DNA from: Planctomycetota bacterium | GTDB lineage: Bacteria; Planctomycetota; UBA1135; UBA2386 | DNA: 64,000 nt | Direction: 5' to 3' | NCBI GenBank assembly: GCA_965223545.1 | Contig: OZ245006.1 | Coordinates: 3,776,001-3,840,000, forward strand | In this document: positions 1 to 64,000 of the stretch, in pieces | Layout: the number at the start of each line of letters is the position of its first letter | How positions within the stretch are numbered: the stretch's first letter is position 1 | The notes under the pieces: generated by a model | The model's input: the letters and a program-made list of their open reading frames with translations, nothing else | Databases searched by the model: none | Told to the model about the DNA's origin: nothing | Translations under genes and position numbers: made by a program

Positions 1-132
1 CTGCAGGCCCAGCAGGGCCGGCACCAGCTTGCGGTGGGTGAGGTCGCCGGTCGCGCCGAAGATCACCAGCACGCACGGCGGCGCGCCGCGCGGCCGCGCA
101 GCGGCCTGCCGGTGCGAGGCGTCGGCGGGCAT
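1..132 (-). CDS. zwf: Glucose-6-phosphate dehydrogenase, N-terminal part (runs off the window)
   Basis: Manual translation from ATG at 132 gives MPADASHRQAAARPRGAPPCVLVIFGATGDLTHRKLVPALLGLQ, containing the G6PD NADP-binding motif IFGATGDLxxRKLxPAL. It starts 2 nt after the nadA stop. Confidence 0.9.
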   Translation of the reverse strand, partial: MPADASHRQAAARPRGAPPCVLVIFGATGDLTHRKLVPALLGLQ

Positions 133-134
133 GC

Positions 135-1085
135 TCAGCTCAGCTCGAGCATGCGCTCCAGCGGCACCCGCGCGCGTTCCAACAGCGCGGGCTCCATGTC
201 GATCCGCGGCTCGAGGTCGCGGAGCGCCGTGTACATCTTCTCGATGGTGTTGAGCTTCATGTACGGGCACTGGCTGCAGCCCTCGCAACCGGTGCCGTCC
301 TCGACGGGGGCGGGGATCAGCTCCTTGTCCGGCGCCGCCTTGCGCATGGTGTGGATGATGCCGGTCTCGGTGCCGACGATGAAGGTGCGGCCCTCGTCGT
401 TGGCGACGTGCTCGAGCAGGCGCCGCGTCGAGCCGACGAAGTCGGCGTGCCGCAGGATGTGCTCCTCGCACTCGGGATGGGCGATGAACTGCGCCTCCGG
501 ATACCGCGTCTTGAGCTCGACGATCCGCCGCTCGGAGAACGTCACGTGGACGATGCAGGTGCCCGGCCACAGGTCCATCTCGCGGCCGACCTTCTTCATC
601 AAGTAGGCGCCGAGGTTCTTGTCGGGCGCGAACAGGATCGGCCGGTCCTCGGGCACCGAGCGGATGATCTTCTCGGCGTTGCTCGAGGTGCAGATCACGT
701 CCGACTGCGCCTTGGTGGCGGCCGTGCAGTTGATGTAGCTGACGACGTAGTGGTCGGGGTGCGCCGCCCGCCATGCCGCCAACTCGTCGGCCGGACACGA
801 GTCCGCCAGCGAGCACCCTGCCTCGAGATCCGGCAACAGCACGGTCTTGCTCGGGTTGAGGATCTTGGCGGTCTCGGCCATGAAATGGACGCCGCAGAAC
901 AGAATCACATCGACGTCGTCCGCCGCCTTGGCGCGCCGCGCCAAGTCGAGCGAGTCGCCGAGAAAGTCGGCGACGTCCTGGATGTCGCCGTCCTGGTAGT
1001 AGTGCGCCAAAATGATCGCGCGGCGCTCGCGCTTGAGCCGTTCGATCTCCTCGAACAGATCCAGAGCAGGGTCGATTGCGGTCAT
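135..1085 (-). CDS. nadA: Quinolinate synthase
   Basis: Motifs [50 protein letters not shown] and CPYMK; three Fe-S cysteines present. Confidence 0.97.
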
Positions 1086-1170
1086 GACATGGGCCTCCGG
1101 CCGCGGGTCTCGATAGGGCGTCGAGGGGCCTTGGCGACGCAGCTTATCCGGGGCGGAGCAGCTCCGTGGC

Positions 1171-3915
1171 CTACTCCGAGTCGCCGGTCTTCTTCGCCGC
1201 CTTCTTGGCTGCCTTCTTCTTGCTCGCCTTCTTCTTGGTGGTCTTCTTGGCCGTCTTCTTCGCGGTCTTCTTCTTGGCCGCCTTCTTCTTGGCCGCCTTC
1301 GCCGGCGCGCGGGCCGCGCGCTCGGCCAACAGCTCGATCGCCCGCTCGAGGTTGACGTCGGCGACGTTCTCGCCCCGCGGCACGCTGGCGTTCAGCGTGC
1401 CGTCCGTGACGTACGGTCCGAAGCGGCCGTCGAGGATCTTGATCGGTGCTCCGCTGTCGGGGTGTTCCCCGAGCTCGGCGAGGGCCTTGCGCGGCGTGCG
1501 CGCCGCACGTCCGCGCGCCTTCGGCTGGGCCAACAGCTCTTCCGCCTGCTGCTGCGAGATCGTCAGCGGCGACATCCCCTCGGGGATGCTGCGCGTTTCC
1601 TTGCCCCAGCGGATGTAGGGACCGAACCGGCCATTGGCGGCGGTGATCTCGACGTCCTCCGCCGGCGCCTCATCGGTGGCCTCGGTCTTCTTGGTGCCCA
1701 CCGTGCGCGGCAGCGCCAGGGTGGCGAGCGCCTCCTCCAAGGTCACCGTCTCGGGCTCCATCCCCTTCAACAGGGACGCCATCTTCGGCTTCTCGCCGTC
1801 CAACTCGTCCTGGTCTCCCAGCTGGAAGTAGGGCCCGAAGCGGCCGATCTTGACCAGCACCGAGTGCCCGCTCTCGGGATCGGCGCCGAGCTTGCGCGGC
1901 CCCTCTTCGCCCTTGGCCAGCAGCTCCAGCGCCACCTCGAGCGTGAGCTCGTCGGGCGCCATCTGATCGGGCACGCTGACCCGCGTCTCGCCGCACGACA
2001 AGAACGGACCGTAGCGGCCGACCCGCACTTCGACGCGCGTGCCCTCCTCGTTCTCACCGAGCGGAATGCCGCAGATCACGCGCGGGTCGATCTCCTGCTC
2101 CACCTTCTCGACGTGCGTCTTCAGGCCCGGATTGCCGTTGCCGTGGTAGAAGTCGCGCAGGTAGGCGAGGCCCTCGACGCGGCCGTTGCTGATCTCGTCG
2201 AGGTCGTCCTCCATGCGCGCGGTAAAGGTGTAGTCGACCAGGTGCGACAAGAAGCCGTCCAGCAGGTTGACGACGGCGAACGCGGTGAAGGTCGGCACCA
2301 GGGCGGTGCCCTTCTTGAAGCAGTACTCGCGCGCCAGGATCGTCTCGATGATCGACGCGTAGGTGCTCGGCCGGCCGATGCCGCGCGCCTCCATCTCCCG
2401 CACCAGCGAGGCCTCGGTCAACCGCGCCGGCGGCTGCGTCCGGTGGCCGTTCGCCTCGATCGACTCGGTGTCGAGGCCGTCGCCCTCGGTGACGTCGGGC
2501 AGCAGCTTGTCGCCACTCTGCTCGCCGCCCTTGTCCGCCTCGCTCTCATCGCTCTGCACGTACGCCAGCCGATAGCCCGGGAACTGGATGACGCGGCCGG
2601 TGGCCTGGAACGTCGCGTCGTCGATGCCGAGCTGCAGCGTCGTGCGCATGCCGCGCGCGTCCCTCATCTGACAGGCGACGGTGCGCTGGAAGATCAGGGT
2701 GTAGAGCTTGCGCTCATCGTCGTTGAGCTCACCGGCGAGCTCCGCCGGCGTGCGGAACGTCGCGCCGGCCGGACGGATCGCCTCGTGCGCCTCTTGCGCG
2801 TTCTTGACCTTGGTCTTGTAGGTGCGCGGAGCATCGGGCCGGTTCTCGGCGCCGTACTGCTCCTCGATCAAGGTGCGCGCCGCGGTCAACGCCTCGTTGG
2901 ACAAGGTCGTCGAGTCGGTGCGCATGTAAGTGATGTAGCCGTTCTCGTACAGACGCTGCGCGGTGCGCATGGTGCGCTGCGCGCTGAAGCGCATCTTGCG
3001 CGACGCCTCCTGCTGCAACGTCGAGGTGGTGAACGGCGGCGCCGGGCGCTCGGTGAACGGCTTCTGCTCAAGGCTCTTGACCACTGCCCGGCCGGCGAGC
3101 AAACGGTCGCACAGCGCGCGCGCCGCGGACTCGTCGAGCTGCAGCGGCGCGTCGGCACCCTTCTTCTTGAGCGCGCCGGTGTCGGGATCGAAGTCCTTGC
3201 CGCTGGCCACGCGGCGGTCGCCGACGGCGATCAGCGTGGCGGCGAACGGCTCGCTGCCCTCGGCCGCGAACCGGCCTTCGAGATCCCAGTAGTCGGCAGC
3301 GCGGAATCGCATGCGCTCGCGCTCGCGCTCGACCACCAACCGCACCGCGACGCTCTGCACGCGGCCGGCCGACAACTTCGGCCGTACCTTCTTCCACAGC
3401 AGCGGCGACACCGAGTAGCCGTAGAGCCGATCCACCAGCCGCCGGGTCTCCTGCGCCTCGACCAGGTCTTCGTTGATCTCCCGCGGGTTGGCCAGCGCCG
3501 CTTGGATGGCGGTCTTGGTGATCTCGTGGAACACCAGCCGCTTGACCTCGCCCTTGGGCTTGAGCTCCTGCACCAAGTGCCACGAGATCGACTCGCCCTC
3601 GCGGTCTTCATCGGTCGCGAGGTAGACGACGGAGGCATCCTTGACCAGCTGCTTGAGCTTGCGGATCTGCTCCTTCTTCTCGCGCGGCACGACGTAGAGC
3701 GGACGGAAGTCGTTCTCGATGTCGATCCCCAGCCGGGCCCACGGCTCCTTCTTGTACGCGGCCGGAATCTCGGCGGCGTTCGCGGGGAGGTCGCGGATGT
3801 GGCCGACGGAGGCCTCGATCACGTAGTCCTTGCCGATGAACCGGCCGACCGTACGGGCCTTGGCCGGGGACTCGACGATCACCAGTGCTTTTCCGGTCTT
3901 TTGCTTCGTGGCCAT
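1171..3915 (-). CDS. topA: DNA topoisomerase I (type IA) with C-terminal GR(F/Y)GP repeats and a Lys/Ala-rich tail
   Basis: Motifs [32 protein letters not shown] (catalytic Tyr), [10 protein letters not shown] and GIGRPSTY; four GR(F/Y)GP repeats; KKAAKK tail. Confidence 0.97.
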
Positions 3916-4069
3916 CGGGTCGGCGCGAGTGTTAGGGCGCGCGGTGACCGCGTGTCAAGGGTTGGGTCGTCGAAGCGGGGGACCGGGCCGATCACCCGGG
4001 CAATCGGCAGCCACCGCGAACCCGGCCTTTGCAGTAGCCTGGCCCATTCTCCCCAACTGGAGCAACGAC

Positions 4070-4843
4070 ATGCACTTGAAGGCGTTTTCGTGGGTGCTCG
4101 CGGCGACCCTGGGCAGCGCACTGGACGCACAGACCATCAGTCGAGTCGTGCCCGACGCGGCCTCTCCCGGCGACCTGGTGATCGTTCAGGGCAGCGGCCT
4201 CGGCGCGGTGGCGAGCGTGCGCTTCCGCGCCACCGTCGGCGGCTTCGCCGGATCCTGGACCGTCGACGTGACCCCCCTGTCGCTCTCCGCCACCGCGCTC
4301 ACGGTGCGGGTCCCGCAGATGGCCGGCTTCGCCCCGCCGACCGCGGTGCCGCCGGGAGACCCTATGGGCCGCATCTCGATCGGCGCGAGCGGCACGCGCT
4401 TCTTCTTCCTGCAGGGCACGTTCGACCCGCGCACCAACCTGGCGCCGCAGTCCGTGACCCAGGGGGTCGGCACCACCCAGTCGACCGGCGCCGGCCGACC
4501 CGTCGTCTGCTTCGACCTGGACGGAGGGGCGCCCGTCGCCGGCAATGCGGGCTTCGTCTTCGAGCTCGAGAACGCGGTGCCCGCCAGCGCGGCGACCGCC
4601 GTCATCGGCCTGCCGGCTCCGCTGCCGTACCTGCCGATCGGCGACGGCACGCTGACGGTCGGCACGGCGGTGATGGTGTTCGTCGGCCCGATCGCGACCG
4701 ACGCCGCCGGCGACGCCCGCCTGCCGCTGCCCGTGCCCGGCGCGCCGGTGAGCAGCGTCGACATCGCGCTGCAGTGGGCAGTGCTGGATGCCGGCCTTGC
4801 CGGCGGCGTCGCGGTCAGCAACGGCCTGCGCATCACCCTGTAG
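4070..4843 (+). CDS. Secreted protein with an IPT/TIG-like domain and the shared C-terminal domain
   Basis: ATG 4070 follows GGAG; signal peptide MHLKAFSWVLAATLGSALDA; ISRVVPDAASPGDLVIVQGSGL is TIG-like; ends LQWAVLD...SNGLRITL. Confidence 0.7.
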   Translation: MHLKAFSWVLAATLGSALDAQTISRVVPDAASPGDLVIVQGSGLGAVASVRFRATVGGFAGSWTVDVTPLSLSATALTVRVPQMAGFAPPTAVPPGDPMGRISIGASGTRFFFLQGTFDPRTNLAPQSVTQGVGTTQSTGAGRPVVCFDLDGGAPVAGNAGFVFELENAVPASAATAVIGLPAPLPYLPIGDGTLTVGTAVMVFVGPIATDAAGDARLPLPVPGAPVSSVDIALQWAVLDAGLAGGVAVSNGLRITL

Positions 4844-5119
4844 CACCCCGCCGGGGGCGCGTTTCGACGCGGGGAAAACACTTGACGCACGCAGTCGCTA
4901 CGGATAGGCCGTGCGCTTGGTTCGCCTGGTCGAACGGCGGTTGCCGCCCTCGATCAGCAACCCCTTAAATTAGCTACTGAAAAGGGTTTCCGTCAATCGC
5001 GGCGGACTGAGACGGCGCCTCCCACCGCGGCCGTCCATCGACACCAGCGGCGTCCATCCACGCTTCGAGCACTCCGCCGCACCCCGCGATTGACCACGGA
5101 ACTTTTGCAGGATCCGAGC

Positions 5120-7255
5120 ATGAACCAGACCGAGAAGATCGTCCTCGGCGGCGGCGGCTATTGCACCTACGCGCCCCGCTTCCCCCGCTATCAGACTTCG
5201 CCCGGCTTCTTCGACGACGTCTCGATCTACAACGCGACGGTGCGGCCGCTCTACGCTCTCCACGTCCTGAGGGGTGGGGTGCCGGTGACGCTGAGCTGCA
5301 CCGGGGTGGAGCGCAAGGACGGCTGCGCGGTGTTGACCTTCAAGAGCGGCGACGGCGTCAAGCTCATCGAGACCCGGATGGTGACCACCGACGACCGCTT
5401 CGTCTCGAAGGTCGAGGTCACCAACGAGACCAAGACCGAGACCGAGCTGGTGCTGGTGCAGTGGACCACCGTCGACCCCGAGGGCGAGGCCGTGTCGCTC
5501 GAGGGCGACAGCTTCCGCGTGCGCCGGACCCTGCAGCCCGACGACACCGACGCGATCCCGGTGGAGATCGTCTGGAGCAGTCCCGACTCCAAGGGCGCGC
5601 GCTGCATCCAGGCGATGTTCGGCGAGGGCGGCAGCGACCGGCCCGACTACGAAGAGACCCCCTGGTTCGAGCTCGAGGACATGCCGACGCCGCGCGCCAA
5701 GCGGCCGATGGTCAAGCCGAGTCCCATCGTGCCGACGTCCCGGGTCTACGCCGGCGTGTTCCGCCCGATCAAGCTCAAGGGCGGCGCCACCGCGAAGCAC
5801 CGCTTCGAGGCCAACGTGATCTTCAAGGGCAAGGGCATCAACTATCGCCCGCGCCGGCCCGACCCCAAGGACGAGAACGGCTACTCCGCCTTCATGGACA
5901 AGGCGCCGCGCTTCGTGTGCGAGGACAAGCGGCTCGAGCGCCTGGTGCGGCACCGCTTCGAGACGCTGCACGTGCTGCGCCTGCCCAACGGCGTCGGCAA
6001 CATGAGTGCGCACAGCGTGTGCGAGGGCGACGGCGATCTGCACGTCCCGTGCGCGTTTACCGCGCCGTCGATCCTGCGCGAAGCGCGGTGGTTGACCGAC
6101 CCGTCGCTGGCGCGCGGCGTGCTGCGCAGCTTCTTCGAGAACATCCGCCAGAGCGGCATGGTCCCCGGCCACATCCGACTGGTGACGATGCCGACCTGCG
6201 GCTTCTACCACGCCGACTGGGGCGGTGGCTTCGAAGCACTGGACGCCATCCATCCCGATCGCGCGACCAAGCGCGCGGTGCTGATGGCGATGCAGCGCTA
6301 CGTCAAGTGGCTGGCCAACAACCGCGACCCCGAGGGCAGCGGTCTCACCGACGTCGTCAACCAGCGCGAGTCGGGCCAGCGCATGTCGCGCCGCTTCACG
6401 CTGTTCGACGACAAGTGCGACCGCGCCGAGGACTTCGGCGAGCACTTCCGCGTCAAGGCGGTCGACGCCAGCATCTTCCGCTACCGGCTGGTGCGCTACC
6501 TGGCGCAGGTGGCGGACGAAGTGCAGGAAAAGGCGATGGCCAACCGCTTCATCGCCGAGACCGAAGTGATCCACGACGTGATCCGCAAGCGGCTGTGGGA
6601 CGAGAAGACCAAGCTGTTCATGGACGTCGACCCGAAGACGCGGCGCAAGACCGGCGTCAAGTCGGCCGTCGGCTTCTACCCGCTGGCCACCGACGTGCCC
6701 AAGCCGGCGCAGGTCGACGGCCTGCTGGCCTCGCTGAGCGACCGCAAGGAGTTCTGGAGCAAGTACCCGGTGCCGACGGTGGGCATGAGCGATCCCTCGT
6801 TCAGCGCCGACGGACAGTGGAAGGGCACGCGCGCGACCTCGCCGTGGAACGGCCGCACCTGGGGCATCGTCAACTCCCACATCCTCGAGGGGTTGGCCTA
6901 CGTCGCCGAGCGCGGCAACAAGAAGGCGCAGAAGCTGTGCGGGGATCTGTTCGAGCGCACCGTGGCGATGATGTCCGGCCAGCTCGAGGACCGCGAGCAG
7001 GCCAACTCGTGCGCGCACTTCCACCCGATCACCGGCCGCGGCAACCGCGCCAGCGGCACCGGGTGCACCACCGGCACGTTCATCCTCGACAACATCTTCC
7101 GCATCGGCTGCGGCTTCGCGGTCCGCTTCGGCGAGGTGCAGGACGACCCGGTCATTAAGGACATGCCCGACTTCAAGCTGCAGGACCTGCCGGTCGGCAA
7201 CAAGCGCTACACCGTCGAGCGCAAGGGCAGCAAGCTGAAGATCGCCCAGCAGTAG
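5120..7255 (+). CDS. GH63/MGH1-like (alpha/alpha)6 glycoside hydrolase homologue, possibly catalytically inactive
   Basis: C-terminal motifs LWDEKTKLFMD, KSAVGFYPL, FWSKYPVPTV, WNGRTW and HPITGRG; strong GC3 bias. An alternative TTG start lies at 5090. Confidence 0.7.
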   Translation: MNQTEKIVLGGGGYCTYAPRFPRYQTSPGFFDDVSIYNATVRPLYALHVLRGGVPVTLSCTGVERKDGCAVLTFKSGDGVKLIETRMVTTDDRFVSKVEVTNETKTETELVLVQWTTVDPEGEAVSLEGDSFRVRRTLQPDDTDAIPVEIVWSSPDSKGARCIQAMFGEGGSDRPDYEETPWFELEDMPTPRAKRPMVKPSPIVPTSRVYAGVFRPIKLKGGATAKHRFEANVIFKGKGINYRPRRPDPKDENGYSAFMDKAPRFVCEDKRLERLVRHRFETLHVLRLPNGVGNMSAHSVCEGDGDLHVPCAFTAPSILREARWLTDPSLARGVLRSFFENIRQSGMVPGHIRLVTMPTCGFYHADWGGGFEALDAIHPDRATKRAVLMAMQRYVKWLANNRDPEGSGLTDVVNQRESGQRMSRRFTLFDDKCDRAEDFGEHFRVKAVDASIFRYRLVRYLAQVADEVQEKAMANRFIAETEVIHDVIRKRLWDEKTKLFMDVDPKTRRKTGVKSAVGFYPLATDVPKPAQVDGLLASLSDRKEFWSKYPVPTVGMSDPSFSADGQWKGTRATSPWNGRTWGIVNSHILEGLAYVAERGNKKAQKLCGDLFERTVAMMSGQLEDREQANSCAHFHPITGRGNRASGTGCTTGTFILDNIFRIGCGFAVRFGEVQDDPVIKDMPDFKLQDLPVGNKRYTVERKGSKLKIAQQ

Positions 7256-7263
7256 GGCGGCCG

Positions 7264-8223
7264 GTGGCGGCGCCCGACCTCGACAGCGTGCGCGCGGCGC
7301 ACGCGCGCATCCGCGCCCACGTGCACCGCACGCCGGTGCTCACGTCGACGACGTTCGACCGCGAGCTGGGCGCACAACTGTTCTTCAAGTGCGAGAACCT
7401 GCAGAAGGTCGGCGCCTTCAAGGCGCGCGGCGCGGTCAACGCCGTGCTGTCGCTGGACGATGCGGCGCTGCAGCGCGGCGTGCTGACGCACTCGTCCGGC
7501 AATCACGCCGCGGCGCTGGCCTACGCGGCGAGCTTGCGCAGTGCGCCGTGCGTGGTGGTGATGCCGCGGTCGGCGGCCCCGATCAAAGTCGCGGCCGTGC
7601 GCGGCTACGGCGCCGAAATCGTCTTCTGCGACGAAGGCCAGAGGGCCGAGACCGCGCAGCGCGTGCAGGGCGAGCGCGGCCTGACGTTCGTCTCGCCGTT
7701 CGACCAGGACACCATCGTCGCCGGACAGGGCACCGCGGCCCTCGAGCTGCTCGAGGACGTGCCCGACCTCGACATCATCATCGCCCCGGTCGGCGGTGGC
7801 GGCCTGCTGGCGGGGACCGCCCTGGCCGCGCGCGCCGCCGAGCCGGCGCCGCGCGTGTTCGGCGCCGAGCCGGCCGCCGTCGACGATGCCTACCACTCGC
7901 TGCGCAGCGGCGAGCGCCAGCCCGCGGTTGCCAACCCGCAGACCTGGGCCGACGGCCTGCTGACCGGCCTGGGAGAGCTCAACTTCGCGATCCTGAAGCA
8001 ACGCGGCGTGCAGGTCGTGCGCGTCGAAGAGGATGCGATGCTGCGCGCGGCGCGCGACGTGCTGCAGCGCATGAAGCTGCTCATCGAGCCGTCGAGCGCA
8101 ACCGTGCTGGCGGCGGTGCGGGCCCAACGCGCGGCGTGGGCCGGATTGCGCATCGGCGCGATCATCAGCGGCGGAAACACGGACCTCGCGTGGCTGGCGG
8201 CAGTGGACGGCGCCGGCGACTGA
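7264..8223 (+). CDS. PLP-dependent serine/threonine dehydratase or serine racemase family protein
   Basis: Motifs FKCENLQKVGAFKARGA (PLP lysine), SSGNH, AGQGT, VGGGGL, EPS and SGGN; no regulatory ACT domain. Confidence 0.9.
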   Translation: MAAPDLDSVRAAHARIRAHVHRTPVLTSTTFDRELGAQLFFKCENLQKVGAFKARGAVNAVLSLDDAALQRGVLTHSSGNHAAALAYAASLRSAPCVVVMPRSAAPIKVAAVRGYGAEIVFCDEGQRAETAQRVQGERGLTFVSPFDQDTIVAGQGTAALELLEDVPDLDIIIAPVGGGGLLAGTALAARAAEPAPRVFGAEPAAVDDAYHSLRSGERQPAVANPQTWADGLLTGLGELNFAILKQRGVQVVRVEEDAMLRAARDVLQRMKLLIEPSSATVLAAVRAQRAAWAGLRIGAIISGGNTDLAWLAAVDGAGD

Positions 8224-8265
8224 CTCCGGCTCGAGGCAGCGCTTGGGGCGCTACAATCCCACGCG

Positions 8266-9930
8266 ATGGTGAGCAGCATGGGGTTCTCGTCGGCGCGGCA
8301 ATGCGCCACCTGCGGCGACGGTGAAGCCGCGCTGCAACGCATCGCTCTCCCCTTCTTCGAAGTCGACGGACGGCGGCTGTGCCCGCGCTGCATCGCGGCG
8401 CACGGCATTCACGGGGACCCACCACCGGCGCTCACGCTGCCGAGTGGACCGAGCCTGGCGGTGCAGTGGCCGGCGTCAGGCCTGGACGACGCCGTGCTCC
8501 TGCGTGACGCTGCGGCGGAGGTGCGCGCGGAGCTCGAGGCACCGGCGGCCGCATTGATCGCCGCGCTGCGGGGAGCAACGCCGCCGATCCCGCTCGCGGA
8601 CGCCGAGCGCCGTGTCGCGAAGCACCGCGACGTCGACGCGTTGCAGGGCCTGTTCGGCTGCTACGCCCTCTGGCTGGCGGCGTCGGGCCAGCGCCGGGAC
8701 GCCACCGGTGACGACCGCGCTGCATGCCACGAGGCTGCGCGCCAGACCGCGCTGCTGGTCACGCCGGTGCGCATTCGCGATCGCACCGACGTGGCGTTGA
8801 CCCTGCTCCGCGTCTCATTGGATGTCGCCACGGGTCAGCTCGACGCCGCGGCGCAAAGGCTGGAGAGCGCGGTACGCGGCACGCTGCCACCGGAGGCAGG
8901 GCTCCGCCTCCAGCTCGCACTGGCGTTCGTCCACGGGCAGCGCGGCCACTCCGCCGCCGTCGACCACGCCCTGGCCCAAGCGAGTCAACACGCCGGGCCA
9001 GCGACTCCCGCGGAGCGCGCCGCCCTCCACCGCGCGCAGGCAGCGCGCGCCATCGAGCGCCAGCGTTGGCTCGACGCGGAAACGGCCCTCGCGGGCTACT
9101 TGGCGATTTCGCCAGACGACGGATCGGCGTGGCACGCCCGCGTGCTGGCGGCGCTCCGCCGCGGCCAAGCCGGCACCGCAGCCGCCGTCGCCGCTGCGCA
9201 CGAGGCGGTCACCGCCCTGCCCGACGACGGCCACGCCCACTATTTGCTCGCACTGGCGCACCACGAGTCGGGCGACTTCGCGGCGGCCGCAGCGGAGATC
9301 GACGACCGGCGCGCGGCGCAATCCCCGCGCGAAGCGGTGCTGCTCGCGCACGCAGCCGCCAGGACCGGCGAGACCGCCCGCGCCCGGCGCGCACTCGAGG
9401 CTGTGTTCGCCGCGCACCCCAGCTCGGCCGACGTGCAGGCCAGCCTCTGGCACGTGCTGCAAGACGAGCTGGTGGGTGCGCTGCGCAGTGACTCACCGCC
9501 GCGCTGCGCCGCGCTTGCCGACTTGGTCGCCGACCACGCCGACCTGCTCCTGCGGCGCTTCGGCGCCCCCCACGCGTGGATGCTGGCACGCTTCATCCAC
9601 CGCGAGCTGCAAGTCGAAGGCCAAGCCCAGGCCAAGCTCGGCCTCAGCGCCCGCGAGGCCGAAGTCGACACCGGATCACACGACTTCACCGCGATGCAGA
9701 CCTATGCGCTCTTGGCCGAGCGCAACCTCGGCGTGGCGCTCGACAAGAACGCGCGCCTCCGCCGCGCCAACGCGGCCCCGGTGCCGGTCGTGCTGCTCGG
9801 CCTGCTGCTCCAGCAGGCCGTGCACCACTGGAACGCGATCGACCGCGAGATGGTGTGCTCTCAGCTGCGGCGGGTCATCGACGCGTTGCGTGCACGGCTC
9901 CCGACGGCCGATGACTCTGGCCTCGGGTGA
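8266..9930 (+). CDS. Hypothetical protein with an N-terminal CxxC...CxxC Zn-ribbon and TPR-like helical repeats
   Basis: CATC...CPRC pair, Ala-rich helical repeats (e.g. HAHYLLALAHHESGDFAAA); TACAAT lies 8 nt before the ATG. Confidence 0.6.
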   Translation: MVSSMGFSSARQCATCGDGEAALQRIALPFFEVDGRRLCPRCIAAHGIHGDPPPALTLPSGPSLAVQWPASGLDDAVLLRDAAAEVRAELEAPAAALIAALRGATPPIPLADAERRVAKHRDVDALQGLFGCYALWLAASGQRRDATGDDRAACHEAARQTALLVTPVRIRDRTDVALTLLRVSLDVATGQLDAAAQRLESAVRGTLPPEAGLRLQLALAFVHGQRGHSAAVDHALAQASQHAGPATPAERAALHRAQAARAIERQRWLDAETALAGYLAISPDDGSAWHARVLAALRRGQAGTAAAVAAAHEAVTALPDDGHAHYLLALAHHESGDFAAAAAEIDDRRAAQSPREAVLLAHAAARTGETARARRALEAVFAAHPSSADVQASLWHVLQDELVGALRSDSPPRCAALADLVADHADLLLRRFGAPHAWMLARFIHRELQVEGQAQAKLGLSAREAEVDTGSHDFTAMQTYALLAERNLGVALDKNARLRRANAAPVPVVLLGLLLQQAVHHWNAIDREMVCSQLRRVIDALRARLPTADDSGLG

Positions 9931-9987
9931 CCTGGCGGACTTGCGCCAACTCGGCGTTTGCGCCAAGCTCATCCCAGGAGGAACGCG

Positions 9988-11142
9988 ATGAGGACGATGT
10001 GTTCTTTGCTGGCCCTGTGCGCACCCGCGATCACGGCCCCCGCTCAGCAGACCTGGATCGTCGACAGCCAGAACCGACCGGGCACGCAATTCACCGACAT
10101 CCAGCCCGCCGTCGACGCGGCCACGCCAGGGGACCGGATCGTGGTCCGCGACGGCAGCTACTCGACGGCGACGGTGGGCAAGGGTGTCTGGATCGACGGC
10201 CAACCAGGCGCCGTCATCTCGACCCCGTTGGTCGGCCCGGCGCTGGTAGTGAGCAACCTGCCTGCTGGGCAAACGTGCCGCGTCTCGTCGCTGGTCGCTG
10301 GCACGCTCGGCACGCGGGTGGAGGTGATCTCCTGCGCCGGCACCGTCCACATCGAAGACTTCGGCTCCGCCGGTCTTCCAGGTCGGATTCTGGACACCAC
10401 CGACAGCGCCCGGATTTCGCTGGCGCGGTGCGGCGGTACGACGCCGGCCGCCATCCGCATAACGCGCAGCAACGTGAACGTCACGCAGTGCACCCTCGAG
10501 GGCTTCGACTCGCAGCTCCTTCTGCCAGGGCCGTCGAGCCCTGCCGTCGACTTGATCGCAGGCACGGCCGAGCTCAGCGACACGGTCGCCACGGGCGGCG
10601 ATGGCCTCTGGGGCAGCACTCCGTGGTACGGCTACTCGGGCTCGCCCGCGGTCAAGGTCGGCAGCGGCGCCCGCGTGCGGGTCACCGGCGACTCGTCGCT
10701 GGCTGGAGGATGGGATCCGTACACCAACGTGCGCGCGGTCGAGGGGGCCGGCAGCGCGTGGATCGACCCGCGCGTGGTCGTGCAGGGCGCCCTTTCGACC
10801 GGCGTCGTCACCACGGTCCCGTCGCTAGCGCTGACCGCGGCGCAGGTTGGCGGCACATCGAACGCTACTCTGCAGAGCGAGCCGGGCCGCGCCTGGGTCG
10901 CCGCCGTGGGCCTCGCGGCCGCGCCACAGCCGACGCCCTGGCAGAGCGACTGGTGGCTCGCCCCCGGCACCGCGACGGTGGCTCGGAGCGGCGTCACCGA
11001 CCCGGCCACGGGCAACGCCACTTTTGCGGTGCGCGTCCCCAACCTATCGGCCCTGCAAGGGCTCTTGGTCTCGTGGCAGGGAGCCACCGATACCGCGGCG
11101 GGGTTGCGACTCACCAACCCCGTCGACCAGCTCATCCGCTGA
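9988..11142 (+). CDS. Secreted beta-helix-like protein with the shared C-terminal domain
   Basis: AGGAGG RBS before ATG 9988; signal peptide; FTDIQPAVDAATPGDRIVVRDGSY is typical of pectin-lyase-like fold starts; ends VPNLSALQGLLVSWQG...LTNPV. Confidence 0.7.
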   Translation: MRTMCSLLALCAPAITAPAQQTWIVDSQNRPGTQFTDIQPAVDAATPGDRIVVRDGSYSTATVGKGVWIDGQPGAVISTPLVGPALVVSNLPAGQTCRVSSLVAGTLGTRVEVISCAGTVHIEDFGSAGLPGRILDTTDSARISLARCGGTTPAAIRITRSNVNVTQCTLEGFDSQLLLPGPSSPAVDLIAGTAELSDTVATGGDGLWGSTPWYGYSGSPAVKVGSGARVRVTGDSSLAGGWDPYTNVRAVEGAGSAWIDPRVVVQGALSTGVVTTVPSLALTAAQVGGTSNATLQSEPGRAWVAAVGLAAAPQPTPWQSDWWLAPGTATVARSGVTDPATGNATFAVRVPNLSALQGLLVSWQGATDTAAGLRLTNPVDQLIR

Positions 11143-11265
11143 GAATGCGCGGCGCGAACTCGCGAACGTCGGCGGGAAGGTCGCCCACCGACTCACATTC
11201 AGAGCTCTCCCGCCCCAACGTCTCCCAGAGGCGACCGGCATGAACGCCGATCACAGAGTCCGCGA

Positions 11266-11769
11266 TCATCGGGCGCCCGCGAACACGTCGGCAAGGCTCT
11301 CAGCCGTCAGCAAGCGTTCTGCCCATGCGTCCAACTGCACAGCAGTCGCGGCACGTACGCGCACTTCGACATCCGTATCGATGGGTCCGTAACGGCGCTC
11401 GAGGAGCTTGAGCAGCATGTCCGCCCGACCCTGCGTCCGGCCCTGCGCCCGGCCCTGGGCTCGGCCCTGGGCTCGGCCCTCTTCTCTCAGTCGTTCTGCT
11501 GTGGACATGATCGTGTCTTCTTCGTCACCGACATCATTGGTGAGGAACTCGCGAAGCTCGGGCAACGGAACGTCCGCGACCTCCATGATATACGATAGCA
11601 CGCCTGCCAACGCGGCAACCCCGGTCGGGGAAGCGAAGACACTACGGAACGCATCCGTCCAGTGGCGCAGCTGGGAAAGCAAGTCCTCGGCGTGGCGCGC
11701 CCGCCCAAGGCAGAACAGCGTGAGTCTCGCCAGCGACGACAGCGCCCGGACACGCAGCGCCTCTACCAC
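11266..11769 (-). pseudogene. 5'-truncated Rpn-family (recombination-promoting nuclease/DUF4351-like) gene; internal ATG at 11508 gives an intact 80-aa C-terminal ORF
   Basis: MSTAERLREEG(RAQG)nRADMLLKLLERRYG...QLDAWAERLLTAESLADVF is a typical Rpn C-terminus. The nuclease N-terminus is absent, with an in-frame TAA at 11794-11796. Confidence 0.75.
11426..11480. repeat. 12-bp tandem repeat (about 4.5 copies) encoding the GRAQ/GRTQ repeat of the Rpn tail
   Basis: Units cgaccctgcgtc, cggccctgcgcc, cggccctgggct x2 and a partial cggccct. Confidence 0.85.
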
Positions 11770-11885
11770 CGGTGGCCCGAAGGCGGCGCGCGGTTACGCG
11801 CGCGTGGGCTGGCGACCCAGACGCTGCGTGTCCCTTCGGCAAGCGTGCATGAACGTCGGCTGGGCGCCGCCTACGGTCGAGGGCC

Positions 11886-12305
11886 ATGGAACAACTGGAA
11901 ACAACCCCGCTTCCACCGGACATCGAGGCCGTGCGACAGCGCATCGAGGAGTGGCGGCAGACGCGAGAGCGGCGCACGCGCATGCCCGAGAGTCTGTGGC
12001 AGGCTGCCGTCAAGCTGGTGGACGAGCACGGGATGTGGCGGGTGTCGCAGGCCCTGCGCGTGCGGTACGAGGGCCTCAAGTCCCGGGCGGCACCGGCTGA
12101 GGGAGCTGAGGCAGGCGCTAAGCCGAGGACGGCGCCTGGCTTCGTCGACTTGACCCCGGCGCTCGGAAGCGCGCTCGGTGAGGACGTGGCGACGACCGTG
12201 GAGCTATCGCGCCCGGACGGTGCGAGGCTGTCGCTGCGCTTTCGCGGCGGTGATGGCGTCGATCTCCAGTCGCTGGTCCGCGCGTTCAGCGAAGCGAACC
12301 GATGA
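11886..12305 (+). CDS. tnpA: IS66 TnpA-like accessory protein
   Basis: HTH-like RMPESLWQAAVKL segment, GFVDL and VELSRPDGARL C-terminal pattern; ATGA overlap with tnpB. Confidence 0.75.
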   Translation: MEQLETTPLPPDIEAVRQRIEEWRQTRERRTRMPESLWQAAVKLVDEHGMWRVSQALRVRYEGLKSRAAPAEGAEAGAKPRTAPGFVDLTPALGSALGEDVATTVELSRPDGARLSLRFRGGDGVDLQSLVRAFSEANR

Positions 12306-12664
12306 TCCAGATCACGCCGCAGATGCGCGTGCTGGTCGCGATCGAGCCCGCCGACTTCCGGCGCGGCATCGACGGACTTGCACGCCTGTGCCGCGAGGCG
12401 CTGCGGTCTGACCCATTCTCCGGCACGGTGTTCGTGTTTCGCAATCGCCGCGAATCGGCCGTCAAGCTGATCGTCTATGACGGCCAAGGCTTCTGGCTGT
12501 GCCACAGGCGCTTGTCCACCGGACGGTTTCGTTTCTGGCCGAAGACCGCGGACGACGGAGCCGCGAGCCTGCAAGCCCACGAGCTGCAGGTGCTGCTCCG
12601 CGGCGGCGACCCGGGCACGACCAAGGCGTCGCCGGAATGGCGGCCGGTCGCCGCGCGAGCGTGA
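12302..12664 (+). CDS. tnpB: IS66 accessory protein TnpB
   Basis: Motifs PADFRRGIDGL, DPFSGTVFVFRNRR and KLIVYDGQGFWLCHRRLSTGRF. Confidence 0.95.
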   Translation: MIQITPQMRVLVAIEPADFRRGIDGLARLCREALRSDPFSGTVFVFRNRRESAVKLIVYDGQGFWLCHRRLSTGRFRFWPKTADDGAASLQAHELQVLLRGGDPGTTKASPEWRPVAARA

Positions 12665-12724
12665 TGTCGACGACCGAGAAACTTTGGCTTGCGTTCCAAA
12701 TCCACACCAGCTACGAGTGTCCGT

Positions 12725-13603
12725 ATGGACTTCGTGCTCGAGCATCGCCATCGGCGCGTCACGGCCGACGAGGTCGCGTTCATCCGCGGTCTCATCGCCG
12801 AGCACCCCGACGCCAGTCGGCGCGCGTTGTCGGCGAAGCTGTGTGAGGCATGGGATTGGCGCCAGCCCAACGGCAGCCTGCGTGACATGGTGTGTCGCTC
12901 GCTGATGCTCGAGTTGCATCGGGCTGGCCACATCGAGCTACCGCCGAAGCGCTGCTCGCCGCGCAACAATCTGGCGCGGCGCAAGAAGCCCGAGTCGGTC
13001 GACGTGGACCAAAGCGCGATTCGTACCGACCTCCGCTCCCTCGGTCCGCTGGCGATCCGGCAAGTGCGGCGCACCGCCGAGGAGCCGCTGCTCAACGGCC
13101 TGATCGAGACGCACCACTACCTCGGGTACACGCAGCCGGTCGGCGAGCACCTCAAGCACCTGGTGTTCGCCGGCGATCGGCCGATCGCGTGCTTCACGTG
13201 GAGCTCTGCGCCGCGGCATCTGGGCCCGCGCGACCGCTTCATCGGGTGGAGCGCACAAGCGCGGCTGCGCAACATCCGGTTCGTCGCCTACAACAGCCGG
13301 TTCCTGATTCTGCCGTGGGTCGAGGTGCCGCACCTGGCGTCACACCTCCTCGGGAGGATGGTGCGCGCGCTGCCCGGCGAGTGGCAGCAGGTGTACGGGC
13401 ACCCGGTCCACTTCGCCGAGACCTTCGTGTACCCGGCCAAGTTCCGTGGCACGTGCTACCGGGCGGCGAACTGGATCGACCTGGGACCGACGACGGGACG
13501 CGGCAAGGACGATCAGACCAAGCGTCCGAACCGACCGCTCAAGGACGTGCTCGGCTATCCGCTGACGAAGCGTTTCCGGGAGCATCTCTGCCGGCTACCG
13601 TGA
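12725..13603 (+). CDS. DUF4338 domain protein (DruA-like), inside the IS66 element
   Basis: Motifs SRRALSAKLCEAWDWRQPNG, HHYLGY, RDRFIGW, NSRFLILPWV, HLASHLL, ETFV and GTCYRAANWIDLGPTTGRG. Confidence 0.8.
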   Translation: MDFVLEHRHRRVTADEVAFIRGLIAEHPDASRRALSAKLCEAWDWRQPNGSLRDMVCRSLMLELHRAGHIELPPKRCSPRNNLARRKKPESVDVDQSAIRTDLRSLGPLAIRQVRRTAEEPLLNGLIETHHYLGYTQPVGEHLKHLVFAGDRPIACFTWSSAPRHLGPRDRFIGWSAQARLRNIRFVAYNSRFLILPWVEVPHLASHLLGRMVRALPGEWQQVYGHPVHFAETFVYPAKFRGTCYRAANWIDLGPTTGRGKDDQTKRPNRPLKDVLGYPLTKRFREHLCRLP

Positions 13604-15273
13604 CGGCCAACAGTACCAAGTCGTCCGGCAAGTCGAAGCCGGACCTGAAGGTCGTCGACATGCGCAAGTTGGAGGACATCGTCGAACGAGCGTCGCGTGC
13701 GCTGCCCGAAGACGATGGCACGACGCTCCGAGCGTCGGTGGAGACTTTGGCGTGGCTGCAGCAGGAGCTGGCGAAGAAGGACGTCGACCTCGCACGGCTT
13801 CGCAGCCTGTTCGGGCTGAACACGAGCGAGAAGACGCGAGACGTGCTGGACGAGAAGGCCGACAAGCCGAAGGGCCGCGGCGACGCCGACAACGACAAGT
13901 CCGACCGCAAGCCGGCGAAGAAGAAGGCCAAGGGCCACGGTCGCAAATCGGCCGCCGACTACATCGGCGCCAACCGGATCGAGGTCGCGCACGGCTCGCT
14001 GAAGTCCGGCGATCCCTGCCCCGAGTGTCCGACAAACAAGTGCGGAAAGATCTACAGACAGGGCAAGCCGAAGACGCTCGTGCGCGTGGTAGGCCAGGCG
14101 CCTCTACAGGCGACGGTCTACGAGCTGGAGCGATTGCACTGCAACCTGTGCGGCACGGTGTTCGTGGCCGAGCCGCCGCCTGGCGTGGGCAAGAAGAAGT
14201 ACGACGCAACGTCGGCGAGCATGATCGCACTGCTGAAGTACGGGAGCGGCATGCCGTTCAATCGACTCGAGCAGCTTCAGGGGAGCCTCGGGATCCCCCT
14301 GCCAGCCGCAACCCAGTGGGACATCGTGAGCGCGGCCGCGACCGAGCTCACGCCGATCCACGACGAGCTGATCCGGCAGGCCGCGCAGGGTCGAGTGATG
14401 CACAACGACGACACCTCGATGCGGGTACTGGCGTTGCGCAAGCACATCGACGAGCAGCAGAAGTCCGGGGAGACGGACCGTACCGGCATCTTCTCGACCG
14501 GCGTCGTGTCGGTGCTCGATGACGGTCACCGCGTCGCGCTGTTCTTCACGGGCCGCCAACATGCCGGCGAGAACATCGAGGATGTCCTCGCGCATCGCGC
14601 CGCCGACCTCGGCAAGCCGACGCAGATATGCGACGGCCTGGACCGCAACCTGCCGAGAGAGTTCGAGACCGTGGTCGGCAACTGCCTCGCGCACGCGCGG
14701 CGGAAGTTCGTCGAGGTGGTGAACAGTTTCCCCGAAGAGTGCCGTCACGTGCTCGAGACCCTGCGCGATGTCTACGCGCACGACGCGACCACGCGCAAGC
14801 GCGGGATGTCGGACGAGGAGCGGTTGCGCTACCACCAGAAGCACAGCCAACCGCTGATGGACGGGCTCAGGGCGTGGATGGACGAACGCTTCGATCAGAA
14901 GCTGGTCGAGCCGAATTCGGCGCTGGGCAGCGCAATCACCTACATGACCAAACGCTGGGACCGGCTGACGCTGTTCCTGCGCGAGCCAGGGGCGCCGCTG
15001 GACAACAATGTTGTCGAACGCGCGCTGAAGAAGGCGATCCTCAATCGCAAGAACGCGCTGTTCTACGAGACCGAGAACGGCGCACGAGTCGGCGACCTGT
15101 TCATGTCGCTGATCCACACTGCCGAGCTCGTGGCCGCCAACCCGCGGGAATACCTGACCGCGGTGCTCACGCACATCGATGTCGCCCAGCGCGATCCCGG
15201 CAGATGGATGCCGTGGAGCTACTCGGCGACGGCAAGTGAGCTGGATGGTGCCGTGCCATCAGCCGCCCAGTAA
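13600..15273 (+). CDS. tnpC: IS66 DDE transposase TnpC
   Basis: GTG start overlaps the DUF4338 stop (GTGA). Leucine-zipper LFG..SEK, Zn-finger CPEC...CNLC, and DDE segments HNDDT, ICDG, CLAHARRKF and LDNNVVERALK. Confidence 0.92.
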   Translation: MTANSTKSSGKSKPDLKVVDMRKLEDIVERASRALPEDDGTTLRASVETLAWLQQELAKKDVDLARLRSLFGLNTSEKTRDVLDEKADKPKGRGDADNDKSDRKPAKKKAKGHGRKSAADYIGANRIEVAHGSLKSGDPCPECPTNKCGKIYRQGKPKTLVRVVGQAPLQATVYELERLHCNLCGTVFVAEPPPGVGKKKYDATSASMIALLKYGSGMPFNRLEQLQGSLGIPLPAATQWDIVSAAATELTPIHDELIRQAAQGRVMHNDDTSMRVLALRKHIDEQQKSGETDRTGIFSTGVVSVLDDGHRVALFFTGRQHAGENIEDVLAHRAADLGKPTQICDGLDRNLPREFETVVGNCLAHARRKFVEVVNSFPEECRHVLETLRDVYAHDATTRKRGMSDEERLRYHQKHSQPLMDGLRAWMDERFDQKLVEPNSALGSAITYMTKRWDRLTLFLREPGAPLDNNVVERALKKAILNRKNALFYETENGARVGDLFMSLIHTAELVAANPREYLTAVLTHIDVAQRDPGRWMPWSYSATASELDGAVPSAAQ

Positions 15274-15364
15274 CGCGAGGCTCCATCGCGCTGGCAAGCG
15301 GCCGCTCGCGCGGCGACCAAAAACCGGCCGCCTGCGCACGCTTGCCGGAAGGACACGACGCTGC

Positions 15365-15997
15365 TCAGCGCAGCCCGGCGCTCTTGTTCGGGACGGCGCG
15401 GCCGCGATACAGGTAGCCGCCGATCTTCGGCCCATCGAGGATCGGATGGGTCAGGTTCCGAACGTCGAACCCCGCCTCTCGGATCAGTGCATCGATCTCG
15501 CGATCGAGGTGACAACCCCCGGCGCAGACCTTGGACAGTCCGTTCAGCCGTCGCTGCCACTTGGCGACCTTCGGATCGGGAGACAATCCGTGCTCGAGGA
15601 AGTGCAGCGCTCCACCGGGCCGCAGAACCCGCCGCACTTCGGCGAGCGCCGCAACCACGTCGGGAATCGTGCACAGCGTCCAGGTGCTGGCGACCGCGTC
15701 CACCGAGGCGTCACCGAGCGGAATCTCTTCGCCGCGCAGCCCCATCCATTGGACGGGAATCCCGCTCCGCTCGACCCGCCGGCGGGCCAGCCTGCGATTC
15801 ACCACCGCCGGCTCCAGCGCCAAGATCTCGGTCACGGTGTCGGGGTAGTGCGCGAGGTTGTGACCGGCGCCGAACCCCAACTCGAGCACACGCCCCGACA
15901 AGGCGGCGAGGGCCGGGCCGCGGTGCTGGGCGAACTTCTTCGTACCCATGCAGAGGGCAACTCCGCGCGGCAGCAGGTGATCGGCGTAGAAGGCCAT
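15365..15997 (-). CDS. Class I SAM-dependent methyltransferase
   Basis: Motifs VLELGFGAGHN, TWTLCTIPD, VLRPGGALHFLEHG and GGCHLDR. The stop codon abuts the IS66 target duplication. Confidence 0.9.
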   Translation of the reverse strand: MAFYADHLLPRGVALCMGTKKFAQHRGPALAALSGRVLELGFGAGHNLAHYPDTVTEILALEPAVVNRRLARRRVERSGIPVQWMGLRGEEIPLGDASVDAVASTWTLCTIPDVVAALAEVRRVLRPGGALHFLEHGLSPDPKVAKWQRRLNGLSKVCAGGCHLDREIDALIREAGFDVRNLTHPILDGPKIGGYLYRGRAVPNKSAGLR

Positions 15998-16101
15998 TTG
16001 GAGTGGGCGTGTCGACCTGCTCGCCTCCATCGGCGTCGATCGACCGCGCCATGCTATCGCTTGAACGTTGCCGCGCGCAGTGATCAGCCCCGTCGCGGGC
16101 G

Positions 16102-16602
16102 TCATCCCGCCGATCGCCTGGACCACGGCGGCCTCGGCAACCACCGCGGCACGCGCGCACAGTAGGCCGGCCACGCTGCCGGAAACCGGCGCGCCGCCTG
16201 GGGCTCCTCGTAGAGCACGACGCGCAAATGGAACGCCACCATCGCGACGACGGCATAGACCGCCAGCGACGGTGAGGCGAACATCCACGCGTGACCGGCG
16301 ATCACCAGCAGCACACCGACGTACATCGGGTTGCGGCACCAGGCGAAGAGACCAGACGTGACCAGGGTGCGCGGTGGATTCCACGGCGCCAGAGTGCCGC
16401 CACCAACGGTGAAGAAGTCGCGCACCGTGCGCAGCAGGATGGCTGTGCCGCACACCGTGCACACCAACGCTTCCCAGCGCAGCGCCCCGCGGCGCGGATC
16501 GCCACTGCCGATCGCCAGTGGGATGACGAAGGCGACCATCAGCGGCAACGCCACGAAGGCGGCGACCGCGCTGCGCAGGCGCGCGCGCGGAGGTTCGGTC
16601 AC
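16102..16602 (-). CDS. Isoprenylcysteine carboxyl methyltransferase/PEMT-family membrane protein
   Basis: Motifs GGGTLAPWNPPRTLVTSGLFAWCRNPMYVG, EEP and YCARVPRWLP; hydrophobic helices; GTG start inferred. Confidence 0.88.
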   Translation of the reverse strand: MTEPPRARLRSAVAAFVALPLMVAFVIPLAIGSGDPRRGALRWEALVCTVCGTAILLRTVRDFFTVGGGTLAPWNPPRTLVTSGLFAWCRNPMYVGVLLVIAGHAWMFASPSLAVYAVVAMVAFHLRVVLYEEPQAARRFPAAWPAYCARVPRWLPRPPWSRRSAG

Positions 16603-16633
16603 GCCTTCGCCTCGTTTGGCCGCGCAGGTCGGC

Positions 16634-17959
16634 TCACTGTTTCTCCGCGACGACGCCGCGCAGCGGTTGCTTCCGCAGCTCGGCCTCGCGCATCCAGAGC
16701 TCGCGGCCGCCGGCGGGACGCTCGGGGGCACCTGGTTCCAGCTCGACGTGCAGATCGAGATCGCCGTCCACGACGCCCTCGAGGCTGGTCGGCCAGGACG
16801 GGCGCCGGCTGACGTTGCGCGCCGACAGCCGATACCCCGGCACCCTGAGCGAGAGGCTGAACTGCCCGGCCGGGACCGCGTCGAACGCGAACCGCCCATC
16901 GTCTGCGAGCACGACCGTCTGCGAGTCCCACTGCAGCTCGGCAGACAAGAGCAGCCGCACTCCTTCGGGGAGCGCGGACCCGTCGCTGGTCGTGACCCGT
17001 CCGGCGACCCGGTGGCCGGCGGCGACCTCCAGCACACCGACGTCGACCGTGCCCTTGCCGACCCGGATCCTCTGCGGACCGGCCGCGCCGTGCGCAGCCA
17101 GGGAGGCCATCTTGCCGTAGATCACGTACTCGCTACCGGCGGGGACGTTGTTGAAGGTGAAGGCGCCGTCGGCGTCGGTGGCGATGGTGAACTCGCCGAA
17201 GAACTCACCGGCGCTGCGATCGACCTGGGCCAGGCCGATGGCGACGCCGGGCAGACCCGCATCACCATCGACCAAGCGGCCGACGACGGTCGCGCCGGGA
17301 TCGAGAGTGATCCGGTTCGGTGTGGCGCCGGTGCGCAATTGCAGCAGCTTGGGCGCCAGCCCCGGCGAGCGAATGTCGACTCCGATCGCGTCAACCGCTT
17401 CCGCGTGACTCAGGTAGAACGTCCCGTCCGCGCCGGACACCGCGTACGAATCCAGCCCATCAACGGCGCCGAAAGTGCCGCGGCCGTCGTCCCAGTGGAT
17501 CGACCCGGCCGAGATCACCGCGCCGGCGACCGGCGTGCCGCGGTCGTCGACGATGAGGCCGTGCGCCACGCGCTGCGGGTCGGTGGGCGGCGGTGCCAGG
17601 GTCTCCAGCGTCACCGTCGGCGTGTCCACCAGTGGGTCGACCCGCCGCGCGTAGGTCGGCGTGTAGCCTTCGGCGAGCACCAGCACGTTGAACAGGAGCT
17701 CGGGGTCCAGGTCTTCGATGACGAACGCACCGCGCTCGTCGGCCGTTGCGGCTTTGCCGCAGTCGGCGTAGCAGCTGGGTCAATAGGGGCTCAAACCCTC
17801 GCGCAACGCGGCCGTGGCGATGCGCGCCGTGGCCCCGGCGACCGGCTCGCCGGCGGCATCGACGACGGTGCCGTGCAGCGCGGGGCCCGATTGGGCGGCG
17901 ATGGCGGCGGAGGTCGCCCACAACGGGAGAAGAACGCGGATCGGAAGGGTCGTCGGCAT
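16634..17959 (-). CDS. Secreted carboxypeptidase-regulatory-like (CarboxypepD_reg) repeat protein with an in-frame TGA at codon 60; candidate selenoprotein
   Basis: ATG 17959, signal peptide, then LHGTVVDAAGEPVAGA...LSPY-[TGA 17780-17782]-PSCYADCGKAATADERGAF, continuing in frame into the 350-aa ORF. Three G.VVD..G.P..GA-type repeats. Confidence 0.75.
17742..17767 (-). other. SECIS-like stem-loop 12 nt downstream of the in-frame UGA
   Basis: mRNA reads GCCG-AC-UGCGGC-AAA-GCCGCA-A-CGGC: a perfect 6-bp upper stem plus a 4-bp lower stem. Confidence 0.5.
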
Positions 17960-18016
17960 AGCTCTCGGGCGTCGTTTGGCGCATCGTAGCAGGATCCACC
18001 CCCTACTCGCCGATCC

Positions 18017-19513
18017 ATGCGCGCATCCATTCCACTCCTGCTTCTCGCGTTGACGGCGTGCCACTCGCCGCGGACCGCCCTGCCGCGCATCGCGGAGCTC
18101 TACAACGACGCCGCCAAGAAGGAGACCCGCAATCCCGTCGTCGTCATCCACGGGATCCTCGGCGCGCGGCTCGCGCAGCGCTCGACCGACAAGACCGTGT
18201 GGGGCGCCTTCACCTCGCGCAGCATCAATCCGAACACCGACGAGGGAGCGCGCGCGATGGCGCTGCCGCTGAGCCCGCCGGCCAACGCGATGGAGTACGA
18301 CGCCGAGACCGCCGACGTGTACCCGACGGGTCCGCTCGAGGCGCTCGAGTTCAACTTCTTGTTCCAGGTGCTGTCGGTCGACGTCTATGCCGCGATCCTG
18401 CGCACGCTGGGCGCCGGTGGCTACACCGACAACGTCGTGCTCGATCCGCTGAGCCCGGCCTACAGCGAGAACCACTTCACTTGCTTCTCGTTCTTCTACG
18501 ACTGGCGGCGCGACAACGTCGAGAACGCGATCCGCTTCGGTGAGTACCTCGACGAGACGCGCGCGCACATCTACGAGACGGCGGGGAAACGCATCATCGA
18601 GCTCCGCGCGAGCGGCAGCGAACAAGACCGCCGCGAGGCCGATTCCATGCAAGCTTGGCTGGACGAGGGCTTTCGCTTCGACGTCGTCGCGCACTCGATG
18701 GGCGGCCTGGTCGCGCGCTACTTTCTGCGCTACGGCGCCACCGACCTGCCAGCCGACGGCTCGATACCCGAAGTCACTTGGCGCGGCGCGGAGCAGATCG
18801 ACCGCCTGATCATGGTCGGCACGCCGAACTTCGGCGCCATGGACGCGCTGCGCAACCTGACCGAGGGCTTCCAGGTGGCGGCGATCTTCCCCCACTTCCA
18901 CCAGGCTTTGCTCGGCACGATGCCGTCGATCTATCAGCTGCTACCGCGCACGCGCCATCGGCTGTTCGTCGACTCCAGTGGGCGCGAGCTCGAACTCGAC
19001 GTGTTCGATCCCGAAGTCTGGGAGCGCTTCGGTTGGGGGTTGATGGATCCGAGCAGCGAAGCGGTCCTCGCTCGGCTCGAGCCGAACCTGGACGCCGCGG
19101 CTCGACGGGCGAAGGCGAAGGAGTACGTCACCTGGTCTTTGCAGCGCGCCAGCCGCTTCCATCGAGCGCTGGACCAAGTCCCACCGACCGCGCCGCCGAC
19201 CCGCCTCTACCTGTTCGCCGGTGACACCGAGGACACCCTGTCCTTGTGCCGCATCGAGCAGCATGGCGCGCGCACGGTGCCACAGTTCGATCGCCGCGAC
19301 TTGACGCTGCCCGGAGACGCGACGGTGCCGCGCTACAGCGCCGTCGGTGACGAACGGCGCACGACGCGCGATCCGAAGATGTACCTGCGATCGCCGATTC
19401 CGTGGTCCAACGTCACGTTCTTGGCCGACGACCACATCGGCATCACGAGCAACCCGCACTTCTCCAACAACACCCTGTTCCTGCTGCTGGAGACCCCACC
19501 GCCGGCGCGGTGA
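18017..19513 (+). CDS. Lipoprotein alpha/beta-hydrolase (LCAT/PGAP1-like lipase or acyltransferase)
   Basis: Lipobox LLALTAC; motifs VVVIHGILG, FFYDWRR, VAHSMGG nucleophile elbow, GTPNFGA, GDATVP and DH. Confidence 0.85.
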   Translation: MRASIPLLLLALTACHSPRTALPRIAELYNDAAKKETRNPVVVIHGILGARLAQRSTDKTVWGAFTSRSINPNTDEGARAMALPLSPPANAMEYDAETADVYPTGPLEALEFNFLFQVLSVDVYAAILRTLGAGGYTDNVVLDPLSPAYSENHFTCFSFFYDWRRDNVENAIRFGEYLDETRAHIYETAGKRIIELRASGSEQDRREADSMQAWLDEGFRFDVVAHSMGGLVARYFLRYGATDLPADGSIPEVTWRGAEQIDRLIMVGTPNFGAMDALRNLTEGFQVAAIFPHFHQALLGTMPSIYQLLPRTRHRLFVDSSGRELELDVFDPEVWERFGWGLMDPSSEAVLARLEPNLDAAARRAKAKEYVTWSLQRASRFHRALDQVPPTAPPTRLYLFAGDTEDTLSLCRIEQHGARTVPQFDRRDLTLPGDATVPRYSAVGDERRTTRDPKMYLRSPIPWSNVTFLADDHIGITSNPHFSNNTLFLLLETPPPAR

Positions 19514-19539
19514 GCGGGCGGGACGCTCGAAGTCCTCGC

Positions 19540-22128
19540 CTATCGACCGCGCGCCGACAATGCCGCGTCGGCGCGCGGATCCTCGGGGCATGCCGCACGC
19601 CAATGCGCTGCAACCTGCCGTGCGAGCTCCGGTGACTCGAGATGCTGCGCGGCTTGTAGCAGGATCTCGTGCTCGTAGCCGGTGGTCGACCACGCCAGCA
19701 ACCGCTCGACGGTCGAGCGGTACCCATCGCGCACGCCTTCGCCATCGGCGTCCTCATCGAACTGCCGGCCACGAATGGTGAGCAGCAAACCCAAGACCCA
19801 CCGCTGCGAGAACACCGACGGGCGCTCGAGCGCAGCCTCGAGGTCCTCGATCCCGGCACGCTCATCGCCGAGTCCTGCCGCCAGCGCCCCGCGCAGCACG
19901 AGCAGGAGTGGGTCGGTCAGGTGCTCCAGCGCTTCGGAGCAAACCTGGCGCAGCTTCTCGCGACCCCGAGCACTCAAGATCGCCATCGGCACCGCGCGGA
20001 TCAGGGGCACGTAATGCCGGGCGATCACCGGCGGCAGCGGGAATGCCGTGGTCGCGCCGGCGCCGTCCGTGCGGTTCGCGGTCTTGCGCTGGTTCAGCAT
20101 CGCGACGAGAGGGCCCGCGATTCGCAAAGTCCGCCGCACCAGAGAGCCCACGCCTGACTCGCGTTCGACCGCCCATGGCCCGTGGAAGACCGAGATCAAC
20201 TCGCCGAGCCCCGCCACCGCCGACAACAAGTCCACTGCGCGCTCTTCATCCGCGGCGCGCGCCTGTTCGATCAGGATCCGCACGCGGGCTTCGTCTCCGC
20301 GCAGGCAGCTGACAAAACCGGCGTAGCCCATCGCGGTCGGGTCCTCCGGATACAACGCGCGCAGGGTCACGGAGAAGTCGGCCGCTTCCGCCAACCGCCC
20401 CTGACCGATCAGGGCGATGGCGAACGCGCCATTCGCCCGCCGATGAGTGGGCTCATGGCGGCGTGCGCGTTCGAGGTGGTCGACCAGCTCGTCCAAATGC
20501 TCCGCCAGCATGGCCTCGGCGTATGCCTCGTCCGCGGGCGTGAGCCCCAACTCGATTGCCTCGCGCACCTGCGCGAGCTTGGTGTCGGGATCGACGAGCC
20601 GATTGACATCGAGGTCCGCGTCGAGCAACAGCAACTTGGCGCGATGCTCCGGCGGGACTCCTTCGGCTCGCAGCTGCCTGAGCTCGGCGATCGCCTCGCT
20701 GCCGCGCAGGGCGCCGTCGAGCGCTTCGACCCTGGCCAACCGGCAGGCGATCGGATCGTAGCCCGATTCGGAGGCCCCCTCGTAGCTGCCGATCGCCTCC
20801 TCCCAACGCCCCCGCTGGGCGAACAGCCGCGCGGTGAGGAAGGTCGCCTGCGCCCGCGCCGCGAGCGTCTGTTGTTGCTCTTCCGCCAACCGCTCCCGCG
20901 CGGAGCGCTCCACGATGGCAATCGCCGTCGGCCCCCCGGTGAGCAAGATCAAACCCAGCGCCGCCAACGCGCTCGCCTGCCGGTGGCGCGCCACGAACAT
21001 CGCGGCACGCACCGGAGCCGGCGGCGGCGTCAGAATGCTCGGTCGCCCAGCCAAGAAGGCACGCAGCTCCTCCGCGATCTCCGCGACCCGCGGCCGGGCC
21101 TTCGGATTCTTGCGCAGCGCCGCGCGGCACAACCCATCCAGCGCTGCCGGCACGCGCGGATCCCGGCTGCGCGCAGGCGGCGCGTCGGAGCTCAAGACTG
21201 CTTGGCGTAGTGCGCGCGAGCTGCTCGCCCGGAACGGCACTCTCCGCACCAGCGCCTGATACAGCGTCACGCCGAGCCCGTAGCTGTCGGTCGCGGCTCC
21301 GACGGCACCGACCGCACCATCGATCTGCTCGGGCGCCATGTACAACGGCGAGCCCGCCCCGAAGCCGCCGTCGTCGACGTCGCCACCGAGCGCGCGCGCC
21401 AAGCCGAAGTCCAGCAGATGAGGAGCGCCGCTGTCGTCGACGAGAATGTTCCCCGGTTTGATGTCGCAATGGATCACGCCGCGACCGTGCGCGTGATCCG
21501 TCGCATCCGCGACGGCGGCCACGATGCGCGCCACGCAGCGGAAGTAGCCGGCCGGATCGGAATGGCCCGGTGGCCCGGGATCGGTAGCGAACGCGCGCGG
21601 TGACAGCGGCGCGGTCGGGCTCGGCAAGACGGACTCGAGCACCTTCGCCAGCGACCGCCCTTCGATCACGTCCATCACCAGGTAGGGCTCGCCGTCGTCG
21701 GTCGTCCGCGCCCCGTGCACCGTGACGATCGCCGGGTGGCGGAGGCGACCAATCAGTTTCGCCTCGGCGAGAAAGCGCGCCTTGGCGTCGCCGCGCAATG
21801 CGACTCGCGGCGCCAGCACCTTGATGGCGACTTCGCGCCCGAGCGAGGCCTCGTATGCGCGGTAGACCCAACCCATACCGCCGTGCCCCAGCACCTCGCG
21901 AACCTCGAAGCCACCGATGCTCGCGGGCAACGGCGGCACAGGCGGCGCTGTCTCGGTTCGCGACTGCAGCAAGCCCTCCGTGTCGCTCACCCACTCACTC
22001 TCGACCGCGTCGATGTAGTCGCGCAGGTCGGGCCGCCGCTCGCGCGCTCGGGCGAACGCGTCCGCCCCGCATTCGTCGGCGAGTGCGAGACAGAGATCCT
22101 CTGCTTCTCGTCGTTTTGCGTCAGTCAT
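19540..22128 (-). CDS. Hanks-type Ser/Thr protein kinase with a TM segment and TPR-like C-terminus
   Basis: Motifs LGHGGMGWVY, VAIKVL, HCDIKPGN, DFGLA and GSPLYMAPE; hydrophobic LAALGLILLTGG; ATG 22128 inferred. Confidence 0.92.
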   Translation of the reverse strand: MTDAKRREAEDLCLALADECGADAFARARERRPDLRDYIDAVESEWVSDTEGLLQSRTETAPPVPPLPASIGGFEVREVLGHGGMGWVYRAYEASLGREVAIKVLAPRVALRGDAKARFLAEAKLIGRLRHPAIVTVHGARTTDDGEPYLVMDVIEGRSLAKVLESVLPSPTAPLSPRAFATDPGPPGHSDPAGYFRCVARIVAAVADATDHAHGRGVIHCDIKPGNILVDDSGAPHLLDFGLARALGGDVDDGGFGAGSPLYMAPEQIDGAVGAVGAATDSYGLGVTLYQALVRRVPFRASSSRALRQAVLSSDAPPARSRDPRVPAALDGLCRAALRKNPKARPRVAEIAEELRAFLAGRPSILTPPPAPVRAAMFVARHRQASALAALGLILLTGGPTAIAIVERSARERLAEEQQQTLAARAQATFLTARLFAQRGRWEEAIGSYEGASESGYDPIACRLARVEALDGALRGSEAIAELRQLRAEGVPPEHRAKLLLLDADLDVNRLVDPDTKLAQVREAIELGLTPADEAYAEAMLAEHLDELVDHLERARRHEPTHRRANGAFAIALIGQGRLAEAADFSVTLRALYPEDPTAMGYAGFVSCLRGDEARVRILIEQARAADEERAVDLLSAVAGLGELISVFHGPWAVERESGVGSLVRRTLRIAGPLVAMLNQRKTANRTDGAGATTAFPLPPVIARHYVPLIRAVPMAILSARGREKLRQVCSEALEHLTDPLLLVLRGALAAGLGDERAGIEDLEAALERPSVFSQRWVLGLLLTIRGRQFDEDADGEGVRDGYRSTVERLLAWSTTGYEHEILLQAAQHLESPELARQVAAHWRAACPEDPRADAALSARGR

Positions 22129-22192
22129 GGGATCGCCGCCGGCGCCGGACCGGAGCTTGACCACGGATCTCGGACAACGGGATGATACCGGC

Positions 22193-22900
22193 GTGTCCCC
22201 CAGACCATCCGACCACGGCGAAAGCGAGGCAACCGCCGCGCTGGCGGAGTTGCTCGCCCGCATCCGCGCCGGAGACGCGGAGGCCGAGACCGAGTTCCAC
22301 GGCCGGTTTGCCGCCGGACTCGACCTCGACTTGGCAAAGACCATGCGGGGCGCGACGCCCGTCCAGCGCAGCTATCACGACCAGCTCGTACACGAGACGA
22401 TGCTCACGGCGTTCGACCAGATCCGGGGGGAACACGTCGAGCTGCGCGGCACCATCGAGCTGCGTGCGTGGCTCCGTCGTGTGTTGCGAAACAAGTTTCT
22501 CGACCTCTGTCGGAAGCTGAAGGCGGAACCGCTCGAGCAGGCCCCCGCGGCGTCCGAGTCCTCGACGAGTTGGTTGCACGGCGTGTGGTCCGACTGCACC
22601 GGCATCCTCACCCGGCTCGCACGGCAAGAGGATGGTCGGCTGCTCAGGCAGGCCATTCGCAACCTGCAAGACCGCTCTCGAGAGCTCGTCGAGTTGCGCT
22701 TCTTCTGGGACCACAGCTGGTGGGAGGTCGCCCTGGAACTCGACGCCGGCCGCGTCGACCCGGAAGCGAGTGCCGGGCAGCGGCGAGACCACGCGGAACG
22801 CGTGCGCAAAGAGTTCGAGGGCCCGGTCCTTCGAGAACTCGCCCTGAAGCTTCAACAACAACGCCGCCTCGCCGACGACGCCACTGCGTACGGCCCGTGA
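22193..22900 (+). CDS. ECF-type sigma-70 factor, divergent from the kinase
   Basis: Motifs ELLARIRAGDAEA, LRAWLRRVLRNKFLD and AIRNL...RELVELRFFWDHSWWEVALEL. Start uncertain (GTG 22193 or ATG 22127). Confidence 0.75.
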   Translation: MSPRPSDHGESEATAALAELLARIRAGDAEAETEFHGRFAAGLDLDLAKTMRGATPVQRSYHDQLVHETMLTAFDQIRGEHVELRGTIELRAWLRRVLRNKFLDLCRKLKAEPLEQAPAASESSTSWLHGVWSDCTGILTRLARQEDGRLLRQAIRNLQDRSRELVELRFFWDHSWWEVALELDAGRVDPEASAGQRRDHAERVRKEFEGPVLRELALKLQQQRRLADDATAYGP

Positions 22901-22907
22901 GCGGAGG

Positions 22908-24029
22908 CTACTGGCCGAGCACCATGAGCAGGCCGGGTGAGAACGCCAGCTGGCCCGGAGTCGCCGGATCGATCACGATCGACTGCGCTCCGATGCCGAG
23001 GCCCACCAACAACTGCTCGTTGGGCCAAGGCAGGACGACCTGCTGCGTGGCAGGCGCGGCGGGCAGGTTGACCGTGGCGAAGAGGATCGGATCCGCCAGC
23101 AGCAGCGTGCCGCCGAACGCCGACGCGAAGCTGGCAGCACGGTGGCTGAGTAGCAACACCGCGGTGGCCGGTTGGGTGTAGGCATTGCCCACGTCAATCT
23201 GCGTCACGGCACCGATGCGCGGCTCCGTCGCGGCGGTCAGAGTCGGCACGGTGCCGCCACCGGAAAAGCCCTGGCCATAGTTGCCGGAGTAGGACTGCGT
23301 ATCGCACGGCGAGAACGGCCATGCCGTGCAGACCACCGAAGCGGTGAACCAACCGCGCGCCTGTTGATCCCGCGCACCGACGTAGAGCGTGAAGACGCCG
23401 GTGTGCGGAAAGCTGAACGGCTTCTGCGCCGCGTTGCCGGTGACCGTCGCCACGGAGTTCCCCTGCGCGTCGAGCAGCTCGGCGTAGTGGTACGGCGTGT
23501 AGTTCGGCCACCCGCTGTCCTCACTGCGCAGCGCCAGCTCGGCGCTGGCGCCCGCCGCGCCGTGGATGGTGTAGCACGCGTACTCCGTCGCAGCGCCAAC
23601 GCCGCCCTGCATCTGCCAATCGAAGGCGATCCGGTCGGCGCCAACCGGGTTGTTGAGCCGGTTGACGTAGAAGGCGTACCAGCCAGTCGAGGCGTTGTTG
23701 ATCGCCTTCACCTTCACCGAGTAGAGGCCACTGGTCTGCAGCGTGAAGGTCGCGAGGCCATAACCCGAGACGGTGGCCACGGGACCGGCAGCGTCCGAGA
23801 CATCGATCTGATGGTAGTAGGTGAAGTTCGGCCAACCGCTGTTCTCACTGGCGAACGCCAGGCGCACGACGTCGCCAGCCTGGCCGTTCATCAGGTAACG
23901 CACGACCTGGGTCGCGGACGTGATGGACCCGCTCGTCACGGGACCGCCATAGTCGACCTGTACCTGGGCCTGTGTGGTCGCGACCAGCACCGCAGGTGCG
24001 AAGAAGAAAGAGGCGTACTTGATCGTCAT
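22908..24029 (-). CDS. Secreted protein with two PPC-like beta-sandwich repeats and the shared C-terminal domain
   Basis: Signal peptide; internal duplication SENSGWPNFTYYHQ / SEDSGWPNYTPYHY; ends NYGQG...EPRIG...AQSIVID...FSPGLLMVLGQ. Confidence 0.72.
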   Translation of the reverse strand: MTIKYASFFFAPAVLVATTQAQVQVDYGGPVTSGSITSATQVVRYLMNGQAGDVVRLAFASENSGWPNFTYYHQIDVSDAAGPVATVSGYGLATFTLQTSGLYSVKVKAINNASTGWYAFYVNRLNNPVGADRIAFDWQMQGGVGAATEYACYTIHGAAGASAELALRSEDSGWPNYTPYHYAELLDAQGNSVATVTGNAAQKPFSFPHTGVFTLYVGARDQQARGWFTASVVCTAWPFSPCDTQSYSGNYGQGFSGGGTVPTLTAATEPRIGAVTQIDVGNAYTQPATAVLLLSHRAASFASAFGGTLLLADPILFATVNLPAAPATQQVVLPWPNEQLLVGLGIGAQSIVIDPATPGQLAFSPGLLMVLGQ

Positions 24030-24374
24030 GGGCTCTCGGTCGGGGCAAACCTGTCGATGCACGGGACCTCGTCAAACGCACGAGGCCGCATGTGGAAGCC
24101 GATTCGGGCATCGGCAGGACGCTGGTGAGCTTCCGTCTGAGAGACCAACGAGTGGAGCCGTGGGGTGCGGAAAGCGCGCGGCAAGAAAAAGGCCGGTGCG
24201 CGACTCTCGCCAGCGCGCCATCACCGCGCCACGGGGAGGATGCGTGCGGCGGGCATCGAGGCCAGTGTGTCGGGGGCGTGGTCGCGGCTGCGCGACCCGG
24301 CGTGGCACCTGACCGGCTGGAGGTCAACCATCAGCACTTGGGCGCGTGGCGCGGCGTCTCGCTATACTCCCGCA

Positions 24375-25709
24375 ATGGAGTGCAAGTTGGTCGTGCCGGC
24401 GTGCGTGTGGGGCGCCGTCCTCGCACCTGCAAGCCTGTGCGCGCAAGTGCAACCCAACTGGACCGCTCTGCGCGACACGCCAGCGCAGAGCCGCGGTCAG
24501 GCCGCGATGGCGTACGACGCTGCGCGCGGCAACGTGCTGCTGTTCGGCGGGCGCAGCGATGGCTTCGGCACGTCCCTGCTCGGCGACACTTGGACGTTCG
24601 ACGGCGTCCGCTGGCAGCGGCATCTGGTCAACACCGCGCCGGCCCCGCGCTACGACGCCGCGACCACCTACGACAGCCTGCGGCAGGAGGTACTGCTGTT
24701 CGGTGGGACCGACGACACACGCGTGTTCGCCGACCTGTGGGCTTGGAACGGCAGTCGGTGGCGCCAGCTGCAGACCGGTGCCGCCAGCCCCGGGCCGCGC
24801 GTGCGCGCGGGCCTCGCGTTCGACCCGACGACACAGGCTGCCGTCCTCGCCGGCGGGCTCGGCGACCTGCCGTTCATGAACCCGCTGGGCGACACCTGGA
24901 TCCTGCGCGGCACCCTGTGGCAGCGGCTGCCCGCCGCTCTGCCGGCGGGCGGCGTCGCGCTGGCCTACTTCGGCCGCCGCAGCCGCGTCGTGGCGCTGAC
25001 GTCCGCGGGCGGGGGCTACGAGCTGGGCGTGGCAGGCGCCTGGCAACGCTACCCGGTGCTCGATCGACAGCCGGCGTGGCCATTGGTCGCGGACACGCAG
25101 CGCGGCCTTCTCGTCGTTCCCGCGGCGCGCCCCGAAGTGTTCGACGGCAGCGGCTGGCGCGTCGAGTCGCCGGAGTTTGCGCGCCCCTACGGCGCCGAGA
25201 ACTTCACCTACGACCACGGGCGCGCCGCGCTGGTCGCCTTCGGCGCCTGGAAGAACCGCGGTGAGTTCGCCGAACGCTTCACCTGGGAGTATCGCGTGCC
25301 GCCTGCGCCAGGGCTCGGCGCGGCCTTCCGGCCCTACGGCACCTTGTGCGCGAGCGCGAGCAGCCTCGGACGCGTGCTCATGGGCCGGGCGGGAACGGCG
25401 CCGCGGTTGGGAAGCACCGCCGTGCTCGAAGTGGTGACCGACCGGTTCGGCACGCCGTCGTCGACGGTGGCCCTGGGGCTGGCGCCGACGACGAGCACCT
25501 CACCGGTGCTGGCGCCGGGCTGCTTGGTGCAGGCCGCGCCCGCGCTCGTGGCGGCCGCCGTCGACCGCGGCAGCCACTTCGAGCTGCCGCTGCTCTTGCC
25601 CGGAGTGGCCTCGCTCATCGGCGCGGAGGTCTACGCCCAGGATTTCGGTCCAACCTGTCCTTGGGCTTGCTACGCGTCCAACGGGCTGGTGCTGCAACTC
25701 GGGCGCTGA
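24375..25709 (+). CDS. Secreted Kelch-like beta-propeller protein with the shared C-terminal domain
   Basis: Repeated AYD...VLLFGG...DTW..DG..W units; ends YGTLC...PRLG...YAQ...ASNGLVLQLGR; TATACT lies 6 nt before the ATG. Confidence 0.8.
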   Translation: MECKLVVPACVWGAVLAPASLCAQVQPNWTALRDTPAQSRGQAAMAYDAARGNVLLFGGRSDGFGTSLLGDTWTFDGVRWQRHLVNTAPAPRYDAATTYDSLRQEVLLFGGTDDTRVFADLWAWNGSRWRQLQTGAASPGPRVRAGLAFDPTTQAAVLAGGLGDLPFMNPLGDTWILRGTLWQRLPAALPAGGVALAYFGRRSRVVALTSAGGGYELGVAGAWQRYPVLDRQPAWPLVADTQRGLLVVPAARPEVFDGSGWRVESPEFARPYGAENFTYDHGRAALVAFGAWKNRGEFAERFTWEYRVPPAPGLGAAFRPYGTLCASASSLGRVLMGRAGTAPRLGSTAVLEVVTDRFGTPSSTVALGLAPTTSTSPVLAPGCLVQAAPALVAAAVDRGSHFELPLLLPGVASLIGAEVYAQDFGPTCPWACYASNGLVLQLGR

Positions 25710-25751
25710 GTGGACGCCCCGCCTGTGGGCGGCAAGTCAGACCACTCGACC

Positions 25752-26540
25752 TCAGCCGTCGCGCGGCGCGCGCATCAGCCGCGGCGTGACCAACAGGAGC
25801 GCCCCGCGATCGGCAGCCGAGAACGCCCGCACCACCACGGTGTGTCCCGAGGGTACGACTGCCAGTCGCGGCGTAGTGTCGTCGAGGCCGGTTGCCTCGG
25901 GCGCGGCGAACTCGAGGTCCAGGACGATGCGGTCGGTTCCACCGACGCACATCGGGCGGACCGCCACTTCGACGCCGTCGTCCGGTTGGCCGCGCCGGCG
26001 CTCACCGACGAACAGCGTCGCTTCCTGCCGATCGAGTGCGATGACCTTCGGCAGCTGGCGCACGCGGGACTTGGGGTCCTTGGCCAACAACTCCAGGACC
26101 GCCGTTTTTTGGGTTGGCAACAGCGTGCCGACGCCATCCTTGAGCACCTTGCCATCGACCACGATTCCCTCAGCGTGGAGGTCGGCGTTGGTCGTCGACA
26201 CCAGCTGGACATCGACGAACACTTGCGCGGGCGGCGTGTCGAGCCGCTCGATCAGCCGCGCGACCGTGTCGGCGATCGCCGGTACGTCGCGCACCGAGAC
26301 GACGCGGCGGTCGGCGCGCCACTCGAGCCGCCCGGCAGGAGTGAGGCATCCGCGCGCCGCCGCGATCGCGGCTCGTGCCTGCGCATCGTCGAGGTAGGTG
26401 ATGCAGAGCTCGCGCACCTCCAGCATGTGCCCGGCTTCGACCGAGGCCGCCGCCGGCGAGGCGATCGGAGAGAGCTGTGGGGCCGCTTGCACGGGGGCGA
26501 GGACGCCGAGCGCCATCAACGAGAAGAGCACGTTTTGCAC
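25752..26540 (-). CDS. Short secretin-like protein (N3/NolW-like domain plus reduced secretin core)
   Basis: Signal peptide; VVSVRDVP...LIERLDTPPAQVFVDVQLV matches the secretin N3-core junction; QLPKVIALDRQEATLFVGE; C-terminal LLLVTPRL. Confidence 0.65.
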   Translation of the reverse strand: MQNVLFSLMALGVLAPVQAAPQLSPIASPAAASVEAGHMLEVRELCITYLDDAQARAAIAAARGCLTPAGRLEWRADRRVVSVRDVPAIADTVARLIERLDTPPAQVFVDVQLVSTTNADLHAEGIVVDGKVLKDGVGTLLPTQKTAVLELLAKDPKSRVRQLPKVIALDRQEATLFVGERRRGQPDDGVEVAVRPMCVGGTDRIVLDLEFAAPEATGLDDTTPRLAVVPSGHTVVVRAFSAADRGALLLVTPRLMRAPRDG

Positions 26541-26693
26541 GGAAAGCTCCGGGGGGGTTTGGGGGATGCGACGGTGCGGCGGAACCCGTCGATTCGCGCG
26601 TCGAGTTCTGGCGCCACCGCCGGACGCGGCGGGCACACTGACCATTTCGACGACAGCGGGGTCTCGACTTGAGCCCGGTCACCGCAAGTCGCA

Positions 26694-26910
26694 CTACTTG
26701 CCGGGATCGCGGCGCACGTGGGCGTTGCCGCTGCGTACCCCCTCGGGCAGCTGCCGCGCGCGCTTGTCGTTGAGCTGCTTCTGCAGATACTCGGGAAGGC
26801 ATTGCGCGGCAGAATCTTCTTCGCCCAGCATGAAGCGGACCATGCCCAGCACTAGCCCCGCTTCGCCGGCTCCGAGTGCCAGAGCCTTCTCGAAGTAGGC
26901 CGGGCTCGCC
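26694..26910 (-). pseudogene. Possible C-terminal remnant of a TPR protein
   Basis: AYFEKALALG.GEAGLVLGMVRFMLGEEDSAAQCL resembles a TPR helix pair; no plausible start codon. Confidence 0.3.
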
Positions 26911-26931
26911 CGTTGGCCGGGCCGCACCGAT

Positions 26932-28977
26932 CTACCGGTCGCCCGAGTCGAGCCCGTCCAAGTCGATGTCGATCGGCGGCAGCGCCGCGCGCCGGCGCTC
27001 ACCCTGCCGCAGATAGTGGTCGAACCAGCGCAGCGCGCGCACCGCGTAGTCGTACTGGTAGACGTTGCGGCGGTTGCCGTGGCCCTCACCCGGGTAGCGC
27101 ACGTAGCGTACCGGCGTCTTGGTGGCGAACTTGACCGCCCGGTAGAGCATGAACGGCTGGTTGGGGTGCACGCGAGTATCGGCGTCGCCGCCGGCCAACA
27201 GCAGCGGCGTTCGGCAGTCGGCGGCGTAGGTCGTCGGACTGCGGTCGATCAGGAACCCACGCTGGCGGTGCGGCCAAACCTCGCCCTGGTGCACGTGGTA
27301 GCCCTCGAACGGCGTATCGCTGACGTAGAGCTTGGTCGGCATGTCGGTCACCGGCACGAAGCTCACCGCCGCGGCGAAGTGCTCGCTGTGGCGGGTGGCG
27401 CCCCAAGCGGCCATCAGCCCGCCGTAGCTGCCGCCGCCGATGCCGACGCGCGCGGGATCGACCAGGCCTCGATCGACGAGGTGCCGGACGCCATCCAGGA
27501 GGTCGTCGAACTCCGCGCCGAGCACGTCGCCGTGGTTGGCCTTGGCGAACGCGACGCCGTAGCCGGTGCTGGCCCGATAGTTCTGGTAGAAGGCGAAGTA
27601 GCCGCGCGCCGACAGCATCTGCCCCCAGCGGCCGTAGCTGGTGTTCCAGCCGTCCGAGTAGTGCGACTCGGGGCCGCCGTGCACCACCAGCACGAGGGGG
27701 TAGCGCTCCTTTGGCCGATAGCCGAGCGGATAGAGCAGCACGCCTTCGACCGAGGTTCCGTCGCGGGCTGCGTAGCGCACCACCTCCTGCCGGCCGAGGC
27801 CACGATCGGCGAGCCAGGGATTCGAATCCGTCAGGCGAGCGACCCCTCCGTCGCGCCCCACGCGGCAGAGCTCGTCGGGATGCCGCGCGGTCGACCCCGC
27901 GACAACGTATCCGTCCCCCGACTGGGCAAACGAACGGAACGCGAAGCCCTCGCGCGCGAACACTCGCGCTCGCACGCCATCACGCAGGTCGACGTGTTCG
28001 ATCGCGCTCCGCGCCCCGTGGCTCACTGCCAACAACAACCCACCGGCGCGCAGTGGGTCGTCGCGCACCCATGCCACGTGATGCACCATCGCTTGCAGAT
28101 CCGGGGTGCAGTGCCGCCGCGAGCCATCGCGCACATCGACGACGAACAGGCTGCCGGCGTGCGGATCGGTGCGGTCGACCGCGCCCACGTACGCGAGACG
28201 ATGCCCGTCGGGCTCCCAGGCGAACTGCCCCAGCTTGCCGACCGGATCGGTCAGACTGGTCACCCGCCCGCGGCCCACGTCGACGAGATGCAGAGCGGCG
28301 AACATGTAACCGTCGTCGACGGTGTTGCGCGGCGCGATGCGCGCCGCGATGCGCTCACCGCGACTGTCCCACTCGAAGTCGAACACCGAGCCCACCTGCG
28401 TTAGCCGCCGCAGGGCTCCGCCGGGAGCCAACAGCCACAGCTGGGATTGCACGAAGTCCTCGTCGACGACGACCTGACGGAAGCCGGCATCAACCGCTCG
28501 GGTGCGCTCTCCCGGCACCTCGTCCAGCATGGTCAGCGCCAGCTGGGCGCCGTCCGGGTGCCAGCGGTGGCCGCGCACGGCGCGGGGCACCTGAGTGACC
28601 CGCTCCGGCTCGCCGCCCTCGAGCGGCACCGACCACACCTGCGCGGCGTCTTCGCCGGCGCGCCGGGCGATGAACGTCACGCGCGTTCCACTCGGATGCA
28701 GCTGGACATCGCGAGGCCGCTCGTCGGCACCGAGCAACAACCGCTCCTCGCCAGCGCGCCAGAGGTAGACGCGGGCGCGGGCTGTGCCTGCCGCATCTTG
28801 CAGCGACCGCGGCTCCGACCGGGTGAACACGACCGCGCCATTCCCCGCGGGCAGCACCACGCGCACCGTGCGCAGCGAGACCACGTCGCGAGGCGACAGG
28901 CCCTGTCGCGCATCGTCCTGGGCCGACACGGTGCCGGCGACGAGCACAGCGAGAAGCATCGTCGTGCGCCGGATCAT
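26932..28977 (-). CDS. S9-family (prolyl oligopeptidase/acylaminoacyl) peptidase, secreted
   Basis: Motifs HGGPE, NYRASTGYG, GGSYGG (Ser), DTRV (Asp) and YPGEGHG (His); beta-propeller N-terminus. Confidence 0.93.
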   Translation of the reverse strand: MIRRTTMLLAVLVAGTVSAQDDARQGLSPRDVVSLRTVRVVLPAGNGAVVFTRSEPRSLQDAAGTARARVYLWRAGEERLLLGADERPRDVQLHPSGTRVTFIARRAGEDAAQVWSVPLEGGEPERVTQVPRAVRGHRWHPDGAQLALTMLDEVPGERTRAVDAGFRQVVVDEDFVQSQLWLLAPGGALRRLTQVGSVFDFEWDSRGERIAARIAPRNTVDDGYMFAALHLVDVGRGRVTSLTDPVGKLGQFAWEPDGHRLAYVGAVDRTDPHAGSLFVVDVRDGSRRHCTPDLQAMVHHVAWVRDDPLRAGGLLLAVSHGARSAIEHVDLRDGVRARVFAREGFAFRSFAQSGDGYVVAGSTARHPDELCRVGRDGGVARLTDSNPWLADRGLGRQEVVRYAARDGTSVEGVLLYPLGYRPKERYPLVLVVHGGPESHYSDGWNTSYGRWGQMLSARGYFAFYQNYRASTGYGVAFAKANHGDVLGAEFDDLLDGVRHLVDRGLVDPARVGIGGGSYGGLMAAWGATRHSEHFAAAVSFVPVTDMPTKLYVSDTPFEGYHVHQGEVWPHRQRGFLIDRSPTTYAADCRTPLLLAGGDADTRVHPNQPFMLYRAVKFATKTPVRYVRYPGEGHGNRRNVYQYDYAVRALRWFDHYLRQGERRRAALPPIDIDLDGLDSGDR

Positions 28978-31034
28978 CGCTCCTCCCCACCGAGCACGGC
29001 CGAGTAGTCAAAGTCGAACGGCGGCGGCGCATCGGTGCGCCGGGCCCCGGGCCTCAAGTAGTGGTCCAGCCAGCGCAGAGTGCGCACCGCGTAGTCGTAG
29101 CGATAGACGTTGGTCCGGTTGCCGTGACCCTCGCCGGGATACTGGACGTAGCGCGTCGGCGTATCGGTCGCGAACTTGACCGCGCGATAGAGCATGAAGG
29201 GCTGGCTCGGGTGCACGCGCGGGTCGGCGGTGCCCCCCAGCAGCAGCAGCGGCGTGCGGCATCGGGCGGCATACGTCAGCGGACTCCGGTCGGAGAGGAA
29301 CCCGCGCTGCTCGTGCGGCCACGCCTCCTGATAGTGCACGTAGAAGAATTCGTAAGGGATGTCCGACGTCAGCCACTTGGTGCGGATGTCGACGAACGGC
29401 ACGAAGCTCACCGCCGCGGCGAAGTGCTCGCTGTGCCGGGTCGCGGCCCACGCCGCGGTGTAGCCACCATACGAGCCGCCGCCGATCGCAACGCGGTCGG
29501 GGTCGATCAGGCCGCGCTCGTCGAAGTACGCGATCGCGTCCAAATGGTCGCGAAACTCGGCGCCCATCGGGTCGCCGTGATCGGCCTTGGCAAAGGCCAC
29601 TCCGTATCCCGTGCTGGCGCGGTAATTGGGATACCAGGCGTAGTAGTTGCGCGCAGCCAGCATCTGCCCCCAGCTGCCGTAGCTGGTGAGCCAGCCGTTG
29701 CTGTAGTGCGACTCCGGCCCGCCATGGGCGACGATCACCAGCGGCCGCCGGGTCCCCTCGCGGTGCTCGAGGGGATGGATCAACAACCCCTCGATCTCGA
29801 GACCGTCGCGCGCGCGATAGCGAACGATCTCCTGCTCGCCCAGCGCGACGTCGGCCAACCACGGGTTGGAGTCGGTCAGCGGCGCGTAGAACGGCAGCCC
29901 GTTGCCCGCGCCGTAGAGCTCGGGGGGGTGCCCCGCGGTCGAGCCGACGAAGTAGCGCCCGTGCGGGCCGTCCCATGCGCCCGCCACTGCTTGGAAGGCC
30001 GGCCCCTCGGGAGCGGGCGATCGCTCGTCCAGAATCTCTCCGCTCCGTGGCTCGAGCAGAGCCAGGTTGGTCTGCACGCCGCGGCTGAGCACCACCGACA
30101 GCGCCGGGGACCCGGCATGCGTCGACCAGTGCACGTCGTGCACCATGCCGCGCAGCGCGCGCGTCAGGCAGCGCACCGCACCCGAACGTCGCTCCACCAC
30201 GAACAGCGTGCCGGCGTGCGGATCGTTGCGATCGGCCGCGCTGATGTAGGCCAGCTCGGACGCATCGGCATTCCAGCGAAAGCCGCCCAGCTTGCCCGGG
30301 TTGTCGACCAACAGCGCGCTCGCACCGGTCGCCGGGTCGATCTGGTGGAGCCGCTTGAACATGTAGCTGTCGTCGACCAGGTTGCGCGGCGCGATCGCGG
30401 CCGCGATCACGCTGCCGTCCGGCGACCATTCGAAGTCGAAGACGGTTCGCTCCCGCGTGAGCTGCCGCGTGGATCCATCCCCTCGATCCCACAACCAGAG
30501 GCTTCGATGAGAGTAGTCCTCGTCGACCACCTCTTGGCGAAAGCCGCGCTCCCGCGCGGCCGCGCGGGCCTCGGGCGCGGGATCGAGGACGGTGAACGCG
30601 ATCTGCGCGCCGTCCGGCTGCCACGCGTAGCTCGACACGCCATGCGGCGTGCGGGTCACGCGCACCGGCTCGTCCCCATCGAGCCCGATCGCCCAGACCT
30701 CGGGGTGCGGGTCGTCCTCGCCCTTGTGCACGAAGCAGATCCTCTCCTCGCGCGGATCCCAGCTCACCCCGCCCACACCGCGTTGTCCGCCCAGCAGCAA
30801 CCGCTCGCCGCCATCCTCGAGCAAGAAGAGGTGCGCGTAGCTCGTGCCGGGACCATCGCTGATCGGGCGCGGCTCGGTGCGGGTGAACGCGACGCGGCCG
30901 CCATCCGGGCTCGGGTAGACACCGATGACCGCACGCAGGCGCATCATCTGCTCTGGAGTCAAGCCTTGGGCCAAAGCCGCGGGCGCCGCCAGCGCGAGAC
31001 TCACGGCGAAAAAGCTTCGAGATGTCGGTGTCAT
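28974..31034 (-). CDS. S9-family peptidase, secreted; tandem paralogue of the downstream gene
   Basis: Same catalytic triad motifs (GGSYGG, DPRV, EGHG); ATGA overlap with the next gene. Confidence 0.93.
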   Translation of the reverse strand: MTPTSRSFFAVSLALAAPAALAQGLTPEQMMRLRAVIGVYPSPDGGRVAFTRTEPRPISDGPGTSYAHLFLLEDGGERLLLGGQRGVGGVSWDPREERICFVHKGEDDPHPEVWAIGLDGDEPVRVTRTPHGVSSYAWQPDGAQIAFTVLDPAPEARAAARERGFRQEVVDEDYSHRSLWLWDRGDGSTRQLTRERTVFDFEWSPDGSVIAAAIAPRNLVDDSYMFKRLHQIDPATGASALLVDNPGKLGGFRWNADASELAYISAADRNDPHAGTLFVVERRSGAVRCLTRALRGMVHDVHWSTHAGSPALSVVLSRGVQTNLALLEPRSGEILDERSPAPEGPAFQAVAGAWDGPHGRYFVGSTAGHPPELYGAGNGLPFYAPLTDSNPWLADVALGEQEIVRYRARDGLEIEGLLIHPLEHREGTRRPLVIVAHGGPESHYSNGWLTSYGSWGQMLAARNYYAWYPNYRASTGYGVAFAKADHGDPMGAEFRDHLDAIAYFDERGLIDPDRVAIGGGSYGGYTAAWAATRHSEHFAAAVSFVPFVDIRTKWLTSDIPYEFFYVHYQEAWPHEQRGFLSDRSPLTYAARCRTPLLLLGGTADPRVHPSQPFMLYRAVKFATDTPTRYVQYPGEGHGNRTNVYRYDYAVRTLRWLDHYLRPGARRTDAPPPFDFDYSAVLGGEER

Positions 31035-31136
31035 GGCGCCGCGAATCATAGATCGAGCGCGAACTCCGAGGGGAAGTCGATCGCGACCCGTCGATCGCGC
31101 TTGGCGGTGCGCGACCAGCCGATAGCATGCGCAGCC

Positions 31137-33125
31137 ATGCGAGCCATTGCCCTACCGCTGCTGGTGATCGGCGGCGCGGTGGTTGTCCTGGCCATCTTCG
31201 GCGAGATCTTGGGTTGGAGAGAAGGCCGGGGGCTGCGGTGGCGACAGGCTCAGCTGTTCGTCCTCGGCGTCGCACTCATGGGTCTCGGGGTCGCCGCGTG
31301 GCCGACGCTGCGCCAACGCTTTGCCACCTGGCACCGCTCGCAGGCCAAGATCGGCGCGCTGGCGGTCCTGCTGTTCTCGGTCTGGGTCGGGCTCTTGACC
31401 GGCGTCTTCGAGATCATCCACGGCATCGTCCGCAGCCTGCTGCAGGACACGCTCGATCACCCGGTCGATCTGCTCTGCCTGAAGCCGTTGTGCTACGCCG
31501 TGTACAGCGCGATCCTGGCGGCACCGCTCGCCTTGCTCAACGCGATCCGGCCGGGCACTGTCCGTTTGGCCGAAGTGGTCTTCTGGCTCGTGTTGGTCAT
31601 GGCGTGGGCCCAGTTCTTGGTCCACCGCCGACTCGACAGCGGCGCGGTGTTGGCGCTGTCCGCGGGAATCGCCTGGACCGCCGCGCGCAGCTCGCCGGTC
31701 GGCTCCGGCGCCGTTTGGCGGGTCTGCCGCCGCACCCTGCCGTGGATAGTCGGCCTGATGGTCGTCTCGCTGGGACTCGTGCTGTTGATGCCCTGGTGGC
31801 GCGCGCGCGCGCACCGGCCGCCTGCCGGAGTAACGGCGCCGGCGGCCGCCCCCAACGTGCTGTTCATCGTGCTCGATACGATTCGCGCCGATCACCTGCG
31901 CTGCTACGGCTACGAGCGCGAGACCATGCCGACGATCGACCGGCTGGCGGCGGCCGGCACGCAGTTCGACGCGATGATCGCCAGCTCACCGTGGACGCTG
32001 CCGTCACACTCGACCATGTTCACGGGCAAGTACCGGCACGAGATCTCGTCGGGCTGGACCAGGCCGCTCGACACTTCGTACCCCGTGCTGGCAGAGCGGC
32101 TGATCGCGATGGGCTACAGCACGGCCGGCTTCGTCGGCAATCTCGGCTACTGCTCGCGCCGGCACGGCATCGATCGCGGCTTCGGCCACTACGAGGACTT
32201 CCACTGGACGTTCGGCACGCTCCTGCTGAACACCAGCCTCGGCAACTTCGTCGCATTCCTGTTCAAGGGGCCGGGGTTCGTCGAGCAGATGCGCAACGAT
32301 GCACCGACCGTGGCCAACGGATTCCTCGATTGGCTCGACGACCAGCCGCAAGACGGCCAGCCCTTCTTCGCGTTCCTCAACTTCTTCGACGCGCACGCGG
32401 TCTACGACCCACCACCCGACCTGGAGAACATGTTCTTGCCGCGCAGCGATGTTCTCAAGCAGCACACGTCGGACGCGACGGTCTGGAGCGAGGAACAACT
32501 CGCCGGCATCGTCGCCGCGCATGACGCCTGCATGTTCGCCATCGATCGCGAGATCACGCGCATCGTGGACAACCTGCGCGACCGCGGTGCGCTGGAGCGG
32601 ACCCTGATCGTGATCACCGGCGACCACGGCGAGCAGTTCGGCGAGAACGGCCTGATGGACCACGCCAACAGCCTGTACCGGCCCCTCCTGCACGTGCCGA
32701 TGATCTTTCACTGGCCGGGCGAGCTGCCCGCGCGCCGGATTCCCGACTGGGTCAGCATGCGCGACATCCCGGCCACTGTGCTCGACCTCGTCGACGCACC
32801 CGCGGCGCTGTCATTGCCGGGCAACTCGCTGCGCCATCATTGGCAACCAGAGCTTACAGCGCCGGCCGAACCATCGCCTCTGCTCTCCCAGGTCGCCGCC
32901 GGCATCCGCCGCCCGAAGTGGGAACCGGTCTCGCGCGGGGGAATGCAGTCCATCGCCGTCGGCAGCTTGCACTTCATCCAGTGCGACGACGGCAGCGAAG
33001 AGCTCTACGACATGGCGGCCGATCCGCGCGAAGAGAACAACTTGATCGACGACCCGGCCTATGCCGATCGCCGCGATGCGATGCGCAAGGAGCTCGCCGA
33101 ACGCTTGCGCGACCGATTGCGCTGA
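31137..33125 (+). CDS. Multi-TM membrane-anchored sulfatase-like hydrolase/transferase (Thr-type active site)
   Basis: About seven hydrophobic helices, then PNVLFIVLDTIRAD, SPWTLPSHSTMFTG, DAH, GDHGE and HVPMI. Confidence 0.88.
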   Translation: MRAIALPLLVIGGAVVVLAIFGEILGWREGRGLRWRQAQLFVLGVALMGLGVAAWPTLRQRFATWHRSQAKIGALAVLLFSVWVGLLTGVFEIIHGIVRSLLQDTLDHPVDLLCLKPLCYAVYSAILAAPLALLNAIRPGTVRLAEVVFWLVLVMAWAQFLVHRRLDSGAVLALSAGIAWTAARSSPVGSGAVWRVCRRTLPWIVGLMVVSLGLVLLMPWWRARAHRPPAGVTAPAAAPNVLFIVLDTIRADHLRCYGYERETMPTIDRLAAAGTQFDAMIASSPWTLPSHSTMFTGKYRHEISSGWTRPLDTSYPVLAERLIAMGYSTAGFVGNLGYCSRRHGIDRGFGHYEDFHWTFGTLLLNTSLGNFVAFLFKGPGFVEQMRNDAPTVANGFLDWLDDQPQDGQPFFAFLNFFDAHAVYDPPPDLENMFLPRSDVLKQHTSDATVWSEEQLAGIVAAHDACMFAIDREITRIVDNLRDRGALERTLIVITGDHGEQFGENGLMDHANSLYRPLLHVPMIFHWPGELPARRIPDWVSMRDIPATVLDLVDAPAALSLPGNSLRHHWQPELTAPAEPSPLLSQVAAGIRRPKWEPVSRGGMQSIAVGSLHFIQCDDGSEELYDMAADPREENNLIDDPAYADRRDAMRKELAERLRDRLR

Positions 33126-33237
33126 ACGCGCAAGGGTTTGGCCTACGCCGGCGCCGATCGGACAGCGATCGACACGTCATAAGGGACTTTGCACGCAAGC
33201 ACTTCGGCAACGACCGCGGGCGACAGCTCGCGGAGAG

Positions 33238-33266
33238 TTGCGCCCCCACCCTCTCGCAACTACGAT
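33238..33266 (+). promoter_or_regulatory. Sigma70-type promoter for a leaderless transcript
   Basis: TTGCGC-17 nt-TACGAT, with ATG 7 nt downstream at 33274. Confidence 0.6.
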
Positions 33267-33273
33267 TCGCGTC

Positions 33274-33750
33274 ATGCGCACGGGAAGGCTACCGGGCCAA
33301 GAAGAGGCCCTCGCCGAGATGCTGCGCGCGAAGCGAAGACTCGCGCGCCGGCGGTTCCTGCGAATCGCGGGTGGTGGTATGGCCATCGGCCTTGCGGGCG
33401 GAAGCGCGGTGACTGCGCTGGTCATGGCCTCGTCCGCGGATCGTGTGACGCCGCCCACCACGGACACGCCTTTGGAGCACTCACCAAACAAGGAACAACA
33501 GTGGGCCGCTGAGCTCGCCAGCCACGGTACGGAGCGCCAGCTTCTCGATCAGGGATCCTTGTTCTTGACCGTCGCCGAACACAATCCGTCAGACCGACAA
33601 CTCTGGCAGGGTGTGCTGCGGCTCGGCTTCGCTCTCCTCGAAGACGACGGCCGGCACAGCGCGCTGCGCCGACGTCTCATTCACGTGCTCGGGAAGCCCG
33701 AGGCCCCGCCCATTCTGGCTCCCCTGCGCAACCGCCTTCGATCGCCATGA
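33274..33750 (+). CDS. Hypothetical protein with a twin-arginine-like RRRFL motif and hydrophobic segment
   Basis: LARRRFLRIAGGGMAIGLAGGSAVTALVMA; promoter immediately upstream. Confidence 0.55.
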   Translation: MRTGRLPGQEEALAEMLRAKRRLARRRFLRIAGGGMAIGLAGGSAVTALVMASSADRVTPPTTDTPLEHSPNKEQQWAAELASHGTERQLLDQGSLFLTVAEHNPSDRQLWQGVLRLGFALLEDDGRHSALRRRLIHVLGKPEAPPILAPLRNRLRSP

Positions 33751-33788
33751 TGGCCTCACCTCTCCTTCGCTTCACCGTTTCGTGAACC

Positions 33789-34040
33789 ATGGTTAACGGC
33801 AAGCTCAGCGCTGAGCCGAACCCGGCAACCGAGGGGAGCCAGGTCGAGGTGACCTACACCGGCGGGGACGTCGTGTACTACTCGGTGGACGGCGACAGCT
33901 GGACCGAGCTGCCGGTCGACCCAAAAACCGGCGAGGGGACGATCACGATTCCGGCGGGATCGAACTTCGTCACGATCTCCGATCGCAAGATCCCCGAGGC
34001 CTCGACGGTTTGTGTGGAAGTGATGAGGACCAGCCGATGA
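33789..34040 (+). CDS. Small acidic beta-rich hypothetical protein (83 aa)
   Basis: Coding-like codon use; ATGA overlap with the next gene. Confidence 0.6.
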   Translation: MVNGKLSAEPNPATEGSQVEVTYTGGDVVYYSVDGDSWTELPVDPKTGEGTITIPAGSNFVTISDRKIPEASTVCVEVMRTSR

Positions 34041-35173
34041 CCCATTGTTTGCGTGCCTGCAGCATCTCCCTGATCGCCAGCGGGGCGGTTGGCTTGCCCG
34101 CCGCGGCCCAGAACCAAGCTGTGATCCCCGCGATCCACGCGACGCAAGACGCACCCTCGCTCCGATCACTGGCGGGCTTCTGTGCCAACGAGCGACAGCA
34201 GTTCTTGATCGGTCCGAGCCACCTCGCCGCGCTGGCCGGTCGATCCTTGGTCGGCTTCGCGGTGCGCCGCGACAGCCACTACGACCGCGCGCTCGGCAGC
34301 GCCCAGGCACAGCTCTCCGTCAGCCTCTCGGACCGCGCCGGCGATCCCGATCGACCCTCGCCGCAGTTCGCCGCGAACCGGGGCGCGACGCCACGCCAGG
34401 TCTTCTCGGGCAGCGTTGCGGCGCCGGCGTCTCCCGCACTGGGCAGCGGCGCGACCGCGCCGTGGGATGCCGCGCACAGCATTCGCATCGCGTTCGCGCA
34501 GCCATTCCCGTACGCCGGCGGCACCCTGTGCGTGGAGATCGACGGCTACCCCGTCGTTGGCACCACCGAGTGCTTCTGGCCCATCGACGCCGCCGCGGCC
34601 AGCACTCCTGGCGGCGCGGTGCAGCATCTGGGTGCCGCGTGCGGCCCCTTCGCCGCGAGCGGGCTGACGGCTTCGGCCGTGCCCGAGACGCTGCGGCTCG
34701 GCAACACCGCGGTCTTGATCGCCTGGGGTTTGCCGTCGACACCCGCCGTCGCGCTGATCGGCAGCGGGCCGCTGTCGCCACCACTCGATCTCGGGCCAAT
34801 GGGCGCCACCGGGTGCACGCTGCAAGTGAACCCCAGCTTGTCGCTACCGCTGCAGTTCGGGAGCGCGCCCCCACTCGTCAACTCGGGCGCCGCGAACTTG
34901 CGCGTGCAGGTCCCGACTTCACCGACTCTCGCCGGCGGCTCCCTGTTCGCGCAGTGGTTGAACATCGAGACTTCGCTGCCCCGCACCCAATGGAGCAACC
35001 CCGCCGGGATCACGGCCAGCAACGGTCTGCAGGCCACCCTCTCGAGCGCGGTCACCGCGAGCCTCGACATGGCGATGATCACCTCGGCCGCGATGCCCAG
35101 CGGCGCGCCGCTGCCGAGCACGGGCGAGACCGTCCTGCACAAGGCACCGGTGGTCGAGCTGTTGTGGCAGTGA
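34037..35173 (+). CDS. Secreted hypothetical protein with the shared C-terminal-type domain
   Basis: Signal peptide; LGAACG...LRLGN...VPTSPTLAGGSLFAQW...NPAGITASNGL. Confidence 0.72.
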   Translation: MTHCLRACSISLIASGAVGLPAAAQNQAVIPAIHATQDAPSLRSLAGFCANERQQFLIGPSHLAALAGRSLVGFAVRRDSHYDRALGSAQAQLSVSLSDRAGDPDRPSPQFAANRGATPRQVFSGSVAAPASPALGSGATAPWDAAHSIRIAFAQPFPYAGGTLCVEIDGYPVVGTTECFWPIDAAAASTPGGAVQHLGAACGPFAASGLTASAVPETLRLGNTAVLIAWGLPSTPAVALIGSGPLSPPLDLGPMGATGCTLQVNPSLSLPLQFGSAPPLVNSGAANLRVQVPTSPTLAGGSLFAQWLNIETSLPRTQWSNPAGITASNGLQATLSSAVTASLDMAMITSAAMPSGAPLPSTGETVLHKAPVVELLWQ

Positions 35174-35208
35174 CGGGTTGATCCCGAGAACCGTCCCACC
35201 ACTCACGG

Positions 35209-36981
35209 TCAGAGCCCGACGATCGAAGCAATCGATCCCGTGCTGACCACGCCCAGTGGATTGCTCGGCGCGACGGGGTCGTGCACCAACCACGTACCGA
35301 ACAATGCACGCCCGACCAACGCCAATCGGTTGGGCACCTGCAGTGCCACGGACGCCGCGCCCGCGACGTCCGTGGACGTGGCGAGCGTCATCTCGGGTGC
35401 CGAGGCCAGCCAACATCCAGGCCCTGCGCCAAACGTCTGCAGGCTCAGGGGGAGGCGTAACCCGTTCCATCGGTCCATCGATCCGCCGAGCAACAGGGCG
35501 GCCGCCGCGGACCCCGCCGCGCTGGCGAGCTGCACCGCGTAGGCGGCGCCGATCCGGGGCACCCCCTGGGCCGTGATCGACGGAACGCCGGCCGAGCCCT
35601 GGCAAGTGCTCGGGCTGTAGAGCACCGTGCTGGCGAGCGGCGAGCGCAAGCGCCCGATCTCGTTGAGCAGTGCTGCGTGACTTTGTCGCTCGGCCGCGGT
35701 CATCGTTCGGCTCAGGACGTTGGTCGTCTCCCACGGATCGGTGCGCAGGTCGAAGAGCTCATCGGCGCCGCTGACACGATGGATGAGCTTGTAGCGCACG
35801 TCGCGAATGACGGCGTGACCGTTCTGTAGAGGGAGCGGCCACGCCGCACCGGTGAACTCCTCGCAGTAGGTGAACTGACGCTGTGGCACAGCGGCCGGAT
35901 CGCTCAAGTACGGCATCAGGCTCACACTGTCGTGCACCACGTACGCGGGCAACGCAGACCGTGCGCCACACAGCTCGAGCACCGTGGCAAACACGTCGAC
36001 CGAGCACGCCAGGGCGTCGACCTCTCGGCCCGGAGAGGCGACGGCCGGACCAGCGACGATCAGCGGCACGTTGATGCCGCCCTCGTAGGGCGTTCCCTTG
36101 GCCCGGCTCGGGTTGAAGGGAGCCACCGCCTGCTGCTGGACCGAGCCGTTGTCCCCGATGAACACGATGTTGGTCTGCGCCAACACCGCCGGGCCGAGCT
36201 GCCGGAGCAGACGGCCGATCTCGGTATCGAGCGACTCGACCATCGCCCGGTAGAACGGCCGGTTCTGCGGCGTGTGGGTTTGCACCGGCGTCAGACCGCT
36301 CAGATTCTGCGTGTGCAGGTTGGCCGGAGGCGCGTGGTACGGAATGTGTGGCGCGTGATAGGTCAGGTGCAGAAACCACGGCTGGCTCTGCTGCCCGATC
36401 CAACGCAGCGCGTCGTCCGTCGTCTGCGTCGTGCAGTATTGAGTCGAGATCCCGGCAACGCCGTTCTCGACCCGAGTCCACCGAAAGTAGCTCGCGATCT
36501 GCCCCTCCAGCGATCCCGCGTAGTGCGAAAACCCGCCGATCGCGCGGGGTGCGTCCAAGCCATGCGTGACGTCATGTACGTGCCACTTGCCCACGCACGC
36601 GTGGGCGTAGCCCCGCGCCGAGCGGTCCAGCAGCTCGGGCAGCGTCCACTCCGACGGCAACAACGTGCCGATCGGCTCCGAGTTGCTGAGGTGGCGGATC
36701 CACCGGCCGACGAATGTGCGGAACGCGTAGCGCCCGGTCAGGATGCTGGCGCGGGTCGGCGAACACGACGGATTGGCCCAGGCATTGCGGAACAGGACAC
36801 CGCGCTGGGCGAGCGCGTCGATGTTGGGCGTCGGTGGCGGGCTCGTGCCTTCGCGGTAGGCGCCGACGTAGTCGACGCCCAGATCGTCGGCGACGATCAG
36901 CAGTACGTTGGGATCTGAAGACTGGCTGGCGGCGACCGCGGCGGTCAAGAGAACCGCAGTGAGCGCATGGGTGATTCGCAT
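35209..36981 (-). CDS. Cys-type (FGly) sulfatase, secreted, with the shared C-terminal domain
   Basis: Motifs PNVLLIVADDLG, CSPTRASILTG, GKWH, APH, GDNG and KGTPYEGG; C-terminal CQGSAGVP...PRIG...VPNRLALVG. Confidence 0.92.
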   Translation of the reverse strand: MRITHALTAVLLTAAVAASQSSDPNVLLIVADDLGVDYVGAYREGTSPPPTPNIDALAQRGVLFRNAWANPSCSPTRASILTGRYAFRTFVGRWIRHLSNSEPIGTLLPSEWTLPELLDRSARGYAHACVGKWHVHDVTHGLDAPRAIGGFSHYAGSLEGQIASYFRWTRVENGVAGISTQYCTTQTTDDALRWIGQQSQPWFLHLTYHAPHIPYHAPPANLHTQNLSGLTPVQTHTPQNRPFYRAMVESLDTEIGRLLRQLGPAVLAQTNIVFIGDNGSVQQQAVAPFNPSRAKGTPYEGGINVPLIVAGPAVASPGREVDALACSVDVFATVLELCGARSALPAYVVHDSVSLMPYLSDPAAVPQRQFTYCEEFTGAAWPLPLQNGHAVIRDVRYKLIHRVSGADELFDLRTDPWETTNVLSRTMTAAERQSHAALLNEIGRLRSPLASTVLYSPSTCQGSAGVPSITAQGVPRIGAAYAVQLASAAGSAAAALLLGGSMDRWNGLRLPLSLQTFGAGPGCWLASAPEMTLATSTDVAGAASVALQVPNRLALVGRALFGTWLVHDPVAPSNPLGVVSTGSIASIVGL

Positions 36982-37031
36982 ACAGCGGGTTGGTTGACGG
37001 GCGCCCAAAGTAACCCGAGATCGCGTCGCGC

Positions 37032-39011
37032 TCAGCGCGTCTCGAATCCCACCCGCTCCAGCGCAAACGCGGCCGTGGCCTGCTCTCCGCGCACGCGCAC
37101 CGTGATCAGCTGCTCGGCCTCGCCGACACCGGCGGCAGCGGCTTCGACCGCGAGCGAGAACCCCCCGCGCACGGTCGCGCGCGCCAGCCGCCGATCCCCG
37201 ATGGTGACGCCATTGCCCGCGATCTCGACACGGAGCTCGCTGCCGTCGGTGCGACCGGCGAGCACCAGCCGGGGCTGGTCGGCACCTCGGTGCAACAGAA
37301 CGCGTGCGAGGGGCCCACACCACACACCGCCGTCGCGGTCCTCGAACCCGTACATCAGCTTGTCGTGGTGCTCCGGCTCATCGGCGCGGATCATCGCGCT
37401 CGACGCGTAGCGCCCGTTCCAGTCGCTGAAGATCCACTCTTCGTAACTCTCCGGGTCGAAGGCCGGCAGCGCGGTGTCGTAGTTGCGCAGGAAGAACCGG
37501 CTCTCGACGTACGGCCGCCAAAACCACGCGACGCTGTTCGCCATGCCGAAGCCACCGTCGGCAGCGCGGCCATAGCGGCCCCCGAGGATCACGTGTGGCA
37601 ACTTCGACAGCACGTAGTCCCGGTTGGCGTAGACGGCCTCCGCCAACGAGTAGTGCGCAAAGGCGCGGGCCAGCACCTTGTCGTTGAGACCGATCATGTC
37701 GATGCCGGCATGGTCGACGTGGAACGGCAGGTAGCCGAACTCCGACGCCGCGTACGGGCGTCGCGCATCGCGCAGCCGCGCGCGCAGATCGACGACCGCG
37801 TGGTAGTGGCCGGCTCCGGCCCGCTGCAGCTGAATCCGCGGATCGGCAAAATCCAGTTGCCACCACCGATGGTGCTCGACGCGCTCGGTGGCCGCCGACA
37901 CCGTCAACAGAACGGCCATCAGTGGCGCGAGCACGACGGCCCGCCCCGCGCAGACCATCATCCCGGCGGCGCCGACCACCAGCACCGGGTAGTGCGTCAG
38001 CAGGAACCGCCCGTATGGCATGTAGTCGCCGCCCGAGTACGCCACGAAGTACAGCTGGCTGGCGACGAACGCGAGCGGTACCGCTGCGCGCAGGGCAACG
38101 GCGCGCTGCGCCCGCACCCGTGCGGCGCGCAACAGGACGGCCACCACCGCGACGGCGAGCAGGCCCAGTGCTGCGGCGAACGCGACCCCCTTCGCCGCCA
38201 GGTACTCGAGCAGATAGCGCGCGGGGTTGCCCCAGTGGGCCACCGCCAGCTTCACGTTGGTCGGGTTGGGCACGACCCCGCCGAAGTACCACTGCTTGGC
38301 CCAGAGCTGCACCGCCGTCAACGCCGCAAAGACGAGCAACGCCGGCAGGGGCCGTGCCAGGGCGGAGCGCCAGCCGCGATCATTCGCCAGGTCGATCGCG
38401 AACAGGCAGCCAAACGCGACCCCCACGTTCATCAGCCCCTCGGGCCGGAGGTTCGCGCTGAGCCAGCACAACACTGCCAGACCGATCAGCCCCCGCCGCC
38501 CGGTGCGCCGGGCTGCGGCTACGGTCCACGCGCACAGGACAGTGACCACCAGCGCGTAGCTCGTGGTCTCCAGCCCCTGGCAAGACCAAAACGCCAAGAA
38601 CTGGGACGCCGCGATCGGCGGAACGGCGAACCACACCCACGACCGATGGCGGCCGGCGATCGCCCGCACGCAGATGAACGCCGCCACGGCGGTGGCGGCG
38701 AACGCCAACAGGCCGATGATCTTCGTCGCGTGCACCAAGTCGGCGCCGACGAGCCGCGCCAGCGCCAACAGACCGACCAGCACTCCGTTGGAGTAGCCCT
38801 CCTCCGTCGGGCCGCCCGGATAGCTGACCAGCCCCTCGCCGTCGGCCAAGTGACGCGCATAGCGCAGGGTGATCCAGGCGTCCTCGTTGGTGCTGGCATA
38901 GAACTGAAGCCCACTCAGCACCGCGATCGCGGCCCCGACGGCGCACACCGCGGCCACCGCCGCGGCCGAGGTCGCGGCAGGCGGCGGCGGCGAGTCGGCG
39001 GAGTCAGCCAT
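37032..39011 (-). CDS. GT-C fold membrane glycosyltransferase (AftB-like family)
   Basis: Motifs EDAWITLRYARHLADGEGLV, EGYSN, GLET, RPEG, PNP..VK, GGDYM..GRF, GYLPF and IDMIGLND; many TM helices. Confidence 0.75.
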   Translation of the reverse strand: MADSADSPPPPAATSAAAVAAVCAVGAAIAVLSGLQFYASTNEDAWITLRYARHLADGEGLVSYPGGPTEEGYSNGVLVGLLALARLVGADLVHATKIIGLLAFAATAVAAFICVRAIAGRHRSWVWFAVPPIAASQFLAFWSCQGLETTSYALVVTVLCAWTVAAARRTGRRGLIGLAVLCWLSANLRPEGLMNVGVAFGCLFAIDLANDRGWRSALARPLPALLVFAALTAVQLWAKQWYFGGVVPNPTNVKLAVAHWGNPARYLLEYLAAKGVAFAAALGLLAVAVVAVLLRAARVRAQRAVALRAAVPLAFVASQLYFVAYSGGDYMPYGRFLLTHYPVLVVGAAGMMVCAGRAVVLAPLMAVLLTVSAATERVEHHRWWQLDFADPRIQLQRAGAGHYHAVVDLRARLRDARRPYAASEFGYLPFHVDHAGIDMIGLNDKVLARAFAHYSLAEAVYANRDYVLSKLPHVILGGRYGRAADGGFGMANSVAWFWRPYVESRFFLRNYDTALPAFDPESYEEWIFSDWNGRYASSAMIRADEPEHHDKLMYGFEDRDGGVWCGPLARVLLHRGADQPRLVLAGRTDGSELRVEIAGNGVTIGDRRLARATVRGGFSLAVEAAAAGVGEAEQLITVRVRGEQATAAFALERVGFETR

Positions 39012-39131
39012 CGGACGGCGCGCAACCATAGCGCCGAACCCGGCCCGAGACCGCGATCCCCAACCGCCGGAGAGCCTGGGCGCAAAAACACCAGGTCGCG
39101 ATGCGCGCTTCGTTCCGTTCTTGCGAGTCCC

Positions 39132-41654
39132 GTGACAACCGTGACAAATCTCCGCGCCACGGCAACCCTGGGGTTGCTCGCTTGTTCCGTGCCGGCACAG
39201 TCCGCTCCGCTCGCCTTCCGCGTCGTCGACGAGCGACCGGTGTTGGCTGCCGACGTCTCCTTGCTCTACCCGCGCGCCGCGGTCGGCGACCTGACCGGCG
39301 ACGGATGGCCCGACGTCGTGTTCGGCCATCCCGGCCTGCTGGTCAACCAGCGCGGCCATTGGCGCGACGAGTCGACCGCGCGCCTGGGCGCCGTTACCGC
39401 CGGCGCCGCGCCGCAGTCGGTGCTGGTGCGCGACCTCGACGCCAACGGCGATCAGGACTTGGTGGTGCTACAGCACGTGCGCGGCGTCGCCGAGGTCCGC
39501 GTGTGGATGCAAGCCGCCGGCGCGTTGGTCGAAGGGTTCGTTCTCACACCCACCGGCCCCTTTGCCGACGTGGAGGCCGCCGACCTCGACGGCGACGGCG
39601 ATCTCGATCTGGTGCTCTCCGGCGGCACGACCGAGGCATTGGCCCAGCTCGTGCCGGGAGTGTTCTCCGTCCGGCCCTCGCCGTTCCCGACCGGGGCGGG
39701 CCCTCTCGGTCAGCTGACCCCAGCGGACGTCGATAGCGACGGCGATACCGACTGGCTGACGACGACCGGATTGGTACTGCGCAATCAAGGCGGCGTGCTA
39801 CAGGCGGATCCCGCCTCGGGGTTGGCGGTCACCCGCTCGTCGGGGATCGGCGACTACCCGCTGACGGCGGACCTGGACGGCGACGGCGATGCCGACGTGC
39901 TGGTCAACGACACTCCCTACCTCAACGACGGGACGGGTCGCTTCTCCGCCGGCGCATCCCTGCCGTTGCCGCGAGGCTTCGAGCCGCGGGCGCTCACCGA
40001 CATCAACGGCGACGGGAACATCGACGTGTTGTGCGGTGCGTGGCAACCCGACCCGCAGATCGGCAGCGCCGGCCTCGTGTTCCGCAACGACGGCCGCGCC
40101 GGATTCTCCACGCTGCCCGTCGTCGTGCCGACCGGCGCCTCTGCCGTTGTCGCCGCGGTCGGCGCGGACCTCGACCGCGATGGCGATGGCGACCTGCTGC
40201 TGATGGACACGACCCGCGGCGGCAGGAAGTGGATCGCGATCAACGATGGCCGCTTCCTGCGCGCAGTCGGCCTGACACCCCGCTTCCCCGCGCCGTGGCC
40301 GGGACTCGGCCCGCACGCCGTCGCGGCGGATCTCGACTTCGACGGCGACCCCGAGTGGATCTCCCTGGGCGTGGTCTACCGCAACTCCGGAGCCGGTGAG
40401 TTCACGGTCGCGCAAAGCGGGCTGCCGCGCGGTCCGCTGGCCGTCGGTGACGTCGACGCCGATGGCGACCTCGACCTCGTCATCGGCGCCGCACCGAGTG
40501 CGCTGTGGCTCAACGACGGCACGGGCACGCTGTTCGACGCGACCGCCGGGCGTCTGCTCGACGCGGAGCGGCACCGAGAGCTGTGTTTGGTCGACCTCGA
40601 CCGCGACGGCGATCTGGATCTGGTGACAGCGACGGCGCCCGACGCCAGCAGCGGCACTGCCGGCTTGAACCGCGTGTTCCTCAACACTGGCAACGGCGTG
40701 TTCTTGTTGTCCGTGGTCGCGATTCCAGCCGTGGCCGCGGCGAGCACGGCGGTCGCCACCGGTGACTTCGACGGTGACGGCGACGTGGACCTGGCGTTCG
40801 CCAATGACGACGCGCCGGACGTGCTGTACGGCAACGACGGCAGTGCGCGGTTCTCGCGGAGCACCGGCTTCGCTCCTCCCGACGAGGGCACCCGCACGCT
40901 GATCGCCGTCGACGTCGAGGGAGACGGCGACACCGACCTGCTTGCCGGGTTGAACGCCGGCAGCGCCCGCCTGTGGATCAACGACGGCAGCGGCGGCTTC
41001 GCCGACGAGGGTTTCCTCCGCTTGCCCGTCCCCCTGACGGTTGGCCACGCGACCGCCGGCGACATCGACGACGATGGCGACACCGACCTGGCACTGGTCA
41101 CCGGCGTCGGTCCGCTGCCGACCCTGCTGGTCAACGACGGTTTGGGGCGGTTCGCCAACGTGACCCCCCAGCGGCTCGAAGTCGCGCTGAGTCCAGCGCC
41201 AGCCACCCGGGTCCACTTGGTGGACGTGGACACCGACGGCGATCTCGATCTCGGCGTCAGCCTGTCGGGCGCGTTCGCCCCGCGGGGGTCGTTGTTCATC
41301 AACCACCACCGCCAGCTGACGGTGCCCAGCGTTTGGTCGCTGGGCACGCGGTTGACCATGCGCCTGACGATGGAGCCCGGCTACGACCAAGCGCCGCGCT
41401 TCGCGCTGCCGCTGATCGCCAACCGGGCTCTCCACCTGCCGCTCGGAGCACTGGGAACCCTGGGCCCCGACCCGACCCGCGCGGCACCGCTGCCGTTGCT
41501 GACGCTGGCGCGCGGCGTGGCCGAGGTCGAGCTCGCCGTCGCCATCCCCAACCAACCCGCACTGCGCGGCCTGCCTCTGTGGCTGCAGGCCCTCGCGATC
41601 GACAGCCTCGGCGGCGCGCGCCTGACCCACACGGTTGCCGATCGAGTCCGCTGA
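39132..41654 (+). CDS. Secreted FG-GAP/VCBS repeat protein with the shared C-terminal domain
   Basis: More than twelve D(L/V/I/F)DxDGDxD motifs with NDG.G.F spacers; ends IPNQPALRGLPLWLQALAID...LTHTV. GTG start inferred. Confidence 0.88.
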   Translation: MTTVTNLRATATLGLLACSVPAQSAPLAFRVVDERPVLAADVSLLYPRAAVGDLTGDGWPDVVFGHPGLLVNQRGHWRDESTARLGAVTAGAAPQSVLVRDLDANGDQDLVVLQHVRGVAEVRVWMQAAGALVEGFVLTPTGPFADVEAADLDGDGDLDLVLSGGTTEALAQLVPGVFSVRPSPFPTGAGPLGQLTPADVDSDGDTDWLTTTGLVLRNQGGVLQADPASGLAVTRSSGIGDYPLTADLDGDGDADVLVNDTPYLNDGTGRFSAGASLPLPRGFEPRALTDINGDGNIDVLCGAWQPDPQIGSAGLVFRNDGRAGFSTLPVVVPTGASAVVAAVGADLDRDGDGDLLLMDTTRGGRKWIAINDGRFLRAVGLTPRFPAPWPGLGPHAVAADLDFDGDPEWISLGVVYRNSGAGEFTVAQSGLPRGPLAVGDVDADGDLDLVIGAAPSALWLNDGTGTLFDATAGRLLDAERHRELCLVDLDRDGDLDLVTATAPDASSGTAGLNRVFLNTGNGVFLLSVVAIPAVAAASTAVATGDFDGDGDVDLAFANDDAPDVLYGNDGSARFSRSTGFAPPDEGTRTLIAVDVEGDGDTDLLAGLNAGSARLWINDGSGGFADEGFLRLPVPLTVGHATAGDIDDDGDTDLALVTGVGPLPTLLVNDGLGRFANVTPQRLEVALSPAPATRVHLVDVDTDGDLDLGVSLSGAFAPRGSLFINHHRQLTVPSVWSLGTRLTMRLTMEPGYDQAPRFALPLIANRALHLPLGALGTLGPDPTRAAPLPLLTLARGVAEVELAVAIPNQPALRGLPLWLQALAIDSLGGARLTHTVADRVR

Positions 41655-41756
41655 GCCTCGGGGTCCGAGGATGTTCGAGCGGCAACAACCTTTCGGAAGG
41701 CTCGATGCCGCTGGAACTTCGACAACGCAGCTCCCGGAGGCTCGAAGACAACACTG

Positions 41757-41865
41757 GCCTCTGGGCTCAGCGCGGCCGCCGGCGACCGCGGGACCCGCGA
41801 CCGACGCTCGAGTCGCGGAATGCTCCGTGTTTGGTTGCGGCCTCGGCCGCGCTGAGCCAAGAGGC
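41757..41865. repeat. 109-bp element with 22-bp terminal inverted repeats (MITE-like or long hairpin)
   Basis: GCCTCTGGGCTCAGCGCGGCCG (41757-41778) pairs with CGGCCGCGCTGAGCCAAGAGGC (41844-41865) at 21/22; ACTG flanks both sides. Confidence 0.6.
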
Positions 41866-41886
41866 ACTGTGCGCTACAGTGCCGCG

Positions 41887-42849
41887 ATGCAGTTTCGTTT
41901 CTTCGTCGCGGTCCTGGCGCTCCTCGCGAGCACAACGCTGCCGAGTGCTTGTGGTCACGAGTCGCCGGCCGAGATCCGGCCGACCGCGCGACCGTTCTTG
42001 TGGCGCATCGAGCGGCAGCCGGCCAGCTATCTGTACGGCACCATCCACGTCCCCGACGAGCGCGTGACGACCCTACCGGCGGCCGTCGAGGAGGCTTTGG
42101 CCGAGAGCGACACGATCGTGACCGAGATCCGGCTCGACAACGCGGCCGCGGTCATGACGAAGATGTTTCTCAGCGACCGGAAGACGCTCGCCGACCTGCT
42201 GCCCGAGGACCTGTACGACCGCTTGCACGCCATGATGGAGGCCAAGGGCGCGCCGGCGGCGATGCGCAACATGCTCGACCGGCAGAAGATCTGGGCGGCG
42301 CTGATGACGGTCGCGCAGCTGGAGATGTTCGAATCGCTGTCCAAGGGCAAGAAGCACCTCGACCAGATGCTGTGGGACTACGCCCGGGCGGAGGACAAGG
42401 GGCAAGACGCGCTCGAGAGCATCGACGAACAGATCGGCGTGTTCGAAGCGTTCACCACCGACGAGCAGATCGAGATGCTCCGCGGCACGCTCGACGTGCT
42501 GGATGCGCTCGAAAAGGAGGGGCGCAACTACATGGACGAGATCATCGCGGTCTACCTGCGCGGCGAGCCCGAAGGACTGCAAGAGGTGATGGAGGCGTTC
42601 TCCGGCGTCACCAAAGACTCCGAGCTCGAGAAGCGCTTCGAGAAGCTGCTGCTCGACGACCGCAACGTCCGGATGGTGGAGCGCATGGTGACCAAGATGA
42701 AGGAGTCTCCCGACACGAGCTTCTTCTTTGCGGTGGGCGCGGCGCACTTCCCCGGCGAGAAGGGCATCTTGAAGCTGCTCGCCGAGCGGGGCCTGCTGGT
42801 CGAGAGGATCGGCGTCTCAGAACCAGTCACTTCCGGCAAGTCGCGATGA
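41887..42849 (+). CDS. TraB/GumN (TIKI-like metalloprotease) family protein
   Basis: Motifs LWRI...SYLYGTIH, LESIDEQ, LLDDRN and FFAVGAAH; signal peptide. Confidence 0.9.
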   Translation: MQFRFFVAVLALLASTTLPSACGHESPAEIRPTARPFLWRIERQPASYLYGTIHVPDERVTTLPAAVEEALAESDTIVTEIRLDNAAAVMTKMFLSDRKTLADLLPEDLYDRLHAMMEAKGAPAAMRNMLDRQKIWAALMTVAQLEMFESLSKGKKHLDQMLWDYARAEDKGQDALESIDEQIGVFEAFTTDEQIEMLRGTLDVLDALEKEGRNYMDEIIAVYLRGEPEGLQEVMEAFSGVTKDSELEKRFEKLLLDDRNVRMVERMVTKMKESPDTSFFFAVGAAHFPGEKGILKLLAERGLLVERIGVSEPVTSGKSR

Positions 42850-42950
42850 CGCCATGACAGGGCGCAACCGCCGCCGGCCATCGGCGGCGGCGGCCGGCGC
42901 GCCACCGGCGCGGGTCAAGGGCGTGACGGGGCGCGTCGATATCGCGCCCG

Positions 42951-44159
42951 ATGGAGCGGGAGATCGACAGCCCGCCGGTGCGCCTCGTCGTCGTTCAGTT
43001 CGGCGACTATGCGGACGCGGTCCAACGACGTGGGCGCGGTGAACCCGAGACCTACTACGGGCAGAACTACACCGTGGACTTCGTCGCCGGGCTGACCGCG
43101 CGGTGCCAGTCGGTGGCCGTGGTCACGCTGCACATGGACCAGCCCAGCGTGGCGCAGTCCAACTCGGTCGTGACCGCCGGTGTGCAGCTGTACCCCGCCG
43201 GCCGCAGACCGCGGCACCGCGCTCTGCTGAGCCTGCTCGCCTCGCTCGAGCCATCGCACCTCTTGCTCGAGACCCCGCACACGCCGTCGATCCGGTGGGC
43301 CACCCGCAACGGCGTCCGCACGCTGCCGCTGTTCTTCGACAGCTTCAACCGACGCTCCTGGCGCGCCCGCTGGCGATACGCCCAGCTGGCGCGCGCCCTC
43401 AACCACCCGTCCATCCGCTGGGTCGGCAACCACGGCACGAGTGCCGCCCGGGATCTGGTGCGCATCGGTGTCCACGCGCACAAGGTGCTGCCGATGGACT
43501 GGCCCTCGCTGCTCGATCCCAACGACACGGCGGCATGGGTACCGAGCCCGCCGGAGCAGGCCTTCCGCGTCGCCTACGTCGGCTTGCTGTCCGAGGCCAA
43601 GGGCGTCGGCGACGCGATCCGAGCCATCGCGCGGTTGCGCGACGCGCAGCGCCAGTTCCGGCTCACTCTGATCGGCATCGGCGACGAAGCCGGCATGCGG
43701 CAGCTCGCGGGGCGGCTCGGCGTCGCGGACCGTGTCGACTTCGCCGGTCGCATCGCGCACGACGCGGTGGTCCAGCAAATGGGGCAGCACGACGCGGTCG
43801 TCGTCCCCAGTCGACCGGAGTATCCCGAAGGCCTGCCGATGACGCTCTACGAGGCCTTCTGCGCCAAGGCCCCGCTGGTCGTCTCGGATCACCCGATGTT
43901 CAAGCTCAAGGTCAGAGACGGCGACAACGCGCTCATGGTGCCGGCCGGCAACGACCTGGCGCTGGCCGATGCACTGCGCACGCTCGCCGATGATCCGGAT
44001 CTGTGCCAACGGCTGAGCGCCAACGCCGCGGCACAGGCGCAGGACTTCTTCTTGCCGTTGAAGTGGGACCGCGTGATCTCGCACTGGCTCGACGACCGCG
44101 CCGAAGACCACGCCGCGCTGGCGCGGTTCGCCTTGGCCGAGGCGCCCGCCGGGGCCTGA
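42951..44159 (+). CDS. Glycosyltransferase family 4 (GT-B fold)
   Basis: Motifs YVGLLSEAKGV, VVVPSR..YPEGLPMTLYEA and DGDNALMVPAGN. Confidence 0.9.
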   Translation: MEREIDSPPVRLVVVQFGDYADAVQRRGRGEPETYYGQNYTVDFVAGLTARCQSVAVVTLHMDQPSVAQSNSVVTAGVQLYPAGRRPRHRALLSLLASLEPSHLLLETPHTPSIRWATRNGVRTLPLFFDSFNRRSWRARWRYAQLARALNHPSIRWVGNHGTSAARDLVRIGVHAHKVLPMDWPSLLDPNDTAAWVPSPPEQAFRVAYVGLLSEAKGVGDAIRAIARLRDAQRQFRLTLIGIGDEAGMRQLAGRLGVADRVDFAGRIAHDAVVQQMGQHDAVVVPSRPEYPEGLPMTLYEAFCAKAPLVVSDHPMFKLKVRDGDNALMVPAGNDLALADALRTLADDPDLCQRLSANAAAQAQDFFLPLKWDRVISHWLDDRAEDHAALARFALAEAPAGA

Positions 44160-44231
44160 CGCGACGGAAGCTCCGGCCGCTCCCTCGATCGTCGTCTCGC
44201 GTTCCCCGACCGCGAGGTATGGTGCTGCACC

Positions 44232-45773
44232 GTGACGCCACCGCCCGCTCAATTGGGAATCCGCGCCGCCGCGACCGCCCTGCTGTTGGTCGCCGGCTTG
44301 GGCAACGAGTGGGTGCTGGCGGCGGCCGTCAGCCAAGACGGCACGCTGCACGACGCCACGCGGAGTGCCGTGCGCGCCGCCCAGGCCGTTCTGGCGGCGA
44401 CGGCCGTCGCCGCCTTCGTCTGGCAGCGCCGGCTGGCAGCGGTGGCGGCCGATCCGGTGCTCTCGCTGCGCCTGCTGCTGGTCGCCGGCATCGCCCTGCG
44501 CGTCGTGGTGTTCGTCTACCTCGGTCCCGAGAACAACGATCCCCATCTGCGCTACGTGCACTACATCGTCGAGCACGGCCACCCGCCGCCGTCCGACGCG
44601 TTCGTGCTCGCCTTTCAGCCACCGCTGTACTACGCCCTCGCCGCCCCGCTGGCCGCGATCGGTTCGGACAAGACCGTCCAGCTGCTCTCTCTGCTCTTTG
44701 CGGTCGCTAATCTCGTCGTGCTGTATCGGCTGATCAAGAGCAGCCCGCTGTTGGCGACGCACGGTGCACGCTGGCACGCGATGGCATTGGCGTCTCTTAC
44801 GCCGCAGTTCGTCTTGTTCGGCAACTTCGTCAGCAACGACGCACTCGCCCAGCTGCTGGGGACGGTCGTGTTCGCCGCCACGTTTCGCCTCGTCGAACAG
44901 CCCACGACACGCCGAGCCGCGCAGCTGGGCACCGCGGTGGGCATCGGCCTGCTGACCAAGGGCACGTTCACCTGCTGCATCCCGGCGGTGCTGGCGTTGC
45001 TCCTGGCACTCGCCCTGCGACACCCCCACGCCACGCTATCGGAGCGGCTGCGCCGCTTCGCCGGGTTGGCCACGGTGTTCCTCGCCGTCGCCGTCATCTT
45101 GGGCAGCTACAAGTTCATCGAGAACACGGTCAACTTCGGCACGCCCGTCGTCGACAACAGCGTGCTCGCGCAGGAGTGGGTCGACACGCAGACCGGCACC
45201 TACCAGGGATTCTCGTCGCTGGTGGACGTCGACGTCAGCACCCTCGTCCGACACCCATTGGGGGAGCAGTCGCACCAGTCGATCCCACTGCTCTACTACG
45301 GCACGTTCTGGTTCTCCCACATTCAGGAGTCCAACTTCAACGCGACGCGGCAGCCCGGACTGCTGCTGATCCCCCGCGCGCTCTACCTGCTCGGGATCCT
45401 GCCGACGCTGCTGATGATCGGTGCCGCCCTCGGCATGCTCTGGAACTGGAGGAGACCGTTCGCGATTCTGCGCGCCGACATCGACCGATTCCGCGTCCAC
45501 GCGCACCAGCTCGTCGTGCTGCTGTTCTTGCTGGGCAACCTGGCGGTGGTGACGACGTGGGGTCTGCGCATGGACGCGTGGTCCTTCTTCCAGGCGAGGC
45601 TGTTGTTCGCGATGTTCTTCTCGATCGCGGTCCTGCTGGGGGCGGGCTACCAGATCACCACAGCCCGCAGCCGTGCACTGCGATGGTTGTGCGGCAGCTG
45701 GCTCGGGATCACCTACGCGGCGTTCTTCGCCTACTACGCCGCCGAGCTGGCGCAGCAGATCGCCCGCCGCTGA
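44232..45773 (+). CDS. Polytopic GT-C (PMT/ArnT-like) membrane glycosyltransferase
   Basis: Motifs NDPHLRYV, QPPLYYAL, VSNDAL, GLLTKG and QARLLF; more than ten hydrophobic segments. Confidence 0.72.
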   Translation: MTPPPAQLGIRAAATALLLVAGLGNEWVLAAAVSQDGTLHDATRSAVRAAQAVLAATAVAAFVWQRRLAAVAADPVLSLRLLLVAGIALRVVVFVYLGPENNDPHLRYVHYIVEHGHPPPSDAFVLAFQPPLYYALAAPLAAIGSDKTVQLLSLLFAVANLVVLYRLIKSSPLLATHGARWHAMALASLTPQFVLFGNFVSNDALAQLLGTVVFAATFRLVEQPTTRRAAQLGTAVGIGLLTKGTFTCCIPAVLALLLALALRHPHATLSERLRRFAGLATVFLAVAVILGSYKFIENTVNFGTPVVDNSVLAQEWVDTQTGTYQGFSSLVDVDVSTLVRHPLGEQSHQSIPLLYYGTFWFSHIQESNFNATRQPGLLLIPRALYLLGILPTLLMIGAALGMLWNWRRPFAILRADIDRFRVHAHQLVVLLFLLGNLAVVTTWGLRMDAWSFFQARLLFAMFFSIAVLLGAGYQITTARSRALRWLCGSWLGITYAAFFAYYAAELAQQIARR

Positions 45774-45809
45774 CCGTGGTACTCCGCCGCGCGCACCCCA
45801 CGCGCGCGA

Positions 45810-48602
45810 TCAACGCCCGGCCAGCGCCTCGACCAGGGAATCGAACTCCGCGGTGGGCGGCCCCTCATCGGCGCGATCCAGCCATTGAGCCAACGTCTTC
45901 ATGCGGTCGGCGTCGACACTCTCCGGCAGCCATGAAGCCGCAGCGGAGGGCTGGAACATCCTGGCAAACGCGAGCACGACCTCGGCCGCCGTCAGCTCCA
46001 CCTCCGCCGGCTCGCCCTCGCGAGGCTCGGGGTTGGTCACCACGACGCTCTGCTGCATGCGCCAGTGCGTGCCGAAGCTGCCACTGATGCGCAGCATCTT
46101 GGGCAGGGTGAGATCGTAGAACCGCACCGCGTGCTCTTCGTCCGTGGTCAAGTCGTCGTACAACTCGGCGATCACCTGGTTTGCCAGCTGGCGGGCCGCT
46201 CCGAGCGCGGCCTGTGCGCCGCGCGTCTGCTGGAACTCGGGGCTGAAACCCGAGACGTCGACGATGGCGACGTGTGCCCGGGCGCGGACGCGGGCCGGCA
46301 GCTGCCGCAGGTAGAACAAGAGCGAGATCAGGCCGCGGTTGTCGACAGCTCCCCCATCGACGACCCAGTAGGTCGTATCCGGTGGAACGTCGATCGGCAG
46401 GTTGGAGAAAACCGGCGGGAAGTTCGCGCTGGCGGCGGCGGCCGCGCTCAGCTCGACCTCGACGCGGCGCACGACCTCGTAGGGGAACTCGGCGAACAAC
46501 GGCGATCGGGCGCCTCGCTCGAGCGAGCTCAGGTTGGTGAACACCAGGCGGCCCCCGGCACGCTCGGCGTTGATCCCGGCCAGTGGGGCGTGCAGCGGAC
46601 CCTCGCCGACGAGCGCCGTGTTGTAGATCACGCCCAGGTCCGCAACCTGCGAGACCGCGAGCGAACGCGGTTGGGCCCCCGCGCCGGCGATCTTCCGGTG
46701 AAACCCCTCGCGCAGCAGCTGTCCCAACCGGTAGCCCGCCGCCAACCGCCATTCGGAGGCGCCACGCAGGACATCGTCGATGTAGCCGTGCAGGACGACG
46801 TCGCGGAATCGGTTCCAGATCGGTGCGTCCGCGGTGGCGGCCAGGAGGTCGGCGCGCCAAGTCGCCAAGAACGCGGAGGGCAGGCCACCACCCGAAACCG
46901 AGCTCAGCACAACCAGCCTGTCCAGACAGTCGCGCTCGCGCAACGCGTGCAACGCCGAGTAGGTGTACAGCGCGGCGCGAGTACCGCCGCCCGATGCCGC
47001 GACGAACAACTGCGGCGGCCCGTCGCGGTCGGCCTCCCACGGGAACTCGCCGGAGACGCTCGGCGCCGCCACCTGCGCGACCGGCTGCAAGTCGAACATC
47101 CGCTTGCGCTCGAACACCTGCGCCCCGGCCTGCCAGACGACGATCGCGAGGAGCGTGGTTCCCAGCGGGCGATAGAAGCCGATCTGGGTGCGCAGCCTCG
47201 GCAGCAGACGCCGTGGTGCGCTCTGGATGTCAGCCGCCGCCGCGAGCCGGCCAAAGACTTGCAGCGGGCTGAAGATGTTGAAGTGCAGCCGCTCCCCTTG
47301 GCCCATGTAGCGAATCACCGCCCAGCGTGATCCGCCGAGCGGAACGATGCGGCACGGCACGCTGTGGCGGTCGCGCTCGGCGTCGTAGACGACGGCGTCC
47401 GGGGCATCCTCGGCCGGGTGCAGCAAACCCAGCAGCGCATCCGACAGCGCTCGACTGGTCCAGTAGTCGTAGAACCAAGCGACACCGTACAACACGAAGA
47501 CACTCTGCGTGACGACGCCGCCAGCGGTCGAATCGAGGATCGTGGTGACGTAGTCCACGCCGAGCAAACGGCACACCGCGAACAGGATGACGAACACCGA
47601 CAGCGCCGCCGCCGCGCCCTCGCACGACAACCTGCGCAGGTAGTCGAGCAGTCCGTCCAACCGCGGGTTGAACACGGTCATCGCGATCAGCAACCACCAG
47701 AGGAAACCCACGCTCACGACCCACAGCAGCAAGCTGCTGGCCGGCGCGACCAGGGCGGCAATCGCCGGCACGGTGGCGACCAGGATCGGCTGGGAGACGA
47801 GCGCGAGGAAGCCGGCGCGCAGCACGTCCGAGGCCTTCTCGCGCGCGGGGATCTGCGGATCGAACAGCTGCACCTGCGCCAGCATCGGCTGGAACGCGGC
47901 GCGATACTCGTCGCGCCGGTCCTCGAACAAGAACCATGCCCACCAGCGGTTGAAGACCAAAGCGACGAAGCCAGTCGCCAGCCCCACCGGAATCAGCCAG
48001 TGTCGGAACGGGCCACCGTCGATCTCGCGGGCGCCGGGCTCGGCGAGCACCCACCAGGCCGCCGCGCCACTCAGCGACAACACCGCGAACCACCAGAGCG
48101 CACCGAGACTGCGGGGCGCAATCCAACACCCGGCCGCGCCCAGCAACACCGCGATCAGCGGAGTCCAAGTCAGATGGACACCCCGGGCATACGTGAAGAT
48201 CGCGACTCCGATCCAGCTCAGCAGGAGGACCCACGACACGCTCTTTGCCCACGGGCGGTGCGCGTGGACGCGGCCGCGGCGGCCGAAGACCGCATTGCCC
48301 AAGACCAACGCGCACCAGCAGGCGACGGTCAGCGCGAACGCGCGCGCGCCGCGCAGCGGAAGCACCATCGGACCGTGCACCAAGCCCGCGAGGATCACGC
48401 CGGACAGCAACAGGAGCGCCGGCGAGTGACCAGCCAACAGCTTGCGCCAACCGGCGGGCTCCTGGTCACTCCACGCGCGGTTCTTGATGTCCAGGTACTT
48501 CCACCGACGGTCGACCCATTGGGCGACGCGCACCAGTCGGCGTGTGACGGGATCGATCAGCGGCTGTAGCCGCGCACCCAAACCTCCGGAGCCGCCAGTC
48601 AT
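45810..48602 (-). CDS. Multi-TM protein with a C-terminal patatin-like phospholipase domain
   Basis: Motifs ASGGGTRAA, SSVSGG (Ser), SANFPPVF and VDGG (Asp) after about 550 aa of TM helices. Confidence 0.82.
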   Translation of the reverse strand: MTGGSGGLGARLQPLIDPVTRRLVRVAQWVDRRWKYLDIKNRAWSDQEPAGWRKLLAGHSPALLLLSGVILAGLVHGPMVLPLRGARAFALTVACWCALVLGNAVFGRRGRVHAHRPWAKSVSWVLLLSWIGVAIFTYARGVHLTWTPLIAVLLGAAGCWIAPRSLGALWWFAVLSLSGAAAWWVLAEPGAREIDGGPFRHWLIPVGLATGFVALVFNRWWAWFLFEDRRDEYRAAFQPMLAQVQLFDPQIPAREKASDVLRAGFLALVSQPILVATVPAIAALVAPASSLLLWVVSVGFLWWLLIAMTVFNPRLDGLLDYLRRLSCEGAAAALSVFVILFAVCRLLGVDYVTTILDSTAGGVVTQSVFVLYGVAWFYDYWTSRALSDALLGLLHPAEDAPDAVVYDAERDRHSVPCRIVPLGGSRWAVIRYMGQGERLHFNIFSPLQVFGRLAAAADIQSAPRRLLPRLRTQIGFYRPLGTTLLAIVVWQAGAQVFERKRMFDLQPVAQVAAPSVSGEFPWEADRDGPPQLFVAASGGGTRAALYTYSALHALRERDCLDRLVVLSSVSGGGLPSAFLATWRADLLAATADAPIWNRFRDVVLHGYIDDVLRGASEWRLAAGYRLGQLLREGFHRKIAGAGAQPRSLAVSQVADLGVIYNTALVGEGPLHAPLAGINAERAGGRLVFTNLSSLERGARSPLFAEFPYEVVRRVEVELSAAAAASANFPPVFSNLPIDVPPDTTYWVVDGGAVDNRGLISLLFYLRQLPARVRARAHVAIVDVSGFSPEFQQTRGAQAALGAARQLANQVIAELYDDLTTDEEHAVRFYDLTLPKMLRISGSFGTHWRMQQSVVVTNPEPREGEPAEVELTAAEVVLAFARMFQPSAAASWLPESVDADRMKTLAQWLDRADEGPPTAEFDSLVEALAGR

Positions 48603-48636
48603 GGGAACATCCTATGGTGGTCCAGCGGAATCGCGC

Positions 48637-48680
48637 CATGCATGCAATCTGAAGATTCAATCTTCAAATCTGCATGCATG
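48637..48680. repeat. AT-rich 44-bp imperfect palindrome (operator- or terminator-like)
   Basis: CATGCATGCA-atc-TGAAGATT-c-AATCTTCA-aatc-TGCATGCATG. Confidence 0.8.
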
Positions 48681-48702
48681 ATCCCGGGCAAAAGGCGTTC
48701 CG

Positions 48703-49284
48703 TCAGCCGGCGAGCAACCGCGACAGCTTCGCCAGAGCGCGGTGCAGCACGACGCGCACGGCACCCTCGGACTTGCCCAAGTGGTCGCCGATCTCGCCGC
48801 GGCTCAAGCCGACGAAGTAGGCCAACGTGACGACTTCGCGCTGCTCGTCGTTTAGGGCGTCGAACGCGCTCTCGACGCGCGACAGCTCCTCGTTGGCCAT
48901 GGCCACAGCGCTGGGAGAGCCGAACGTGGAGTAGCGCCGCAGCAGCTGCGCATCGTCCGCGGTGGCGGCGACCTCACGACGAACGTCGCGCCGGTCGGTG
49001 CGGTAGTAGCGCGCCCGCTTCTGGATCTTGCGCAGCGCCGCCGTGAACAACCAACGCTTGAACGCGTTCTCACCGGGGTAGCGAAACTCGCCGGCGTGGG
49101 CCAGCACCTCGCGGCACACCGACTGCACCAGATCGGACGAGGACTCCTGCGCGCGCACCACCGGGTCGACCCGCACGCGCACGAAGGCGCGCAGATCCGG
49201 CAGGTAGCGCTGCAAGAGCTCCTCCACCGCGACCCGGTCGCCGCCGGCGGCCGCCGTCACCAGGGCCTCGGTGGGATCACTCAT
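48703..49284 (-). CDS. ECF sigma-70 factor (planctomycete kinase-associated type)
   Basis: Motifs AAAGGDRVAVEELLQRY, ESSSDLVQSV, FKRWLF and QREVVTL...GLSRGEIG..LGKSEGAVRVVLHRAL. Confidence 0.92.
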   Translation of the reverse strand: MSDPTEALVTAAAGGDRVAVEELLQRYLPDLRAFVRVRVDPVVRAQESSSDLVQSVCREVLAHAGEFRYPGENAFKRWLFTAALRKIQKRARYYRTDRRDVRREVAATADDAQLLRRYSTFGSPSAVAMANEELSRVESAFDALNDEQREVVTLAYFVGLSRGEIGDHLGKSEGAVRVVLHRALAKLSRLLAG

Positions 49285-49291
49285 GCGACCG

Positions 49292-50707
49292 TCAGTGACC
49301 GACGGCGCAGCCGACCATCGCCTCGATCACGGCGCGCTCCTTGGGAATCGCCGCGGTCAGTACCTCGCAGCCGTCGCGCGTGCACAGCACGTCGTCCTCG
49401 ATGCGGATTCCACCGAAGCCGCGCAGCCCGTGCATTCGCAGAAAGGACTCCGCCTTGTCGAAGTCGACCTGATCTCCGAACTGCTCGCGCAACGCGGCGT
49501 CCTGCAGGATGGCGGGGACGAAGTAGACCCCCGGTTCGATCGTCACCACGACGCCGGGCTCGAGATCGATGTCGAGACGCAGGTACTGCAGGCCGAACTG
49601 CTCGCTGCGCGACCGCCCGTGGGCGTAGCCGATCGCATCGCCGAAGGCCTCCATGTCGTGCACGTCGAGGCCGATGAGATGCCCGACGCCGTGCGGGAAG
49701 AACAGGGCGTGCGCGCCGCTCTCGACCAGGGCCGACGGATTGCCGCGCAGCAGTCCGATGTCGACCAGGCCCTCGGCGATCACTCTGCACGCGGTGAGGT
49801 GGATGTCGCGGTAGCGCGCCCCGGGGCGGACCGCGTCGATCGCCGCCAGCTGCGAGCGCAGCACGATGTCGTAGACCTCCCGCCCCTCGGCATCGAAACG
49901 CCCGCTCACCGGCCATGACCGCGTGACGTCAGAGCAGTAGCCGGTGCGGTTCTCGGCACCCGCATCGAGCAGCACGATGTCGCTGTCGCGCAGCAAGTTG
50001 TCGTGGCTCAGGTTGTGCAGCACTTCGCCGCGGACGCTGAGAATCGAGTTGTAGGCCGGCACACAGCCATGCCGTGCAAAGCAGCCATCGACCAGGCCCG
50101 CCAGCTCCTGCTCGTAGGTCCCCGGCCGCGTGCGGGTGATCGCCTGCAGATGCGCTTCGCGCGTGACCACCGCGGTCCGGCGCATCTCGGCGACCTCCTC
50201 CTCGGCCTTGGTCAGCCGCAGCCGCCCGATGGCGCGCACGACCTCGGGGCGCCCCTGAGAATCGGGATCGGCGAAGTCGAGGTCCTGGCCGGTGATGGCG
50301 CTGGCGCGCCGCGTCGCCCTGGGGTCGGCGACCGCGAGCGCGCTGACCGTGCGGTCACCGACTTGCTCGCGGACCCGCTGCTCGAGCTCGTCGTTGGGTT
50401 GCACACGCTGCACTCCGTGCCGTTCGGCCATTTCTTCGAACGACGGTACCGCGCCGTGCCAGAGCGCGTCCTCCGGCGTGCGCCGCGGCAAGAACAAGGT
50501 CGCCGAGGCATCCGCGGGGTCGAACAACAGGGCGCTGTCCGGCTCCGGCGCCTCGCAGAAGAACAGCATGTTGCTGTCCGCCCGGTAGGGGTACGGATTG
50601 TGCGGATAGTTGCGCGGCGCCCAGCCGCCGGCCATCAGCAGGACCGGGTGGTCGATCGCTTCGAGGAACTGCGTGCGGCGGTGCTGGAAGTGGCTGAGGG
50701 ACACCAT
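49292..50707 (-). CDS. pepP: Xaa-Pro aminopeptidase (M24B)
   Basis: Motifs YRADSN, VLH, DAGAE, YCSDVTR, HGVGHLIGLDVHD, TIEPGVY and GIRIEDDV; ATG at 50707. Confidence 0.9.
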   Translation of the reverse strand: MVSLSHFQHRRTQFLEAIDHPVLLMAGGWAPRNYPHNPYPYRADSNMLFFCEAPEPDSALLFDPADASATLFLPRRTPEDALWHGAVPSFEEMAERHGVQRVQPNDELEQRVREQVGDRTVSALAVADPRATRRASAITGQDLDFADPDSQGRPEVVRAIGRLRLTKAEEEVAEMRRTAVVTREAHLQAITRTRPGTYEQELAGLVDGCFARHGCVPAYNSILSVRGEVLHNLSHDNLLRDSDIVLLDAGAENRTGYCSDVTRSWPVSGRFDAEGREVYDIVLRSQLAAIDAVRPGARYRDIHLTACRVIAEGLVDIGLLRGNPSALVESGAHALFFPHGVGHLIGLDVHDMEAFGDAIGYAHGRSRSEQFGLQYLRLDIDLEPGVVVTIEPGVYFVPAILQDAALREQFGDQVDFDKAESFLRMHGLRGFGGIRIEDDVLCTRDGCEVLTAAIPKERAVIEAMVGCAVGH

Positions 50708-50827
50708 GGCCGGCACAATATCGACCGACTGGGGGTCCTGCCGAGGAATCGAGCCCTGTCCGGGAGTCCCAGCGCCGGCCGGACGTCCGCTCGCCGTCGC
50801 CTCGTCTCCGAAACAAGGAAAGCCCTC

Positions 50828-53722
50828 GTGCGCGCACCCCTCGTCGCCGTGATCGTCCTCGCCGTCGCCGTTGCGGCGGCGGCCCTGCTGCTGACCCGCG
50901 AGGACCCGGTGGCACCGGCGGGCATGCCGGCGGCGCCGGCGCCGGCCGCGGACGACGCGGCGATGCGCGCGCTCACCGACGACACCGTCGCGCCCGGCGA
51001 TCGCAGCGCGGTGGCGCGCGCCGCGGCGCCGGCCACCGCCGACACCGCGGCCGGCACCGTCACTCTGTCCGGCCGGCTGGTGCAAGCCAACGGCGAGCCG
51101 CTCGCCGATGCCAACTTGCGTTTTGGCCCGCGCATCGATCTGCCGACGGAGGGCGCGAACACCACGACGGACCGCACCGATACAGCCGGCCGATTCGCGC
51201 TGACCGTGCAGGCCGGCCGCGCCGGGCAGCTGCAGCTGGACGACGGCGCACACGTCTTTGCCGACGCCTCCGATCGCGGGCTGGCGATCGAAGCGATGCA
51301 GGGGAATCGCGACCTGGGCGACCTCGCCGTCGTCACCGGTGCAGCGGTGCACGGCACCGTGCGCGACGCGGTGGGACGCCCCCTGGCCGAAGTGACGGTC
51401 TCGATGAGCCGCGATGGTCCCCTCGCCGGGGTGGGTTTCGGCCGATGGCAAACCGAATCGGCAGCCGATGGCACCTTCGCCTTCCGCGCGCTCTACGCGG
51501 GCGACTACCGGCTGTCGACGGCGTCGCCGCGGCATCTGCCGGCGTCGCAGTCGGTGGCCCTCGCGGCCGGCGAGACGCGCCGCGATCTCGTCCTCGCCCT
51601 GAGCGAGGGCAGCTCGATCGCGGGCGTCGTCGTGGACGACACCGGCGCCCCGATCGCCGACGCCTCGGTCGGCGCCTTCCGCCAGCGCGCGCTGGGCGAG
51701 AGCGGCGAGATCACGTCGCTGTCTGCCGACGAGTCGGTGCGCACCGATGCCAACGGCCGCTTCTCGCTCGGCGGCCTCGAAGACGCCCCGGTCACCGTGC
51801 GCGCGAGTGCGGCGGCGCACGCCGCCAGCAGCGCCAGCGGGGTACGACCCGGCACCGCCAACGTCACGCTGACCCTGGCGCGCCTGGCGACGGTGCGCGG
51901 TCGGCTCGTCGATCGCGCCGGTTCCCCGATCGAAGGCAGCAGCATCTCCGCCGAACCCGCGGCGGACGGCGCGTCGGGGCTGCGGCTGCTGCGCTCCTCC
52001 GCGCGCACCGACGCCGCGGGGAGCTTCGAGCTGACCGACGTGGCCGCCGGCTCGGTGATCATCACCGCGACCGGCAACGACCACGTCGCCGTGAGTTCGG
52101 CCCCGACGCAAGTGAGGCCCGGTGAGAGCGTCGACGGGTTGCGACTGGTGGCGGATCGCGGTGCCACCCTGGCGGTGCGCGTGGTCGACACGCACGGGAC
52201 GCCGGTCGCCGGCGCCGACGTCGTGGTGCGCGAGCCCCCGCCGCGCGCGGCACCGGGAGGTGCGCAGATCGCCTCGCGCAGCATCCGTCGCCGCGTCGAG
52301 AGCGGCGACGAGGAGATCTCGTTCGACGATGGTGGTCCGCGCCGCCTGGGGACGGCGACCAGCGACGCCGACGGCTGGGCGCGGATCGGTGGGCTCCCCG
52401 CCGGTGCTGCGGTCGCGTCGGTCGCGCACCCGGACCACGCGCCGTCGAGACCGCACGACGTGGAGATGCCGGCCGCCGGCGTGCTCGAGGTGTCGCTGGC
52501 GCTGCGCGAAGCCGGCATCGTGCAGGTCACCGCCGTGGACGCCGACCATCAGCCATTGGCCAGCGCCGATGTCGTCCTCACTCCCGCCGACGCCAACGGC
52601 GATGACACCAGGTACGACGGCACGACCGACGACGCCGGCGTCGTCGAAATCCGCTCGCTGCCGGCCGGGCGCTACGTCGCCGCGCTGCGCCGTCCGAGCC
52701 GACCGATCTCGGTCGGCGGAGCCTCGATCATGATGGTGGACGGAAACACGACGAGCTACGAAGCCTCGCGCGCCGATGTCGCCGTCGAGGCCGGGGAGAC
52801 GTCCTCGGTCACCTTGGTGCGCCCGGTGCTGACCACGGTTCAGGGTGCCCTGCGCGACGCGGAAGGTCCGGTCGCCGGCGGCAAGGTCGAGATCGCGCGC
52901 GCCGACGCGCCCACCATCCAGGGCCTCGGCGGCAGCGCCAACAGCGCGGTCACCGACGCCGCCGGCCGATTCACCGTCGATGGCCTCACTGCGGGCAGCT
53001 ACCGCATCCGCTTCGGCCGCCGCGGCCAAGTCGTCTTGGCCGAGCAAGAGCTGACGTTGGCGGGCGAGCGCTTCGTCGAACGCGACCTGGAGCTCAACGG
53101 CGGCAGCGTCACGATCGCCGTGCTCGATGCCGAGGGTACGCCGCTGCGGCGCGCCACCGTGAGCCTGCGGCGCGCCGGCGAGGACGCCACCTCCACCAGC
53201 GGCCCGCGGCGCACCGGCGCGGTGATGGTGATGATGAGCACCGCCGGGGGGTCCGACGGGAGCGAGACCACGATGACGCTGGGCGGCGGTCCTCCTTCGG
53301 TCAAGACCGACGCCGATGGCCGCGCCACCGTGCGCGACGTGCCGCCCGGTGTGTACACCGTCGCGGTGAGCCACTCCCGCCACCAACGCAAAGAGCTCGA
53401 GGCGATCGAAGTGCAAGCGCAGGGGGAGCACGACCTCGGCGGCGTCCAGCTGTCCGGCGCCGGCGCGATCAGCGGCACGATCGAGGTCGCCGACGGCGAC
53501 GTGCCACTGGTGACCAACGTGCAGGCAAAGCGCGCCGACGGAACGGGGGAGCCGCAGACGTCCATGGCCATGCGCGGCGCGTTCCGCTTCGAGGGACTGG
53601 GTCCCGGGCGATACGAGCTGCGCGCGCGACCCGTGGGTCCCAACGCAGCGCAGGAGTGGGGCGCGCCCGAGATCGTCGAGGTCGAAGCCGGCCGCTCCAG
53701 CCGCGTCACCCTGCGGCTCTGA
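50828..53722 (+). CDS. Membrane-anchored protein with multiple CarboxypepD_reg-like Ig repeats
   Basis: N-terminal TM VRAPLVAVIVLAVAVAAAALLL; about eight G.VVD..G.P....V / TD..G.F repeats; AAGGAA RBS. Confidence 0.85.
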   Translation: MRAPLVAVIVLAVAVAAAALLLTREDPVAPAGMPAAPAPAADDAAMRALTDDTVAPGDRSAVARAAAPATADTAAGTVTLSGRLVQANGEPLADANLRFGPRIDLPTEGANTTTDRTDTAGRFALTVQAGRAGQLQLDDGAHVFADASDRGLAIEAMQGNRDLGDLAVVTGAAVHGTVRDAVGRPLAEVTVSMSRDGPLAGVGFGRWQTESAADGTFAFRALYAGDYRLSTASPRHLPASQSVALAAGETRRDLVLALSEGSSIAGVVVDDTGAPIADASVGAFRQRALGESGEITSLSADESVRTDANGRFSLGGLEDAPVTVRASAAAHAASSASGVRPGTANVTLTLARLATVRGRLVDRAGSPIEGSSISAEPAADGASGLRLLRSSARTDAAGSFELTDVAAGSVIITATGNDHVAVSSAPTQVRPGESVDGLRLVADRGATLAVRVVDTHGTPVAGADVVVREPPPRAAPGGAQIASRSIRRRVESGDEEISFDDGGPRRLGTATSDADGWARIGGLPAGAAVASVAHPDHAPSRPHDVEMPAAGVLEVSLALREAGIVQVTAVDADHQPLASADVVLTPADANGDDTRYDGTTDDAGVVEIRSLPAGRYVAALRRPSRPISVGGASIMMVDGNTTSYEASRADVAVEAGETSSVTLVRPVLTTVQGALRDAEGPVAGGKVEIARADAPTIQGLGGSANSAVTDAAGRFTVDGLTAGSYRIRFGRRGQVVLAEQELTLAGERFVERDLELNGGSVTIAVLDAEGTPLRRATVSLRRAGEDATSTSGPRRTGAVMVMMSTAGGSDGSETTMTLGGGPPSVKTDADGRATVRDVPPGVYTVAVSHSRHQRKELEAIEVQAQGEHDLGGVQLSGAGAISGTIEVADGDVPLVTNVQAKRADGTGEPQTSMAMRGAFRFEGLGPGRYELRARPVGPNAAQEWGAPEIVEVEAGRSSRVTLRL

Positions 53723-53782
53723 GCATTTCGAGGTCCGGCATCTCGAGGTCCGGCAGCTCGAGGCCCGGAATCTCGAGGCCCC
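53723..53782. repeat. 15-bp tandem repeat, four copies, directly after the stop codon
   Basis: gcatttcgaggtccg / gcatctcgaggtccg / gcagctcgaggcccg / gaatctcgaggcccc. Confidence 0.85.
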
Positions 53783-53806
53783 GCTCCGCCCGGCCGGGCG
53801 GAAGGT

Positions 53807-53840
53807 GTCCCCGCCAGCGGCCGCGGCTGCTGGCGGGGAC
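53807..53840. terminator. Strong GC hairpin, possible terminator
   Basis: GTCCCCGCCAGC ... GCTGGCGGGGAC forms a perfect 12-bp stem; no clear U-tract. Confidence 0.5.
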
Positions 53841-54093
53841 GGAGGAATCTCCTCCTTCTGGGCACCATTCCGCCGGACCGTAGCAACCATCCTCTTTGTA
53901 GCCCGGGGTTTGGAGCCCAACGGACGGGCCTCGGCGGCCGCCGTTTGGAGAAAGAGCGCGTTGGCGCGCAATCACGCCATCCTGAGCAACGGAGGATTCC
54001 GCACCTGACGGACGCGGATTCCGCACGTTTTTTCACTCTCGGCGGGACAGTGTGGCCGCTGGGCGCGCGCGCCTGCGCACAGAAGGCACGACC

Positions 54094-54912
54094 ATGAACG
54101 ACTCGCAGCTCGCAACGAACGTCCTGCCCGCCAACGAGAAGGCGGCCCACACCTGGAGCAACGGCGGCGCCGCGTACGATCGCATCAGCCGCCAGATCGC
54201 CGATGCCATCGAGCATTGCGTCGATCGAATCCGCCTTCCGCCCGGTGCCCGCGTGCTCGACGTCGCGACCGGCACCGGCTGGACCGCGCGCCGCCTCGCC
54301 GCCCGCGGCCACTCCGTGGTGGGGGTCGACTTCGCCGCCGACGTGTTGGCCGCCGCCCGCTCGCTGTCGCCGGACACCGCGATCGACTACCGGGTCGCCG
54401 ATGCCGAGGCCCTGCCGTTCGAGGACGACTCCTTCGACGCGGTGGTGTCCACCTTCGGCGTGATGTTCTGCGCGCGGCCGGAGCGGGCCGCCGCCGAGCT
54501 CGCCCGGGTCTGCAAGCCCGGCGGGCAGCTGGCGCTGGCGACCTGGGCCACCGAGGGCGGCATCCGCGACATGTTCTCCGTCATCGTGCGCTATCTGCCG
54601 GGCCAACGCGGACCCGATCCCAGCCCCTTCGCCTGGGGCGATCCCGAGCGGCTGCGCGCACTGTTCGGCACCGCGTTCGATGTCGGAATCGAGACCGCCA
54701 CTTCGTGGTTCCGCGCCGACGACGGCGAGGACGCGTTCCAGCAGTTCGCCACCGGCTACGGCCCGGTCGTCTCGCTGCTGCAGTCACTGGAGCCCGAGCG
54801 CGTCCAGCAATTCCACCGGGACTTCGTCGCCTTCCACGAACAGTACCGGACCGAGCTGGGGATCTTGGTTCCGCGGCCCTACGTCATTACCGCCGGGAAG
54901 TGCGGGGTCTGA
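54094..54912 (+). CDS. Class I SAM-dependent methyltransferase (UbiE-like)
   Basis: Motifs VLDVATGTG, DAEALPFEDDSFDAVVSTFGVMF and ELARVCKPGG. Confidence 0.92.
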   Translation: MNDSQLATNVLPANEKAAHTWSNGGAAYDRISRQIADAIEHCVDRIRLPPGARVLDVATGTGWTARRLAARGHSVVGVDFAADVLAAARSLSPDTAIDYRVADAEALPFEDDSFDAVVSTFGVMFCARPERAAAELARVCKPGGQLALATWATEGGIRDMFSVIVRYLPGQRGPDPSPFAWGDPERLRALFGTAFDVGIETATSWFRADDGEDAFQQFATGYGPVVSLLQSLEPERVQQFHRDFVAFHEQYRTELGILVPRPYVITAGKCGV

Positions 54913-54915
54913 TTT

Positions 54916-54963
54916 GGTTTCCTAAACCGGAGGTCACAGGTTCGAATCCTGTCGGGCGTACCA
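54916..54963 (+). other. 3' half of tRNA-Arg(CCT), att-like site; not an intact tRNA
   Basis: ggt-TTCCTAA-accgg anticodon arm, ACAGG-TTCGAAT-CCTGT T-arm and CGGGCGTA-CCA end; no D-arm or 5' acceptor strand upstream. Confidence 0.85.
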
Positions 54964-55172
54964 CTGCCTCTCGATGTCACGAGATGTTCGTCGGAATCTA
55001 ACGTGTCCGCAGGCGTTGGCTTGTGCCGGTCATGATCATTGGCGTCGTCATCACCCGTCGCCTCGAGCGCAGCGGCCATCTGCTCGATCTCGACGTGCGT
55101 GTAGCTGTTCATCGTCAGCTCGATCGTCGAGTGGCGGGCGAGCTTCTGGGCGACGCTGGGATGCACGTACAC
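54964..55172 (-). pseudogene. C-terminal remnant of a tyrosine recombinase/integrase
   Basis: VHPSVAQKLARHSTIELTMNSYTH retains the box II His and catalytic Tyr; the frame runs into the tRNA antisense (GTPDRIRTCDLRFRKP). Confidence 0.75.
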
Positions 55173-55283
55173 CCCGGTGCGAGCCGAGGAGATACCGTGC
55201 TTGCGCGTTCCGCGCCGTTTCGTTGGCGCTGAGTTCGTTGATGAGGCCGTAGACCTCCTGGTAGGGCGTGCCCGCGGCGATCG

Positions 55284-55810
55284 CTACCGAACGGCAGACG
55301 CTATCTCGCTAGTCACGACGTTCTTCTCGCGGCAACCCTCGCACAAGTCGCGCGCCCACGTGAGGTCGTTAGGACGGAAGCCGCTTCCGCTCTCACCACC
55401 GCAGATGAGCCAGTGGATTCCGCGGAGCTCGAGGGCGGGCGCCAGCGGCCCGAGCGCCGGCTGGTAGCTCACGAAGCGGACGATGGCAGGGATGTCGCGC
55501 GGGTAGTCCGCGCCCTCGACGACGCGCTCGTCCTCGATCGACGTACCGAGCCAGACGTTCGGCCAGCCGCTACTCCAGTCGCTGGGCAAGAACTTGGCGA
55601 TGTTCTCTGGGCGCTTCGTCAGGATCTGCCAATCGAGCTGCGTGGCGCGGATGAGATCGAAGAGCTCGCGCCGCCACTCTCCCACGGCGGGATGATCTTC
55701 GAAGATGTCGGCCAACGACGCGCAGAAGACGCGCTCGGCGTAGCCAGCCTTGCGAGCGGCGCGCGCCCACGTGACGGGCTTCTTCCAGTTCGTAGCGCTC
55801 GTGCGCTTGG
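55284..55810 (-). pseudogene. Truncated phage Gp37/Gp68 (DUF5131) family gene
   Basis: Motifs RVFCASLADIF, WQILTKRPE, NVWLGTSIE and WLICGGESG; N-terminal Cys motif and C-terminus are missing. Confidence 0.8.
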
Positions 55811-56102
55811 CGCTGGCGCTCGGGGAGCGGCGAGGTTCCGCCGATGCCGTGGGTCGCGATCCGCGAGACCGCGTTCGCCAAATCCATCCAGGATCCGCTG
55901 GCCTCGAGCTCGTCTTGCCTCGTCGGGGCGTCAGCAACGTTTGGCGGGTTGATCATCCGTCTCTAGCTCGCCGAGTTCGGCGGCGGAGGCCGCCGAGCTC
56001 GCCCACGTGGGCCTGGTCCCCGGGGTACGGCCCGCACCGGGCCCCGCCCTCCGAACCCGGAAGCCTTGCCCCTTCCGTCTCTTCAGAGTAAATTTCCGAG
56101 TA

Positions 56103-57458
56103 ATGGACGTGGCGGAACTACTGACGAGGCACGAGGGCAAGACGCTCGAGTTCAAACGCGACGCCAGCTCCTCCGGTCCGATCCTCAAGACCCTGTCCGC
56201 GTTCAGCAATACGGCCGGCGGAACGCTGGTGCTCGGCGTGCGCGATCGCACGCGCGAAATCGTTGGGGCCACGGATCCCCTCGCGGTGGAGGAGCAGATC
56301 ATGAACATCGCGGCCGACGGAATCCGGCCGCAGATCCTGCCCGAGGTCGAGATCGTGTCGTACCGCAAGGTGTCGCTCGTGGTGGTCAAGGTCTTCCCGG
56401 GGCCTCGCCGGCCCTACTACGTGGCGAGCCTCGGGCGCGACGCAGGGACCTTCGTGCGGGTCGGCTCGACCAACCGGCGTGCTTCCCCCGAGCTCCTGGC
56501 GGAGCTCGAGCGAACGTCACGCAACGTCGCCTTCGATGAGGAGCCGATGACCGAGCTCACGGCCGACGACCTCGACCTCGATCTGGCCCGCGCGCGCTTC
56601 GCGGACCGCAAGAAACTCGACTCACGGGATCTCCTGGCTCTGAACGTGCTCACTCGCCACGGTCGCCGCCAGGTCCCGACCGTCGGCGGCGTCGTCCTGT
56701 TCGGCCGCGATCGTCTGCGGCACTTCCCCGACGCACGCATTCGCCTGGCACGGTTCCAGAGCACAGACCGTGCGTCGATCACCGACCGGGTCGAAGCGGA
56801 GTCGGATCCTGTCCAGGCGATCGAGGAGGCCCTAGCGTTTCTGCGAAGAAGCACGGCTCTGGGCATGACCGTCGAGGGGGCGCGTCGACGCGACCTGCCG
56901 CAGTATCCACCCGTGGCGCTGCGGGAAGCGGTCATCAACGCGGTCGCGCACGCCGACTACTCGCAGGTCGGTAGCCCGATCCGGATCGCCGTGTTCGACG
57001 ACCGCGTCGAGATCGAGAACCCGGGCCTGCTGCCGTTCGGCTTGACGATCGAGGAGATGCAGCGCGGCGTGTCGAAGTTGCGCAACCGCGTGATCGGGCG
57101 GGTGTTCCACGAACTCGGTCTGATCGAGCAGTGGGGCAGCGGCATCCGCCGCATGACCGAGGCTTGCGCGGACATGGGGCTCTCGGCGCCGACGTTCGAG
57201 GAGCTCGGTACCTGCTTCAGGGTCACGTTGCGCGCCGGCACGCAACGTGTGCGTTCACCTGAAGGAACGGCGGGCCGGATTCTCGACCTGCTGGCGGATG
57301 GAGGCGAGCGCTCGACGGCGAAGATCGCGGCGGCTCTCGGAGTGACGCCGCGCACGGCCAGGACCCACCTCAAGCGACTCGTCGAAGATGGGCTCGTCGT
57401 CGAAATCGGGCATGGCAAGACGGACCCGACCAAGGTCTATCGAATCGTCGCGAGCTGA
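56103..57458 (+). CDS. AlbA_2 (Schlafen-like) + HATPase_c_4 + C-terminal wHTH protein
   Basis: Motifs EGKTLEFK, SAFSNTAGGTLVLGV, VRVGST, ALREAVINAVAHADY, IENPG, RNRVI and IEQWGSGI; C-terminal HTH. Confidence 0.88.
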   Translation: MDVAELLTRHEGKTLEFKRDASSSGPILKTLSAFSNTAGGTLVLGVRDRTREIVGATDPLAVEEQIMNIAADGIRPQILPEVEIVSYRKVSLVVVKVFPGPRRPYYVASLGRDAGTFVRVGSTNRRASPELLAELERTSRNVAFDEEPMTELTADDLDLDLARARFADRKKLDSRDLLALNVLTRHGRRQVPTVGGVVLFGRDRLRHFPDARIRLARFQSTDRASITDRVEAESDPVQAIEEALAFLRRSTALGMTVEGARRRDLPQYPPVALREAVINAVAHADYSQVGSPIRIAVFDDRVEIENPGLLPFGLTIEEMQRGVSKLRNRVIGRVFHELGLIEQWGSGIRRMTEACADMGLSAPTFEELGTCFRVTLRAGTQRVRSPEGTAGRILDLLADGGERSTAKIAAALGVTPRTARTHLKRLVEDGLVVEIGHGKTDPTKVYRIVAS

Positions 57459-58064
57459 CGACCTACCGCGATGCCATCGCCTCGATCAACTCCACGATTG
57501 CTCGACGCGCTGCAGCAGTCATTCCCGACCAGGCCCGCGCGATGCGATCGAGCTCATCGCAGCCTTCCGTTGCGGTGCCCTGGAGTGCCTTGAGGTGCTT
57601 GCAGCATGGACCAGCTGAGGGACAAGCCTCCGGGTTGCCATGCTGCACATCCTTGTCACGCAGAAGGTTGTGTCCGAGCGAAGTCCCGGTCGCCGTCGAA
57701 CCGGAGCCGCACCTCACCACCGATGTAGAGGTGGGGTTCAGTCAGCTCGTCGCGTGAGCCGAGTTCACCATCGAGAGCCCGCACGATGATCTCCGACAGC
57801 GTGCGGCCGACCACCTTCTTGAGTGCGCCGACGACGCTTCGATCGAGGTCACCCATCTCGATCAGGCCCCTGAGGCAACCGCTCGACGAACCTGTAGCAC
57901 GCACCAACGGCTGGGACATCCTCGACAGCGCGGTGATCCTGGCGATTGGGTGTGCGGCGTTGATCGAGGCCACGGGCGCGCAGACAGCGGTGCAGCGTCG
58001 AGAGCGACGGGAGCTCGCCGCCTTTTCTTACGGCTCGAAGCTCGGCGATCGGCGATCAGCCCCG

Positions 58065-58350
58065 GGCCGTTGAGCGCCGGTCTCGCCTCGGCGAGATCGG
58101 TGATCGCGACGGCGAGGTCGTCGTCGATTCTGCGGCTGTGACCCTGATCGCGGCGACGCTTGTCCTCGAGCCCGACGAGGCCATCGCGGCGGTACCGCAT
58201 CAGCCAGTCCTCGATGGTGCCGAAGCCGATGATCGTCTGGCCACGTCGCGGATGCTGATGAGGCTTGGCTGCGATGCGGCGGATCTCACGCTTGAGAGCG
58301 CCGCGCGGGCCATCGATCGAGAGCAGCGGTGCGATATCTCGTACCGTGAC
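58065..58350 (-). pseudogene. N-terminal HTH remnant of a DDE transposase/integrase, frameshifted
   Basis: RYEI/IAPLL is split across frames; TIEDWLMRYRRDGLVGLEDKRRRDQGHSR is typical of transposase HTH regions; catalytic core absent. Confidence 0.6.
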
Positions 58351-58398
58351 CACCGGCGGCAACTTGGAACCGGGATTACGCGGCTCCCTACAAGGATT

Positions 58399-58743
58399 TC
58401 AGGCATGGCGGCCAGATTGCTTGAACTCCACCCGGAAGGCCTGCTCACCGAAGCTCTCGAACGTGTGTGCTCGGACCTCGACCGTGCCGTCGTCCACGAC
58501 CATCCGGCGATTCCTCCGAAGGAGCGCAACGAGCTCGTTACGCAGACCGGTCGCGTCATTGGCGCTCAGGCATGCGATCAGGACGCCGAAGGCGCCCTTC
58601 ATGGCCACGACCTCTTCGTGGCCGTCTCGGTACTCGACCTCCAACGCGTCCGCACCGACGCAGAGCGCCTCCGACACGAGCTGTTCGAGCCCCAGCGGCC
58701 TCGCGTCCGCGTCTTCTGGTTGGCTCAACACGCGTGAGATCAT
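58399..58743 (-). CDS. Small hypothetical protein
   Basis: Globular-looking ORF (GADALEVEYRDGHEEV...ESFGEQAFRVEF) downstream of a TTGACA-containing promoter-like site. Confidence 0.5.
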   Translation of the reverse strand: MISRVLSQPEDADARPLGLEQLVSEALCVGADALEVEYRDGHEEVVAMKGAFGVLIACLSANDATGLRNELVALLRRNRRMVVDDGTVEVRAHTFESFGEQAFRVEFKQSGRHA

Positions 58744-58866
58744 CCGGCTATCCAAGGTCACCTTGCAAAGGGGACACCGCGTCTTGCTGAACAGCGATTT
58801 GGGGCGGCCGACCGTGGGAGCCGCGGGCCATGGCTTGCCGACCGCCCCGAAGCCCCACGCAGCTAT

Positions 58867-58902
58867 GCACACAACTAAACCCCAGGTTGAGATTCGTGTC
58901 AA
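58867..58902 (-). promoter_or_regulatory. Palindromic operator-like site overlapping a TTGACA -35 element
   Basis: gcacacaactaaac-cccag-gttgagattcgtgt; TTGACA on the minus strand at 58897-58902; 25/33 identical to the abiEi promoter site. Confidence 0.55.
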
Positions 58903-59024
58903 GGCAAGGAGCAACCGGCACCGGCCGCCGCCTGCAGCCATTCGTTGTGTGCAAGTCTATGCTGGCACAACGCCTTGTCGTGCGCTACGGTCTCCACAAC
59001 ACAACATCCGGAGGAACCAACCGC

Positions 59025-60428
59025 ATGGCCTACGTCCGCAAGCGCGGCAATCAGCTCGCGATCGTCCACGGGACGCGTGACCCCCAAAATGGCAAGGTCG
59101 AGCAACACGTCCTATACACCCTCTACTCCAAGCCAGAGGCCCTCGAGATCTTGGGCCGTGGCCGGCCCGAGAGTCCTGTCCAGTTCACGAGCTCTCTCGA
59201 GGAGCAACACCCCGATGTCCACTTCGATTGGGACAAGATCCGAGCGGCGATCGAGAAGGGCCTGGACACGTTGCCCCCCACCTACGACTACGTGGGGACC
59301 CGGTTACGCGAGCACTTCCGCCCCGAGCTGAGGCGCTTCGCGCGCCGGCTGATTGAGACCGATCCGCAATGGCTCACCTCGTCTTGGGAGCTGATCGAAG
59401 AGCACCGGCAAGAGCTCGAGTTCATCCGCGATCTCATCGACTGGCGGCTGAAGATCGAGAGGCCTACCCCCACTGCGGCCGAGTGGATGGCGGACAACCC
59501 TTTTTGCTGGCGCTATGCGATGTCGGGTCGCGAGGGGCCGTCCGAAGCTGAGGACTTCGCGAGGCGCTACTACGAAGAGGGCGACCTCGACAAAGCCGAG
59601 GTGGTGTTCTCGATGTTGACCGAGATGTTCGACGGCTACGCTGAAGGCTACAACTACCTCGGCCTGATCGCGTTCGATCGAGAGGACTCCGCGCTGGCGA
59701 TCAAACGCTTCCAAAAGGGCATCGAGCTGGGCCGCAAGCTGTTTCCGAAGCGTGTGGCGAAAGACAGGTGGTGGAGCGACCATGCGACCCGTCCCTACAT
59801 GCGCGGGCTGAGCAACCTGGCTCTGACCTACAACCACGCCGGACTGCACGAGAAGGCACTCGAGATCTGCGAACGACTGAAGAACGAGTGCCACGACGAC
59901 ATTCGGGCGGCCACGCACGAAGCTGCGGCCCGTCTGTCGACCGGCGATTGGCAGGGTGCGTTGGATGCCGCGCTGCACATCCACCAGCTCTGTCCGGAAG
60001 AGAGTCTGACGGCTGCTCTGGCAGCGCACGAGCTTGCTCGTGTTCACGAAGCGCGTGTCTGGTTCCTCCACGCGACGATGAACAGGCCGCGCACGGTCGC
60101 GATGATCCTGGACGAGCCCATGCCGCGACCGAAGGGCAACGAGGAAGTGACCGATCACGACGGTGGAGTCGCGATGCACGGCTCGATCGGGGGGTACTTC
60201 GAGCGCCGGCGCCCGACATCGCAGCGGTTCTTCGCGAGTCTCTGGTCCGCGGTCACGGATCTGCGCGTCGAGCTCGAGGCCACGAGACGCCGGTGGGAGA
60301 AGGACCGGACCGGCGAGGATCGTGCGGCGTTCGATCGGATCCAAGAGATGTGTTCCCTCGAGTTCGCGACGCGGCACTGGTCGGCTGCCAGTCGCCACGC
60401 ACCGAGTGACAACGGTCATGGCGTGTAG
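59025..60428 (+). CDS. TPR-containing hypothetical protein
   Basis: GGAGG RBS; YEEGDLDKAE...YAEGYNYLGLIA and YMRGLSNLALTY are TPR-like helices. Confidence 0.75.
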   Translation: MAYVRKRGNQLAIVHGTRDPQNGKVEQHVLYTLYSKPEALEILGRGRPESPVQFTSSLEEQHPDVHFDWDKIRAAIEKGLDTLPPTYDYVGTRLREHFRPELRRFARRLIETDPQWLTSSWELIEEHRQELEFIRDLIDWRLKIERPTPTAAEWMADNPFCWRYAMSGREGPSEAEDFARRYYEEGDLDKAEVVFSMLTEMFDGYAEGYNYLGLIAFDREDSALAIKRFQKGIELGRKLFPKRVAKDRWWSDHATRPYMRGLSNLALTYNHAGLHEKALEICERLKNECHDDIRAATHEAAARLSTGDWQGALDAALHIHQLCPEESLTAALAAHELARVHEARVWFLHATMNRPRTVAMILDEPMPRPKGNEEVTDHDGGVAMHGSIGGYFERRRPTSQRFFASLWSAVTDLRVELEATRRRWEKDRTGEDRAAFDRIQEMCSLEFATRHWSAASRHAPSDNGHGV

Positions 60429-60523
60429 ATCTGTGGATCCACGCCGCGCGCCTCGACGGTGGACCGACTCCGGCGCGTCGACGACTGGCGAGCGCGAGCG
60501 AGTCCGCTGGACGCTCCCGGACA

Positions 60524-60558
60524 TTGCACAAATCTAAACTCTGGGTTAATATTTGTGC
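60524..60558 (+). promoter_or_regulatory. abiE promoter with overlapping inverted repeat
   Basis: TTGCAC-17 nt-TAATAT; arms gcacaaatctaaac and gttaatatttgtgc; ATG 7 nt after the -10 element. Confidence 0.7.
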
Positions 60559-60559
60559 G

Positions 60560-61147
60560 ATGGTCACCATGGACAACTCGGTGCGCGCCCCCGATTGGGA
60601 TGCGCTCTACGCCACGGCGGCGACCCAGGCAGGGCACTTCACGTTGGCCCAGGCGCAAGGGTGCGGCTACTCGTCCCAGCTTCTCCACAAGCACCTCACC
60701 GCCAAGCGTATCGAGCGCGTCCGTCGCGGCATCTACCGCCTCGCCCACTTTCCCATGAACGAGCACGAAGAGCTCGTCGTGCTGTGGCTCTGGTCGGATC
60801 GCCGGGGTGTGTTCTCGCACGAGACATCGCTCGCGCTGCAGGATCTGTCGGACACGCTTCCCGCGCTCGTGCACATGACGGTACCGGTCGACTGGCGAGC
60901 GAGGCGCATGCGGATTCCCGACGGGCTGATCCTCCACTACGCGGATCTCGCCGAGGAAGACCGCACCTGGTTCGACGCGGTGCCGGTGACCGCCCCGCAC
61001 CGAGTGATCGCGGAGTGCATCGACGCTCGCGTGCCGCCCGACTGGGTCGAGCAGGCCCTCCACCAGGCGCGAGACCGCGGCCTTCTGTCCAAACGAGAAG
61101 CTGCACGCCTCTGCAGGCAACTCGAGCAGTCATCGCACACCCCGTGA
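60560..61147 (+). CDS. abiEi: Type IV toxin-antitoxin antitoxin, AbiEi family
   Basis: Motifs ATQAGHFTLAQA, IERVRRGIYRL, VFSHETSL, HMTVP and VPVTAPHRVIAEC. Confidence 0.85.
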   Translation: MVTMDNSVRAPDWDALYATAATQAGHFTLAQAQGCGYSSQLLHKHLTAKRIERVRRGIYRLAHFPMNEHEELVVLWLWSDRRGVFSHETSLALQDLSDTLPALVHMTVPVDWRARRMRIPDGLILHYADLAEEDRTWFDAVPVTAPHRVIAECIDARVPPDWVEQALHQARDRGLLSKREAARLCRQLEQSSHTP

Positions 61148-62043
61148 ACTCTCGGCGCTACGAGACCCCCACAGCTTTCAAGCAGGCACTCGAGCAGCGG
61201 CTGCGATCGGCTTCGACGTCAGGAGTCGACTTCTCGCGCCGCCGGCAACTCGTTGTCTTCGACCGGTTCCTCGCGCGTGTGACACAGCAAGCCCGCGATC
61301 CGGTCATCCTCAAGGGCGGACTCGCGCTCGAGCTTCGCCTCGCCCGTGCCCGCACGACCAAAGACGTCGACCTCCGGATGACGGGGACGCTATCCGCGCT
61401 GCTCGAGCGTCTGCAGGCGGCCGGCCGCTCCGACCTGGGAGACTTCATGCGCTTCGAAGTGCAACGCGATCGCCGCCAACCGGAGATCCTGGGCCAGGGC
61501 ATGAAGTATGCGGGTCATCGCTTCGTCACGGAGTGCCGACTCGCCGGTAAGGTCTACGGTCGCCCGTTCGGCGTGGATGTCGCATTTGGGGATCCGCTGG
61601 TGGGTGAGCCCGACGAGATTCTCGGCGATGACATGCTCGGTTTCGCCGGCATCGAGCCCGTGAGCCTTCGGCTCTATCCCATCGCCTCCCACGTCGCCGA
61701 GAAGCTACATGCCTACACGATGCCACGCGCGCGTCCCAACTCGCGGATCAAGGACCTGCCCGACATCGCGCTGCTGGCCAGCGCCGGCGAGATCGAGGCC
61801 ACTACGCTGCGAACCGCGCTCGAGAAGACGTTCGAGTTCCGGGCCACGCACGCGCTCCCCGATGACGTGCCGCTGCCGCCGGCAACCTGGCAGGCGCCGT
61901 ACGAGGCGATGATGACGTCGAATCAGCTGGCGTGGCGTACCCTGGACGAGCTCGTTTCTGCGGTTCGCGCATTCCTCGAACCCGTGTTGTCGAAGGGGCA
62001 CCTTCGAGGCGCCTGGAATCCCGCCGGCTGGAACTGGGCATGA
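61144..62043 (+). CDS. abiEii: AbiEii-family nucleotidyltransferase toxin
   Basis: Motifs ILKGGLAL, RTTKDVD, VDVAFGD, AEKLHAY and NSRIKDLPD; GTGA overlap with the antitoxin gene. Confidence 0.88.
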   Translation: MNSRRYETPTAFKQALEQRLRSASTSGVDFSRRRQLVVFDRFLARVTQQARDPVILKGGLALELRLARARTTKDVDLRMTGTLSALLERLQAAGRSDLGDFMRFEVQRDRRQPEILGQGMKYAGHRFVTECRLAGKVYGRPFGVDVAFGDPLVGEPDEILGDDMLGFAGIEPVSLRLYPIASHVAEKLHAYTMPRARPNSRIKDLPDIALLASAGEIEATTLRTALEKTFEFRATHALPDDVPLPPATWQAPYEAMMTSNQLAWRTLDELVSAVRAFLEPVLSKGHLRGAWNPAGWNWA

Positions 62044-62185
62044 GATCGAACGCGCCGACATCGGTGTCCGGAGAGGTCAAGACATGCCCACAACTTGGAC
62101 AAGCTGGAGGACAAGCCTGCTGTGACTCGCCGCGCAGGCCCTTGTCGGAACCGAGTTTGTGCTCTGGCGCGCCGGCGTTCCCAAA

Positions 62186-62575
62186 CAAGACAGAGGAGAG
62201 TGACTGGGAGGCTTTCCTGGGCTTCGTCGGCGCTCAGGGTTTCCGTATCAGCTATTCACGCGACAACGAACCAGCCGTTCTCCCCGCACGTGTCGCAGAC
62301 ATCCTGGATGATCGCACTTGTGGGCACTGCTTGAAGATCGACGCCGGCGGCGTCGCGCTGCATCGTCACTTCTTCACTTCCGAAGAGATCGAGCTGGACT
62401 CGATCCCAAGGAGGTCGACTCTCAGGCGCGGTTGGACGTCTTGGTCGATCTAATTCGTGGTCTGGGGGCTGCTCTCCACAAGAACGTGATCCTCACGGCA
62501 CACAGCGATCCGGAGTACGTTTGGCTCGAGTATCGCTCTGACAGTGGTCAGATCTCACTCACGCGAACCGCGTAG
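62186..62575 (+). pseudogene. Frameshifted hypothetical gene
   Basis: HFFTSEEIELD in one frame continues as LDPKEVDSQARLDVLVDLIRGLGAALHKNVILT in another, with the shift near 62400; no clear start. Confidence 0.55.
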
Positions 62576-62616
62576 TTCGATCCGAGGGCGTTAGTACGCA
62601 GCTCTCATTTCGTCCC

Positions 62617-63951
62617 TCAGCCCGGCCTGCGCGCCGCGGCAATCGCGCGCGCGCGGGCCTCGTGTAACGCGCGGCGCAGCGCGGGCACGTCGCCCGCGTG
62701 CGCACGCGCCAGCGCGGCGGCGTCGACGCCGACGCAGACCTCGCGCAGCCAGCGCACGTCGCGCGCGACGCGCTCCGCCACCACTTCGCCCTCCGCTTCG
62801 AGACCCAGCCGCCCGCCCGAGTCGGCACCGACCGCCAACGCGCAGAGCTCGACCGGGAAGTCGGCGGCGCGAAACTCGCGCTCGTACATCTTGGCGAGCG
62901 TGCCCGGCCGCAAGGCGTCGAAGCGCCGTAGCTCCAAGTGCAACCGGCACACCGTCAATGCCAACCGCCGCGCGCGCGCGTCGGCAAGGCCCGGGACGCG
63001 CTGCAAGAAACGCTCGATCAACGGCACACCCGCATTCTCGTGGCCGCGGTGGGCCGGGAGCTCGGGCGCCGGCGTCGCCGATTTGCCGAGGTCGTGCAAC
63101 AGCACCGCCAACCGCACCGCCAGCCGATCGGCCTCGGGCAGCGTCCGCGAACGCTCTTCGATCCACTCCGAGCAGAGCACCACGTGCAGCGCCTGGCCGA
63201 TCTCCGGGTGGTGCCGCACCGGGCCCGCGGGGCGGCCGTCGAACTGCGCGGCGAGCTCCGGCAGGACCTCGGCCAGCACGCCGGCCTCGAACAGCTCGAC
63301 GAAGAAGCGCCCCGGCGAGCGACACTCCAGCAGCGCCGAGCGGACCTCGGCCGCCAGCGCTTCCGGCGGAATCCGCCGCAGCTGATCCCCGTCGACCGGC
63401 AGCTTGCGCACCCGGGGATCCAACGCAAAGTCCCAACTGTGCGCGCGGCGGTAGTAGCGCAGCCAACGCACCGGGTGCTCGGCGATGCGCGCCGCCGGCT
63501 CCCCCACCGCGCGCACCACGCGTGCGCGCCAGTCCTCGAGACCACCCGCTGGATCGACGATGCGATCCTCGGCCAGCAACCACAAGATCGCGCCCACGGT
63601 CATGTCGCGGCCGCCGGCATCGGCGACCAACCGGTCGTGCAGCGATGCCGTCGGATCGCCGTCGCGCAGCGAGGTGATCTCGATGCGGCGTCCGTCCAAC
63701 TTCAACGCGAGCGTGCCGCGCGCCCTGTTCGCCGCGGTCGTCGGCTGCAGTACCCCGTGCCGGCGCAACAAGGCCTCGCCGTCATCGACCGCCGGCGCCC
63801 ACGACAGGTCGAGGTCGTGCACCTCGGGACCGTGCAATCCCGCCCGCCGGCACGCTTCGGCCAGCGCCGTCGAGCCGACGACGCACACCCCCAACGACGG
63901 CTCCAAGAGCCATGGTGCGGAGCCGCGCAACCACTCTGCGACGCCGTGCAT
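62617..63951 (-). CDS. Divergent class II tRNA nucleotidyltransferase (CCA-like) with HD domain
   Basis: DLD, EITSLR, RDMTV, IVDPAGGLED, HPEI...LH and LLHDLGK...HRGHE resemble multifunctional Cca; several motifs deviate from consensus. Confidence 0.8.
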   Translation of the reverse strand: MHGVAEWLRGSAPWLLEPSLGVCVVGSTALAEACRRAGLHGPEVHDLDLSWAPAVDDGEALLRRHGVLQPTTAANRARGTLALKLDGRRIEITSLRDGDPTASLHDRLVADAGGRDMTVGAILWLLAEDRIVDPAGGLEDWRARVVRAVGEPAARIAEHPVRWLRYYRRAHSWDFALDPRVRKLPVDGDQLRRIPPEALAAEVRSALLECRSPGRFFVELFEAGVLAEVLPELAAQFDGRPAGPVRHHPEIGQALHVVLCSEWIEERSRTLPEADRLAVRLAVLLHDLGKSATPAPELPAHRGHENAGVPLIERFLQRVPGLADARARRLALTVCRLHLELRRFDALRPGTLAKMYEREFRAADFPVELCALAVGADSGGRLGLEAEGEVVAERVARDVRWLREVCVGVDAAALARAHAGDVPALRRALHEARARAIAAARRPG

Positions 63952-63963
63952 CGGTGCGCGACC

Positions 63964-64000
63964 CTACAGCAAGACGGCGGCGACGTAGGCGCCGTAGAGC
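63964..64000 (-). CDS. 3' end of an upstream membrane protein (runs off the window)
   Basis: LYGAYVAAVLL followed by TAG at 63964-63966. Confidence 0.4.
   Translation of the reverse strand, partial: LYGAYVAAVLL

Follow-up and report, generated by a model that had tools for sequence, protein, structure and literature searches.

The locus described here raises the question of whether an in-frame TGA marks the end of a short secreted peptide or specifies selenocysteine (Sec) within a longer exported protein. The gene lies on the minus strand of the window (the whole 64,000-nucleotide stretch of DNA that was analysed), and we found that one frame runs from 17959 to 16634 with 441 codons, no frameshift and a sole internal stop, TGA 17780-17782, at codon 60. 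ATG 17959 and the 350-residue ORF at 16634..17686 (minus) share this frame, as the sequence-only reading had stated, and every sequence statement made there proved correct. The ORF list breaks the gene in two at codon 60, and database entry P0002 is likewise a split call. When read through, the product has 441 residues (MPTTLPIRVLLPLWATSAAIAAQSG...GLSPY-U-PSCYADCGKAATADERGAF), with GLSPY-U-PSCYADCGK at the recoded codon. The features of the locus are as follows.

16634..17959, minus strand: candidate selenoprotein gene, complete; 441 codons and then the terminal TGA (16634-16636), a single Sec-UGA lying inside
17897..17959, minus strand: start codon, with residues 1-21 as a probable Sec-type signal peptide, read from the sequence
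17780..17782, minus strand: UGA codon 60, proposed Sec, aligned with an invariant Cys; TGA also in the relative L191 and in 80/80 fetched metagenome loci
17753..17782, minus strand: loop U60-P-S-C63-Y-A-D66-C67-G-K69, proposed redox or metal site (conservation and model)
17742..17767, minus strand: SECIS-type stem-loop starting 12 nt after the UGA, with its loop on the Lys69 codon (17753-17755)
17585..17881, minus strand: first beta-sandwich (CarboxypepD_reg-like) domain, residues ~27-125, into which the Sec loop is inserted (AlphaFold2 and Pfam PF13620)
16730..17575, minus strand: beta-sandwich domains 2-4, residues ~129-410, followed by a C-terminal helix, residues 419-428 (Pfam and AlphaFold2)

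The codon-60 TGA is not an assembly slip, because contigs of two public runs span the whole gene, retain the TGA at 17780-17782 and show 0 differences; both runs come from the same study, as separate samples, and may be what the assembly was built from. Two further runs, X5 and X6, have no coverage of codon 60.

Codon 60 among relatives

The expectation that relatives would carry Cys at this column was borne out. With 17 database homologues aligned, Cys was present in all nine that span the position, within the motif CPSCYxDCxK, and never Trp or a variable residue. Eight short database homologues begin just past the motif. P0004 turned out to be the TGA-form gene L191, called in truncated form, and P0012 shares 88% identity with the stretch of L114 that follows the TGA. 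Across 87 aligned sequences C60 was invariant, as were P61, C63, D66, C67 and K69.

The search for relatives was extended with DNA patterns. An 18-sequence alignment made for the first scan was without a conserved stretch, and the scan was based on 10 full-length sequences. CPSCY[AP]DC, a pattern with which only Cys forms could be found, was present in 131 confirmed relatives, and a TGA-form pattern recovered 88 metagenome stretches with TGA at the equivalent codon, many of them from the same collections. Both scans fixed the codon that was sought, so they yield no unbiased Sec:Cys ratio. Since 88 metagenome stretches share the TGA and less than one chance match was expected by our own arithmetic estimate, its recurrence is more than chance. 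Read backwards, the TGA-form pattern had no match in 401 genomes of the phylum. One forward match, L192 in genome G099, was rejected as a chance match outside the family.

Among the loci fetched, the family profile was matched after the TGA in 80/80 and before it, in the same frame, in 76/80; of the four without an upstream match, a contig end truncates two and the other two have short upstream frames. Five of the 80 have shorter, stop-ended downstream frames (TGA in L131, L132 and L159; TAG in L162 and L180). Long Sec forms, with ~670 residues after the UGA, differ only in having extra CarboxypepD_reg repeats. The nearest genomic relative, the orthologue L191 in genome G419, has TGA at the same codon, is 59% identical and has both halves intact.

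The tree placed the window's gene with L191 within a Cys-form Planctomycetota clade and required at least eight Sec/Cys switches, at least three of them forced by supported branches. Repeated switching of this kind is typical of true Sec/Cys families. The gene is sporadic, because no orthologue turned up in 61 genomes from its family and order, where the only match was one of 30% identity in G005. In its own genome the paralogue search returned only weak CarboxypepD_reg matches (E 2.7e-6 or worse) over residues 17-384.

That a simple nonsense mutation or sequencing error explains the TGA, the gene being a pseudogene lately derived from a Cys-form ancestor, would take one base change (TGC or TGT to TGA) in a region where an IS66-family transposase ~1.4 kb away (12892-15270) implies mobile-element activity, but it is already contradicted by the conservation data and is extremely improbable, given the same TGA in L191 with its halves intact and in the 80 fetched metagenome loci, 441 codons with no other stop or frameshift, an identical TGA in the contigs of two runs, and a compensatory change in the hairpin described below.

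Selenocysteine machinery and the hairpin after the UGA

We found that all four genes of the Sec machinery, on whose presence the Sec interpretation depended, are in the genome: a tRNA-Sec with anticodon TCA (74.2 bits), selA (384 bits), a SelB wing domain inside a 659-residue frame, and selD (346 bits). The selD frame contains one in-frame TGA and reads GGG-U-AAK; it is itself a selenoprotein gene. selA and tRNA-Sec are likewise present in G419, the one further genome with a true TGA form, so that both TGA forms (2/2) are in Sec-competent genomes, while for Cys-form genomes selA was present in 2/5 and had no match in 3/5.

The proposed hairpin, GCCG-AC-UGCGGC-AAA-GCCGCA-A-CGGC (17767..17742), begins 12 nt past the UGA, overlaps the codons for A65 to A73 and has a predicted energy of -15.3 kcal/mol. 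Published rules for bacterial SECIS elements call for a loop of 3-9 nt, an upper stem of 4-16 bp, a G in loop positions 1-2, a minimum free energy (MFE) of -7.5 kcal/mol or lower and a spacing of 16-37 nt from the UGA (PMC13188914). The MFE hairpin of the window, with its AAA loop and 24 nt spacing, agrees with every rule but the loop G. When the top two pairs are opened, the loop becomes GCAAAGC on a 4-bp upper stem at 22 nt, with -9.5 kcal/mol, and the hairpin then agrees with all of the rules; furthermore, L104 and L118 have the same stem with 7-nt loops starting GG. The caveat that the AAA loop lacks the usual G is thus real for the MFE form and softened by the opened form and by the relatives' loops.

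Comparison of Sec and Cys forms supported the hairpin. A relaxed bSECIS hairpin was found in 61/64 Sec forms versus 43/79 Cys forms, and the mean best hairpin energy was -16.8 versus -8.3 kcal/mol; the sequences are related within each group, so p-values for such comparisons overstate the case. As 43/79 Cys forms pass the relaxed test, part of the folding is therefore due to GC-rich coding sequence. The loop-G rule, in an MFE-only implementation, was passed by 24/64 Sec forms and 18/79 Cys forms and hardly discriminates between them. Against synonymous shuffles the mean z was -0.92 for Sec forms versus -0.11 for Cys forms, and for the 60 nt after the window's own UGA it was -2.2. In addition, the synonymous sites themselves were conserved: the share of identical synonymous codons over the 16 codons after the UGA was 0.67-0.72 in Sec forms versus 0.41-0.43 in their flanks, and in Cys forms 0.49 versus 0.41-0.44.

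Covariation pointed the same way. L191 keeps the stem with a compensatory C-G to A-U double change. Across 16 Lys-loop Sec forms, picked by eye for the helix and excluding L128 and L136, which fold in another register, 70.3% of cells were paired, versus 30-45% when the helix was slid, and 17 both-side changes were counted versus 9.7 +/- 2.1 in shuffles, none of 500 of which reached 17.

These data bear on the possibility that the UGA is bypassed without Sec, by near-cognate Trp or Cys insertion, or simply terminates, leaving a 59-residue secreted peptide and a 350-residue protein from GTG 17686. Gene callers do break the gene at this point, and the base after the UGA is C, UGA-C being a weak termination context. 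The 350-residue ORF, however, would have no signal peptide and only half of the first of four confidently modelled domains; both sides are conserved in one frame in 76/80 TGA loci; the RNA-level constraint after the UGA is found in TGA forms only; the genome carries every component of the Sec machinery, with a selD that itself depends on Sec; and homologues without exception have Cys at the aligned position, a residue chemically analogous to Sec. We consider bypass or termination very unlikely.

Collectively, the homologue, machinery, contig and SECIS evidence all favoured the Sec interpretation, and we conclude with high confidence that UGA codon 60 is read as Sec, by way of SelB and the downstream stem-loop, in an exported four-domain selenoprotein of 441 residues. 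The gene very probably represents a widespread bacterial selenoprotein family. In the mechanism that we propose, codon 60 would be decoded by SelB and Sec-tRNA(Sec), anticodon UCA, with SelB recruited by the mRNA stem-loop that starts 12 nt past the UGA.

The probably exported scaffold and its loop

The N-terminus has, by eye, a positive n-region, a hydrophobic core and A-I-A before the cut, with no twin-arginine motif; the equivalent N-terminus of L191 is MTRSARFVLAALALAPLALAQ. Residues 8-18 had pLDDT <50 in the AlphaFold2 model. These features suggest that the product is probably exported via an ordinary Sec-type signal peptide. The mature part belongs to CarboxypepD_reg (PF13620), which Pfam matched in four stretches with 83.7 bits against a cut-off of 32.3, and the read-through model (mean pLDDT 93.7, pTM 0.85) has four beta-sandwich domains. 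Strands 44-52 and 70-72 flank the modelled loop in which the motif lies; residues 61-63 form a short helical turn there, and pLDDT is 91-92.

Neither structure nor sequence searches returned a relative with a characterised site. Foldseek against the PDB gave only generic tandem prealbumin/Cna-B-type arrays (pilin, Cna-B, SdrD), and a PDB profile search gave NOMO2 as the only sequence relative, with no match informative on the loop; an atlas search with a natural Cys-form homologue, P0006, gave nearest clusters that were all CarboxypepD_reg and likewise nothing on the loop. No thioredoxin-type model matched the protein in Pfam or NCBIfam, and the modelled fold is an all-beta sandwich.

Gene neighbourhoods vary across the family. 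The window's own neighbours, an LCAT-like lipase, a Ser/Thr kinase and methyltransferases, differ from the recurrent neighbours of the relatives, and an IS66-family transposase lies ~1.4 kb away at 12892-15270. A kinase linkage was considered and dropped, as the window's upstream Ser/Thr kinase and those of Phycisphaerae-type relatives share the kinase domain only. Beside Cys-form relatives we found large CarboxypepD_reg proteins with a terminal thioredoxin-like domain, and also BlaI/BlaR1-type sensors and ECF sigma/anti-sigma modules. Thioredoxin-like neighbours were present at five loci and a DCC1-like thiol-disulfide oxidoreductase at one. A scan of 76 upstream ORFs showed no gene for metal transport or metal resistance that recurs beside the family. 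From the proteins that do recur beside Cys-form relatives, one might tentatively suggest that the family takes part in thiol-redox chemistry or sensing at the envelope.

After export by the Sec-type signal peptide, the product would fold as four CarboxypepD_reg (transthyretin-like) beta-sandwiches, of which domain 1 bears the loop U60-P-S-C63-Y-A-D66-C67-x-K69. The N-terminal selenol of the UxxC pair could then attack a disulfide of a substrate or partner, a selenylsulfide would form between U60 and C63, and C67 would act as a third thiol in a resolving or relay role. Given that Sec is inserted, we infer with modest confidence that the loop is a redox centre working through a selenylsulfide with C67 as the third thiol.

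The main functional rival is that the U60/C63/C67 triad, together with D66, forms a soft-metal site (for example for Cu(I), Zn, Hg, Cd or As) on the exported scaffold, serving metal sensing, sequestration or delivery instead of thiol-disulfide exchange. Three invariant Cys/Sec residues and an invariant Asp and Lys inside ten residues, on a beta-sandwich without an oxidoreductase fold, would suit such a site, and the signalling-type neighbours of relatives (BlaR1, ECF sigma) would suit a sensor. Predicted metal-binding selenoproteins are also catalogued, namely the CopZ-family, YHS-domain, MbdU and SO_0444 efflux-transporter proteins (PMC13188914). Against this, the 76 upstream ORFs held no recurrent metal gene, and the chemically themed neighbours are thioredoxin-like (five loci) or DCC1-like (one locus). 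Furthermore, an N-terminal Sec in a C-P-x-C-type pair is the arrangement of most redox selenoproteins (UxxC rows, PMC13188914), and the likely Sec-type export argues against a pre-assembled Fe-S cluster. We regard the soft-metal site as possible but doubtful, and the selenylsulfide redox centre is the reading carried forward here.

Relation to known selenoproteins

A 2026 review tabulates 119 families or subfamilies of selenoproteins from prokaryotes, and its Table 1 has no PF13620 or carboxypeptidase-regulatory entry among them (PMC13188914). Scanning P0001 against NCBIfam release 20 at E <= 0.1 gave no selenoprotein model and a weak S-layer match (17.6 bits versus a cut-off of 1400). The BSepDB text and the part of its supplement that was covered contain no such family term, the family table possibly lying outside that part. 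Literature searches turned up no record of a PF13620 member as a selenoprotein, nor any for selenocysteine with CarboxypepD_reg or, judged by title or abstract, for the motif. The earlier remark, that the protein is not known as a characterised selenoprotein family, holds as far as checked, and within the literature and databases covered the family is a genuinely new, uncatalogued one.

On a speculative view, which we hold only tentatively, this would be the first CarboxypepD_reg/transthyretin-like selenoprotein family, an exported envelope redox or soft-metal sensor of PVC-group and acidobacterial soil bacteria with thioredoxin-like, BlaR1-type or ECF-sigma partners, in which at least three SECIS designs evolved over one peptide motif during Cys/Sec switches. 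If the loop is a sensor, selenium and envelope signalling would be connected in Planctomycetota, Verrucomicrobiota and Acidobacteriota. The catalogue of 119 families and subfamilies (2026 review, PMC13188914) would gain one more, exported and without the usual thioredoxin fold. Bacterial selenoproteins are systematically mis-annotated, here as a split ORF and in relatives (P0004, P0012 and others) as N-terminally truncated hypothetical proteins; annotation could be corrected for at least 88 metagenome stretches, many from the same collections, and for genomes such as G000 and G419. The natural Sec/Cys series, with several SECIS solutions over one motif, lends itself to studying how the demands of coding and of RNA structure are reconciled, and what an extracytoplasmic protein gains from selenium.

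The closest functional parallels are the UxxC thiol-disulfide oxidoreductase selenoproteins (thioredoxin, glutaredoxin, DsbA-like, DsbG-like and thiol:disulfide interchange proteins; PMC13188914), which also have an N-terminal Sec in U-x-x-C, Sec/Cys interchange among homologues, and an in-frame UGA followed by a stem-loop in the coding region. Unlike them, the present family carries its motif on an inserted loop of a transthyretin-like beta-sandwich rather than in a thioredoxin fold, has a third invariant Cys four residues on together with the invariant Asp and Lys, and matches no oxidoreductase model in Pfam or NCBIfam. Dsb-type UxxC selenoproteins are also extracytoplasmic. GrdB, the glycine reductase selenoprotein B, resembles the family in having Sec followed by two conserved Cys in a short motif, but its spacing is UxxCxxC (PMC13188914) instead of UxxCxxxC, and no sequence similarity was detected with Pfam or NCBIfam. 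GrdB belongs to a multi-enzyme complex, in which it serves as a cytoplasmic substrate-binding subunit, and its fold is unrelated. CarboxypepD_reg (PF13620) repeat proteins, such as the NOMO/BOS-complex subunit and bacterial multi-repeat envelope proteins, share the domain family and the tandem architecture; the CarboxypepD_reg paralogues of the same genome match weakly and only within residues 17-384. DUF1573 is an Ig-like beta-sandwich common in envelope proteins of PVC bacteria and Bacteroidota. The DUF1573 selenoprotein (PMC13188914) belongs to another Pfam family (PF07610, to which P0001 had no match at E <= 0.1) and has another motif, UGC, but like the family described here it is a predicted selenoprotein outside the thioredoxin fold.

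Codon 60 in the gene and its relatives

Re-translation of the minus strand showed one frame from ATG 17959 to a terminal TGA at 16634-16636 that is interrupted only by TGA 17780-17782, as the sequence-only reading had proposed, while the ORF list breaks the gene in two, a piece on the 5' side and an ORF of 350 aa (16634..17686, -). The read-through product of 441 residues has the N-terminus MPTTLPIRVLLPLWATSAAIAA, which by eye looks like a Sec-type signal peptide, and reads ...GLSPY-U-PSCYADCGKAATADERGAF... around codon 60. Four stretches of it matched Pfam CarboxypepD_reg (PF13620; 83.7 bits, cut-off 32.3), and an NCBIfam scan of the read-through protein gave nothing relevant. The TGA was retained in Logan contigs from two runs, which spanned the whole gene with 0 differences; these runs are two samples of one study, from which the assembly itself may derive. 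Two further runs held parts of the gene, with codon 60 outside their coverage.

Residue 60 was then tabulated in homologues. A database search returned 21 proteins, of which 17 were aligned, leaving out the window's own 350-aa ORF (P0002) and the weak matches P0020-P0022. All nine homologues spanning the column had Cys there, in the motif C-P-S/Y-C-Y/W-A/P-D-C-x-K. The other eight begin 3' of the motif, in four cases directly behind it; an in-frame stop in those genes would lead gene callers to such starts. Scanning genomes with the peptide CPSCY[AP]DC, which by construction detects only Cys forms (family genes with Cys at the first motif position), gave 145 stretches, 131 of them confirmed relatives, under the record labels Verrucomicrobiota, Planctomycetota, Acidobacteriota, Armatimonadota, Eisenbacteria and Hydrogenedentota. 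C60, P61, C63, D66, C67 and K69 were invariant in an 87-sequence alignment. Five genome contig records bearing the title 'uncultured Bifidobacteriaceae' or that of a 'Bifidobacterium sp.' contain family members (L024, L026, L030, L061 and L096) at 38-41% identity, as Verrucomicrobiota records do; these MAG taxon labels look doubtful. Some Cys forms terminate open frames of 900-1600 codons containing sigma-70 regions or further repeats, possibly through fusion or read-through of adjoining genes.

TGA itself also recurs at this codon (Sec forms). A degenerate DNA pattern with TGA at motif position 1 that also required codons for the invariant residues P, C, D, C, K, G and F, for which we estimated fewer than one chance match, found 88 stretches in metagenome contigs. 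When the 80 fetched loci were scored with profiles made from the Cys-form alignment, the family profile matched past the TGA in all 80 and the N-terminal profile matched ahead of it, in the same frame, in 76; of the remainder, L106 and L175 are truncated by the contig end, and L160 and L162 have short upstream frames. Downstream, 48 frames reach a stop after 340 or more residues and 27 extend beyond the contig end. The other five are shorter: TGA closes L131, L132 and L159 (226, 129 and 216 aa), and TAG closes L162 and L180. They may represent copies in decay or frameshifts introduced by assembly; in the three closed by TGA, a second codon may be recoded. Two metagenome contigs (L137 with L155; L140 with L141) each carry two different TGA-form paralogues, separated by about 6 kb and oppositely oriented, with 386 and 346 residues past the TGA, and a long Sec-form subfamily (L105, L156 and others; about 660-675 residues past the TGA) has extra C-terminal CarboxypepD_reg repeats.

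In a sample of 401 genomes from the phylum of the window, a shorter pattern matched three and its reversed control none. The three were the window's own; G099, whose match fell outside the family and was a chance match; and G419. In G419 the locus L191 (G419:C94:5711-8740) is a true orthologue: it has a signal peptide, reads ...KEGVSPY-U-PSCYADCGKFATAGERGAF... around the TGA and is intact over the rest of its length. P0004 (300 aa; GenBank 'hypothetical protein' from a MAG labelled 'Planctomycetes bacterium') is an N-terminally truncated call of L191. P0012, with 88% identity to the post-TGA part of the metagenome locus L114, starts 11 residues past that TGA; judged by their starts right behind the motif, P0012, P0014, P0015 and P0018 look like the same artefact.

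A FastTree phylogeny, built with X in place of the column's residue from 127 distinct sequences (77 Cys and 50 Sec forms), required a minimum of eight Sec/Cys changes. Well-supported branches force three or more of these, indicating that Sec was gained or lost several times. The window gene and L191 paired with support 100 inside a clade of 15 rows (support 95); the remaining 13 rows are all Planctomycetota records with Cys. This places the window lineage apart from the large soil/peat Sec group and, taken with the label of P0004, suggests Planctomycetota as the phylum of the window's organism.

Selenocysteine machinery and RNA constraint 3' of the UGA

A look-up of selA, selB, selC and selD in the window's genome (G000; 8.1 Mb, two contigs) found all four components.

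Selenocysteine machinery of the window's genome
G000:C1:7952888-7952982, tRNA-Sec, 74.2 bits; ARAGORN tRNA-SeC, anticodon TCA
selA, 384 bits
SelB wing domain, inside a 659-aa frame
G000:C1:1264004-1266101 (L009, L011), outside the window, selD adjoining selA; one in-frame TGA, reading GGG-U-AAK

GGG-U-AAK corresponds to the UxxK site catalogued for SelD in a 2026 review (PMC13188914), so the organism already relies on UGA-Sec decoding and its Sec synthesis depends on Sec. G419 likewise has selA and a tRNA-Sec (73.8 bits). Among five Cys-form genomes reached via their loci, selA was found in two and had no match in three, showing that a Cys form can be present in genomes that have Sec machinery and in genomes that lack it. 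The window's only tRNA gene is tRNA-Arg (CCT; 54886-54963, +).

The hairpin proposed 12 nt 3' of the UGA was present (17767..17742, -15.3 kcal/mol), and all other sequence statements of that reading held as well. The published bacterial SECIS model (PMC13188914) has an apical loop of 3-9 nt with a G among its first two positions, an upper stem of 4-16 bp, 16-37 nt from UGA to loop and an energy of -7.5 kcal/mol or lower. In its MFE form the window hairpin has an AAA loop that lacks the G but otherwise agrees with these rules; if its top two pairs open, it agrees with all of them (loop GCAAAGC, 4-bp upper stem, 22 nt spacing, -9.5 kcal/mol). We compared 64 unique Sec forms, window included, with 79 Cys forms. 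Mean MFE over 66 nt from the codon was -22.7 for Sec and -18.4 for Cys forms (GC 0.584 and 0.598), and a single hairpin passing every rule except the loop G occurred in 61/64 compared with 43/79. The mean best energy of such relaxed-rule hairpins was -16.8 compared with -8.3 (Mann-Whitney p = 8e-9, for sequences that are not independent). With the loop-G rule added, on MFE structures only, the counts were 24/64 and 18/79; as implemented, this rule separates the two forms poorly. Against synonymous-codon shuffles the mean z was -0.92 for Sec forms (15/64 below -1.64) and -0.11 for Cys forms (5/79), and -2.2 for the window.

Sec forms use at least three hairpin designs.

Hairpin designs among Sec forms
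Design 1, GCGG-AUUG-CCGC hairpin with extended lower stem; 34 sequences
Design 2, GCGG-AUUG-CCGC mini-hairpin, then GCGCCC-GGUC-GGGUGC; loop 34 nt from the UGA, fits the SECIS model
Design 3, hairpin with its loop on the Lys69 codon; the window's own

L191 keeps the window's stem, with pair C27-G31 replaced by A27-U31 through a synonymous Gly change coupled with an Ala-to-Phe replacement, and two further loci (L104, L118) have this stem with 7-nt loops starting GG and pass the full model. In 16 Sec forms of design 3, 70.3% of cells were paired compared with 30-45% for slid partners, 17 cells had changed on both sides compared with 9.7 +/- 2.1 in shuffles (0/500 reached this), and the covariation score was 0.224 compared with 0.141 (1/500); the rows were picked by eye for showing the helix, and L128 and L136 were dropped from 17 listed, so this test is biased towards structure. 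The least biased of the RNA tests is synonymous-site conservation, in which identical residues were scored for identical codons in sequence pairs with 40-70% protein identity in control regions. Over the 16 codons past the UGA or Cys codon the identical-codon share was 0.67-0.72 for Sec and 0.49 for Cys forms, whereas in the 25 preceding codons and in codons +20 through +46 it was 0.41-0.43 and 0.41-0.44. This indicates RNA-level constraint directly 3' of the UGA only where the codon is UGA.

As far as computation can show, codon 60 specifies Sec with the help of a stem-loop inside the coding region. Reading of the UGA without Sec, or termination there, is contradicted by the conservation and RNA-constraint data, and so is a plain nonsense mutation.

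Gene context, fold and loop chemistry

Window neighbours of the probable selenoprotein gene
12892-15270 (+), IS66-family transposase; 793-aa ORF, PF03050 176.7 bits, about 1.4 kb from the gene's 3' end
15365-16099 (-), class I methyltransferase
16102-16602 (-), PEMT/ICMT-type methyltransferase
18017-19510 (+), LCAT-like lipase
19543-22344 (-), Ser/Thr kinase

Among 115 family loci with at least 900 nt upstream, 76 (48 Cys-form, 28 Sec-form) were directly preceded on the same strand by an ORF of 150 aa or more, which was scanned with Pfam.

Upstream ORFs at the 48 Cys-form loci
BlaR1/M56, 4
Ser/Thr kinase, 4, all Phycisphaerae-type
About 950-aa CarboxypepD_reg protein with terminal thioredoxin-like/AhpC-TSA domain, 5
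Sigma-70 regions then CarboxypepD_reg repeats, 3
RskA-type anti-sigma, 1

Most of the 28 Sec-form upstream ORFs had no Pfam match, and one encodes a DCC1-like thiol-disulfide oxidoreductase. A BlaI-type repressor cluster occurred in 13 loci. Between the window kinase and those of Phycisphaerae type, similarity is limited to the catalytic domain, and a link was rejected. The context is not conserved; it gives a hint of partners in envelope signalling and thiol-redox chemistry.

An AlphaFold2 model from the alignment of 87 sequences (mean pLDDT 93.7, pTM 0.85) has four beta-sandwich domains and a C-terminal helix, with residues 8-18 at low confidence; the motif sits in the loop that joins strands 44-52 and 70-72, and residues 61-63 form a helical turn. 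Foldseek against the PDB found only tandem pilin, Cna-B and SdrD-type arrays at low TM-scores, a PDB profile search found NOMO2 only, and an atlas search with the natural homologue P0006 found generic CarboxypepD_reg clusters.

We favour a reading in which the motif loop would be a redox centre, with C67 as a possible resolving or relay thiol, because the UxxC has its Sec N-terminal, as in most catalogued redox selenoproteins, and a Pro-containing dipeptide, and because of the third Cys and the thioredoxin-like neighbours of some relatives. The main rival is a soft-metal site, which could be formed by the same Sec and two Cys together with the Asp.

That this is not a characterised selenoprotein family held against the sources searched. 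Table 1 of the review (PMC13188914), with 119 prokaryotic selenoprotein families and subfamilies, lists neither PF13620 nor any carboxypeptidase-regulatory name; NCBIfam release 20, whose curated selenoprotein models that table cites, had no match to the protein; the excerpted texts of the deep-Sep paper and of the BSepDB paper and its supplement do not mention the family; and full-text literature outside subscription journals gave nothing relevant on a selenoprotein linked to carboxypeptidase regulatory/CarboxypepD_reg or the motif strings. On this absence we rate it a new Sec/Cys selenoprotein family, identified by classic criteria. The family is unusual in being, as its N-terminus suggests, exported, and in having a beta-sandwich instead of a thioredoxin fold.
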